DNA of 32,000 nt. Origin: Prochlorococcus marinus str. NATL2A (GTDB taxonomy: Bacteria; Cyanobacteriota; Cyanobacteriia; PCC-6307; Cyanobiaceae). Location of the stretch: positions 930,001 to 962,000 of the forward strand of contig NC_007335.2 in the NCBI RefSeq assembly GCF_000012465.1, given 5' to 3'. Position 1 is the stretch's first letter. Every line of letters starts with the position of its first letter. The notes beneath the pieces were generated by a model, which was not told the origin of the DNA, did not search any database, and worked only from the letters and a program-made list of their open reading frames with translations. Below are positions 1-32,000 of the stretch, one piece after another. The position numbers were made by a program, and so were the translations under genes.

Positions 1-424
1 CACCCATTTCTCTTTGTTGAAAAGTTTCTCCAACACAAACAATTGGAATTAACTGATGATCTTGAGCGGATTTTGCTCTTTTATTAATTTGTTCATCACT
101 TTCACTAAAATATTTACGAGGTTCACTGTGTCCAACGATTGCACACTTAACCGAAAGCTCATTAAGCATTAGGGGAGAAACTTCTGCCGTATAGGCCCCA
201 CTATCCTCCCAATGAACATTTTGGCTAGATAACGATAGATATTCATTTCTGTCCCTAATAAACTCAGACAGAGGGTATAGGGCTGTAAATGGGGGGGCAA
301 TAACAATTTCCCTATCTTTTTTCGGAATATCTTTCAGTAGTGGAATTAATACACGCATGTACTCAATCGCTTCGGTACATGTCATGTTCATCTTCCAATT
401 CCCTGCAATGACCGGTTTACGCAC
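1..424 (-). CDS. tpiA: Triosephosphate isomerase, N-terminal ~141 codons (C-terminus lies beyond position 1)
   Basis: Not in the ORF track (GTG start, runs off the window edge). My minus-strand translation from GTG at 424-422 reads [55 protein letters not shown]...[73 protein letters not shown] and stays open to position 1. AGNWKMN, GAYT-E, VGHSE-R and CVGE are classic TIM motifs. Confidence 0.9.
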
Positions 425-433
425 GCTAGCTCC

Positions 434-652
434 TCATTTTTCGCTTCTTGCCAACTTACGGCCTAGAGGATCAGAATTTGGAACAATGTATGTTTCATTT
501 GCAAAAGAAATTTGATCTCCATCAATTAATTTCCTACCTCTTCTTGTTTCCACCATGCCATTTACTGATATTTTTCCTGACTTAATAATCATTTTGGCTT
601 CACCTCCAGTCTGAACGATTCCCATGAATTTTAAAAATTGATCTAATTTCAT
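434..652 (-). CDS. S4-domain RNA-binding protein (YbcJ-like)
   Basis: 72-aa ORF. KLDQFLK...GGEAK..I..G.I.VNG..ETRRG.KL..GD.I is the S4 alpha-L RNA-binding pattern. Its stop lies 10 nt upstream of the tpiA start on the same strand, so the two are probably co-transcribed. Confidence 0.75.
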   Translation of the reverse strand: MKLDQFLKFMGIVQTGGEAKMIIKSGKISVNGMVETRRGRKLIDGDQISFANETYIVPNSDPLGRKLARSEK

Positions 653-690
653 TTACGTGCATTTAAATTAAACATTGATAGTTTGATGGA

Positions 691-2427
691 ATGAAACAAA
701 AAAACAAAATAAATTTTATTTACCTGATAGGGAAACTAAAGGGACATTTGCCAACATTGCTTTTGGGTGGCATAAGCATGATTATATACGTAATTTGTTG
801 GCCAATACTTGCATGGTTATCAGGCAAGTTAATACCTGCTATTGGTCAAGGCAATACAAAACAAGTATTGATTGTAATTTTACAAGCCTTAATTATTTTT
901 ATCATTCAAAAAACAGCACAATATCTTCAAGATAGTCTTTTAGCAAAACCAGCATTAGCTCTAAGCCAAGACTTACGAACAACACTATTTAGAAAACTTC
1001 AAAAAACTAATATTATTTTTATCGAAAAACTTTCATCTGGGGATATTGCATACAGACTTACAGAGGATGTTGATCGAGTTGGGGAAGTTATCTATAAATC
1101 AATTCAAGATACAACACCGTCGATATTTCAATTATTAGCAGTATTTGGTTATATGATATTTATTGATTGGAATTTATCACTTGCAACGATCATATTAGCG
1201 CCTTTAATTGCTTTATTAGTAAGTGACTTTGGAGGGAAAGTATTAAAAGCATCTGAACAAAGTCAAGACAAAATCAGTTCATTAGCAGGTTTGCTATCAG
1301 AGGCAGTTCAAGGTCTACCCATGGTTAAAGCATTTGCTGTAGAAGCATGGCTTCAAGATGATTTTGATAAACAAGTTAAATTACACAAAGAGGCTAAATA
1401 TAAAATGCTAAGGCTTGTAGCCCTTCAGCACCCAATAGTGGGATTAATAGAAATAATAGGTATTTTAGGGATCCTCACAATAGGAACTTATAGAATACAA
1501 ACAGGAGGTATGTCTAACGAAGAATTTGGTAGTTATTTTACAGCCTTAATAATGTTAATTGATCCAATAAGCCATATTACTACTAACTATAACGAATTAA
1601 AGCAAGGACAAGCTTCACTAAGAAGATTAAATGAAATAACAAATAAACCAATAGAAATATCAAGTTCAGAAAGAGGCATTACTCCTGATAGAATAGATGG
1701 AAAGTTATCATTTAAGGATGTATGTTTCTCATATAATGATCATAAAGAGGTTATAAATAAAATTAATCTAGATATTGATAATGGAAAAATAATGGCATTA
1801 GTTGGACCTTCAGGAGCAGGAAAAAGTACAATCTTTTCATTAATTTTAAAATTCATAGAACCTTCTAGTGGATCAATATTTATTGATAATTATAATTTGA
1901 ACAAAGTAAACACCAATTACTTAAGAAGATTAATAGGTATAGTTCCACAAAAAACATTTATATTTTCAGGGACCATATCAGAAGCAATAAGATTTGGAAG
2001 GCCAACCACTAAAGCAAACATAGTTAATGCAGCAAGAATTGCAAATGCTCATGGTTTTATTGAAGAATTACCAGACGGCTATGAAACTTTTATAGAAGAA
2101 AGGGGAAACAATCTTTCTGGAGGTCAGTTACAGAGAATATCAATAGCAAGAGCTTTATTAGGAGATCCAACAATTTTATTGCTAGATGAAGCTACTAGTG
2201 CCCTAGATGCTGAATCTGAGGAATCTGTTCAGAAGGGTCTTCAACAAGCTATGCACAATCGAACAGTCTTGGTAATCGCTCACAGATTATCAACAATACA
2301 AAAGGCAGATAAAATAGCTGTAATTGAAAAAGGCGAAGTACTTGAAGTAGGTAGCCATAAAGAATTAATTAATCGGCAAGGAAGATATAAGGATTTTTGC
2401 GATAAACAATTTATCAAGAGCTATTAA
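691..2427 (+). CDS. ABC transporter, fused permease/ATPase (MsbA-like exporter family)
   Basis: 578 aa. The N-terminal half is hydrophobic with multiple TM helices. The C-terminal half has Walker A GPSGAGKST, ABC signature LSGGQLQR, Walker B ILLLDEATSALD and an H-loop AHRLST. Confidence 0.93.
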   Translation: MKQKNKINFIYLIGKLKGHLPTLLLGGISMIIYVICWPILAWLSGKLIPAIGQGNTKQVLIVILQALIIFIIQKTAQYLQDSLLAKPALALSQDLRTTLFRKLQKTNIIFIEKLSSGDIAYRLTEDVDRVGEVIYKSIQDTTPSIFQLLAVFGYMIFIDWNLSLATIILAPLIALLVSDFGGKVLKASEQSQDKISSLAGLLSEAVQGLPMVKAFAVEAWLQDDFDKQVKLHKEAKYKMLRLVALQHPIVGLIEIIGILGILTIGTYRIQTGGMSNEEFGSYFTALIMLIDPISHITTNYNELKQGQASLRRLNEITNKPIEISSSERGITPDRIDGKLSFKDVCFSYNDHKEVINKINLDIDNGKIMALVGPSGAGKSTIFSLILKFIEPSSGSIFIDNYNLNKVNTNYLRRLIGIVPQKTFIFSGTISEAIRFGRPTTKANIVNAARIANAHGFIEELPDGYETFIEERGNNLSGGQLQRISIARALLGDPTILLLDEATSALDAESEESVQKGLQQAMHNRTVLVIAHRLSTIQKADKIAVIEKGEVLEVGSHKELINRQGRYKDFCDKQFIKSY

Positions 2428-2468
2428 AATAGAATTAATGCTATATTAAAAAGATTATTACTAATTAA

Positions 2469-2696
2469 ATGTCAAATACTCCATCAAGCGAAAAGGAAGC
2501 TATTTTAACATTTGAGGATAAAAAATATGACATTAAAACCTTACCCAAAGAAGTACAAGAACTTATTAAAGGAATGCAAGTTGCCGACGCTCAATTAAGG
2601 ATGCACGAGGACACCCTGAAAGTTCTAGCAGTGGGGCGGCAGCATCTAATTATGCAACTTAAATCAAAACTGGAAACAATAAACCCAATAAACTAA
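2469..2696 (+). CDS. Hypothetical 75-aa protein (helical, coiled-coil-like)
   Basis: Clean ORF 41 nt after the ABC gene on the same strand. Composition is protein-like. No family recognised. Confidence 0.5.
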   Translation: MSNTPSSEKEAILTFEDKKYDIKTLPKEVQELIKGMQVADAQLRMHEDTLKVLAVGRQHLIMQLKSKLETINPIN

Positions 2697-2843
2697 TTAA
2701 TTAAACATATAATTAAGTATAATTATCATTGCCTATAAAATCATAAATAGTAATTGTACTTATAAAGTAATAACATTAAATAATTTGGAGCCCTTAGCGT
2801 AGAAGGGCATCGACATGAGAGAATCTAAAGAAAAAATAAAGAG

Positions 2844-3134
2844 ATGAGTACTAAAGGTTATTGGCTTAAGCAGGCCAAAATAGAAAGCACAGCACAATTC
2901 ATAGAATACGTAAAAACCGTAGTTCCATGGCTTAGGTCCGTTGGTGGAACGATCATTGCTAAAGATGTAAACCAAAATTCAGATTTAAACGAATGGGATG
3001 GCGGACAATTAGGAGTAATTGTTGAATTTGAATCAAAAGCAGCAGCTCAACAAGCATTTAACTCATCTGAATTTCAAGAGTACATTAAATATAGTGGAAT
3101 AGAAAATCAATTATCGCTATCAATAATCGGATAG
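2844..3134 (+). CDS. DUF1330-like small protein
   Basis: 96 aa. The size and the pattern (KGYWL...A.I.....F.EY......L...GG..IA......LEG.W.G..LVI.EF.S...A..........Y) resemble the dimeric alpha-beta-barrel DUF1330 family. Confidence 0.6.
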   Translation: MSTKGYWLKQAKIESTAQFIEYVKTVVPWLRSVGGTIIAKDVNQNSDLNEWDGGQLGVIVEFESKAAAQQAFNSSEFQEYIKYSGIENQLSLSIIG

Positions 3135-3174
3135 CTTAATTATCAATATAAAAAATAACTAGAATAAGTTAATT

Positions 3175-3402
3175 ATGATAAGAGATTCCTCAACTCTTCA
3201 AAAAGGTCAACTTTTAAGAGTTGAAATAAACGAAGTTAAAGATCGCCTACCTCAAAATATTCTTGAAGACATTAGAAAAGAACCTATTGTCGAATTAGTA
3301 GGATACAAAATGGTAGATGGAAATGAATTTGGACTAGTGGTTAAACTAAATAATGGTGAGATAAATTGGTTTTTTGAAAAGGAATTATCTGAAATAATGT
3401 AA
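3175..3402 (+). CDS. Hypothetical 75-aa protein
   Basis: ORF with balanced composition. Family not recognised by eye. Confidence 0.45.
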   Translation: MIRDSSTLQKGQLLRVEINEVKDRLPQNILEDIRKEPIVELVGYKMVDGNEFGLVVKLNNGEINWFFEKELSEIM

Positions 3403-3501
3403 TTAATACCTAGGAGGAGTATATTTTATATAAATAAAAGATACATATTTAGATAACAGATGATTAATAACGTATATTGACAATAATTAAATGAAGAGAT
3501 T

Positions 3502-3642
3502 ATGCCTTACAACCAAATCACAGTGGTAATTGGTGGACTTATGCATATTCCTGTAATTATACTTTTTCTAAGATTTATTGAAAATAGATTTAATAATAGA
3601 AACTGGACTAAGGAAGAACTTAATTACAATAAATTAGTCTGA
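3502..3642 (+). CDS. Possible 46-aa single-TM micro-protein
   Basis: Hand-found ORF below the track cutoff: MPYNQITVVIGGLMHIPVIILFLRFIENRFNNRNWTKEELNYNKLV. One hydrophobic helix followed by a basic tail. Confidence 0.3.
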   Translation: MPYNQITVVIGGLMHIPVIILFLRFIENRFNNRNWTKEELNYNKLV

Positions 3643-3704
3643 AAATATATTAACCAGAAAATATTTATAATTAGCCTAATTAAGCATAAGTAATATTATA
3701 AAGA

Positions 3705-4319
3705 ATGAAAACTATTATAATTACAGGCCCATCTGGCTCAGGGAAGTCTTATCTAAGTAAAAAGATTTCTAAATCATTTAATAATTCGATAGTAATAAAA
3801 ACAGATTCATATTATAAAGATAATATATTCATCAAATTTTTATCAATATTTCAATATGATATATATGATAGGCCTATAAGTTTCATGAAAAATGAAATAA
3901 AGAAGACAATTAGGTCTATTCATAATAAAGAAAGATTAATATCATTTTATAAATATGACTTCAAAAGAAAAGATTCAAAAAGATCAAAAGTAAGTATTAA
4001 CTATGAAGGTGACAGTCAATTCCTAATATTAGAAGGAATATTTGCTCATAGATTAGATTTAAATTACAAAGAGACTATAAATATTGTATGTGAAGAGGAA
4101 AAACAAATTTGTTTTAAAAGAAGACTAAAAAGGGATCAATCAGAAAGAGGAAGAGGGACTAGTGAGGTCTTTAATAAATTCGATAAGTCTTGGCATTTAT
4201 TTTATGAAAATGTACAAAAATATCTTAATTACTATAAGGTATTTTCAATAAGTACACTTGATAAAGTTAGTTACAATAAATTAGTTGAAAAGTTACTAAA
4301 CGAAAAAAAAATAAACTAA
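3705..4319 (+). CDS. P-loop kinase, uridine kinase-like
   Basis: 204 aa. Walker A GPSGSGKS at the N-terminus, DSYYKD shortly after and LILEGIFA mid-protein match the uridine/cytidine kinase family layout. Confidence 0.6.
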   Translation: MKTIIITGPSGSGKSYLSKKISKSFNNSIVIKTDSYYKDNIFIKFLSIFQYDIYDRPISFMKNEIKKTIRSIHNKERLISFYKYDFKRKDSKRSKVSINYEGDSQFLILEGIFAHRLDLNYKETINIVCEEEKQICFKRRLKRDQSERGRGTSEVFNKFDKSWHLFYENVQKYLNYYKVFSISTLDKVSYNKLVEKLLNEKKIN

Positions 4320-4375
4320 GAAAAATAATTCATTTACTTTTCTTAGTTGTTGTTTGAAAATTAAATATGATGTTT

Positions 4376-4525
4376 CTACTTTTTAACCTCTGGAGCATTC
4401 ATTCCATCATAGTCGGGACCAACCATTAACCCTACAATTGCAAATAAAGCAATTGAAGCAACTCCAACCAGAACAGCCGTTGGGGCTGGAGTACTAGTAA
4501 GGCCAGCAATTAAAAAATTACCCAT
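4376..4525 (-). CDS. 49-aa membrane protein, paralogue A
   Basis: Hand-translated ORF missing from the track: MGNFLIAGLTSTPAPTAVLVGVASIALFAIVGLMVGPDYDGMNAPEVKK. About half the positions are identical to the ORF at 4811..4960. Confidence 0.55.
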   Translation of the reverse strand: MGNFLIAGLTSTPAPTAVLVGVASIALFAIVGLMVGPDYDGMNAPEVKK

Positions 4526-4810
4526 AAAAAGATTGATAAAGCTAGTTATAAATAGCAGAAAAAGGAATCAATTTATTAATTATTAACTAGTTTTGAACCA
4601 AAAAATCTAATACAGACATTTTGATACAGATATAAGAAACTAATGTTTAAATGTTAAATATATTCTATACAAAGTTAAGTGTTAATCGTACGCGCAATGT
4701 TTAAAGAATAGGCCTGCAAGAAATAATTTGCCTAAGATACAATTATTTTAAAACAAAAAAAATGGGTAAACATGGAAAACATATCAACCCACTTAATTTA
4801 ACTAGATAGA

Positions 4811-4960
4811 CTATTTAGATGTATTTGGATCATTGAAACCATCGTAATTAGGACCAACTACGACAGCCATAATTCCAAATAGAGCCATAAACGCGATACC
4901 AACGATTGGAGCAGTAGGAGCTGGTGTACTTAGTAGTCCAGCGAAAGTTAAAGGAAGCAT
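4811..4960 (-). CDS. 49-aa membrane protein, paralogue B
   Basis: Internal Met of track ORF 4811..5032: MLPLTFAGLLSTPAPTAPIVGIAFMALFGIMAVVVGPNYDGFNDPNTSK. Same length as paralogue A and same STPAPTA...VGP(D/N)YDG motifs, so the shorter start is preferred. Confidence 0.55.
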   Translation of the reverse strand: MLPLTFAGLLSTPAPTAPIVGIAFMALFGIMAVVVGPNYDGFNDPNTSK

Positions 4961-5274
4961 GTTCTTTAGTAAGACCCAATATAAATACCAGCCATTAGGG
5001 AATATGACCATTGAAATTTTAATTTGTAACATTTAAATCAAGCTTAAGTAAGCTATGACTGGGTTTATAAAGAGAATCATGAAGAAATCTTAGTAAAACT
5101 CAAATTTTTGAAAGATAGCCACTCTGCTGCTTAAAAAACAGATTGATTCATTCAAAAATAAAAAATATAAAAGATTAAAAATATAATTTAATATCCATTG
5201 AACTTCAATCAAAATATAAGAAAAGAAGTAAATTTGCTAATATAAGAAAATAAAATCAATATAAAAGTGTCGAA

Positions 5275-5676
5275 GTGATTTCTAACCTACGTCCAATAAC
5301 ACCCGTTGATGAATTTGAACAAGCCTGTATAAAAGCCAATTTAAATAATAAAGAACAAAAGATTATTGACCACATTAGATATGTTGGTGTATTTACTCAA
5401 CCGTCACTCACTAAAGATCTTAAATTAGAATCAAAGCCACCAATATTATCTGTGCTATGTGAAATTTGCAGAAAAATAGGTAACCATATGCCAGAACACT
5501 TTAGTAATATCAGAGAATGGTCAAAAGAAATTAATGAGCATAAGGTTAAATGGGACGGTGACCTAGTGTGTTCACTCGCATGGAATAAAGACGGAGAACG
5601 ATTATCACCAGAAAATGGCACATGCTTGTACCATACATTTGCTGTACACAAAGAATTATTCCAAGGTCTGGATTAA
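5275..5676 (+). CDS. Hypothetical 133-aa protein
   Basis: GTG-start ORF with protein-like composition. The antisense ORF 5397..5651 is judged spurious. No family recognised. Confidence 0.5.
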   Translation: MISNLRPITPVDEFEQACIKANLNNKEQKIIDHIRYVGVFTQPSLTKDLKLESKPPILSVLCEICRKIGNHMPEHFSNIREWSKEINEHKVKWDGDLVCSLAWNKDGERLSPENGTCLYHTFAVHKELFQGLD

Positions 5677-5697
5677 ATTTCTAATCTAGATAAATGG

Positions 5698-5907
5698 TTA
5701 TCCCTGAAAAAGGTACTCAAACAAGACATTATTAAAACCTAACTCTTCGGCTGAAAATTCAAGCATCAAATTATCAGATTCTATTTGGGAACGGAAGGAT
5801 CTAATTTCTTCGGATTCTTCTCCTGATGGAGGAATGCCGTCGACAACATCAAAGATAATGTTTTGTCGATCAATTTCTGCAAGAACTTCATTTGCCATAA
5901 GGATCAA
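5698..5907 (-). CDS. Hypothetical acidic 69-aa protein
   Basis: ORF convergent with 5275..5676. Highly acidic. No family recognised. Confidence 0.4.
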   Translation of the reverse strand: MILMANEVLAEIDRQNIIFDVVDGIPPSGEESEEIRSFRSQIESDNLMLEFSAEELGFNNVLFEYLFQG

Positions 5908-6117
5908 ACTTAGTACTAATTAATACATAGCCAATATCTTGCAACTGTAAAAGCAAATAAAACATTCCTTTACGAAAAAGGCAGGTTATATAAATGGCGA
6001 AAGCTGAGATATTTAAAGATCAGCCCAAAAATCATTATGACTAACACTTTCATACAGAAAAGCACAACAACTTTACATAAATTCACTTATGATTTAATTT
6101 CTTAGTTCATTAGGTAT

Positions 6118-7161
6118 TTGAGCGTGCTTGAGCAAGTAAAAATTTTGGAGTCAGAGGCAAAGGAAAAGCTCGTTGTAGCAGTAACTATGGCCACAGGTAG
6201 GCAAGGTATTGGTGTCGTTAAAGAATTAAGCCAAACAGATAAATACCAAATACGTGCTATCACAAGAAATATAAAGAGTACAAAGGCTCTAGAGCTAGGA
6301 AGCCTAAACAACGTTGAACTAGTCAAGGGAGATTTAATGGATCCTGAAAGCCTTAAAAAAGCTTTTGAAGGAGTAGATGTGATTTTTGGAAATACAACAC
6401 CTACAAAAGGATGGAAAATTTTTAGAGGCAGTATCGTCAGATCCTATGAAATGGAGCAAGGTTATAACTTAATAAATCAAGTCAAAACTGCCTACGAAAA
6501 AGGACACCTAAATCACTTTATATTTAGCTCAATTAGTAAAGCAAAAGACCCACTAAAAAATGATCCGGCTCCAGGACATTTTACGAGTAAATGGGATATT
6601 GAAGAATATATAGAAAAATCAGGTCTTAAAAAAATTACTACTGTTTTAAGGCCCGTTAGCTACTTTGAAAACTTTGAAAACAAATTACCTGGCTATACAA
6701 TTTCAAAGAACATTTTTCCAGGAATAGTTGGCAAGAATTTTAAGTGGCAAACAATCGCAGTAGAAGATATAGGTAAATGGGTTAGAGGTGTTTTATCGAA
6801 ATCAGAGAAATATAAAAATCAATCTATCAATATTGCCGGCGAGGAACTAACAGGACTGGAAATGGCTATGACGCTTCAAAAAATAGTTTCTTCAGAAGGA
6901 ATAAAAACAAATTATGTAATGATCCCTAGATTAGCAATTAAGTTATTGGAATTCGACATTGGCGTTATGGCTGATTGGATTGAAAGATCAGGGTATGGAG
7001 CTGATATGAATAATCTTCAATCGATTCAGAAAGAGTTAAATATTTCTCCTACATCACTTAAAGACTGGCTAAAGACAAAACTTAAAAGACAAAATAAGAA
7101 ACAAAATTCATGGGCAAGGGAGTGGAAATCATCTCAATGGAAACTTCAATGGGATAAATAA
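6118..7161 (+). CDS. NmrA-like NAD(P)-binding (atypical SDR) family protein
   Basis: 347 aa. N-terminal Rossmann-type VAVTMATGRQGIGVV has the first Gly of GxxGxxG replaced by Met. Overall layout resembles NmrA/isoflavone-reductase-like proteins. The start is uncertain (TTG 6118 or GTG 6124). Confidence 0.75.
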   Translation: MSVLEQVKILESEAKEKLVVAVTMATGRQGIGVVKELSQTDKYQIRAITRNIKSTKALELGSLNNVELVKGDLMDPESLKKAFEGVDVIFGNTTPTKGWKIFRGSIVRSYEMEQGYNLINQVKTAYEKGHLNHFIFSSISKAKDPLKNDPAPGHFTSKWDIEEYIEKSGLKKITTVLRPVSYFENFENKLPGYTISKNIFPGIVGKNFKWQTIAVEDIGKWVRGVLSKSEKYKNQSINIAGEELTGLEMAMTLQKIVSSEGIKTNYVMIPRLAIKLLEFDIGVMADWIERSGYGADMNNLQSIQKELNISPTSLKDWLKTKLKRQNKKQNSWAREWKSSQWKLQWDK

Positions 7162-7191
7162 TAAAGAATATATAATTCAGTAAATAAAAGT

Positions 7192-7362
7192 TTATAAACC
7201 ATTTACCTCAATTGATTTTGCAATTGATCTTAGAAATTCAACAATCTCACTATCAGCACAATTTGTATCAGCCTTAAGCTCTACACATAAATCTCTAATA
7301 GATACATTAGTTGACCACCAAATACCTGACGTTTCTGTATCGTCAAAGTTAAATTGGGACAT
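7192..7362 (-). CDS. 56-aa protein, member 1 of a four-copy small-protein family (L-K-x2-T-x-C motif)
   Basis: Hand-found: MSQFNFDDTETSGIWWSTNVSIRDLCVELKADTNCADSEIVEFLRSIAKSIEVNGL. It shares a fixed-spacing motif with the ORFs at 13340, 24392 and 31821. Confidence 0.5.
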   Translation of the reverse strand: MSQFNFDDTETSGIWWSTNVSIRDLCVELKADTNCADSEIVEFLRSIAKSIEVNGL

Positions 7363-7383
7363 TAGATTACATCCAAGTACAAC

Positions 7384-7590
7384 CTAGGATAATTTTTGAG
7401 GATCAGTAGATGAATTATCTAAAGTTTTCAATTCATCAGGCACCTCCATATCTAAACCTTCTAATAATTTTTTTAAAAGGATTTTATTGTTAATTTCATT
7501 TTTGCCGGATCTGAAATTTAGAAAAAAGTAAAAAAGAAAACCAAAACCAAATAATAGAAAAAAGGAATATAAATATGTACTGTTGATCAT
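7384..7590 (-). CDS. Possible 68-aa membrane protein
   Basis: Track ORF with an N-terminal hydrophobic segment and an acidic tail. The region is low-complexity and AT-rich, so coding status is uncertain. Confidence 0.3.
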   Translation of the reverse strand: MINSTYLYSFFLLFGFGFLFYFFLNFRSGKNEINNKILLKKLLEGLDMEVPDELKTLDNSSTDPQKLS

Positions 7591-7919
7591 TCAGATAAAT
7601 AATTACATTTTTATATTGATACCAAATCAGATAAAAATCAATAAAAGTAAAAAAAAAAAAATAACTAAAATGCTTGAACAAACACAATCAGGGATTAAAC
7701 GAATGCGTATATTAAGTATTTATAACTAAAAGATTTCGTCTATTTCGCGATGGCCTCTTTTTCGAGAGGATCTAAGGGAATAGAAAATTCAAGTAAATTA
7801 TCAAAACCAAAAGCAAATAAAATTTATTATAAAAAAAGAACTGATTTAATTATTTACATTTACAATTGAATAAAATATCAAATAAGAGCTTAATATATAT
7901 TTAAATAATTTTAAGATTA

Positions 7920-8087
7920 ATGGTAACGAACATAAGTTATATATTTTTAATCTCAATGCTATTAATTCTTGGTGGGTGGGCTTTTAAAGCATTGATATCG
8001 ATAGCTCAAGGGAAACCCGTAGAAATTAATCTCAAAAACCCACTTAATCTGAAGGCAAGATGGCCCAAAGAAACTAAAGAGAAGTAA
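7920..8087 (+). CDS. Possible 55-aa single-TM micro-protein
   Basis: Hand-found: MVTNISYIFLISMLLILGGWAFKALISIAQGKPVEINLKNPLNLKARWPKETKEK. Confidence 0.35.
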   Translation: MVTNISYIFLISMLLILGGWAFKALISIAQGKPVEINLKNPLNLKARWPKETKEK

Positions 8088-8188
8088 ATAATTATCTAAG
8101 AACTAAAACATAAAGTTTTCATTGCGTTATAAAGGCTTTTGGTCAATTAGCATTAATACAAAATTTACATGGTTTAAAGTAATTAGAA

Positions 8189-8347
8189 ATGCTTGAATCC
8201 TTAGATCCATTCCAGCAACTACTATTAGGCGTAACTAGTGTTGGGGTACTAATGATACTTTTAGTTATTATCCTTACAGCAAGTCCTAACTTTGAAAACA
8301 CAGATAGATTAAAAAAGATCTTAGACTTTCTTGAAAAAAAGAAATAA
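8189..8347 (+). CDS. Possible 52-aa single-TM micro-protein
   Basis: Hand-found: MLESLDPFQQLLLGVTSVGVLMILLVIILTASPNFENTDRLKKILDFLEKKK. Confidence 0.35.
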   Translation: MLESLDPFQQLLLGVTSVGVLMILLVIILTASPNFENTDRLKKILDFLEKKK

Positions 8348-8495
8348 ATTCTTAAGTAAAAGAATCGTGACTACAAATCATTTTAATAACAGAAAAACAA
8401 GATTCTTGAACATAGCTAATATTCTCAAAGGATAACTTAATCAGATCAATCTCTAAAATATAAGTAACGTTGGCAGTAAATAATCATTGCTAGAG

Positions 8496-8747
8496 ATGCA
8501 AAAGGAATTCTTTGACAATAACAAATATCTAATTTGTGCAGGCTTAAGTACTTTATCTCTAGTATTTATGTCAATTTCAACTATATCCGTATCTAAGTCG
8601 GTTAAGGAGTTATCAGCTGACTTGGAGCCGATTTCAACATGGGCTGTCTCACAAAATGAATGCATAACAAAAACATTTCGTATCGACGGGAAAAATACAC
8701 AAGGAATGCCCTCAAAGGTTTGGAGCTGCAATGGAGGAGGACAATAG
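8496..8747 (+). CDS. Hypothetical membrane-anchored protein (~83 aa)
   Basis: ATG inside track ORF 8487..8747. It has one TM helix (LICAGLSTLSLVFMSISTI) followed by a Cys-containing soluble part. Preferred over the antisense ORF 8453..8731. Confidence 0.4.
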   Translation: MQKEFFDNNKYLICAGLSTLSLVFMSISTISVSKSVKELSADLEPISTWAVSQNECITKTFRIDGKNTQGMPSKVWSCNGGGQ

Positions 8748-8770
8748 GTTATCTTCTTTCGATTGGAAGC

Positions 8771-8953
8771 CTAGGATTCACCCCATCTCTTTCCAATTTC
8801 ATATCCCCATAGCTTTGCAAGTTCAACGACATCTTCATGTGTTTTACAACTAGTAATTAATTTATACTTTTCAGGCGAACTATTAATTAATTTAACTAAT
8901 TGATTTAATTGTTCAATTTTATATAAAAACCTTTCATAATCTTTTTTTGACAT
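8771..8953 (-). CDS. Nif11-domain-like small protein
   Basis: 60 aa. F..K......L...I.......L....K..EDVVELAK..GYEI resembles the Nif11 N-terminal domain common in cyanobacteria. Confidence 0.55.
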   Translation of the reverse strand: MSKKDYERFLYKIEQLNQLVKLINSSPEKYKLITSCKTHEDVVELAKLWGYEIGKRWGES

Positions 8954-9058
8954 TTTACTTTAATTTTAAAAAATAAATTATATAAATATTTATTCTAGTG
9001 AATTTAGAGAAATTAAAATAATTTGTAGAAGATAATATTAAAGATATCACAGTGATAA

Positions 9059-10276
9059 TTAAGACTGTGAATGGTAGGGTTGTTTCCAAACATATCTATC
9101 TATAGCATAATCCTTTTTTACTGCAACACAATTAGTGGCTATGTGCCAAAGAGACTTGTGAATTGGGGTGGGATTATATAGGTATACTTTAGGAAATTTA
9201 TTTTTCAATATTCTCGTTGCAAGTCTTGCATGATAGTGAGGAACTGTTGGTTCAATATGATGAATGGCGTGAGTAGAACCTATAGAGTGATGAAGAAAAT
9301 CAAATATCCTGCCATAGGGTCTATCTATAGATAAGAAGGCTCCTCTCATATAGGAGAATTGACTAGCACCAAGATGTGGAACATCAGTATCTGTATGGTG
9401 GAGCCATGTATAAATAACTAGCCAAATATTAACAACAATAAGAGGACCTAAATAAAGACTAATCATAGAATTAAGTCCAAAATTTATAGACCAAAGGATC
9501 AATAAAAGGAGCATAAAACCAATTCCCCAGTCGGAGATCCATACCTTTTTAGCCCATATGGATGGCCAAAGTTTTTTCGAGAAGGGAGCTGTTGGCCAGA
9601 AATGATTACTGGTCCCATATCGAGGTCCGCCTGTTTTGCCAAGTAGTAAGTAAGCTGGCCATCCCAGAATCAAGTGAAGAAACAGTTGATTAAATCCATA
9701 TAGAATTTTGCCAAAAAACAACGAAGACTCCATTTCATTCTCTCCACCTTTTTTTTCGGATTTACCATCCCCTGAGATCACAACAGGAACATGGGTCTCT
9801 CCATCCGTTATGTGATTGGTAAAAGCATGGTGAACAGCATGCGATCTTTGCCACGAAAAGTATGGAACTAATAAAAAAGAATGCAGACAATATCCGACAA
9901 CTGTTTCAAGTTTACGATTATCAGAAAATGCACCATGTCCACATTCATGAGCTAAAACCCATAGCCCCATTGAAGTTGTCCCAGAGAGAATTGCATATAA
10001 AATCCAAATTGGAATCATCCCCTTGGTAAGAGGGATAGAAAGACCTATCAAAACAACAAAGATCTGAATAACTACTGTCCTGGAGAGATAAAAAAGAGAT
10101 CTATTAGTTTGGCGAGTAAAACAATGCTTAGGTATCGCATCTCTAACTTCTTTTCTAGAGGGAATATCATCCAGTGAAATATCTAATGCTTTCCCATTAA
10201 GACCAGAAGGAAGAAAAGTCCTATTATTAGTTTCGGTATTGACCCTCTCGAATCTAGTAAACAAACTTTTTTTCAA
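9059..10276 (-). CDS. Membrane fatty-acid desaturase (DesA / delta-12-like)
   Basis: 405 aa. Three histidine boxes are present (HECGHG, HAVHH and HAIHH), plus AIPKHCF near the N-terminus and hydrophobic spans between the boxes. Confidence 0.92.
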   Translation of the reverse strand: MKKSLFTRFERVNTETNNRTFLPSGLNGKALDISLDDIPSRKEVRDAIPKHCFTRQTNRSLFYLSRTVVIQIFVVLIGLSIPLTKGMIPIWILYAILSGTTSMGLWVLAHECGHGAFSDNRKLETVVGYCLHSFLLVPYFSWQRSHAVHHAFTNHITDGETHVPVVISGDGKSEKKGGENEMESSLFFGKILYGFNQLFLHLILGWPAYLLLGKTGGPRYGTSNHFWPTAPFSKKLWPSIWAKKVWISDWGIGFMLLLLILWSINFGLNSMISLYLGPLIVVNIWLVIYTWLHHTDTDVPHLGASQFSYMRGAFLSIDRPYGRIFDFLHHSIGSTHAIHHIEPTVPHYHARLATRILKNKFPKVYLYNPTPIHKSLWHIATNCVAVKKDYAIDRYVWKQPYHSQS

Positions 10277-10466
10277 TTTTTAGAAGATGATTACTGATCA
10301 TATACGACGTTACTCTGCAAGAGTGCTATGAGGCTATAGGAATTTCTAACTTTCACAAAAAATAGTTTATAAAAGTCTCATAATGTCTAATTAAAAGCAA
10401 TTTATTTGCCTTTAATATCAAAAAAAACAAGTAGAAATTCATAAAAAATACTTATATGTAGAAAAT

Positions 10467-10673
10467 TTAGTTCTTCCTACTTTCTGGATATTCAACCGAT
10501 CCATCTGCCTTCCTAACTGGCTTTGAATATAGAACTCTTAATAAACCTTTTGTATCCATATTAGGACTAGTAATAAAAAAGCTTACAAGAAAGAAACCAC
10601 CAAATAAAACTAATACAATTACAAGAGGCAAGTTAAGACCCATCTCTGAAAAAGATAATGAAAAAAGATACAT
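10467..10673 (-). CDS. Hypothetical 68-aa membrane protein
   Basis: Track ORF with one clear TM helix (LPLVIVLVLFGGFFLVSFFI). Confidence 0.4.
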   Translation of the reverse strand: MYLFSLSFSEMGLNLPLVIVLVLFGGFFLVSFFITSPNMDTKGLLRVLYSKPVRKADGSVEYPESRKN

Positions 10674-10758
10674 TCTAAGTACTAATAAATAAATATAAGA
10701 ATTCTAATATTAAACGAATTGATTAAAAGATAAACAAATGTAAATGAATACTAATTAT

Positions 10759-11451
10759 CTATAATTGAATTTTTTCATAGGGAATCTCAACTATATCCTT
10801 GTTATCTACAAATACATTGTAAGTATTTTTATTTTTTTTGAAACTTACATTTTTAAATGGTTTACCGTCAATAAAATGCATCGCGGAACCGCCTTCAATA
10901 GAAATGCAATTAGTTAATTTTTCTTCAAGTAGTATTTTTTTTACATAAGGAATACGTGCAGGTTCCTCATCATAATGAGGACAGCAAGTCCCACTAATAA
11001 AATTCAAACAAGGTAATATCCTTAATTCTTTATCCCAAGAGTCGGTAATACCACTTGTAAACCAACAAATTGCTCCTGCACTCACCCCGCTCATGATTAC
11101 CCCTTTATTGTAAGCATCTTTAAGTAATTGACTCATTCCCCAATCATTCCAAATCGCAAGCATGCTTTTTGTATTTCCACCACCAACAAATATAATATCT
11201 TGATCCATAATATGATTTTCTATATCGATAGTTCTTTTAAAAAATTCAATGTGACTTGGAATGCACTTTAGGCGAGTAAAAATCGAATAAAAACGTACTA
11301 TATAGCTATCATTATCACCAGTTGCTGTTGGTAAGAAGCAAATTTTTGGGTAATCTTTACCTGAAATACTAAGTAAATATTCTTCGATCAACTGAGATGA
11401 ATTTTTTCTCCCAAAACCACCACCACCTATTGCGATAATATGTTTTCTCAA
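10759..11451 (-). CDS. Peptidase E (S51 family dipeptidase)
   Basis: 230 aa. IIAIGGGGF at the N-terminus, FLPTATGD, FVGGGNT and the nucleophile motif GVSAGA are typical of S51 peptidases. Confidence 0.85.
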   Translation of the reverse strand: MRKHIIAIGGGGFGRKNSSQLIEEYLLSISGKDYPKICFLPTATGDNDSYIVRFYSIFTRLKCIPSHIEFFKRTIDIENHIMDQDIIFVGGGNTKSMLAIWNDWGMSQLLKDAYNKGVIMSGVSAGAICWFTSGITDSWDKELRILPCLNFISGTCCPHYDEEPARIPYVKKILLEEKLTNCISIEGGSAMHFIDGKPFKNVSFKKNKNTYNVFVDNKDIVEIPYEKIQL

Positions 11452-11554
11452 GGGTTAAATATATTACTTTTATTATATTACACCGAATAAATACATAACA
11501 GAAAAAATATCTAAATGTTTAAATAGAAAGATTTTAATTATTTAAAATCTAAAC

Positions 11555-12274
11555 TTACCATGGAATAACACTGCTATCCCAAGCTAAAAAATTACCTGAG
11601 TCAGGAGGTTTTTGCGAAGAAATAATATTAATTAAGTATTCTGTTGATTGAGCAGGAGTAAAAAGTTTACCTTTAGGAACAGCAGATTGAAAAGGTTTTG
11701 ATAATTTCGTATCACAAGTCCCTGGATGCAATATAGATACAATTGATAAAGGGAATTTTCGACGCCATTCAATACTGAGAGTTTTTAAAAACTGATTCTG
11801 AGCAGCTTTAGAAGCCCTATATGAATACCACCCACCAAGCCTATTATCGCCAATACTTCCAACCCTGGCACTCAAACTTGCATAGGAGAATGGTAATTCT
11901 GGTCTGATAAATTTTTCTATACTTTTAGCAATCAAAATTGGTGCAATTGAATTAATAGAAAAATTCTTGATAATATTAGAGCGACTGATATGAGAAAGTC
12001 TCTTTTCAGGTTTTAAATGAGTTGAGTGAAGAAAACCGCTGGTATTTATGACTAGACGAAGGGGTTTGTTAAATAGTGAGATTTGTTTTTCAAAAGATAT
12101 AAATGAATGATCATTATCTAAATCTAAATATATCGCATTTTGACTTTTTAGATTTCGCCCACATAAAAAAACATCCAACTTTGGTGATATAGTTGTCAAA
12201 TAATCTGACATACATTTACCAATACCGCCTGCACCAATAATTAGAGCTACTCCATCCCAATCTCGAATTGTCAT
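11555..12274 (-). CDS. Short-chain dehydrogenase/reductase (SDR) family oxidoreductase
   Basis: 239 aa. Cofactor motif IIGAGGIGK and catalytic YSYRASKAA (YxxxK) are present. Confidence 0.85.
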   Translation of the reverse strand: MTIRDWDGVALIIGAGGIGKCMSDYLTTISPKLDVFLCGRNLKSQNAIYLDLDNDHSFISFEKQISLFNKPLRLVINTSGFLHSTHLKPEKRLSHISRSNIIKNFSINSIAPILIAKSIEKFIRPELPFSYASLSARVGSIGDNRLGGWYSYRASKAAQNQFLKTLSIEWRRKFPLSIVSILHPGTCDTKLSKPFQSAVPKGKLFTPAQSTEYLINIISSQKPPDSGNFLAWDSSVIPW

Positions 12275-12404
12275 GATATTAAGAGGTTAAACTCAATACT
12301 AGAGAAATCTTTTCACCACCGAGAGTTCAAATAAACTAAATTTATCTACATAAATCATCTAATATAATAATTAATGTATATAATGATAAAAATAGATTGA
12401 TATC

Positions 12405-12509
12405 ATGGAAAATGACTGGTTGTATGAATTTCAAACATATATAAAGAAATTTGCACTTCTAATAATTCTGATTTTGATTATATTAGTAATAATATCAGTG
12501 ATATATTAA
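12405..12509 (+). CDS. Possible 34-aa single-TM micro-protein
   Basis: Hand-found: MENDWLYEFQTYIKKFALLIILILIILVIISVIY. Very short, so low confidence. Confidence 0.25.
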   Translation: MENDWLYEFQTYIKKFALLIILILIILVIISVIY

Positions 12510-12583
12510 TGTCGTAAAACAAAGGAAATTAATAAACTAATCCACCATATAAAAAATCTTCAGTTATATTGAAATAAAAAAAA

Positions 12584-13324
12584 ATGACGATAAAAGCTAC
12601 TTACTACGGAGCGAATGGTTGGCTTATTGAATTGGATAAAACAAGAATTTTGATTGACCCTTGGTTAAATGGAGATTTAACTTTCCCTCCAGGAGATTGG
12701 CTAATAAAGGGGGAACTGGCTAAAGAAGTTGAGATTCCTAGAAGCATTGATTTTTTATTACTAACTCAAGGCCAGCCTGATCATGCCCATCCGCCAACAC
12801 TAAAGAAAATAAATAAAAGTATTCCAGTCATAGCTTCACAAGCAGCTAGTAATGTTGTAAGTAAAATTGGTTTTACAGAAATAAACACACTAAGACCAGG
12901 TGAAGCTTTTAAAAAGAACAATATAAATATTCAAGCTACATCAGGTGCATCAGTTCCAAATATTGAAAATGGATACATTATTGAATCAGGCCTAGATTCA
13001 ATTTACATCGAGCCACATGGTTTTCTTGACAAACAAATTAAAGCTAGAAATATAGATTTATTAATAACACCAGTAATAGATTTTTCATTACCACTCGCAG
13101 GTAAATTTATTAGAGGTAAAACAGTACTACCTCAATTATTAAAGTTATTTAATCCAACAACAGTATTAGCAAGCACAACAGGGGGAGATATAACTTTTAC
13201 AGGCTTAATTAATAATCTAATCAAAGTTGATGGTTCAGTTGAAGATAAAACCTTGTTGAAAGATAGTAGTGCTAGTTTAATAAGTCCTGAACCATTAAAA
13301 GAATATAAATTCGAGAAAAACTAA
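12584..13324 (+). CDS. Metallo-beta-lactamase-fold protein with a non-canonical metal motif
   Basis: 246 aa. The beta-lactamase-fold layout is present with LLLTQGQPDHAH where HxHxDH is expected, so both leading His residues are Gln. Confidence 0.65.
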   Translation: MTIKATYYGANGWLIELDKTRILIDPWLNGDLTFPPGDWLIKGELAKEVEIPRSIDFLLLTQGQPDHAHPPTLKKINKSIPVIASQAASNVVSKIGFTEINTLRPGEAFKKNNINIQATSGASVPNIENGYIIESGLDSIYIEPHGFLDKQIKARNIDLLITPVIDFSLPLAGKFIRGKTVLPQLLKLFNPTTVLASTTGGDITFTGLINNLIKVDGSVEDKTLLKDSSASLISPEPLKEYKFEKN

Positions 13325-13339
13325 ACAAAGAGAAGTCCT

Positions 13340-13522
13340 CTATATATTATTTTTCTCGACTTGAGTAATATAAAATTGAGAAACTTCATTTAGCATTTTT
13401 ATGACGACTTCGTTACTACACCTTGTTCTTTCTTGAAGTCTCATACAAGCTTCTTTGATATTTACAAAGGCATCTTCCCTCATTTCAGATAGTTGTTCTT
13501 CTGAATATCCTGCCTTACTCAT
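13340..13522 (-). CDS. 60-aa protein, member 2 of the small-protein family (L-Q-x2-T-x-C motif)
   Basis: IKEACMRLQERTRCSNEVVIKMLNEV aligns without gaps to the motif in the ORFs at 7192, 24392 and 31821. Confidence 0.5.
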   Translation of the reverse strand: MSKAGYSEEQLSEMREDAFVNIKEACMRLQERTRCSNEVVIKMLNEVSQFYITQVEKNNI

Positions 13523-13581
13523 TTTTACTTAAAAATTATATTGATATTAGTATACCGATACGTCAAAGTACCAAAATTAAA

Positions 13582-13914
13582 CTAAGTATTAATCAAATCT
13601 GATAATGACTTAAATTGCTTACGATATTTGACAAGTGTTTTTAAATCTGGAAAACCTTCTGATGATAGATTAGTTATGAATGATTTCTCAAAGCCTAGTA
13701 TTGACTGTGCAGAACCTTTCTCAGCATCACTGCTAAATAAAGGCTTTGTCTTCTCATATAGCTTATTATAAACATCTAGATCAGATTCGTTATCAAAAAC
13801 AGAACCATCTTCTGCTGTAAAAGATTTTTTATTAATACTTTTAAACAAATATAGTCCAAGAAATACTATTGCAACCAAGATAAAAATAGCTATAGCTATT
13901 AATGTAATATCCAT
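13582..13914 (-). CDS. Hypothetical N-terminally membrane-anchored 110-aa protein
   Basis: N-terminal TM helix ITLIAIAIFILVAIVFLGLYLF followed by a hydrophilic domain. Confidence 0.5.
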   Translation of the reverse strand: MDITLIAIAIFILVAIVFLGLYLFKSINKKSFTAEDGSVFDNESDLDVYNKLYEKTKPLFSSDAEKGSAQSILGFEKSFITNLSSEGFPDLKTLVKYRKQFKSLSDLINT

Positions 13915-14067
13915 AAAATTAGTAAGAATTTCAAACTATCTTAGTTGAAAAAGAAAGGAAATGGGAAAATATCGTTATTAAATTGAGTAGGATCACTTAA
14001 TGCCAAATCGAAGTTATGTGTGATTGATTTATAACTGACACATTAAATAGATATCTATATAATAAAA

Positions 14068-14235
14068 ATGTACGAATATTTAAGTAAAGTGAATTTAAAC
14101 TTTGTAATAGTTATTATATTTATATTAACTATGTGTATATTTATTTATTTAATCAACAGGCAAAAGAGAAATTCTTATCTCAATGCCGGTAAAAAGTGGG
14201 ATAGAATAGTTAATGAGCTAAGAAGAAGAAAATAG
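14068..14235 (+). CDS. Possible 55-aa single-TM micro-protein
   Basis: Hand-found: MYEYLSKVNLNFVIVIIFILTMCIFIYLINRQKRNSYLNAGKKWDRIVNELRRRK. Confidence 0.3.
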   Translation: MYEYLSKVNLNFVIVIIFILTMCIFIYLINRQKRNSYLNAGKKWDRIVNELRRRK

Positions 14236-14240
14236 ACTTT

Positions 14241-14456
14241 TTAATTATATTCTCCTGGTACATCATTCTTTTGTACTGTAACTCTTCCAACTTTTTTACC
14301 TGAAAATCGAAGCAATTCATCGCCTGAGAATTCATACCCTTTGCGTAAGGCAATCAGGGCAACGTCATCTGCGGTTGAGGATGAAAGAACCTCATCTTTT
14401 AAAATGTCGTCATTCTGCATTTCCTTTAAAAATCTTCTTAAGTGATCTAATGACAT
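14241..14456 (-). CDS. Nif11-domain protein
   Basis: 71 aa. L..FL.........L.........DDVALIA...GYEFSGDEL closely follows the Nif11 N-terminal domain pattern. The tail GKKVGRVTVQKNDVPGEYN has no GG site and no Cys. Confidence 0.7.
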   Translation of the reverse strand: MSLDHLRRFLKEMQNDDILKDEVLSSSTADDVALIALRKGYEFSGDELLRFSGKKVGRVTVQKNDVPGEYN

Positions 14457-14615
14457 TTAAGAAAAGCAAATACATTAATTAGATTAAACACCTTAGAATA
14501 TCAAAGACCTATTTAATTAAATATTAATAAAATAACAACAAAATATAAATATTTAAAGAGTAACTTAATCAATGATCAATATAAAATGTAGAGTTAATAC
14601 TTTACTAAACATAAA

Positions 14616-14852
14616 ATGAAGGCAATCTTAATTATATCTATTATACTTCTTACTTATTCTGGAACAGCCTATTCATATCCTGAAAGTCAAATGGATGACT
14701 GCGTTTCAAGTGCTTTAGGCAATCCTGCAACTAAGTCAATATCAGAAAATGCAATAATAAACTATTGTGATTGTGCTCTAAAAGCAATTATTGATGAAGA
14801 TAAAGATATTAGAGAATCAGGATACGAGTGTGCTCAAAAAAACTTTAATTAA
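14616..14852 (+). CDS. Small secreted Cys-containing protein
   Basis: 78 aa. Signal-peptide-like MKAILIISIILLTYSGTAYS is followed by four Cys residues in the mature part. Confidence 0.5.
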   Translation: MKAILIISIILLTYSGTAYSYPESQMDDCVSSALGNPATKSISENAIINYCDCALKAIIDEDKDIRESGYECAQKNFN

Positions 14853-14900
14853 TTTTCTTAAATATAAACAATTTATGTTATGAACTTAAATATAAATATT

Positions 14901-15098
14901 CTAATAAAACTTCATATCAGACCTACCCCAATCGTTAGGCAATGCCAATACCCAATCATCAATAGAAGTTCCTAACCATTCCTTATATTCTTCAAATATA
15001 CATCTTCTTATATTGGCATCTGATGCAGATTCCATTCGAAGCACTGCATAAGAGACAACTTTGTGAAGGGTCAACTTCAAATCACTATCATCACTCAT
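14901..15098 (-). CDS. Hypothetical 65-aa protein
   Basis: Track ORF with protein-like composition. No family recognised. Confidence 0.4.
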   Translation of the reverse strand: MSDDSDLKLTLHKVVSYAVLRMESASDANIRRCIFEEYKEWLGTSIDDWVLALPNDWGRSDMKFY

Positions 15099-15183
15099 TT
15101 GACAATTTCGAAACTAATAACTCAACACATAGCAATAAAATAAAAAAATAAAAACATAGATCTTTATAAGATCATTAATTAGA

Positions 15184-15384
15184 ATGACTTTTAATGTGGC
15201 TAAATTGAGAGTAAAGGAACTTGCAGAAGCCCTAGGCGTTGATCCTCCTGAAATAATTGCAACATGTACGATCTTACAAATACCTGCTTCATCACCTCTA
15301 TCATCATTAACAATAGAGCAGAGCAAAGAAATAATTGACTATATTCAAAAGACAAACCCCAAGCAAAATATTGATGAGGAATAA
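15184..15384 (+). CDS. Small protein with an IF-2 N-terminal-like (IF2_N) motif
   Basis: LRVKELAEALGVDPPEIIATCTILQIP......LTIEQSKEIIDYI resembles the short IF2_N helical module. Preferred over the antisense ORF 15114..15326. Confidence 0.4.
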   Translation: MTFNVAKLRVKELAEALGVDPPEIIATCTILQIPASSPLSSLTIEQSKEIIDYIQKTNPKQNIDEE

Positions 15385-15502
15385 TTTTGACAACAAAAAT
15401 GACTCAAAAAAATTATAAACTTAAATTTTCTTGAATAACAAAGCAAAATATGATCTAACTATGTATGTAAAATACTAAAAGAAAAAAAAGATTAGAACAC
15501 AT

Positions 15503-15724
15503 CTAAAGATCATTAGCTTCTCTAAACAAAGCATCTTGATAATCTGATTCTTTTTTTAAAATTTCCATTTTAATTGGGTCAAAATGATCTATGAGTGACT
15601 TGCCAAACTCAAAAATTTCCAAATCAGATAAACCCTGATCGCGTAAACCTGCAAGAATTGAAGATATGTCTTGGAATGCATCCTTACATAATTCTTTTTT
15701 ATCTTCAGCTGTAAGAGATTGCAT
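15503..15724 (-). CDS. Hypothetical acidic 73-aa protein
   Basis: Track ORF, helical and acidic. No family recognised. Confidence 0.4.
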   Translation of the reverse strand: MQSLTAEDKKELCKDAFQDISSILAGLRDQGLSDLEIFEFGKSLIDHFDPIKMEILKKESDYQDALFREANDL

Positions 15725-15884
15725 ATCAGATGATTACTAACACATTTAATTCAATCATACTATAAGTAATGATAGAAAATGGATGATTATATAATAGGCT
15801 AGATTTATACCAATAGAAATAAAAACGAAAAAATATTTAATTCAATTTTTACTATACTATAAAAATTAAGACTTAAGAATTAAA

Positions 15885-16925
15885 TTGAATCTGATAAAAA
15901 CAAATAAATTTAGAGGCTATCTAAAAGTTTGGGGAGCGCCAATATCTTTACTCATATTCTTATTTTTATTCGGTGCTTTAGGCTATCGATTTACAGAAGG
16001 TTGGGATTGGGGAGACTGTTTATGGATGGTATTGATAACCATTACAACAATAGGCTTTGGTGAAGTTGAAGTTTTGAGTTCGGCTGGTCGGGTTATAACT
16101 TTTTTAATCATCGGAGGGGGATTATTTGTAGTTCAATTAACTCTTCAAAGATTTATACAATTATCTGAACTAGGATATTTCATAAAATTAGAGGAGCTCC
16201 GATTAAGGAGATTAATTAGAAGAATGAAAAATCATGTAATTATATGTGGATATGGTCGTACAGGTAAAGAAATTGCTGACCAATTATATTCTGAAAAAAT
16301 ATCTACACTAATAATAGAAAACGACCCTACAAGAAAAACCGAAGCTGAGGAAAAAGGATTTAACGTCTTATTAGCAGATGCAACAATGGACGAAACATTA
16401 TTACTAGCAGGAGTAAACAATTGTCGTAGCTTAGTGGTTACTCTTCCAAATGATGCAGCGAATTTATATGTTGTTCTTAGTGCAAAAGCTCTAAATGATA
16501 GTTGCAGATTGATCGCTAGGGCAGCGAACGAGGAAGCTGCTAGTAAATTAAAACTCGCAGGAGCTGATGCAGTAGTCAGTCCATATGTTGCGGCAGGGAG
16601 AACAATGGCAGCCTCTGCATTAAGACCTATAGCTGTAGACTTTATAGATTTACTTGCAGGTTCAGATTGCGAAATAGAAGAATTTAAGCTTACTGAACAT
16701 GTTGAAACAATTGAGACTTTCAGAAGTCAACATGAATATGTTTTTGAAATTTCAAAACGAGGAGAAGCACTACTTTTAGCAACTAAAGTCTCGGGTCAAT
16801 TAATAGGTAATCCTAAAAACAAGGTATCTATCTCTCCAGGCATGATTTTGATATTCCTTGGAAGTCAAGAACAATTAAATAGGATTCGAGTTCACCTTAA
16901 AGAAGTTTTAGTAAAAACAACATAG
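15885..16925 (+). CDS. Potassium channel with a C-terminal RCK/TrkA-N domain
   Basis: 346 aa. Two TM helices flank the pore signature TITTIGFGE. Then comes a Rossmann-like HVIICGYGRTGKEIA (TrkA-N) and a TrkA-C-like tail. The start is TTG as given by the track. Confidence 0.88.
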   Translation: MNLIKTNKFRGYLKVWGAPISLLIFLFLFGALGYRFTEGWDWGDCLWMVLITITTIGFGEVEVLSSAGRVITFLIIGGGLFVVQLTLQRFIQLSELGYFIKLEELRLRRLIRRMKNHVIICGYGRTGKEIADQLYSEKISTLIIENDPTRKTEAEEKGFNVLLADATMDETLLLAGVNNCRSLVVTLPNDAANLYVVLSAKALNDSCRLIARAANEEAASKLKLAGADAVVSPYVAAGRTMAASALRPIAVDFIDLLAGSDCEIEEFKLTEHVETIETFRSQHEYVFEISKRGEALLLATKVSGQLIGNPKNKVSISPGMILIFLGSQEQLNRIRVHLKEVLVKTT

Positions 16926-17024
16926 TTAATCTTTGAAAACAATCCAGCGAGGGTTAACACTACAAGAAACACTTAACACCTTAAAAAAAAAATGATTAGA
17001 ACAAAATGAGTTAATTTTACGCGG

Positions 17025-17276
17025 ATGTCATTACAAACAAAAGAAGAGTCAGCTGCTGAAATAGAAACAAAAATTGAGTCAACAAAAATCAATGGGGACG
17101 TATTTTCTAAAGACTACGTAGATTTCTTGAGCGAAGCTGGCTGGAGATTAGAAAAAAAACTTCCATCAAATAGTACAAAATATTCTGACTTGCTAGAAGA
17201 TACCGATTGGAAATCAAATGACATTGATATTAGATCCTCTAAACATTACAGAAGAGATCTTGATGCATTGAGTTGA
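17025..17276 (+). CDS. Hypothetical 83-aa hydrophilic protein
   Basis: Track ORF. No family recognised. Confidence 0.4.
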   Translation: MSLQTKEESAAEIETKIESTKINGDVFSKDYVDFLSEAGWRLEKKLPSNSTKYSDLLEDTDWKSNDIDIRSSKHYRRDLDALS

Positions 17277-17541
17277 TACTTTTCGTATTCAGTTAAAGCT
17301 ACTATTTATATATACATCTAATTATGAGATGTATATTAAATTTTTATCAAAAGAGATGGATTCCGAAAATCAATCGTGGAAAGTATGGGTTTTTGTTTTT
17401 TGCCTCAATGTAATTGCTATTGGCGGAGCTTTTTACCTTAAATCAATTGGAATTGACCTTTATGCCTTCAGGGGTACTTCCTGATTTTTAGTCAGGATGA
17501 CTTTAACGATGAAAAAATCAAATTTAATAGGAATAGATTAA

Positions 17542-17793
17542 ATGGAAAAAGAAAACGAAACCAAATGGAAAAAAGCATTAGATAATATATTAATTTATAA
17601 TCTTTATATTTTAATAATAGGTTCCTTATATCTAGCTTTTAGTTTTGTATTAAGTGTTAATGGGAACTCTCATTTTTATAATTTATTTCAAAAACTCTGG
17701 TATCCAGTATTTATTCCATCGTTAAGCTTATTCTTTACAGCCATATTGGTTGAAGCTGTAATAAACTCTATAGTTGATCGTAAGAATAAATAA
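17542..17793 (+). CDS. Hypothetical 83-aa two-TM protein
   Basis: Two hydrophobic helices (ILIYNLYILIIGSLYLAFSFVL and VFIPSLSLFFTAILVEAVI). Confidence 0.45.
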   Translation: MEKENETKWKKALDNILIYNLYILIIGSLYLAFSFVLSVNGNSHFYNLFQKLWYPVFIPSLSLFFTAILVEAVINSIVDRKNK

Positions 17794-17882
17794 ACTCATG
17801 AAAGGTTAAGCTTTCAACATTTATGACCAATCAATTGTCTTAAAAGATAATTGGAATAAAATAAATAAGATTTAAATTCAAA

Positions 17883-18029
17883 ATGAGATTTAAAGTTTCT
17901 ATGATTAATGATCAAGGTAATTGCCATGAAGAGACTGTTATCGCCAACAATGAAGAGGAAGCAAAAAAAAATGTGCTGGATTTTAATCCCCATTCAACGG
18001 TATTAGAAGCTACTTGGGTCTATAAATAA
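17883..18029 (+). CDS. Possible 48-aa protein
   Basis: Hand-found: MRFKVSMINDQGNCHEETVIANNEEEAKKNVLDFNPHSTVLEATWVYK. It ends 20 nt before the next plus-strand ORF. Confidence 0.35.
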   Translation: MRFKVSMINDQGNCHEETVIANNEEEAKKNVLDFNPHSTVLEATWVYK

Positions 18030-18048
18030 TTTTTAAATAAAAAAATAA

Positions 18049-18402
18049 ATGGAAGAACTTACCTATAAGGATCTGAGCAACAAAGAATTAGACACTCTTA
18101 AAGATATGTATATATCAAGTCGAGTTAACTCTATGACCGAAACTGATCTAAGGAAATTTGTTAAGGAAATAATTATCGATCAAATCAAAGGAACTGTAGG
18201 TAATGCTGAAGAGAAGGAAGCATGGGAAGAAATAAAAGATCATTTCTCTGAAGACTTAAGTACAAAGATTCTTGAAGTGAAAGAAAAATGCAATAAAAAC
18301 CCTAAGGTTGAACAAAAAAGTCAAGAAGAGATTGAGTTTGACAGAAGACTTGGTCTTCTAAAGCAACAACAAGAAGACGAGTCAAGCAAAGACATGTGGT
18401 AA
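18049..18402 (+). CDS. Hypothetical acidic 117-aa protein
   Basis: Track ORF, Glu/Lys-rich and helical. Convergent with the T5orf172 gene. Confidence 0.5.
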   Translation: MEELTYKDLSNKELDTLKDMYISSRVNSMTETDLRKFVKEIIIDQIKGTVGNAEEKEAWEEIKDHFSEDLSTKILEVKEKCNKNPKVEQKSQEEIEFDRRLGLLKQQQEDESSKDMW

Positions 18403-18460
18403 GTTTAAACATCATAAATGTTGTTTAATTTTGATATATATCACTGATAATGACTATATT

Positions 18461-19003
18461 TCAAGAGAGAAAGATAGCGACAAGACGAAATAAGAAAGAA
18501 AAGAAAAGAAAAATAATTAATCTAGTGGATCTATATTTTAATTCATTCCAAAAACTTAAATATTTACCTGAATAAACAAATAAAGAAATAAAGGCTAGTC
18601 CAAATGAAATTCGCTCAATCCAAACAAGTGACTTAGATATAGCGATATTTAAGTCATTAATATATAAAGATATAACTACTAATGTAAGAAAAAAAAATAA
18701 TAATAATAATAATATTGATTTTAAACAAATTCCGAAAGTTAAAATAAAAGGATAATTAAGTATGGAAATTCTTTTTTTTATCTCTTTAATATGAGTGTTT
18801 TCTAATCTAAAATACTCAGTTTGAGGGATTCTGAACTTTTTATAGCGATTATGTAACTCTCTTTCTAATTTCACAAAATCAGCAGTATATAATTTAGCAA
18901 CAACGTTATCTGGCTTGAGTTGTCTCATCCTATTCTCAAAGTTTTTTGTTATGCCAATCTTATATAGATCTTTATTTCTTATTAAGTAAAGCCAACCACT
19001 CAT
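18461..19003 (-). CDS. T5orf172 (MUG113, GIY-YIG-related) domain protein fused to a C-terminal ~3-TM membrane region
   Basis: 180 aa. The N-terminal ~80 aa GWLYLIRNKDLYKIGITKNFENRMRQL...LERELHNRYKKFRI..TEYFRL matches the T5orf172 pattern. The C-terminal ~100 aa has three hydrophobic spans (ILLLLLFFFLTLVVISLY, ISFGLAFISLFVY and LIIFLFFSFLFRLVAIFL). Confidence 0.75.
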   Translation of the reverse strand: MSGWLYLIRNKDLYKIGITKNFENRMRQLKPDNVVAKLYTADFVKLERELHNRYKKFRIPQTEYFRLENTHIKEIKKRISILNYPFILTFGICLKSILLLLLFFFLTLVVISLYINDLNIAISKSLVWIERISFGLAFISLFVYSGKYLSFWNELKYRSTRLIIFLFFSFLFRLVAIFLS

Positions 19004-19043
19004 GTCAATTTAAACTATTACTTATTCAAGATTAATAAGTAAA

Positions 19044-20336
19044 TTACGCCGCATCACTTTTTCTAATTGAATTAAATTTTTCTCTCATCGTAGGATTATT
19101 TCTGGTCAATCTTTTAACCGAAACATCTTGTGCTTTATCATTAGCTAATCTAAGGTTTCTATCAGCGCCAAGTAATGCATCTTTGGTTTTTTGCAAGTGA
19201 TTAATAGATTTATCAATCTCCATAATTGCTGTTTCAAAACGTTTTGAAGCTAGAGCATAATTTTTACCAAAAGAATCCTTAAATAGTTCAAGGCTATTTT
19301 CAAAATTTGTAATATCAATATTCTGCTCCTTAATAGCTGCTAGTTCTGATTTATACTCTAGAGCCTTAAGTGAAGCATTCCTTAATAAAGAAATTATTGG
19401 TAAAAAACATTGCGGACGAACAACATACATTTTTGGATACCGATATGAAAAGTCAACAATTCCAGCGTTAAATAAATCATTATCAGATTCTAATAAAGAA
19501 ACTAATACAGCATATTCGCAATTTTTTTCTAAACGATCTTTGTTTAACTCTTTAAGAAAATCCTCATTCTTCTTCTTGCTAGAAGTGCTATCACATTCGT
19601 TCTTCATCTCAAACATAATAGATACTATTTCGTTTCCTTCACTATCACAGTCACGAAAAATGTAATCACCTTTACTACCAAAACTAGCATCATTATCTTT
19701 ATCAAAATAGGCATTAGGAAAGGCTGTCGCCCTTAGTCGATTAAATTCATTTTCGCAATGTTGCTCAAGAGACTCACCAACCATTTTGGTGGACAATTTT
19801 GTTTTCATATCACGAAGTCTCTCAATTAAATCATCTCTATCTTTTAACTGAATTTCATATCTCATTTTTATAGATTTTTCAGATAATTCCTTTTGAAGCT
19901 CGACTTTATCTAAGTTATTTTTGAGTTTTTCATACCCTTCTTTTAATTCAGTAATTGCGTCAGATACAGCAAGTTTTTTATCAAATTCATTCTTTTCTCT
20001 TGTTTTCTCCAATAAATACTCAAGTGAGTCTCTCTCTTTTTCAAAGGCATGCTTAATCTTGTTCACAGTCATAGTTTTTTCAGCCTGGGCAGAAATCAAT
20101 TGAGACTGAAGGCCTTGCATTTTTTTTTCATTTACAAATGCTGCCTCTTGCATTTGTAATCGAAGATTTTGAATAGCAAGATCAACGGATTTCTGTTTAT
20201 CCCTTTCAAGAATTACAAGTCTTTTCTTCATTTCATCTTCAAACTCCTGATCTCTCACCTGCTTAATAATATTTGAGTAACTATCTTCATCAATGCTGAT
20301 CGTACTACCACATTCAGGACATTTGATTTCATTCAT
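19044..20336 (-). CDS. DUF2130-family protein: N-terminal CxxC, long coiled coil, PD-(D/E)xK-like core (RmuC-like architecture)
   Basis: 430 aa. It begins [33 protein letters not shown], followed by ~150 aa of heptad-like E/K/L-rich sequence. Then [12 protein letters not shown]...KGDYIFRD...[10 protein letters not shown] gives an E...D...ExK arrangement. A second helical region follows. Confidence 0.85.
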
Positions 20337-20941
20337 AACTGATCAAAAGAGACACACAATCTATTTTCTCTTTTTATCTTGTTTCGCTTCAACAAGCAAG
20401 AATTATGTTAAACCCAAAAGCCAGTAATCCAAAGGGATGAGGTTAAGGCTGGATAGTTAGAGAAAGAAGAAATCAGATTAGATTATTCTTTTGATCTTGG
20501 GTAGATTCTAGATAAATCTCCTTTATTTGACTTAATAGCCGAAGATTTCCACTCGTACCATTTTTATATTTCTTGAATAGTCTTCCTCCTCCCAAATCTG
20601 ATTTTGAAATATCAAGATTCCACAAAGTATAAAAAAAATGAGAACACCCAAAAAGATATGCCAATCAAACATTATTGATGCATTTGAATAACGAACATAG
20701 GCTATGACTTTCAACATAATGTCCCTTATGAACGCATCCGTCCAAAAACTTGATAAATACTAAAGTACTTTTAGTACAAGTGAGGTTTTTCACCAGAACC
20801 TCATTAAAAGCTTAAAGGTGATTAATTATATAGTTATTAAAAATTTGAAAAATCTTATTTTGTTTGAGCAATAATTTTTACTACACAATATATCTTTATA
20901 TACAAAATAAAATAAAATTGAGAAGTATTGAATACAACAAA

Positions 20942-21109
20942 ATGACATTACTGAACTTTGCTCTTGCTCACTCAGAGCTAGGCATAAGCCATTTTACAAC
21001 AGATTTAATCCTTGTTCTTTCTTTCGCAATAGTAACAGCACTTCCAATGTCTTTATTACGACCTCAGATACAAGAGGAGAATGTCAAGAGCAACGTTTTC
21101 AAAAGCTGA
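20942..21109 (+). CDS. Possible 55-aa membrane protein
   Basis: First ATG inside the TTG-started track ORF 20864..21109: MTLLNFALAHSELGISHFTTDLILVLSFAIVTALPMSLLRPQIQEENVKSNVFKS. Confidence 0.35.
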   Translation: MTLLNFALAHSELGISHFTTDLILVLSFAIVTALPMSLLRPQIQEENVKSNVFKS

Positions 21110-21397
21110 AGCTAAGGATTTTATTCGTTTATAAGTATCAATAAGTCGTCAACTAAAAGCATACGATAATATAAATCAATATATAAATTATTATGTTAAT
21201 AGACAATTTATTTTTTTATATTGTCTCTAATGGCAATAAAGATCAGTAGACCATTAATATAGAATTTATACAAAGCCCAAAAGATATTATTAAAAAATAT
21301 GTTTACTGCTTATTTTTGAGTCATGATCTGAAATTATTTTCTTTTTTGACACGTTTAAGACTAAGTGTATGTACAATACTAAAACTATAAATCAATC

Positions 21398-21799
21398 ATG
21401 TCAGATAAAAGTTTATTTATATATGATGGTGAATGCCCATTTTGCAATCACTTTGCACAATTAATTGAATTAAAAAGCAGTCTGCCTGAATTCGAAATAA
21501 TAGATGGAAGAAAAAATCTAGCCCTATTAACTCAACTCTATAACCAAGGATATGATTTGAATAAAGGAGCAATTCTAATCAGCGATGAAAATATCATGCA
21601 TGGTGCTGATGCGATTAATTGGATTTGCTCTGAGATCAAGGAGCCTAGCGATTCACTGTTAGAAGTACTCAGGATTATTTTCACGTCTAACAGGATGACT
21701 AATTTTTTATTCCCATTCCTTTTATGGGGAAGAAGATTTTCACTGACATTAAAAGGAAAGGTATGGCATCCAGTCAGCGGAAATCATCAATTTTTCTGA
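21398..21799 (+). CDS. DCC-family thiol-disulfide oxidoreductase (DUF393)
   Basis: 133 aa. The N-terminal IYDGECPFCN CxxC motif and the overall size are characteristic of DUF393/DCC proteins. Confidence 0.8.
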   Translation: MSDKSLFIYDGECPFCNHFAQLIELKSSLPEFEIIDGRKNLALLTQLYNQGYDLNKGAILISDENIMHGADAINWICSEIKEPSDSLLEVLRIIFTSNRMTNFLFPFLLWGRRFSLTLKGKVWHPVSGNHQFF

Positions 21800-22062
21800 A
21801 GTAGTCACGCAAACTGAATTCATAATTCTAAGTTGAGCAAATATTAAAACTTTAATAGTTTGAGAATAATAACCAATAGGACGAATTAGACGTAAAAATT
21901 AATTGATGCAATAGCTAAGACTTATCTCAAATACATTCATCAATTTTGGCGAACACTTTGCATTTTATATTCCATTTGTAACATCAGTTGATGAGAGGAT
22001 AGATCCAATACCTCGGAGGAGTTTAAATATGTAAAATAAGATTTAAAGTAACTAAGCAACAT

Positions 22063-22167
22063 ATGCTTATAGAAATCCTTGGGAGTAGTAGTTCATTACT
22101 AGTTATTGTTTTGATTGGTTTATCCATATATTTTGGAATCCAAGCTCAAACAAGAAAAATAAAATGA
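22063..22167 (+). CDS. Possible 34-aa single-TM micro-protein
   Basis: Hand-found: MLIEILGSSSSLLVIVLIGLSIYFGIQAQTRKIK. Very short. Confidence 0.25.
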   Translation: MLIEILGSSSSLLVIVLIGLSIYFGIQAQTRKIK

Positions 22168-22241
22168 TGGTTAGTTATTTGAATAATTACGAAGGAATCT
22201 AACCAACCAGTATGGATACCCAAAAAAAATTTAAAGTTAAC

Positions 22242-22457
22242 TTATTCATATAGATGCTTTTTAACTTTCTCAAGACTAAGGCCCCTCTTACGCTCAATAC
22301 TTGAAATAGGTATCCAACTCCAATTCAAAAAAAGAGTAAGCATTGCAGCAACAAAAATAGACAATGGTAAAACGAGCTCAATAAAAAAATGTCGAATGAG
22401 ATAAACCATTAAGTCTGAAGTATTAGTAACAATTTCGTTATAAAGGGGATCAAACAA
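22242..22457 (-). CDS. Hypothetical 71-aa membrane protein
   Basis: Track ORF with one TM helix (FFIELVLPLSIFVAAMLTLFL). Confidence 0.4.
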   Translation of the reverse strand: MFDPLYNEIVTNTSDLMVYLIRHFFIELVLPLSIFVAAMLTLFLNWSWIPISSIERKRGLSLEKVKKHLYE

Positions 22458-22925
22458 GAATTAAAAATACGTACGAGGTAATAAGGATAACGAAATTAGA
22501 TATCAGAATGTGAATATAACTAATTAGAGACAAGATAAAAAAGATTTTATACCTGATCATGCAAAAGGGCCATATCCAGAGAATTGAGCGCTAGACAAGG
22601 GTTAATTTCAAACGGACTCGATCATGAGTAATAAATGCCCTAGATTTTCTAATGACAAAATCGTCAAATGAAAAAACTTTCATAATTAAAATTCTCTAGA
22701 GAAAGAAACTAGAAAATACAAAAAACATATTAAATTCTAAATGGTTTATGCAATTATATTTGAGAAAAAATTTTTTTTAGCTAAAAGTCAAAAAAAAGAG
22801 GCGTAAGAAGGAAGAATCCTCTAAGTACAAAACGGAAAATGCTGTAAAAAAGGGACGAGAGATCTCGCTAGGTAAATAAAATATAGATGAGCAATCAGAC
22901 AAATTTAACTAGAAAAATTTAGCAA

Positions 22926-22960
22926 ATAAAAAAGCCGAGAGGCAGATATGCTTCTCGGCT
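22926..22960 (-). terminator. Rho-independent terminator downstream of the AbrB-like gene
   Basis: On the minus strand it reads AGCCGAGAAGCATATCTGCCTCTCGGCTTTTTTATTTGC. That is an 8-9 bp GC-rich stem (AGCCGAGA / TCTCGGCT) followed by T6, about 34 nt after the stop at 22994. Confidence 0.75.
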
Positions 22961-22993
22961 AAATCTAAATGATTTGATTCAGTTTTTTAAAGA

Positions 22994-23350
22994 TTAACCT
23001 TCTCCTTCTGGAACCAAACGGAAACCTTTACGTCCCATCTTAATCTCAAAATTATCACCAGGTTTGAGATCTAAAAGAGCTGTATAGGCCTTTCCTATCA
23101 ATAGGTTTCCATTTCCTTGGACGGTAGCCACATAACTAAGCTTTCTACCACCTTTACCAATACCACCAGCACTTTCAGCTGCTAGGTTTACACCTTTAGC
23201 TTCTAGAAGTGCTTCATAAAAAGCAGTATAATTAAGACGTTCTCCGCCTCCTTTCTTTGTGGAAACATATCCACAAGCTTTAACAAGATCAGATTTTGAG
23301 ACATCTCCCAAGTCTTTGACCTTGGCTAATAAATCCTTACCAGTGAGCAT
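22994..23350 (-). CDS. Cyanobacterial AbrB-family (CyAbrB) DNA-binding regulator
   Basis: 118 aa. The N-terminal MLTGKDLLAKVKDLGDVSKSDLVKACGY region and the C-terminal SpoVT/AbrB-like GNLLIGKAYTALLDLKPGDNFEIKMGRKGFRLVP are typical of CyAbrB proteins. The gene is visibly GC-richer than its surroundings and has its own strong terminator. Confidence 0.85.
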   Translation of the reverse strand: MLTGKDLLAKVKDLGDVSKSDLVKACGYVSTKKGGGERLNYTAFYEALLEAKGVNLAAESAGGIGKGGRKLSYVATVQGNGNLLIGKAYTALLDLKPGDNFEIKMGRKGFRLVPEGEG

Positions 23351-23990
23351 GATAAATAAATGGTTGTACTTATAATACTAACTTATAATTAACAAACTTA
23401 CAATATTTACATTAGTCCTAGACATTAAAGCTAAAAAAAATGGGAACGGAAGCTACTAGATTAAACTCAGGAATTCAAGGTTATAGGGAAAATTATTCAT
23501 GGTTAAGACAATTGATTTATAGGAAAAGTCCTTTTTGGCATGTTCTAATATGAATGATTTGAAAGATCATTTAGCTGTTAGAAAACGCTCAATCGCAAGC
23601 AATAGCAGGATATATTTATAAAATAAGGAGAAATCTATGCATCCTTAAAGACTGCTAAGAGCAATTTGAAAAGTTCATATAATCAAATCGTTCAATATAT
23701 AAAGCTTTATTTTTGAATGTTTGTTAAAGCGTGAATCAGAAAAAATTACTTATTACAACAAAAAATTAATATCTCTTAAAACCGCTCTGATTTGAACTGC
23801 ATCTATATACATCCTTTAGCATTTACTGGATTATTAGGTATTCTATTAAATTGCTAGTATCGACAAGAAATAATTACTTTGAACCTTACCTTTAGATTTA
23901 TTATTCATATCAAATCAGACGAAGAGCTATAGATCGTAATTTTTTTAAAATGGATGGAAATCAAATCTTCTAAAAATAATCGCACAAACT

Positions 23991-24236
23991 TTATTGAATA
24001 TTCGACTTGAATTTGGGTTCAAATACAGCACCATTGCATATCATCACAGATAAAACTTCCTTACTCTCATCATTCATTTTCTCGACAGCTTTTACTTTAC
24101 TCAAGGTCTCCGATGTTTTTCTTAAGCATCGATTCCAGCTTGATGCTTGCCTAGAAATAGGGAATAATAGAATTGATATTGTGGTAAAACCCACAGACAG
24201 AAGTACTAAATAAATTTTAAAGATAAAATTATTCAT
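23991..24236 (-). CDS. Hypothetical 81-aa secreted or membrane-anchored protein
   Basis: N-terminal signal-like FIFKIYLVLLSVGFTTISILLFPI. Preferred over the antisense ORF 24007..24213. Confidence 0.4.
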   Translation of the reverse strand: MNNFIFKIYLVLLSVGFTTISILLFPISRQASSWNRCLRKTSETLSKVKAVEKMNDESKEVLSVMICNGAVFEPKFKSNIQ

Positions 24237-24391
24237 TACTCCAACAAAAAAAACAATAGATATATTCTATTCAAATAGATTAGGGAATACCTATACTTAC
24301 TATCTCCCGTTAAACAATTTTGTCAGCTTTATGGATAAAAAAAAAGATCAACCCTAAATCAATATAAAAAATATTGCCATTATCTTTTATA

Positions 24392-24577
24392 TTAGAATTT
24401 TGAAGATGAATCGGCCCACTTACCAACAGCGAATTCAAGAAATCGATCAACATCATCATTAGGGCAGCCGGTCTTACTTTTTAATTCCTTACATGCGAAA
24501 GAAATTCTTTCAAAACAAAGTTTGACATCCGCATTTGCCTCTATTGCTTCAAACATTTGCTTGTCAGTAAAGGGCAT
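24392..24577 (-). CDS. 61-aa protein, member 3 of the small-protein family (L-K-x2-T-x-C motif)
   Basis: ISFACKELKSKTGCPNDDVDRFLEFAV aligns without gaps to the ORFs at 7192, 13340 and 31821. Confidence 0.5.
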   Translation of the reverse strand: MPFTDKQMFEAIEANADVKLCFERISFACKELKSKTGCPNDDVDRFLEFAVGKWADSSSKF

Positions 24578-24712
24578 ATTAAGAATAGGCGCAATTCAAT
24601 AAAGAATATTTTGATTGAGCTTATTTGGCAATCTAAATAACGATAATTAAATCGTGACAAATAAAAAGCTAGAACATGTTCAAATCTACTATCAAAATAA
24701 ATAATCAGACAT

Positions 24713-25345
24713 TTATCTAGTTAAAGCCAAAGCCCAATTGGGAGAGGAAGGACTAGAGCCCAAAAAATTCTTAGTCAAAGAGGAATTGCATTTAGCAACG
24801 ATTCCATTGGTAGGAAGATTTGAAAACAATTCATTCTTGATCCATTGAGAATGCCATCTTTTGACTTGCCTAGGATCATCAGTTCTTAGAGTTATGGGGA
24901 CCTCGAATCCCCAGTTTTGAAGTTGGGTCAAATCTGACAACTCATCACTTTTAGAGCAAAAAATTTGGAATGCTTTAAATAAAATTGAGGTACTATTGTC
25001 AATTTCCGAGAATGAGTTCGAAAGCAATTGCTCTATCGAGATCTTTGAATTAGAAAAAGGTGTATATAAAACTCCCTCCAACTCAACTTCAACTTTTAGA
25101 GAGTCATCAATACTCAAAGGAATAGAATTAATATTCCTAATGTTTTCAATAATCTCACTATCGTCACGAGTATAGGCATCTACTAATTGTCCATATTTGT
25201 ATCTAAGTCCTATTGCACACCCATCGATTTTAGGCTGCACAACCATGGTTGATCCCTCTGGTAACTTTGCCCACCAGCTAGAGAAGCAATCCTTATCAAG
25301 TCCAAGTAATCTCATATCTATATCAATAGGAAGATGTCGAGCCAA
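24713..25345 (-). CDS. Stand-alone LigA-type (NAD-dependent DNA ligase) adenylation/nucleotidyltransferase-domain protein, paralogue 1
   Basis: 210 aa. Colinear by eye with the E. coli LigA NTase domain: PKIDGCAIGLRY (motif I KxDG), TRDD (TRGDG), NIRNINSIPLSI (NVRTIRAIPLKL), VELEGVLY (LEVRGEVF), LQNWGFEV (FKKWGLPV), TNGIVAKCNS (DGVVIKVNS) and SPNWALAL (APRWAVAFKF). No Ia, OB, Zn, HhH or BRCT parts are present. Confidence 0.75.
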   Translation of the reverse strand: MARHLPIDIDMRLLGLDKDCFSSWWAKLPEGSTMVVQPKIDGCAIGLRYKYGQLVDAYTRDDSEIIENIRNINSIPLSIDDSLKVEVELEGVLYTPFSNSKISIEQLLSNSFSEIDNSTSILFKAFQIFCSKSDELSDLTQLQNWGFEVPITLRTDDPRQVKRWHSQWIKNELFSNLPTNGIVAKCNSSLTKNFLGSSPSSPNWALALTR

Positions 25346-25714
25346 GTCGCTTCATTAACTTCTTTTCTTAAGAAATCAATTAAACAAAAAGAGGTGCTTA
25401 CATATCAACAAAAAAAATTTTATAAGGAAAATGAAAGAGTAATCAATATAAATTTCCAATAATACGGAAAATATCCCAAGAAGTGTTTAAAAGGACGTCT
25501 CAATAAATTAAATAGATGAATTAAAATGATTCACTTGGATAGGACAAGAGAACATTTTTGTATGGTTGATATATTTTCAAATTTAGCAGACAAAACAATA
25601 ATTTTAGAAATTGAATAAATCATCATCGAATAGAAATTATTTAAGCAACTACAGTATTTATTCTCATGTCTACATGGTTTCAATACCATAAATTAAAAAA
25701 ACATATCTTTTTAA

Positions 25715-25969
25715 ATGACCATACAAGAGAAATATCCTGAGAATATTCCATGGGATTTAACAACTATCGATCAAAGTAACTACAAATCAATTCAATGGAT
25801 GCTATCCAAGGCAGACATCGTTTATACATTCACAAGGAGTCGTATAGACAATAATTATGTCTACATACAAAAAAATGGTGGTAAAAGAAAGGCATATAAA
25901 GAATATGAAGCTAGATTTACTTACCAAAGATTGTTTGACGAGGGATATTCATTAGCTGCCTTTTCCTGA
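25715..25969 (+). CDS. Hypothetical 84-aa protein, tandem paralogue 1
   Basis: Shares EKYPE..PWDL...and AR(F/L)TYQ(R/Q)L(F/L)D(E/K)G(Y/F) with the equally long ORF 26037..26291. Confidence 0.5.
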   Translation: MTIQEKYPENIPWDLTTIDQSNYKSIQWMLSKADIVYTFTRSRIDNNYVYIQKNGGKRKAYKEYEARFTYQRLFDEGYSLAAFS

Positions 25970-26036
25970 TTAAAGAACTAATTCTTGACGTTGAAGAGCA
26001 TAAGTGTAGGCTTAAAGAAATAGTTACTTTTAATAC

Positions 26037-26291
26037 ATGCCAAGGGTAAAAAGAGAAAAGTATCCAGAGAAGGCTCCATGGGATTTAGGACCATTATCTG
26101 AGCATAAGAATCAGGAAAATTGGAGACTAGTAAGAGGATCTGAAGTTGTCATTTTTGCTAGGAAAGGAGAGGACAACCATTTTTTTATCATGCAAAGAGA
26201 CGACAAAGAACCTATTCAGATCCTTGCGTTTCAAGCAAGACTTACATATCAACAACTTTTAGATAAAGGTTTCAAACTTGAAGTTTCATAA
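26037..26291 (+). CDS. Hypothetical 84-aa protein, tandem paralogue 2
   Basis: See 25715..25969. Same length, same strand, 67 nt apart. Confidence 0.5.
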   Translation: MPRVKREKYPEKAPWDLGPLSEHKNQENWRLVRGSEVVIFARKGEDNHFFIMQRDDKEPIQILAFQARLTYQQLLDKGFKLEVS

Positions 26292-26320
26292 ATTTTTCGT
26301 TAGAAAAAAATTAAAATATC

Positions 26321-26521
26321 ATGACTGAGTTAGAGGAACTAGAAGACATAGTTGGAAGTTTAGAAAGCATAGAGCCATTTGGAATAGAACCAGACTTCAG
26401 TTCTTTAGGTCTAGAACCAGCGGATGTATTGGGATTTCAAACTGAAGAAGAATTAGAAAACGCTATTAATTTGCTAACAATGGAAGTCAATCTTAGTAGT
26501 TTTCTATTGTTTGATAGTTAA
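26321..26521 (+). CDS. Hypothetical very acidic 66-aa protein
   Basis: Starts 29 nt after the preceding ORF. Extremely Glu/Asp/Leu-rich (MTELEELEDIVGSLESIEPFGIEPDF...). Confidence 0.4.
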   Translation: MTELEELEDIVGSLESIEPFGIEPDFSSLGLEPADVLGFQTEEELENAINLLTMEVNLSSFLLFDS

Positions 26522-26676
26522 TAGACATAAAACTTTCTAAGATGCGTTGAACTAAGGCTAAATAGTTTAAAATTAACGAATAATTTAGAGAAGTATTTCT
26601 TCAATAAGATCAGACTGCGATTCAACTACAGGGAAGACCAAATAGACCACAAAAGAGTAATTGTGATGTAGAAAAT

Positions 26677-26799
26677 TCAAGACTTCAAACTCTGAAGTTT
26701 ATCAAAACATTGCTTGCAGATAATTAACCCTTTTCTTCGCCACAAAGTTTCAGATGATTTTTTTTTGCATAATTGACAATGAACCAATTGAGTCTCCAT
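26677..26799 (-). CDS. Possible 40-aa zinc-ribbon micro-protein
   Basis: Hand-found: METQLVHCQLCKKKSSETLWRRKGLIICKQCFDKLQSLKS. It has CxxC-x17-CxxC spacing and sits on the same strand downstream of the hli cluster. Confidence 0.35.
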   Translation of the reverse strand: METQLVHCQLCKKKSSETLWRRKGLIICKQCFDKLQSLKS

Positions 26800-26818
26800 T
26801 GTCAGATCTTATCAATGC

Positions 26819-26929
26819 TTATGCCCAATCAGTATCTTCTAAGAGACAAGAATAATCTGAGCAATCGAAGAAAGTATCTTCATTAAGTAGATCGTCTACT
26901 TCTGCACGAATCCAATAACTAAAGGACAT
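26819..26929 (-). CDS. Possible 36-aa acidic micro-protein
   Basis: Hand-found: MSFSYWIRAEVDDLLNEDTFFDCSDYSCLLEDTDWA. It starts 18 nt after the stop of the last hli gene. Confidence 0.3.
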   Translation of the reverse strand: MSFSYWIRAEVDDLLNEDTFFDCSDYSCLLEDTDWA

Positions 26930-26947
26930 TTCAATAATAGAGTAAGT

Positions 26948-27067
26948 TTAAACGAAACCTGGAATAATCCAGCCTGTGAATCCGTAGTTAACTACAGCTG
27001 CTAGAAGGCCCATCATCGCAAGACGACCATTCATTATTTCAGCTGTCTTCCAGTAATTGTTTTCCAT
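26948..27067 (-). CDS. hli: High-light-inducible protein (HLIP, one-helix CAB-like), 39 aa
   Basis: Hand-translated and absent from the track: MENNYWKTAEIMNGRLAMMGLLAAVVNYGFTGWIIPGFV. Canonical ExxNGRxAM chlorophyll-binding motif. Its ATG overlaps the stop of the upstream hli gene (TAATG). Confidence 0.85.
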   Translation of the reverse strand: MENNYWKTAEIMNGRLAMMGLLAAVVNYGFTGWIIPGFV

Positions 27068-27216
27068 TAAACAAAACCTGGAATGATTTGACCTGTTGTT
27101 GCATAAGCACCAACTAGAGCAATGCATCCAAACAATGCTGCATAGCCGTTAAGTCTTTCTGCAGTTACCTTTTCAGGATCAATGTTTCTTCTGTTGTTGT
27201 TGTTTTGAGTAGTCAT
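27067..27216 (-). CDS. hli: High-light-inducible protein, 49 aa
   Basis: MTTQNNNNRRNIDPEKVTAERLNGYAALFGCIALVGAYATTGQIIPGFV. The track ORF 27067..27276 over-extends into the upstream hli gene. The MTTQ start coincides with a TAATG overlap. Confidence 0.85.
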   Translation of the reverse strand: MTTQNNNNRRNIDPEKVTAERLNGYAALFGCIALVGAYATTGQIIPGFV

Positions 27217-27362
27217 TAAACAATACCTGGGATAATTTGACCTGTTGTTAGATATGCACCGATGAGTGCCCAGCATCCAACAAAAGCTGCGTAGCCATTG
27301 AGTCTTTCTGCAATGACTTTGCCTTCTTCTACTCTTGGAGTTTCAGTCGTTTGGTTTTTCAT
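27216..27362 (-). CDS. hli: High-light-inducible protein, 48 aa
   Basis: Hand-translated: MKNQTTETPRVEEGKVIAERLNGYAAFVGCWALIGAYLTTGQIIPGIV. TAATG overlaps occur at both ends. Confidence 0.85.
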   Translation of the reverse strand: MKNQTTETPRVEEGKVIAERLNGYAAFVGCWALIGAYLTTGQIIPGIV

Positions 27363-27481
27363 TAAACAACACCTGGGATAAGTTGACCGGTTGTTAGGTA
27401 GATACCTGTTAGAAGAACGAATGCCATCATGGCTGGTCTGCCGATGCTTCTTTCTAGGATTGTTTTGTTAGATGGTTGCAT
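27362..27481 (-). CDS. hli: High-light-inducible protein, 39 aa
   Basis: Hand-translated: MQPSNKTILERSIGRPAMMAFVLLTGIYLTTGQLIPGVV. The motif is ExxxGRxAM (Asn replaced by Ile). Confidence 0.8.
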   Translation of the reverse strand: MQPSNKTILERSIGRPAMMAFVLLTGIYLTTGQLIPGVV

Positions 27482-27515
27482 TGTTTTTAATAGTTACTTA
27501 TTAGTAGTTATTGGT

Positions 27516-27623
27516 TTAGAAAATTCCAGGAATGATTTGACCTGTTGTTGTGTATGCACCGAAGGCTGCAACGAAGCCAAGCATTGCTGCCCAACCGTTA
27601 AACTTTTCTGCTTCTGGAGTCAT
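27516..27623 (-). CDS. hli: High-light-inducible protein, 35 aa (first gene of the cluster)
   Basis: Hand-translated: MTPEAEKFNGWAAMLGFVAAFGAYTTTGQIIPGIF. Separated from the next hli gene by 34 nt. Confidence 0.85.
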   Translation of the reverse strand: MTPEAEKFNGWAAMLGFVAAFGAYTTTGQIIPGIF

Positions 27624-27641
27624 GATGAAATCCGAGATGTG

Positions 27642-27659
27642 TATGTGAATAAATGTAAA
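27642..27659 (-). promoter_or_regulatory. HLR1-like direct repeat (candidate RpaB-type site) in the hli cluster promoter region
   Basis: The minus strand reads TTTACATT-TA-TTCACATA. This matches the (G/T)TTACA(T/A)(T/A)-N2-(G/T)TTACA(T/A)(T/A) consensus with one mismatch and the correct 10-nt period. It ends 18 nt upstream of the first hli ATG. A possible TTTACG-17 nt-TACATT promoter overlaps it. Confidence 0.4.
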
Positions 27660-27878
27660 CCAATTGTTAAACTACGTAAAGTCCTGAAAGTACGGCTTGC
27701 CTCATGAATGTGGAATTCAGACGCAACGGATACAAAAACTATAGTTAATGCAGTCAATTTGATTACATAAGTTAAGGGTCAAGCCGAGGTGATCATCTCT
27801 CACAAGAAGAACTGGCTAACAAAAAAGTGTGACACTAGTGTCAATTAGAACATTATGTTTATGTTCAGTTATCAGATA

Positions 27879-28151
27879 TCAGTTATAAAAAAAATCAATT
27901 TCTTTAGCTTTTAATCCATCCCAACCAGCTTTGATTAATCGTGTATTTAGAGTGTCTTGGTCAAAATGTTTGGAACCAGTTTTAACAATTCGGTTTCGCA
28001 TTGATTTCTTAACTCCACTTCTTTTACGCGCATTTTCTTTATCCATGACATCCCTGTAGAGGGTAAGCATTTCTGATGGAATAGGACTTCCATCTAGATC
28101 TAAGCCAGCTTGGATAGCGTTATCAATTGCATCTGGGCCAGAGAACTCCAC
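27879..28151 (-). CDS. Hypothetical 90-aa protein
   Basis: Track ORF with protein-like, basic central region. It lies on the same strand between the DUF938 gene and the hli cluster. Confidence 0.5.
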   Translation of the reverse strand: MEFSGPDAIDNAIQAGLDLDGSPIPSEMLTLYRDVMDKENARKRSGVKKSMRNRIVKTGSKHFDQDTLNTRLIKAGWDGLKAKEIDFFYN

Positions 28152-28238
28152 AAGAAAAAAGCGTAATGGATTTATTCTCCTATCGCATCTACCGAATTTA
28201 TGAAATTCTTAGTAGAAAGAAAAAAAGTTGTTTAAATT

Positions 28239-28871
28239 TTACTTTATGCGATAAATAACTGAAAGATTATTGGCTGGCATATCGATGACTTTATCAAGGT
28301 TAAATCCATTTTCAGAAGCAATATCGTTAACGTCTTCTAAGTTGCGAAGCCCCCAGAGCGGGTTTTGTATTTTTAAGGATTGATCAAAATTCAAATTACT
28401 TTCTGAAGTTTGTTTCTCTTTTCTTAAGAAAGGTCCATAGAGCATCAAAAAATTACTTTGATCTAGATATTTCTTTGATTCTTCAAACAAAGATCTTGTA
28501 CAACTCCATGGTGAGATATGAATCATATTTATGCACACAATTCCCTTAATTAAAGCCCCAAGTCGATTGGTAATTGACCAAGGACGAATATCTACATCAA
28601 GATTAAGAGGTTCAGGCATTTTTGAAAAAAGCCCCTCATGCCTAATCCATGAATTAATACTTTGTCTATGTTCAAATTCGGGATCACTAGTTTGCCAAGT
28701 AATTGATGGGAATTTTTTTTGAAAGAAGACTCCGTGTTGTCCACTACCACTAGCTATTTCTAAAAGCCAGCAATTAGGAGAAATATAATTGCTTATAACT
28801 GAGGCGATGGAATCACGATTCCTTGTCGTAGCCGGAAAATCTAGTCGATAGTCGGGATTTATATTAACCAT
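28239..28871 (-). CDS. DUF938-family class I SAM-dependent methyltransferase-like protein
   Basis: 210 aa. FPATTRNRDSIASVI...LLEIASGSGQHGVFF...FPSITWQTSDPE follows the DUF938 pattern, including the SAM-binding glycine motif. Confidence 0.82.
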   Translation of the reverse strand: MVNINPDYRLDFPATTRNRDSIASVISNYISPNCWLLEIASGSGQHGVFFQKKFPSITWQTSDPEFEHRQSINSWIRHEGLFSKMPEPLNLDVDIRPWSITNRLGALIKGIVCINMIHISPWSCTRSLFEESKKYLDQSNFLMLYGPFLRKEKQTSESNLNFDQSLKIQNPLWGLRNLEDVNDIASENGFNLDKVIDMPANNLSVIYRIK

Positions 28872-29155
28872 GATTTATCAATAGTTAATAGGACTAAGGA
28901 ATCAGAATTGCTTGGAAGTTTTTCCTTAGAAAAATCTTTAATAATAAAAATAATCATTATTAGTAAAGGAGCTAGAAATGCGGATGCGGCAACTGCTCCA
29001 ATAATCCGTCTTGAATTTAATAAGGGCTTTTTAACTAATGGGTCACCACAGAGACCACAAATCAAAACACCATCACTACTAGTTTTATGAAATTGATAAC
29101 GAGAAGAGCAGAAAGGGCAATAATATCGGCTCATTCCTGATCTTACAAAAAACAA
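28859..29155 (-). CDS. Zinc-ribbon plus single-TM protein (98 aa, or 91 aa from the MSRYY start)
   Basis: CPFC-x17-CGLC zinc-ribbon spacing followed by the TM helix IIGAVAASAFLAPLLIMIIFII. Its 3' end overlaps the DUF938 start by 13 nt. Confidence 0.5.
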   Translation of the reverse strand: MFFVRSGMSRYYCPFCSSRYQFHKTSSDGVLICGLCGDPLVKKPLLNSRRIIGAVAASAFLAPLLIMIIFIIKDFSKEKLPSNSDSLVLLTIDKSWLI

Positions 29156-29225
29156 AATTTATCTATATTAAATATGCCTACCATTATAAAAAGCAAACTA
29201 ATTTGATTAAATGTAGGACTTAAAG

Positions 29226-29912
29226 ATGAGAGAAGAGATTGAGGTATCAAATCACCTTGTAAGGAATCTTGAGAGAATATCTCCAGACAATTCTATCTTT
29301 AATTACAAATCTGGAAGAAATGCCTTCTTATCATTAGGACAAGGAAATATTCGTGAATGGTTGGAGATATTTCTTCCGAATACAAGAATAATTTTAGAAC
29401 CAAAAATCATTGGATCAATCATTGGCATTCAATATATCAATGGAGAATTAAACAAGGTCATAAATAAAAATAGTCAAGACATTACAGAAAGTGTAAGGTC
29501 TCTTAAAACTATTCCTAAAAGCCTAGCGATTAAAAACAGACTTGAAATACAAGGAGTTCTTTACGACTATAAAAATTTATCAACTAGAAAAAATGAAACT
29601 GAATTTATAGATATTCAAAATTTTATATCAAAGTCTAAAAGACTTAAATTCTGCGCTTTTCAAATATGTCAATGCAATATTAATCATTTTCAATCACTTC
29701 AGGAATTAAAACATCTAAATTTTGAAATTCCTCAAACTCAATTTACAAACTTCATTTCTGATATCGAAATCTATATTCAATGTTGGAGAGAGGGTAAGTT
29801 ATTTACAAGCTATCCAACAAATGGACTAGTATTGAAAATCAATTCAAGAAAATTGCAAAAGTATCTTGGAGAAAATAACCTATCAATACCTTGGGCATAC
29901 GCCATAAATTAA
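29226..29912 (+). CDS. LigA-type adenylation-domain-like protein, paralogue 2 (degenerate motif I)
   Basis: 228 aa. Colinear with 24713..25345: EPKIIGSIIGIQY (KxDG becomes KIIG), SVRSLKTIPKSL, LEIQGVLY, FCAFQI, LKHLNFEIP, TNGLVLKINS and IPWAYAI. The TRGDG-equivalent is lost. Confidence 0.7.
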   Translation: MREEIEVSNHLVRNLERISPDNSIFNYKSGRNAFLSLGQGNIREWLEIFLPNTRIILEPKIIGSIIGIQYINGELNKVINKNSQDITESVRSLKTIPKSLAIKNRLEIQGVLYDYKNLSTRKNETEFIDIQNFISKSKRLKFCAFQICQCNINHFQSLQELKHLNFEIPQTQFTNFISDIEIYIQCWREGKLFTSYPTNGLVLKINSRKLQKYLGENNLSIPWAYAIN

Positions 29913-30058
29913 TGATTATTGCTACAACTCAAAAAGCATCAGAAGTAATTGGAGGAGTAGAGATCTTTTCCCCAATGGGATTAACCATCCTAACCATAGG
30001 AATACTATTTACAGTAGGTGTACCACTAACAATGATTTTAAAAGGAAAGAAAGATTAA
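29912..30058 (+). CDS. Possible 48-aa membrane micro-protein, translationally coupled to the ligase-like paralogue 2
   Basis: Hand-found: MIIATTQKASEVIGGVEIFSPMGLTILTIGILFTVGVPLTMILKGKKD. Its ATG overlaps the upstream TAA (TAATG at 29910-29914). Confidence 0.4.
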   Translation: MIIATTQKASEVIGGVEIFSPMGLTILTIGILFTVGVPLTMILKGKKD

Positions 30059-30171
30059 GTTATTTTCACTGACGATTTTATGGAGAATTAAATTGTGAGT
30101 AACTAAACAAACAACTACAAAAAAAGGATTTAGATTAAACTCGTAAAGAGCTAATTCAAAACAAGAAAGAT

Positions 30172-30609
30172 ATGAGTAAAGATATTAAAATTCTAAATGA
30201 TATTATCAACACCTTATTTAAGTATATTCATCCAAAGAAATTTCATTTCAATTTGGTATTGCTATCAGGATTACTCTTGGTACCATTGCAACAAACCAGA
30301 TCGGAAGAACTTTTTCTAAAATGTGTTGGTAAATATGAAATAAATAGAGGTGCTCTAATCAAACCAGATTGGGAAACGAGCTACCTAACAATTAATCTAG
30401 ATGGATTAATATCTACTATTTACGATAAAGGAGTAAAAAAAGAAGGAAGGACTTTGATTAGACGTAATTCATACACAATAACTCAAAGAGATAATAGAAA
30501 CAGCGTTAGGAATATCTACAAAATCAATGGAAAGTATGGTACCTACTCAGTTGAATCCCCACAGAGGTATAGAACTTTGATAGGTACTTGTCAAAAAGGA
30601 AGAGGTTAA
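30172..30609 (+). CDS. Hypothetical 145-aa protein with one N-terminal hydrophobic segment
   Basis: Track ORF, basic. No family recognised. Confidence 0.45.
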   Translation: MSKDIKILNDIINTLFKYIHPKKFHFNLVLLSGLLLVPLQQTRSEELFLKCVGKYEINRGALIKPDWETSYLTINLDGLISTIYDKGVKKEGRTLIRRNSYTITQRDNRNSVRNIYKINGKYGTYSVESPQRYRTLIGTCQKGRG

Positions 30610-30660
30610 GAAGATTGATTTAAAAATATAAAATACTACTTCAATTATTTTCTAAATCAA

Positions 30661-30801
30661 TTAATTGTCGCTTCCTTTACTTTGATCAAGACCTTGAGCT
30701 CTGCGGTTTTTGGCAATACCTCCAACCCCAAGCACCAAGAAAATCATATAGAAAAATAAAGTAGAAATAATCGTAATGATTGAAATCGTGGCAATATTCA
30801 T
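30661..30801 (-). CDS. Possible 46-aa single-TM micro-protein
   Basis: Hand-found: MNIATISIITIISTLFFYMIFLVLGVGGIAKNRRAQGLDQSKGSDN. Confidence 0.35.
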   Translation of the reverse strand: MNIATISIITIISTLFFYMIFLVLGVGGIAKNRRAQGLDQSKGSDN

Positions 30802-31127
30802 TAAAAAAATATTGATTTAATTTGTTCTCTAAATCTAACAGGAAGTGTCAATACAACCACTTAAGTAAAGACAACAGTAACGCCACTGATAAGTATCGCA
30901 AACGTAATAATGAAAAAAGGCAGAACTTGAATTTTATTGTTATTCATAGAAATCGATTTTTTTATACGGTAATAAAATCACAAAGAGGACGAGACGAATA
31001 ACTACGCAAAAACATTAGTAATAACCGGCCTACAATAATTTTTTTTGTAAAAAGCAATTATTTAAGAAGACTTTAAGTATATAAATTATTAGATAGAATT
31101 TAAAAATGCTTTCAATCTTAAGTTGAT

Positions 31128-31421
31128 ATGTGGGTAAGCATAGATCTTTGCTTAGTACCAATAGGGGTAGGTGTCTCATTATCTCCATACATAAAGACGT
31201 GCTTATCAATTATTGAGGAACATAAGCTTGAGCATGAACTGGGTCCAAATGGAACTGCAATTGAAGGGGAGTGGGATCAAGTTTTTGAATGCGTAAAGAA
31301 ATGCCATGAGGCAGTTCATAGCAAAGGTGCTCCACGTGTTTATACAACATTAAAAGTAAATACACGTACAGATAAGAAGCAATTATTTAAAGAAAAAGTG
31401 GGAAGTGTAAGAGGCTCATAG
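31128..31421 (+). CDS. MTH1187/YkoF-family (UPF0045, thiamine-binding-like) protein
   Basis: 97 aa. VSIDLCLVPIGVGVSLSPYI......I.......HELGPNGTAIEGEWDQVFECVKKCHE matches the MTH1187 family pattern. Confidence 0.8.
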   Translation: MWVSIDLCLVPIGVGVSLSPYIKTCLSIIEEHKLEHELGPNGTAIEGEWDQVFECVKKCHEAVHSKGAPRVYTTLKVNTRTDKKQLFKEKVGSVRGS

Positions 31422-31542
31422 CAAAAGAATGTAAAAGCATTAAGAAAAAGTTTAAAACCCTAAAACAAAAGAAAGATCCCAACATTTACCCATGCATACT
31501 CATAGAAGTACTGATATAAAAGAAATACCAGCACGGTAATTA

Positions 31543-31644
31543 ATGACTATCTTTGCTCGTCTAAGCAGATCAGAAGTTATTCACGGAAGAGTGGCTATGT
31601 TTATCGTTGCTATCTGGTTATTCACAAACTATCTAATTCGTTAA
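31543..31644 (+). CDS. Possible minimal HLIP-like one-helix protein (33 aa)
   Basis: Hand-found: MTIFARLSRSEVIHGRVAMFIVAIWLFTNYLIR. It has an ExxxGRxAM motif but lacks the TGQIIPG tail. Confidence 0.45.
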   Translation: MTIFARLSRSEVIHGRVAMFIVAIWLFTNYLIR

Positions 31645-31646
31645 GA

Positions 31647-31784
31647 ATGGCTAACCCTATTAAAACTTGGTTTTTTGAATTAATCGAAGATGCGATAGGC
31701 AGTAAAGCTATGAAGCAATTTAAGGAAGAAGAAGAAGGAAAAAAAAAGAATTCCGAATCAAATGATGAGCCCAAACAAAATTAG
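31647..31784 (+). CDS. Possible 45-aa charged micro-protein
   Basis: Hand-found: MANPIKTWFFELIEDAIGSKAMKQFKEEEEGKKKNSESNDEPKQN. It starts 2 nt after the preceding stop. Confidence 0.3.
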   Translation: MANPIKTWFFELIEDAIGSKAMKQFKEEEEGKKKNSESNDEPKQN

Positions 31785-31820
31785 TTGTTAAAGACTCCTA
31801 GTTATATAGCCAACCAAGAA

Positions 31821-31991
31821 TCAATCCCATTCAGCCGCAACAGCTCTTAAGCCACTAGCAATGATTTCGTTGGGGCAATTAGTATCCTCCTTTAAGGCCT
31901 TAGCTGCAAGATGAACGTTCTCCCAAAATACAGACACTGCTCCAGTTTTTTGGTCATCAGAGAATTTAAAATCCTCAAAAGCTTTTGGCAT
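31821..31991 (-). CDS. 56-aa protein, member 4 of the small-protein family (L-K-x2-T-x-C motif)
   Basis: Hand-found: MPKAFEDFKFSDDQKTGAVSVFWENVHLAAKALKEDTNCPNEIIASGLRAVAAEWD. Same length as the member at 7192..7362. Confidence 0.5.
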   Translation of the reverse strand: MPKAFEDFKFSDDQKTGAVSVFWENVHLAAKALKEDTNCPNEIIASGLRAVAAEWD

Positions 31992-32000
31992 TTTCCTATT

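Follow-up and report, generated by a model that had tools for sequence, protein, structure and literature searches.

SNIPE (PD-lambda-1), a membrane-bound GIY-YIG nuclease, cuts phage DNA during injection; its nuclease domain is conserved, its membrane-proximal region is variable, and it sets a precedent for membrane sequestration (PMC13190303). It is the closest functional analogue of one of the two proteins described here, a 180-aa protein joining a T5orf172/MUG113 domain to a membrane tail, hereafter T5orf172-TM. The other protein, of 430 aa, belongs to DUF2130 (PF09903/COG4487), which, like RmuC (PF02646), has been entered as a PD-(D/E)XK family of unknown molecular function (PMC3424549). 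Apart from this PD-(D/E)XK census, where it is listed under COG4487, DUF2130 appears in three incidental mentions in the literature searched. OLD systems, with which DUF2130 is associated in other phyla, comprise class 1 (solitary), class 2 (Gabija), class 3 (retron) and class 4 (PARIS) (PMC10568477); an OLD-DUF2130 pairing is found neither among these classes nor in the literature searched.

The two genes lie in a 32,000-nt stretch of the Prochlorococcus marinus NATL2A genome (the window), and an earlier note on this DNA had proposed them as a candidate two-gene defence or abortive-infection module. To our knowledge, phage resistance in Prochlorococcus arises mainly through cell-surface changes, and the genus is generally considered almost devoid of recognised defence systems, with few recognised anti-phage systems. 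Our analysis favours, with a probability of roughly 55%, two separately evolved nuclease-type genes that became neighbours once, in the ancestor of a low-light (NATL/MIT0801-like) Prochlorococcus lineage. In that lineage they are probably co-transcribed, and either gene possibly acts against foreign DNA.

Layout of the locus

Both ORFs were recovered on the minus strand, with T5orf172-TM (18461-19003, 180 aa) lying 40 nt downstream of DUF2130, as the earlier note had described. The annotated parts, in window coordinates, are as follows.

20532..20717, minus strand: conserved single-TM peptide of about 52 aa (window ORF 61 aa), from conservation and dN/dS
19044..20336, minus strand: DUF2130 gene, 430 aa, from the ORF and Pfam PF09903 (E=8.6e-88)
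20250..20336, minus strand: CPxC beta-knuckle, DUF2130 residues 1-29, from invariant C6/C9 and AF2 strands
19776..20249, minus strand: two long helices (coiled-coil hairpin), DUF2130 residues 30-187, from AF2 helices and alignment indels
19047..19775, minus strand: nuclease-like core and C-terminal helices, DUF2130 residues 188-430, from E188, D224 and E243-x-K245
19004..19043, minus strand: spacer of 40 nt with an AT-rich hairpin that is weak and unconserved, from sequence, folding and a terminator scan
18764..19003, minus strand: T5orf172/MUG113 (GIY-YIG-clan) domain, residues 1-80 of the 180-aa protein, from Pfam
18461..18763, minus strand: fast-evolving membrane tail, residues 81-180, with about three hydrophobic helices, from Kyte-Doolittle hydropathy

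The spacer had been described as free of any terminator-like hairpin. An AT-rich hairpin of 9 bp (-5.5 kcal/mol) is in fact present there, but the terminator scan returned no terminator-like site in the 40 nt, and across 21 related loci the spacer varied from 19 to 56 nt with no conserved structure; we therefore rejected this weak, unconserved hairpin as a terminator or regulatory element. Scans of the 32-kb window found no tRNA genes or Rfam families, and the Pfam matches listed for ORFs of the window include no integrase or transposase family. The window also contains no recognisable defence genes, no OLD or TOPRIM protein, no SIR2 and no HerA; the one ABC ATPase encoded in it, 17 kb away, belongs to a membrane transporter. 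The region is neither a defence island nor accessory DNA: the surroundings, which the earlier note had called accessory-looking, proved to be syntenic in every related genome locus examined.

DUF2130 is a putative PD-(D/E)xK nuclease

The DUF2130 profile covers residues 154-413 of the 430-aa protein at 294 bits, exceeding the curated cut-off of 26.7 and spanning profile positions 2-255 of 255. Pfam and invariant motifs bore out the proposed combination of a CxxC pair, a coiled coil and an E...D...ExK core. The protein starts with CPECG and carries the motifs GESLEQ, GDYIF and FEMK; C6, C9, E188, D224, E243 and K245 do not vary among 51 homologues drawn from several phyla, and for E188, D224 and E243-M-K245 the same holds in a set of 144. 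Full-length identity to proteobacterial, verrucomicrobial and Lactococcus homologues is 55-62%. There is a single CxxC pair, so any zinc site would have to be completed elsewhere.

The full-length AF2 model gave the N-terminal knuckle two short strands (2-5 and 12-15) and the coiled coil helices at 30-112 and 118-187. The length of the coiled coil differs among homologues by repeat-like indels, which measure about 36 aa in the alignment. Overall this model was too poor (pLDDT 58, core below 50), and a domain-only model of the core (pLDDT 75.8) was used instead. It shows an a-b-b-b-a-b order with E188 on helix a1, D224 on b2 and ExK on b3, that is, the PD-(D/E)xK sequence pattern of an Asp on one strand, ExK on the next and a helix Glu upstream. 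A fold search with the DUF2130 model returned no significant match to solved structures, and in profile searches against PDB sequences the DUF2130 hits were coiled-coil noise and T5orf172-TM had none. Support for a PD-(D/E)xK fold in DUF2130 therefore comes from its motifs, from a model of medium confidence and from the literature. Of the nuclease folds that the earlier note had expected profile and structure searches to support, both domain families were recovered by profile, and the fold search left DUF2130 without a significant match. We infer that DUF2130 is a putative dimeric, metal-dependent DNA nuclease.

An RmuC-like architecture had also been proposed. The layout is indeed shared, as in RmuC too a PD-(D/E)xK-type domain comes after a long coiled coil, but no RmuC profile match was obtained at E<=1 in Pfam or NCBIfam. 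The two are separate Pfam families and DUF2130 differs in having an N-terminal CxxC knuckle and in lacking a hydrophobic segment (maximum KD19 = 1.0). No PADLOC model matched DUF2130.

T5orf172-TM resembles SNIPE without belonging to it

The description of the 180-aa protein as a T5orf172/MUG113 domain with about three TM helices was confirmed by Pfam and hydropathy. Residues 3-79 match MUG113 (E=7.7e-16; 58.9 bits, cut-off 22.3) and T5orf172 (2.4e-12; 47.7 bits, cut-off 20) above threshold, and GIY-YIG (1.4e-3; 19.3 bits) slightly under the cut-off of 22.6. After this soluble N-domain come hydrophobic segments at roughly 84-115, 125-145 and 160-180. The family is picocyanobacterial, with anchors of 2-4 helices, and combines a conserved N-domain with strongly divergent tails. 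Y6, R25 and E63 are present in 136, 137 and 134 of 147 sequences, respectively, and Y6, R25, E47, H51, R58 and E63 are each kept in >88% of 146 diverse relatives. Judged by their spacing, the Y6/R25/E63-type residues would correspond to GIY-YIG catalytic positions.

Like SNIPE, T5orf172-TM joins a GIY-YIG/T5orf172-type domain to a membrane anchor and pairs a conserved nuclease domain with a highly variable membrane part. It also gives weak profile matches to the nuclease region of PD-Lambda-1: the window protein aligns at E=0.012 to positions 357-451 of 491, short of a full-length match to the PADLOC PD-Lambda-1 models, and a family member reaches 2.4e-4. T5orf172-TM is nevertheless not a SNIPE member, because it has no DUF4041 and its domain order is reversed. 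DUF4041, the DNA- and tape-measure-binding domain of SNIPE, was not detected by Pfam at E<=1, and there is no room for it between the T5orf172 domain and the first helix. SNIPE has about 490 aa and a single N-terminal helix, whereas T5orf172-TM has 180 aa, an N-terminal nuclease domain and about three C-terminal helices. SNIPE is furthermore a sporadic gene, whereas T5orf172-TM is fixed in a lineage.

Another match among defence profiles was PADLOC PDC-S57, itself a computational candidate single-gene system with no mention in the literature searched. The window protein matched it at E=3.6e-7, and nine of ten family members tested at 1e-8 to 1e-12; the tenth gave no match. PDC-S57 proteins share an N-terminal T5orf172-type domain and a length of about 200 aa with T5orf172-TM, but the alignment is limited to profile positions ~5-100 of 212, short of a full-length match, and the C-terminal half never aligns with T5orf172-TM proteins.

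DUF2130 accompanies defence genes in other phyla

Outside cyanobacteria, DUF2130 is often mobile and strongly tied to defence or integrative islands. OLD adjoins it in 12 of 91 loci, and operon-like neighbours (n=51) include 16 ABC ATPases, 11 of which carry an OLD-TOPRIM domain. Other neighbours are SIR2(-HerA), found three times, Res/MTase, HsdR, TerB and GmrSD. Among 5,426 E. coli genomes, 3 carry DUF2130, which lies there in tRNA-linked islands next to R-M systems, and E. coli H6 has an OLD-DUF2130 cassette (NZ_CP010170, 3963320-3966612); solitary copies amid housekeeping genes occur in Mitsuaria and Variovorax. The earlier statement that coiled-coil nuclease partners recur in defence islands is thus upheld by the association of DUF2130 with OLD, SIR2-HerA and R-M genes. 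Most often DUF2130 directly follows a class-1-like OLD gene, an arrangement resembling that of GajB relative to GajA. With SIR2-HerA, it lies in the same operon-like cluster in a Burkholderia Tn7-like cargo (4-nt overlap), is clustered in a marine contig and precedes a SIR2 gene in a third locus. The Prochlorococcus locus differs from both arrangements, as the window holds no OLD gene and neither SIR2 nor HerA.

In a neighbour-joining (NJ) tree, the Prochlorococcus DUF2130 grouped with contigs L148, L152 and L129. Contigs L148 and L152 carry the same OCP-type gene cluster (OCP was Pfam-confirmed in L152), and in these closest cyanobacterial relatives DUF2130 is solitary, with the OCP cluster nearby, DUF1499 upstream and no defence context. 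The Prochlorococcus DUF2130 is therefore a member of a cyanobacterial sub-clade whose genes are solitary and chromosomal. A recent horizontal gain, considered in view of 57% identity to proteobacterial plasmid copies, was rejected on the basis of the NJ tree and this sub-clade. A phage origin was also rejected for both genes: DUF2130 had no matches in 50,697 phage genomes, and T5orf172-TM matched phage once and weakly, and IMG/VR sequences at only 31-39% identity. Several of the 22 IMG/VR hits of DUF2130 have OLD immediately upstream, as in bacterial islands.

The two genes are adjacent in a single syntenic lineage

In all 20 species-level Prochlorococcus genome loci of the lineage, where the alignment of T5orf172-TM spans most or all of the protein (43-90% identity), DUF2130 lies directly upstream of it, and the same holds for 4 of 4 informative related metagenome contigs. 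The full synteny of the window recurs in each of the 20 genome loci, with a non-defence neighbourhood and identical flanking genes, and the pair shows no presence/absence variation among them. Because every genome locus lies in one syntenic neighbourhood, the pairing represents a single evolutionary event, and its retention supplies no independent evidence for a module. As a point against the module, the earlier note had weighed DUF2130 being a syntenic core gene with unrelated neighbours; within the lineage the synteny holds, but the neighbour is the same T5orf172-TM rather than an unrelated gene.

Elsewhere the genes are apart. Forty-seven loci of T5orf172 relatives lack DUF2130 in the fetched flanks (up to 10 kb). 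Eight of these belong to other Prochlorococcus clades, including MIT 0603, where T5orf172-TM adjoins the same DCC1-like gene as in the window; five of the eight have the TrkA-type gene nearby as well. Orthology across clades is based on 41-60% identity, mostly in the N-domain, together with one or two shared neighbours. DUF2130 is missing from this equivalent neighbourhood and is thus dispensable. The upstream spacer of T5orf172-TM in these eight loci is 160-290 nt long. A clean insertion of DUF2130 between T5orf172-TM and its old promoter was rejected, since the small ORF that is conserved upstream in other clades is absent here. No recurrent other partner of T5orf172-TM genes was found in other picocyanobacteria.

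Conversely, a T5orf172-domain HMM (51 hits in the positive control) found no T5orf172 gene in the flanks of ~91 non-redundant DUF2130 loci elsewhere. Across the 47 and ~91 loci, adjacency was therefore not found in independent lineages or genomic positions, and the proposed two-gene module reduces to one vertically inherited syntenic position. As the genes are apart outside the lineage, the pair looks like separate genes rather than a two-gene defence system that is portable.

Purifying selection acts on both genes. For DUF2130, dN/dS is 0.083 overall, 0.146 for residues 1-150 and 0.054 for residues 151-430, the core being more tightly constrained than a fatty-acid desaturase. The T5orf172 N-domain has a value of 0.142 and the membrane tail 0.509, the highest in the region, where most nearby genes fall at 0.08-0.26 and one small ORF reaches 0.38. 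Against the favoured reading, a spacing of 19-56 nt has been kept lineage-wide while T5orf172-TM diverged to 43% identity, which fits a functional operon and acquired cooperation.

Alternative explanations

Under the favoured reading, DUF2130 and T5orf172-TM would have had independent origins and a single joining in the ancestor of the lineage. The minimal GIY-YIG/T5orf172 domain would be held at the cytoplasmic face of the membrane by a quickly diverging anchor, a topology that we infer, and by analogy with SNIPE the tether may keep the nuclease off the chromosome and aim it at DNA that is located at the membrane or on its way in. The idea of a membrane-tethered effector as a defence logic, already raised in the earlier note, has a proven precedent in SNIPE (PMC13190303).

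A true defence or abortive-infection operon, in which DUF2130 would sense or cut foreign DNA, T5orf172-TM would act as effector and the single-TM peptide might be included, would agree with the shared strand and with spacers in which separate transcription signals would hardly fit, if at all, as well as with the retention of both genes under purifying selection in 20/20 loci and 4/4 contigs. The defence association of DUF2130 elsewhere, the weak T5orf172 matches to PD-Lambda-1/SNIPE and PDC-S57 and a fast-evolving tail resembling the variable region of SNIPE point the same way. We still regard such an operon as unlikely, given its single origin in a fully syntenic position, the occurrence of each gene without the other in every other lineage sampled, the lack of presence/absence variation, of an island and of any further defence gene in 32 kb, and a DUF2130 without a PADLOC model match. 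Fixed, syntenic genes are atypical for defence and could equally mean housekeeping. A housekeeping role, with the cyanobacterial DUF2130 as a chromosomal repair or recombination factor following an RmuC-like logic and T5orf172-TM as a constitutive, membrane-associated nuclease of DNA turnover or uptake, neither with a part in phage defence, appears doubtful to us: DUF2130 is absent from the equivalent neighbourhood of other clades, is rare and island-borne in E. coli (3/5,426 genomes), is repeatedly linked to OLD, SIR2-HerA and R-M genes and has no Pfam match to RmuC. In its favour, both genes are fixed, syntenic and strongly constrained (DUF2130 core dN/dS 0.054), the nearest DUF2130 relatives are solitary in a stable cyanobacterial context, solitary copies sit among housekeeping genes in Mitsuaria and Variovorax, and T5orf172-TM genes persist in several streamlined Prochlorococcus clades.

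That the T5orf172 gene is a homing-endonuclease-like parasite inserted beside DUF2130 is highly improbable. Phage homing endonucleases commonly carry T5orf172/GIY-YIG domains (PMC10448857), and several Prochlorococcus genomes contain tandem or multiple T5orf172 genes. Here, however, the syntenic position is fixed lineage-wide, a flanking gene is common to other clades, the N-domain is under purifying selection, and homing offers no role for a conserved membrane anchor of several helices. Phage matches amount to a single weak one, with IMG/VR identity of just 31-39%, and the data show neither presence/absence polymorphism nor cleavage of an empty allele.

Implications and a possible third member

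The picocyanobacterial family of membrane-anchored, minimal GIY-YIG proteins would be a new place to seek intracellular immunity in phototrophs that are among the most abundant in the ocean, and the work on SNIPE offers a concrete, testable mechanism for T5orf172-TM. DUF2130, as an uncharacterised PD-(D/E)xK family very strongly conserved across phyla, is a recurrent partner of OLD and SIR2-HerA in mobile islands, and its pairing with OLD would add to the way in which OLD systems are classed by context. The locus also counsels caution, since tight adjacency kept within one clade is not evidence for a module when the whole neighbourhood is syntenic. A far-reaching and rather improbable extension would be that, in low-light clade I, the peptide, DUF2130 and T5orf172-TM form an entry-point system, fixed across the lineage, that destroys incoming phage DNA, SNIPE-like but split over separate proteins, with DUF2130 serving as a portable accessory nuclease for OLD, SIR2-HerA and other defence systems.

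The ORF of the single-TM peptide sits 195 nt upstream of DUF2130 in the same-strand cluster. It is possibly a third member of this cluster, tied to the gene pair by position alone. Annotated without Pfam hits as a 77-aa gene in CP114777, the peptide is kept in 16 of 17 syntenic loci with a dN/dS of 0.128.

The gene pair and its conservation

The window has a GC content of about 30%, its closest proteins come from Prochlorococcus marinus, MIT 0801 and MIT 1011, and the region is collinear with CP114777; its lineage is low-light Prochlorococcus of the NATL/MIT0801 type. An earlier note had proposed, from sequence alone, that two minus-strand genes 40 nt apart form a defense or abortive-infection module. 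Both genes were recovered as open reading frames, together with a small upstream gene:

18461-19003, minus strand: T5orf172-TM gene, 180 aa; Pfam MUG113 (E=7.7e-16) and T5orf172 (E=2.4e-12)
19044-20336, minus strand: DUF2130 gene, 430 aa; Pfam DUF2130 (E=8.6e-88)
20532-20717, minus strand: single-TM peptide of ~52 aa, MLKIVAYVRYSNASIMFDWHIFLGALIFFILCGILIFQNQIWEEEDYSRNKK, same strand as DUF2130 and 195 nt upstream of it

The MUG113/T5orf172 matches cover the N-terminal 80 residues of the 180-aa protein, in which a GIY-YIG match stayed sub-threshold, and hydropathy analysis placed three hydrophobic segments past residue 84, confirming the suggested fusion of this domain to about three TM helices. 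No hydrophobic segments were detected in DUF2130 by hydropathy. Its CxxC and E...D...ExK motifs also held up, as C6, C9, E188, D224, E243 and K245 showed no variation in two alignments, one of 51 homologues and one of 144. The 40-nt spacer, in which the note saw no terminator-like hairpin, does contain a weak AT-rich hairpin, though it is not kept in relatives.

Selection was assessed on 17 sequences, namely the window and 16 syntenic loci.

dN/dS across the gene pair and its surroundings
DUF2130, whole gene: 0.083
DUF2130 core, residues 151-430: 0.054
T5orf172 N-domain: 0.142
T5orf172 membrane tail: 0.509
Conserved 52-aa peptide upstream of DUF2130: 0.128
Small ORF 22242-22457: 0.381
Most neighboring genes: 0.08-0.26

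Both genes of the pair are clearly functional. The value for the membrane tail is the region's maximum; a weakly constrained anchor would explain it, as would diversifying selection. The ~52-aa peptide occurs in 16 of 17 syntenic loci, matches no Pfam family and likewise shows the substitution pattern of coding sequence.

A single origin of the adjacency

Aligning 27 membrane-tailed relatives of the 180-aa protein led to 67 loci, fetched from species-representative genomes. DUF2130 lay directly upstream on the same strand, at gaps of 19-56 nt, in all 20 loci with a T5orf172-TM alignable along its whole length or most of it (43-90% identity). These 20 loci also share the window gene order on both sides, including DCC1-like, AbrB-like, DUF7326, TrkA-type channel and desaturase genes and more. 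They thus represent one vertically inherited arrangement rather than repeated co-occurrence, and the surrounding DNA, accessory-looking to the note, is not accessory. No DUF2130 was found near the T5orf172 relatives of the other 47 loci, with up to 10 kb of flank fetched. Eight of them belong to other Prochlorococcus clades, MIT 0603 among them, and carry a T5orf172-TM gene of 167-184 aa that adjoins the same DCC1-like gene, with the TrkA-type gene nearby in five; the T5orf172-TM gene there has an upstream spacer of 160-290 nt and a different small upstream ORF.

For the reverse survey, DUF2130 loci were drawn from plasmids, chromosomes, metagenomes and IMG/VR, and the T5orf172-domain HMM was built from 146 diverse sequences. 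Matches were confined to four Prochlorococcus-type metagenome contigs; ~91 non-redundant DUF2130 loci from elsewhere gave none, with 51 matches in the positive control. Together with the 47 loci lacking DUF2130 and the shared synteny, this indicates that the adjacency arose once. The window itself holds no tRNA genes; PADLOC revealed no defense protein in it, and no integrase or transposase families were among the Pfam matches listed for its ORFs. The pair is not a new portable system, and in the loci surveyed the pairing was confined to one lineage. At one locus from a single-cell genome (L021, 8286-8833), T5orf172-TM is broken into two ORFs (119 and 52 aa) beside an intact DUF2130, pointing to either a sequencing artifact or incipient pseudogenization.

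Fold and descent of DUF2130

Full-length identity between DUF2130 of Prochlorococcus and that of Proteobacteria, Verrucomicrobia and Lactococcus plasmids reached 50-62%, an unusual degree of conservation between phyla. DUF2130/COG4487 has been listed as a PD-(D/E)XK family of unknown function (Steczkiewicz et al. 2012, PMC3424549). A full-length AF2 model was poor; modeling residues 150-430 gave a pLDDT of 75.8 and an a-b-b-b-a-b core whose second strand bears D224 and whose third bears E243-x-K245. Foldseek returned no significant match in the PDB, its two best, weak matches being the PD-(D/E)xK restriction enzymes AspBHI and MspJI. A nuclease fold is likely, not proven.

Invariant Cys/His residues comprise C6, C9, H193, C194 and C273 (window 20250-20336 and 19047-19775), with a single CxxC pair at the N-terminus and the remainder within the nuclease core. 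Past the coiled-coil hairpin, N-terminus and core could be bridged by a zinc site, which might alternatively link two subunits. Homologues range from 373 to 630 aa (loci L003-L190), their coiled-coil length shifting by repeat-like blocks of ~36 aa around a nearly invariant core.

A neighbor-joining tree grouped Prochlorococcus DUF2130 with contigs L129, L148 and L152 in one sub-clade; in all three contigs the gene has a DUF1499 gene and an unrelated 165-aa Cys-rich gene as its neighbors. L148 and L152 share an upstream gene cluster that starts with orange carotenoid protein (Pfam-confirmed in L152). The window copy is therefore a vertically inherited cyanobacterial gene rather than a recent import.

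DUF2130 neighbors in other phyla

Outside cyanobacteria, the contexts of DUF2130 are striking. A class-1-like OLD-type ATPase/TOPRIM gene (626 aa; best PADLOC model 'Old', E about 1e-58 to 1e-65) adjoins it in 12 of 91 non-redundant loci. Nine of these have OLD directly upstream, ending 2 nt before DUF2130 or overlapping it by 1-4 nt (L005, L073, L083, L086, L087, L151, L169, L172, L173); in L096, L101 and L143 it lies downstream. The cassette occurs in 3 of 5,426 complete E. coli genomes (E. coli loci L200, L201), within islands linked to tRNA genes and next to type III or type I R-M systems. The pairing has no counterpart among the OLD classes that PMC10568477 describes. Operon-like neighbors (n=51) comprised 16 ABC-type ATPases as well as Res/MTase, SIR2, HsdR, TerB and GmrSD. 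SIR2 or SIR2-HerA was linked to DUF2130 three times: in Burkholderia (L076-L079, 8001-12653), L098 (1702-6548) and L110 (1043-3682). The Burkholderia DUF2130 opens a cargo cluster of a Tn7-like transposon, shares a 4-nt overlap with the SIR2 gene and has a TIR-domain gene in its vicinity. Given the vertical cyanobacterial descent of the window DUF2130, the defense-island inference carries over to it only weakly.

The T5orf172-TM family and SNIPE

An exhaustive search of 1.8 billion representatives yielded 556 T5orf172-TM relatives. Full-length alignment was seen for about a dozen clusters formed at 50% identity, and dozens more combine the same conserved N-domain (YLIRNxDLYKIGIT...RIPQTEYFRL) with unrelated tails of 2-4 helices. 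Nearly all genomic matches were in Prochlorococcus or marine/freshwater Synechococcus-type genomes. The GIY-YIG-type residues Y6, R25 and E63 and positions E47, H51 and R58 are kept in >88% of 146 relatives. In hydropathy analysis, a K/R-rich linker preceding the first helix and a positive second loop suggest a cytoplasmic N-domain.

The family is expanded in picocyanobacteria: several genomes carry more than one T5orf172 locus, and tandem T5orf172-domain gene pairs occur in some Prochlorococcus/Synechococcus genomes (L052, 162-1523; L058, 8298-10252; L065, 8986-10699; L029). In most of L028, L030, L031, L036 and L038-L041 (about 9520-9820), loci from other Prochlorococcus clades, a conserved membrane peptide of ~60 aa (MHLSPLFAMYGQPGIPWDFYLLTFFHALF..., taken from L031, L036, L038 and L040) precedes a solitary T5orf172-TM; this peptide is absent from window region 16901-23500.

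The nearest characterized analogue is SNIPE (PD-lambda-1), a GIY-YIG nuclease of the inner membrane that cleaves phage DNA as it is injected and is kept from self-cleavage by its membrane anchor (PMC13190303). Both proteins pair a conserved nuclease domain with a membrane-proximal region that varies. Unlike SNIPE, T5orf172-TM has no DUF4041 and a reversed domain order, and its weak SNIPE/PD-lambda-1 profile matches are limited to the nuclease region; it does not belong to SNIPE. Matches to PDC-S57, a PADLOC computational candidate, likewise span the shared domain only.

Interpretation of the pair

We favor, with a probability of roughly 0.55, two nuclease-type genes that evolved independently, came to be adjacent a single time and are probably transcribed together in this lineage. 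DUF2130 would be a dimeric coiled-coil DNA nuclease, and the 180-aa protein a membrane-sequestered GIY-YIG nuclease. A true lineage-specific two-gene defense operon seems unlikely, and so does housekeeping DNA metabolism. A selfish homing-type element we regard as highly improbable. The finding is chiefly of use for two leads: T5orf172-TM proteins of picocyanobacteria may act through a SNIPE-like mechanism, and in other phyla DUF2130 associates with OLD and with SIR2-HerA.

Other features of the window

The AbrB-like 118-aa protein (22994-23350, minus strand) showed 100% protein identity in all syntenic loci compared (dN 0, dS 0.17), an extreme conservation for a small regulator. A 210-aa protein (24713-25345, minus strand), kept in syntenic loci, aligns to only part of the adenylation domain of NAD-dependent DNA ligase (PF01653, E=1.1e-18); a second window ORF also hit this family in a batch Pfam scan. 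Two tandem plus-strand ORFs of 84 aa each (25715-25969 and 26037-26291) match no Pfam family; their conservation across syntenic loci is 68-98%. Finally, small minus-strand ORFs at about 14241-14456 and about 8771-8950 have CP114777 counterparts with Nif11-type domains (PF07862) and may encode precursor peptides of the prochlorosin kind.

Follow-up and report, generated by a model that had tools for sequence, protein, structure and literature searches.

What are the two ligase-like genes that enclose a group of hli genes in low-light clade I (LLI, NATL-type) Prochlorococcus, the source of the 32 kb stretch of DNA analysed here (the window), and can either of them still perform ligase chemistry? 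The existence of truncated ligases, including two in NATL2A, has been known since 2020 (bioRxiv 10.1101/2020.05.11.089284). A preliminary description of the window took the two genes for an active-plus-degenerate pair of paralogues and suggested that they could be associated with a cassette. We consider it rather likely that both encode non-catalytic pseudoenzymes of one stand-alone LigA adenylation-domain lineage, the LLI counterparts of the proteins named ND-Lig tr. The two genes are designated p1 and p2:

24713..25345 (-): p1, stand-alone LigA NTase-domain protein; 210 aa ORF from TTG
29226..29912 (+): p2, stand-alone LigA NTase-domain protein; 228 aa, of the degenerate short clade

Both ORFs are real, they face outward around the hli genes as described, and they are PF01653-only proteins with a LigA NTase fold. 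The likeliest start of p1 is the ATG at 25315, for a protein of 200 aa, because most database orthologues are of this length and conservation is poor over residues 1-10 of the 210-aa ORF. In the Pfam search, PF01653 was matched above the gathering score by p1 (68 bits) and p2 (50 bits; cut-off 27), while NCBIfam LigA models cover both proteins over the NTase region only. The two share 30% identity (E 7e-27), and blocks colinear with LigA comprise an MLSL-like segment, motif I, an IP.L segment, the motif III strand, motif IV, and a W-A-x-A strand. The top PDB matches of their AlphaFold models in Foldseek are LigA adenylation domains only (TMq ~0.7, probability 1.0), in agreement with the fold first proposed. 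The model of p1 is of moderate confidence only (pLDDT 67; p2, 77). When eight full-length LigA sequences were compared with the 32 kb window by tblastn, these two NTase segments alone were recovered, and remnants of the OB, Zn-finger, HhH, and BRCT domains were not found in any frame; the other ligase domains are indeed missing, with no flanking remnant.

Residues were mapped onto E. coli LigA, the sequence of which was checked against PDB 2OWO/4GLX. Motif I reads PKIDG in p1 and PKIIG in p2, and p1 retains the equivalents of Lys115, Asp117, Gly118, Arg136, and Lys290; the Arg136 position is Lys81 in p2. The catalytic Glu of motif III (Glu173) corresponds to Val92 in p1 and Val111 in p2, and the Asp of motif IV (Asp285) to Asn180 and Asn199, respectively. 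Thus, the motif I readings are as first described, and motifs III and IV, which had been reported as present, are kept as blocks only, without the catalytic Glu and Asp. The proteins had also been said to end before the motif V lysine (Lys314), when both in fact extend as far as this column and carry Thr209 (p1) and Asn228 (p2) there. The DNA-contacting Arg200 is replaced by Ile in p1 and Asn in p2, the DNA-contacting Arg208 by a gap and Gln, and the stacking aromatic Tyr225 by Phe126 and Phe145. Essential domain Ia residues are absent or non-conserved in both proteins, p1 having no domain Ia and p2 a vestigial last helix only. Mutagenesis of LigA in the Shuman laboratory reportedly found Glu173, Asp285, Lys314, and domain Ia each to be required for the NAD+ reaction or ligase adenylylation. 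Judged by this alignment, residues on which adenylylation and nick binding depend in E. coli LigA are lost from both p1 and p2. Lys115, Asp117, Gly118, Glu173, Asp285, and Lys314 are kept in 27 of 27 long stand-alone forms, and Arg136 in 26 of 27.

Across 138 p1 orthologues, conservation is 100% for Lys39, Gly42, Asn180, and Lys185 and 99% for Arg60; the lysines of motifs I and IV and the equivalent of Arg136 are thus invariant or nearly so. The motif I Asp is 79% conserved in the same set and occurs in seven states (D, E, V, K, N, A, and Q). Among p2 orthologues, the motif I Lys is 95% conserved, with four states. The reading of p1 as an active enzyme that self-adenylylates or transfers nucleotides, with p2 as its degenerate regulatory partner, is favoured by the kept KIDG and the invariance of Lys39, Gly42, and Lys185, with Arg60 close behind, and by the facts that p1 and p2 are always found together in LLI and that P0246, the nearest relative of p1, has a complete catalytic set. 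However, p1 has lost the equivalents of Glu173, Asp285, and Lys314 together with the whole of domain Ia, its motif I Asp varies among orthologues, and p1 and p2 come from different subfamilies and form no duplicated pair. As such, an active p1 is unlikely, and the contrast of an active and a degenerate partner is not upheld, the Arg200 and Arg208 equivalents also being gone in both.

The origin of the two genes was examined in an NJ tree of 50%-identity representatives with 80 bootstrap replicates; by this tree, transfer may have run from phage to host or from host to phage. Stand-alone forms were monophyletic, apart from full-length ligases, in 70/80 replicates. Within them, p1 groups with the catalytically intact stand-alone forms (p1 with P0246, 71/80) and p2 falls into a short clade (71/80) that is very diverse and scrambled at catalytic positions. 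The TRGDG loop is four residues shorter in 59/59 stand-alone forms and in 0/35 full-length ligases; loss of this block had been reported for p2 alone, and the shortening is present in p1 as well. The tree and the loop deletion support the earlier view that p1 and p2 are not remnants of the host's own ligA, and place them in a stand-alone clade of their own. That the two arose as paralogues by local or inverted duplication is not supported: p1 and p2 were sisters in 0/80 replicates, they belong to different subfamilies, and no DNA-level inverted repeat joining them was found.

Intact stand-alone forms (e.g., P0254, P0481, P0514, and P0436) are 253-283 aa long and possess a domain Ia-like N-terminus and all catalytic residues; these phage forms are 34-38% identical to p1. 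Four of the five sampled contexts of intact forms are replication modules of uncultured marine phages, in which a VapE-like primase-polymerase is followed by a conserved ~246-aa gene and then by the intact stand-alone ligase form. The primase-polymerase is closest to those of Synechococcus phage S-LBS1 (46% identity) and cyanophage S-2L (31%), and the phages carrying intact forms are relatives of the siphoviruses that infect cyanobacteria. The context is cellular and cyanobacterium-like for at least one of the intact long forms.

Could a stand-alone NTase protein be one subunit of a split DNA ligase, a heterodimer of the T5/PR1 type with its OB/HhH partner encoded separately? The heterodimeric ligase of phage PR1 (9hu3/9i5i) is a lower-ranked Foldseek match of the p1 and p2 models, and the intact long form in phages is always preceded by the ~246-aa gene. 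However, the catalytic and nick-contacting residues are absent from p1 and p2, the 32 kb window contains neither an OB, HhH, or Zn-finger ligase segment nor a homologue of the 246-aa neighbour, and this neighbour showed no homology related to ligases when compared with Pfam and PDB sequences. The split-ligase model could apply to the intact phage forms, and for the window genes it is extremely improbable. Alternatively, the dead copies may serve the host as decoys against phages with the intact form, for example by sequestering a phage partner protein or nicked phage DNA. Such a role would suit the location of most sampled intact relatives in cyanosiphovirus-related phage replication modules, the diversity and scrambled catalytic positions of the short clade, the relatively fast evolution of p2, and the island locations in HL strains (bioRxiv 10.1101/2020.05.11.089284). 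It is nevertheless quite unlikely, as PADLOC defence models gave 0 matches and some non-LLI copies occupy ordinary housekeeping neighbourhoods, beside murD and an SDR gene.

The position of p1 and p2 around the hli genes can be considered from the locus itself. Between the outward-pointing genes lie five hli-type genes, DUF938, DUF4090, two small CxxC proteins, and several orphan ORFs; orf55 follows p2:

25715..26521 (+): orf84a and orf84b (tandem paralogues) and orf66, divergent from p1
26677..26929 (-): zn40 (40 aa, with two CxxC pairs) and orf36; both ORFs are small and conserved
26948..27623 (-): array of five one-helix genes of hli type, with four ~149-nt DNA repeat units and a further copy
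27879..28151 (-): DUF4090 protein, cargo (Pfam, 151 bits)
28239..28871 (-): DUF938 protein, cargo (Pfam, 215.6 bits)
28859..29155 (-): ZnTM98, 98-aa zinc-ribbon protein with a C-terminal hydrophobic segment
29891..30058 (+): orf55, 55 aa, one predicted transmembrane helix; in every LLI locus

The last gene of the hli array alone reaches the Pfam Chloroa_b-bind threshold, and the other four were recognised in the sequence by their ExxNG...AM...G and TGQIIPG motifs. orf84a, orf84b, and orf66 match no known family, and orf84b is highly constrained (dN/dS 0.03). ZnTM98 is divergent from p2 across a 70-nt spacer, an adjacency conserved in LLI. The start of orf55 overlaps the end of p2 by 22 nt; therefore, orf55 is probably co-transcribed and translationally coupled with p2. 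Island-type genes, such as one for a T5orf172 GIY-YIG protein, are present in the wider window.

The block at 24.7-29.9 kb, for which presence or absence among strains had been raised, is syntenic together with both flanks in 17/17 contiguous LLI assemblies and hence shows no presence/absence polymorphism among them; the synteny is found in 33-37 of 46 LLI-like metagenome loci. No p1/p2 bracket of hli cargo was found outside LLI among the relatives examined, ~30 non-LLI relatives being single genes without hli-block cargo. The reading frames of p1 and p2 are unbroken in every LLI genome sampled, and purifying selection acts on both (dN/dS 0.12 for p1 and 0.32-0.36, or about 0.33, for p2), at values taken to fall within those of neighbouring genes (0.03-0.33). 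The block has no terminal direct or inverted repeats beyond chance and no tRNA, and its ORFs include no integrase, transposase, or recombinase. It has to be asked whether p1 and p2 are neutrally decaying relics or boundary genes of a mobile hli cassette, given that the NATL2A region was flagged as an incomplete prophage by PHASTER (bioRxiv 10.1101/2020.05.11.089284), that the hli and ligase-like genes have phage relatives, and that the wider window holds the island-type genes. However, the intact frames and dN/dS values, the lack of mobility features, the fixed synteny, and the single, cargo-free relatives elsewhere all argue against this, and we judge it very improbable; the label of cassette-associated genes is not supported. 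The outward-facing position of p1 and p2 is a gene order inherited within LLI and has no part in a mechanism.

In the pseudoenzyme reading that we prefer, the ancestor of the stand-alone lineage would have been 245-283 aa long, its N-terminus resembling domain Ia and its catalytic set complete. p1 would derive from the intact branch and p2 from the large short branch, in which domain Ia is lost and the catalytic positions are scrambled, and the two would have been inactivated independently of each other. We infer that the canonical route to DNA sealing or self-adenylylation is closed to both and, therefore, that both would act through binding. Adenine-side pocket positions are kept, namely those equivalent to Lys115, Lys290, and the stacking aromatic residue Tyr225 and, in p1, also the invariant Arg136 equivalent; thus, the likeliest candidate target would be an adenine nucleotide or phosphate, bound without catalysis, or else another protein. 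The kept aromatic and lysine positions could instead be structural. Non-canonical nucleotidyl transfer by p1 is also conceivable, as the lysines of its motifs I and IV and its Arg136 equivalent are retained.

The same genes were described by Hjerde et al. (bioRxiv 10.1101/2020.05.11.089284) as ND-Lig tr, PF01653-only proteins of <260 aa that occur in HL strains and, alongside a full-length LigA, in LLI strains, with two in NATL2A. They formed a clade apart from full-length ligases, were judged not to be simple pseudogenes, and the single reported expression attempt gave insoluble protein. In that description, ND-Lig tr consist of domain Ia and NT and are probably inactive for want of the OB, Zn-finger, and BRCT domains, whereas here p1 and p2 also lack the essential domain Ia residues and three NTase catalytic residues, and are assigned to two subfamilies and a fixed syntenic position in LLI. 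Compared with E. coli LigA 1-316 (Ia and NTase, PDB 2OWO), p1 and p2 share the fold (TMq about 0.7) and the colinear blocks, but have no functional domain Ia, OB, Zn-finger, HhH, or BRCT; Glu173, Asp285, Lys314, Arg200, and Arg208 are substituted, and the TRGDG loop is 4 residues shorter. The intact phage forms (P0254, P0481, P0514, and P0436) belong to the same stand-alone clade and share the loop deletion, yet keep the domain Ia-like N-terminus and all catalytic residues. In the split ligase of the T5-like phage PR1 (PDB 9hu3/9i5i), the NTase domain also occupies its own polypeptide; however, that subunit belongs to an active ligase, which was crystallised on nicked DNA, whereas p1 and p2 lack catalytic residues and have no partner gene in the window. 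The poxvirus protein A20 (OPG148), a replication processivity factor, derives from the adenylation domain of the bacterial NAD-dependent ligase and is inactivated, its motifs I, IV, and V being disrupted. Its partners are those of the D4-E9 polymerase holoenzyme. Although A20 is a eukaryotic-virus protein and the likeness is one of kind, not descent, it is the closest precedent for p1 and p2: a dead LigA adenylation domain used non-catalytically as a replication scaffold.

The two ligase-like proteins considered here, p1 and p2, are encoded by open reading frames that lie where the preliminary description had placed them:

24713..25345, minus strand: p1, stand-alone LigA nucleotidyltransferase (NTase)-domain protein, ORF of 210 aa
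29226..29912, plus strand: p2, stand-alone LigA NTase-domain protein, ORF of 228 aa

The start of p1 is likely the ATG at 25315, giving a protein of 200 aa, because most database orthologues have this length and conservation is poor over residues 1-10 of the 210-aa ORF. Both proteins match PF01653, the NAD-dependent DNA ligase adenylation domain (68 bits for p1 and 50 bits for p2; Pfam cut-off 27), and their matches to NCBIfam LigA models are confined to the NTase region and fall well under the full-length cut-offs. They are 30% identical to each other, and their nearest homologues are proteins of 200-228 aa from low-light clade I (LLI, NATL-type) Prochlorococcus (MIT 0801, MIT 0916, MIT 1012, and single-cell genomes). 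The ligase NTase fold proposed for both was supported by structure prediction: when AlphaFold models (pLDDT 67 for p1 and 77 for p2) were compared with the PDB using Foldseek, the top matches were exclusively LigA adenylation domains (query-normalised TM-score ~0.7, probability 1.0). The claim that no flanking frame encodes the missing ligase domains also held, as tblastn with eight full-length LigA queries recovered no LigA segments in the 32 kb window besides the two NTase parts; therefore, the OB, Zn-finger, HhH, and BRCT parts are encoded in no frame of the window.

The observation is real and already published. A 2020 preprint (bioRxiv 10.1101/2020.05.11.089284) reported truncated NAD-dependent ligases of <260 aa in HL strains and in LLI strains that also hold full-length LigA, with two of them in NATL2A, where the surrounding region had been marked as an incomplete prophage. 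The truncated ligases were found to form a clade separate from the full-length enzymes, were considered improbable as simple pseudogenes, and the recombinant protein was insoluble. As these genes had been reported, the present finding is a rediscovery.

The preliminary description regarded p1 and p2 as an active-plus-degenerate pair, with motif I reading KIDG in p1 and KIIG in p2. A residue map was obtained by aligning E. coli LigA (residues 1-320 of a reference with one mismatch relative to PDB 2OWO/4GLX) with p1, p2, and 100 family representatives.

Residues of p1 and p2 aligned with E. coli LigA positions
Lys115: p1 Lys39, p2 Lys60
Asp117: p1 Asp41, p2 Ile62
Gly118: p1 Gly42, p2 Gly63
Arg136: p1 Arg60, p2 Lys81
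Glu173 (motif III): p1 Val92, p2 Val111
Arg200: p1 Ile104, p2 Asn123
Arg208: p1 gap, p2 Gln131
Tyr225: p1 Phe126, p2 Phe145
Asp285 (motif IV): p1 Asn180, p2 Asn199
Lys290: p1 Lys185, p2 Lys204
Lys314 (motif V): p1 Thr209, p2 Asn228

Domain Ia residues Tyr22, Asp32, Tyr35, and Asp36 of LigA are required for the reaction with NAD+, and mutagenesis of LigA has established that loss of Glu173, Lys314, or domain Ia each stops ligase adenylylation with NAD+. These domain Ia residues are missing from p1, in which the motif I Lys is preceded by just 38 residues (28 if the likely start is used), none of them aligning to domain Ia; the corresponding p2 columns hold unrelated residues, with Ile5, Ser8, and Asn9 in place of Asp32, Tyr35, and Asp36. 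The blocks surrounding motifs III and IV are present, as had been described, but their catalytic residues are not, Glu173 being replaced by Val and Asp285 by Asn in both proteins. Nor do the ORFs end before the motif V lysine, as had been thought: both reach that column and terminate there, with Thr209 in p1 and Asn228 in p2. Lys115, Asp117, Arg136, and Glu173 are kept in 36/36 full-length representatives, and Asp285 and Lys314 in all 34 full-length representatives whose trimmed sequence reaches those columns. Lys39, Gly42, Asn180, and Lys185 never vary among 138 p1 orthologues, and 99% of these keep Arg60. The motif I Asp is only 79% conserved in p1 orthologues, where its column takes seven states: D, E, V, K, N, A, or Q. 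In p2 orthologues, R, N, or another residue replaces the motif I Lys in about 5%. An active p1, which its intact motif I had suggested, conflicts with the loss of the Glu173, Asp285, and Lys314 equivalents and the domain Ia residues from both copies. The catalytic substitutions therefore make both proteins degenerate, not one. We conclude that p1 and p2 are not ligases and are probably not adenylyltransferases; the main functional suggestion of the preliminary description was wrong.

When 1.84 billion representatives were searched with a profile, 56 clusters (50% identity) were retrieved at E ≤ 1e-30, nearly all of 210-283 aa. Long forms (245-283 aa) possess a domain Ia-like N-terminus and the full catalytic set, with the Glu173, Asp285, and Lys314 equivalents kept in 27/27; short forms (210-240 aa) are without domain Ia and are scrambled at their catalytic positions, with even the motif I lysine gone in 13/27. 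That stand-alone versions form their own clade, a question raised in the preliminary description, was supported by the spacing of the Arg136 and Thr146 equivalents (4-5 residues apart in 59/59 stand-alone forms vs 8-9 in 35/35 full-length ligases) and by a neighbour-joining tree (Poisson distances, 80 bootstrap replicates), in which the stand-alone clade is monophyletic in 70/80 replicates. The short clade with p2 is monophyletic in 71/80, and p1 is sister to an intact protein, P0246, in 71/80; p1 and p2 are thus distant members of one stand-alone lineage, inactivated independently of each other. An inverted duplication as the source of the two genes was rejected, with p1 and p2 sisters in 0/80 replicates and no DNA-level inverted repeat between them.

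p1 and p2 are functional genes. In pairwise comparisons of 18-21 LLI genomes, dN/dS was 0.12 for p1 and 0.32-0.36 for p2 (0.03-0.33 for neighbouring genes), and both frames are unbroken in every LLI genome compared. Neutral decay is contradicted by these ratios and by the intact frames.

Between p1 and p2 lie five hli-type genes, DUF4090 and DUF938 genes, two genes for small proteins with CxxC motifs, and several orphan ORFs that are conserved. The suggestion that p1 and p2 are cassette-associated genes did not survive strain comparison. The whole block is syntenic in 17/17 contiguous LLI assemblies, in the order AbrB-like regulator, p1, orf84a/b, hli array, DUF4090, DUF938, ZnTM98, p2, orf55, orf145, and a thiamine-binding-protein-like gene, and most LLI-like metagenome contigs share this order. 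No repeats beyond chance link the block ends, neither a tRNA nor a recombinase, integrase, or transposase family was found at the block, and there is no presence/absence polymorphism among these assemblies; the block is therefore rejected as a mobile cassette with inverted genes or repeats at its ends. Rfam had no match in the window, and a promoter/terminator scan was uninformative, with promoter-like sites fewer than in shuffles. Some 30 relatives outside LLI occur as single genes lacking the LLI cargo, only two of them with hli within a few kb; examples adjoin sbcCD, or a photolyase-type gene, an SDR gene, and murD. The arrangement around hli is a gene order inherited in one clade and no recurring architecture.

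Several features of the block and its surroundings were also recorded:

18461-20336, minus strand: T5orf172/MUG113 GIY-YIG-type protein (weak PADLOC PDC-S57 match) next to a DUF2130 protein
22994-23350, minus strand: AbrB-like regulator
25715-26291, plus strand: orf84a and orf84b, tandem 84-aa paralogues with no Pfam or PHROG family
28859-29155, minus strand: ZnTM98, zinc-ribbon with a hydrophobic tail, divergent from p2 and 70 nt from it
29891-30058, plus strand: orf55, a 55-aa, one-helix protein

The GIY-YIG and DUF2130 genes may be a mobile or defence-related pair. The AbrB-like regulator has 99-100% amino-acid identity in all LLI loci examined, and its neighbours are fast-evolving. orf84b is the most constrained gene of the block (dN/dS 0.03), its sole domain signal being a weak Pfam OB-fold match (E = 0.21). 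In every LLI locus, orf55 and the 3' part of p2 overlap by 22 nt; this conserved overlap and the divergent position of ZnTM98 suggest both as candidate partners of p2. Across 24700-31400, LLI synonymous divergence is ~0.8 for p1, orf84a/b, orf66, DUF938, and DUF4090 and only ~0.35 for ZnTM98, p2, orf55, orf145, and orf97, and the two block halves may differ in recombination history. In many single-cell assemblies (loci L001, L004, L008, L013, and L020-L027), the hli array between p1 and p2 is interrupted, and the gaps are probably due to its repeated units. In two non-LLI picocyanobacterial contigs (L120:3815-9325 and L122:841-5939), the neighbour of the short-form gene is a photolyase-type FAD-binding gene, and in one single-cell genome (L035:10001-15137) the short form adjoins sbcC/sbcD; this small sample hints at a DNA-repair neighbourhood for the short form.

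Four long-form proteins from three 50%-identity clusters (P0514, P0481, P0436, and P0415) share one gene order on uncultured marine contigs: DUF3799/PD-(D/E)XK nuclease, DEAD-box helicase, VRR-NUC, VapE-like primase-polymerase, a ~246-aa gene, and the ligase-like gene. The closest relatives of the primase-polymerase are in Synechococcus phage S-LBS1, at 46% identity, and in cyanophage S-2L, at 31%. The surroundings of one intact long form are cellular and cyanobacterium-like, with very low GC. On contigs of phages related to S-LBS1 and S-2L (L029:9214-10786, L030:9225-10771, L036:9246-10852, and L038:9213-10762), an intact Ia+NTase protein without OB/HhH always directly follows the conserved ~246-aa protein, and this phage protein may represent a split or minimal ligase of a new kind. 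The 246-aa neighbour as an OB/HhH partner is unsupported: no ligase-related homology was found in Pfam or PDB sequences, and PHROGs classes it as a minor tail protein. That p1 and p2 themselves belong to a split phage NAD-ligase conflicts with their missing catalytic residues and with a window that holds neither an OB/HhH gene nor a homologue of the 246-aa protein.

The preliminary description asked whether such proteins occur in cyanophage genomes. Intact relatives lie on uncultured marine phage contigs. No sequence-detectable homologue was found in cultured marine cyanophages: when 50,697 phage records were searched by tblastn with p1, p2, and one intact relative as queries, the only matches were full-length LigA genes of unrelated phages and Microcystis phages. 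An IMG/VR scan with the LLI alignment found no relatives, a weak negative because the search patterns are LLI-specific. In a Foldseek comparison with BFVD, the p2 model matched G8EY44 of Synechococcus phage S-CAM8, an uncharacterized protein of 193 aa, at 15% identity, with E 2e-10 and a target-normalised TM-score of 0.67. No counterpart of G8EY44 was found in the S-CAM8 genome NC_021530 by the family HMM or by hhalign on two candidate ORFs, and the sole 193-aa CDS encodes a tail tube protein.

Four readings conflict with the features tested: an active p1, a split ligase, decay under neutrality, and a mobile cassette. The best-supported reading of the sequences is that p1 and p2 would descend from a stand-alone LigA-type adenylation protein and, no longer catalytic, would be maintained for a role in binding. 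Adenine-side pocket positions are retained (the Lys115, Lys290, and aromatic Tyr225 equivalents, and also Arg136 in p1), and contacts to ribose, phosphate, and the nick are lost. The retained positions are compatible with a non-catalytic nucleotide ligand, but the reason for their retention could also be purely structural. A more specific scenario, which we consider improbable, is that the stand-alone clade is a distinct OB-less LigA-type adenylyltransferase family derived from or exchanged with cyanosiphovirus-like phages, with p1 and p2 as dead host copies that bind as decoys (against the phage enzyme or the 246-aa partner) or as adenine-nucleotide sensors (NAD+ or AMP). An anti-phage decoy role is hypothetical; PADLOC defence profiles had no match for p1, p2, or their immediate neighbours.

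The window contains no new kind of system. What is added to the 2020 description is the residue-level inactivation, the split into intact long and degenerate short forms with a two-subfamily origin of p1 and p2, the indel common to stand-alone forms, and the placement of intact relatives in phage replication modules. p1 and p2 are narrowed down to proteins that are no ligases, are probably no adenylyltransferases, and are no cassette signature. The vague label of truncated ligase thereby becomes a set of testable questions, namely whether intact phage forms adenylylate, whether they need the 246-aa neighbour, and what the conserved dead Prochlorococcus copies bind. In high-light Prochlorococcus strains LigA has been replaced by an ATP-dependent ligase, and the results have some bearing on this unusual ligase history.

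Among known systems, p1 and p2 share with the truncated ligases ND-Lig tr (Hjerde et al. 2020) a PF01653-only make-up, a length of <260 aa, a separate clade, and two copies in LLI. They have the NTase fold in common with functional LigA, but its domain Ia, Glu173/Asp285/Lys314, and OB/Zn-finger/HhH/BRCT parts are missing. Poxvirus A20, an inactivated LigA adenylation domain that serves as a replication scaffold, offers a precedent in kind, and p1 and p2 match such an exapted pseudoenzyme in the fold kept, the catalytic motifs disrupted, and the purifying selection.
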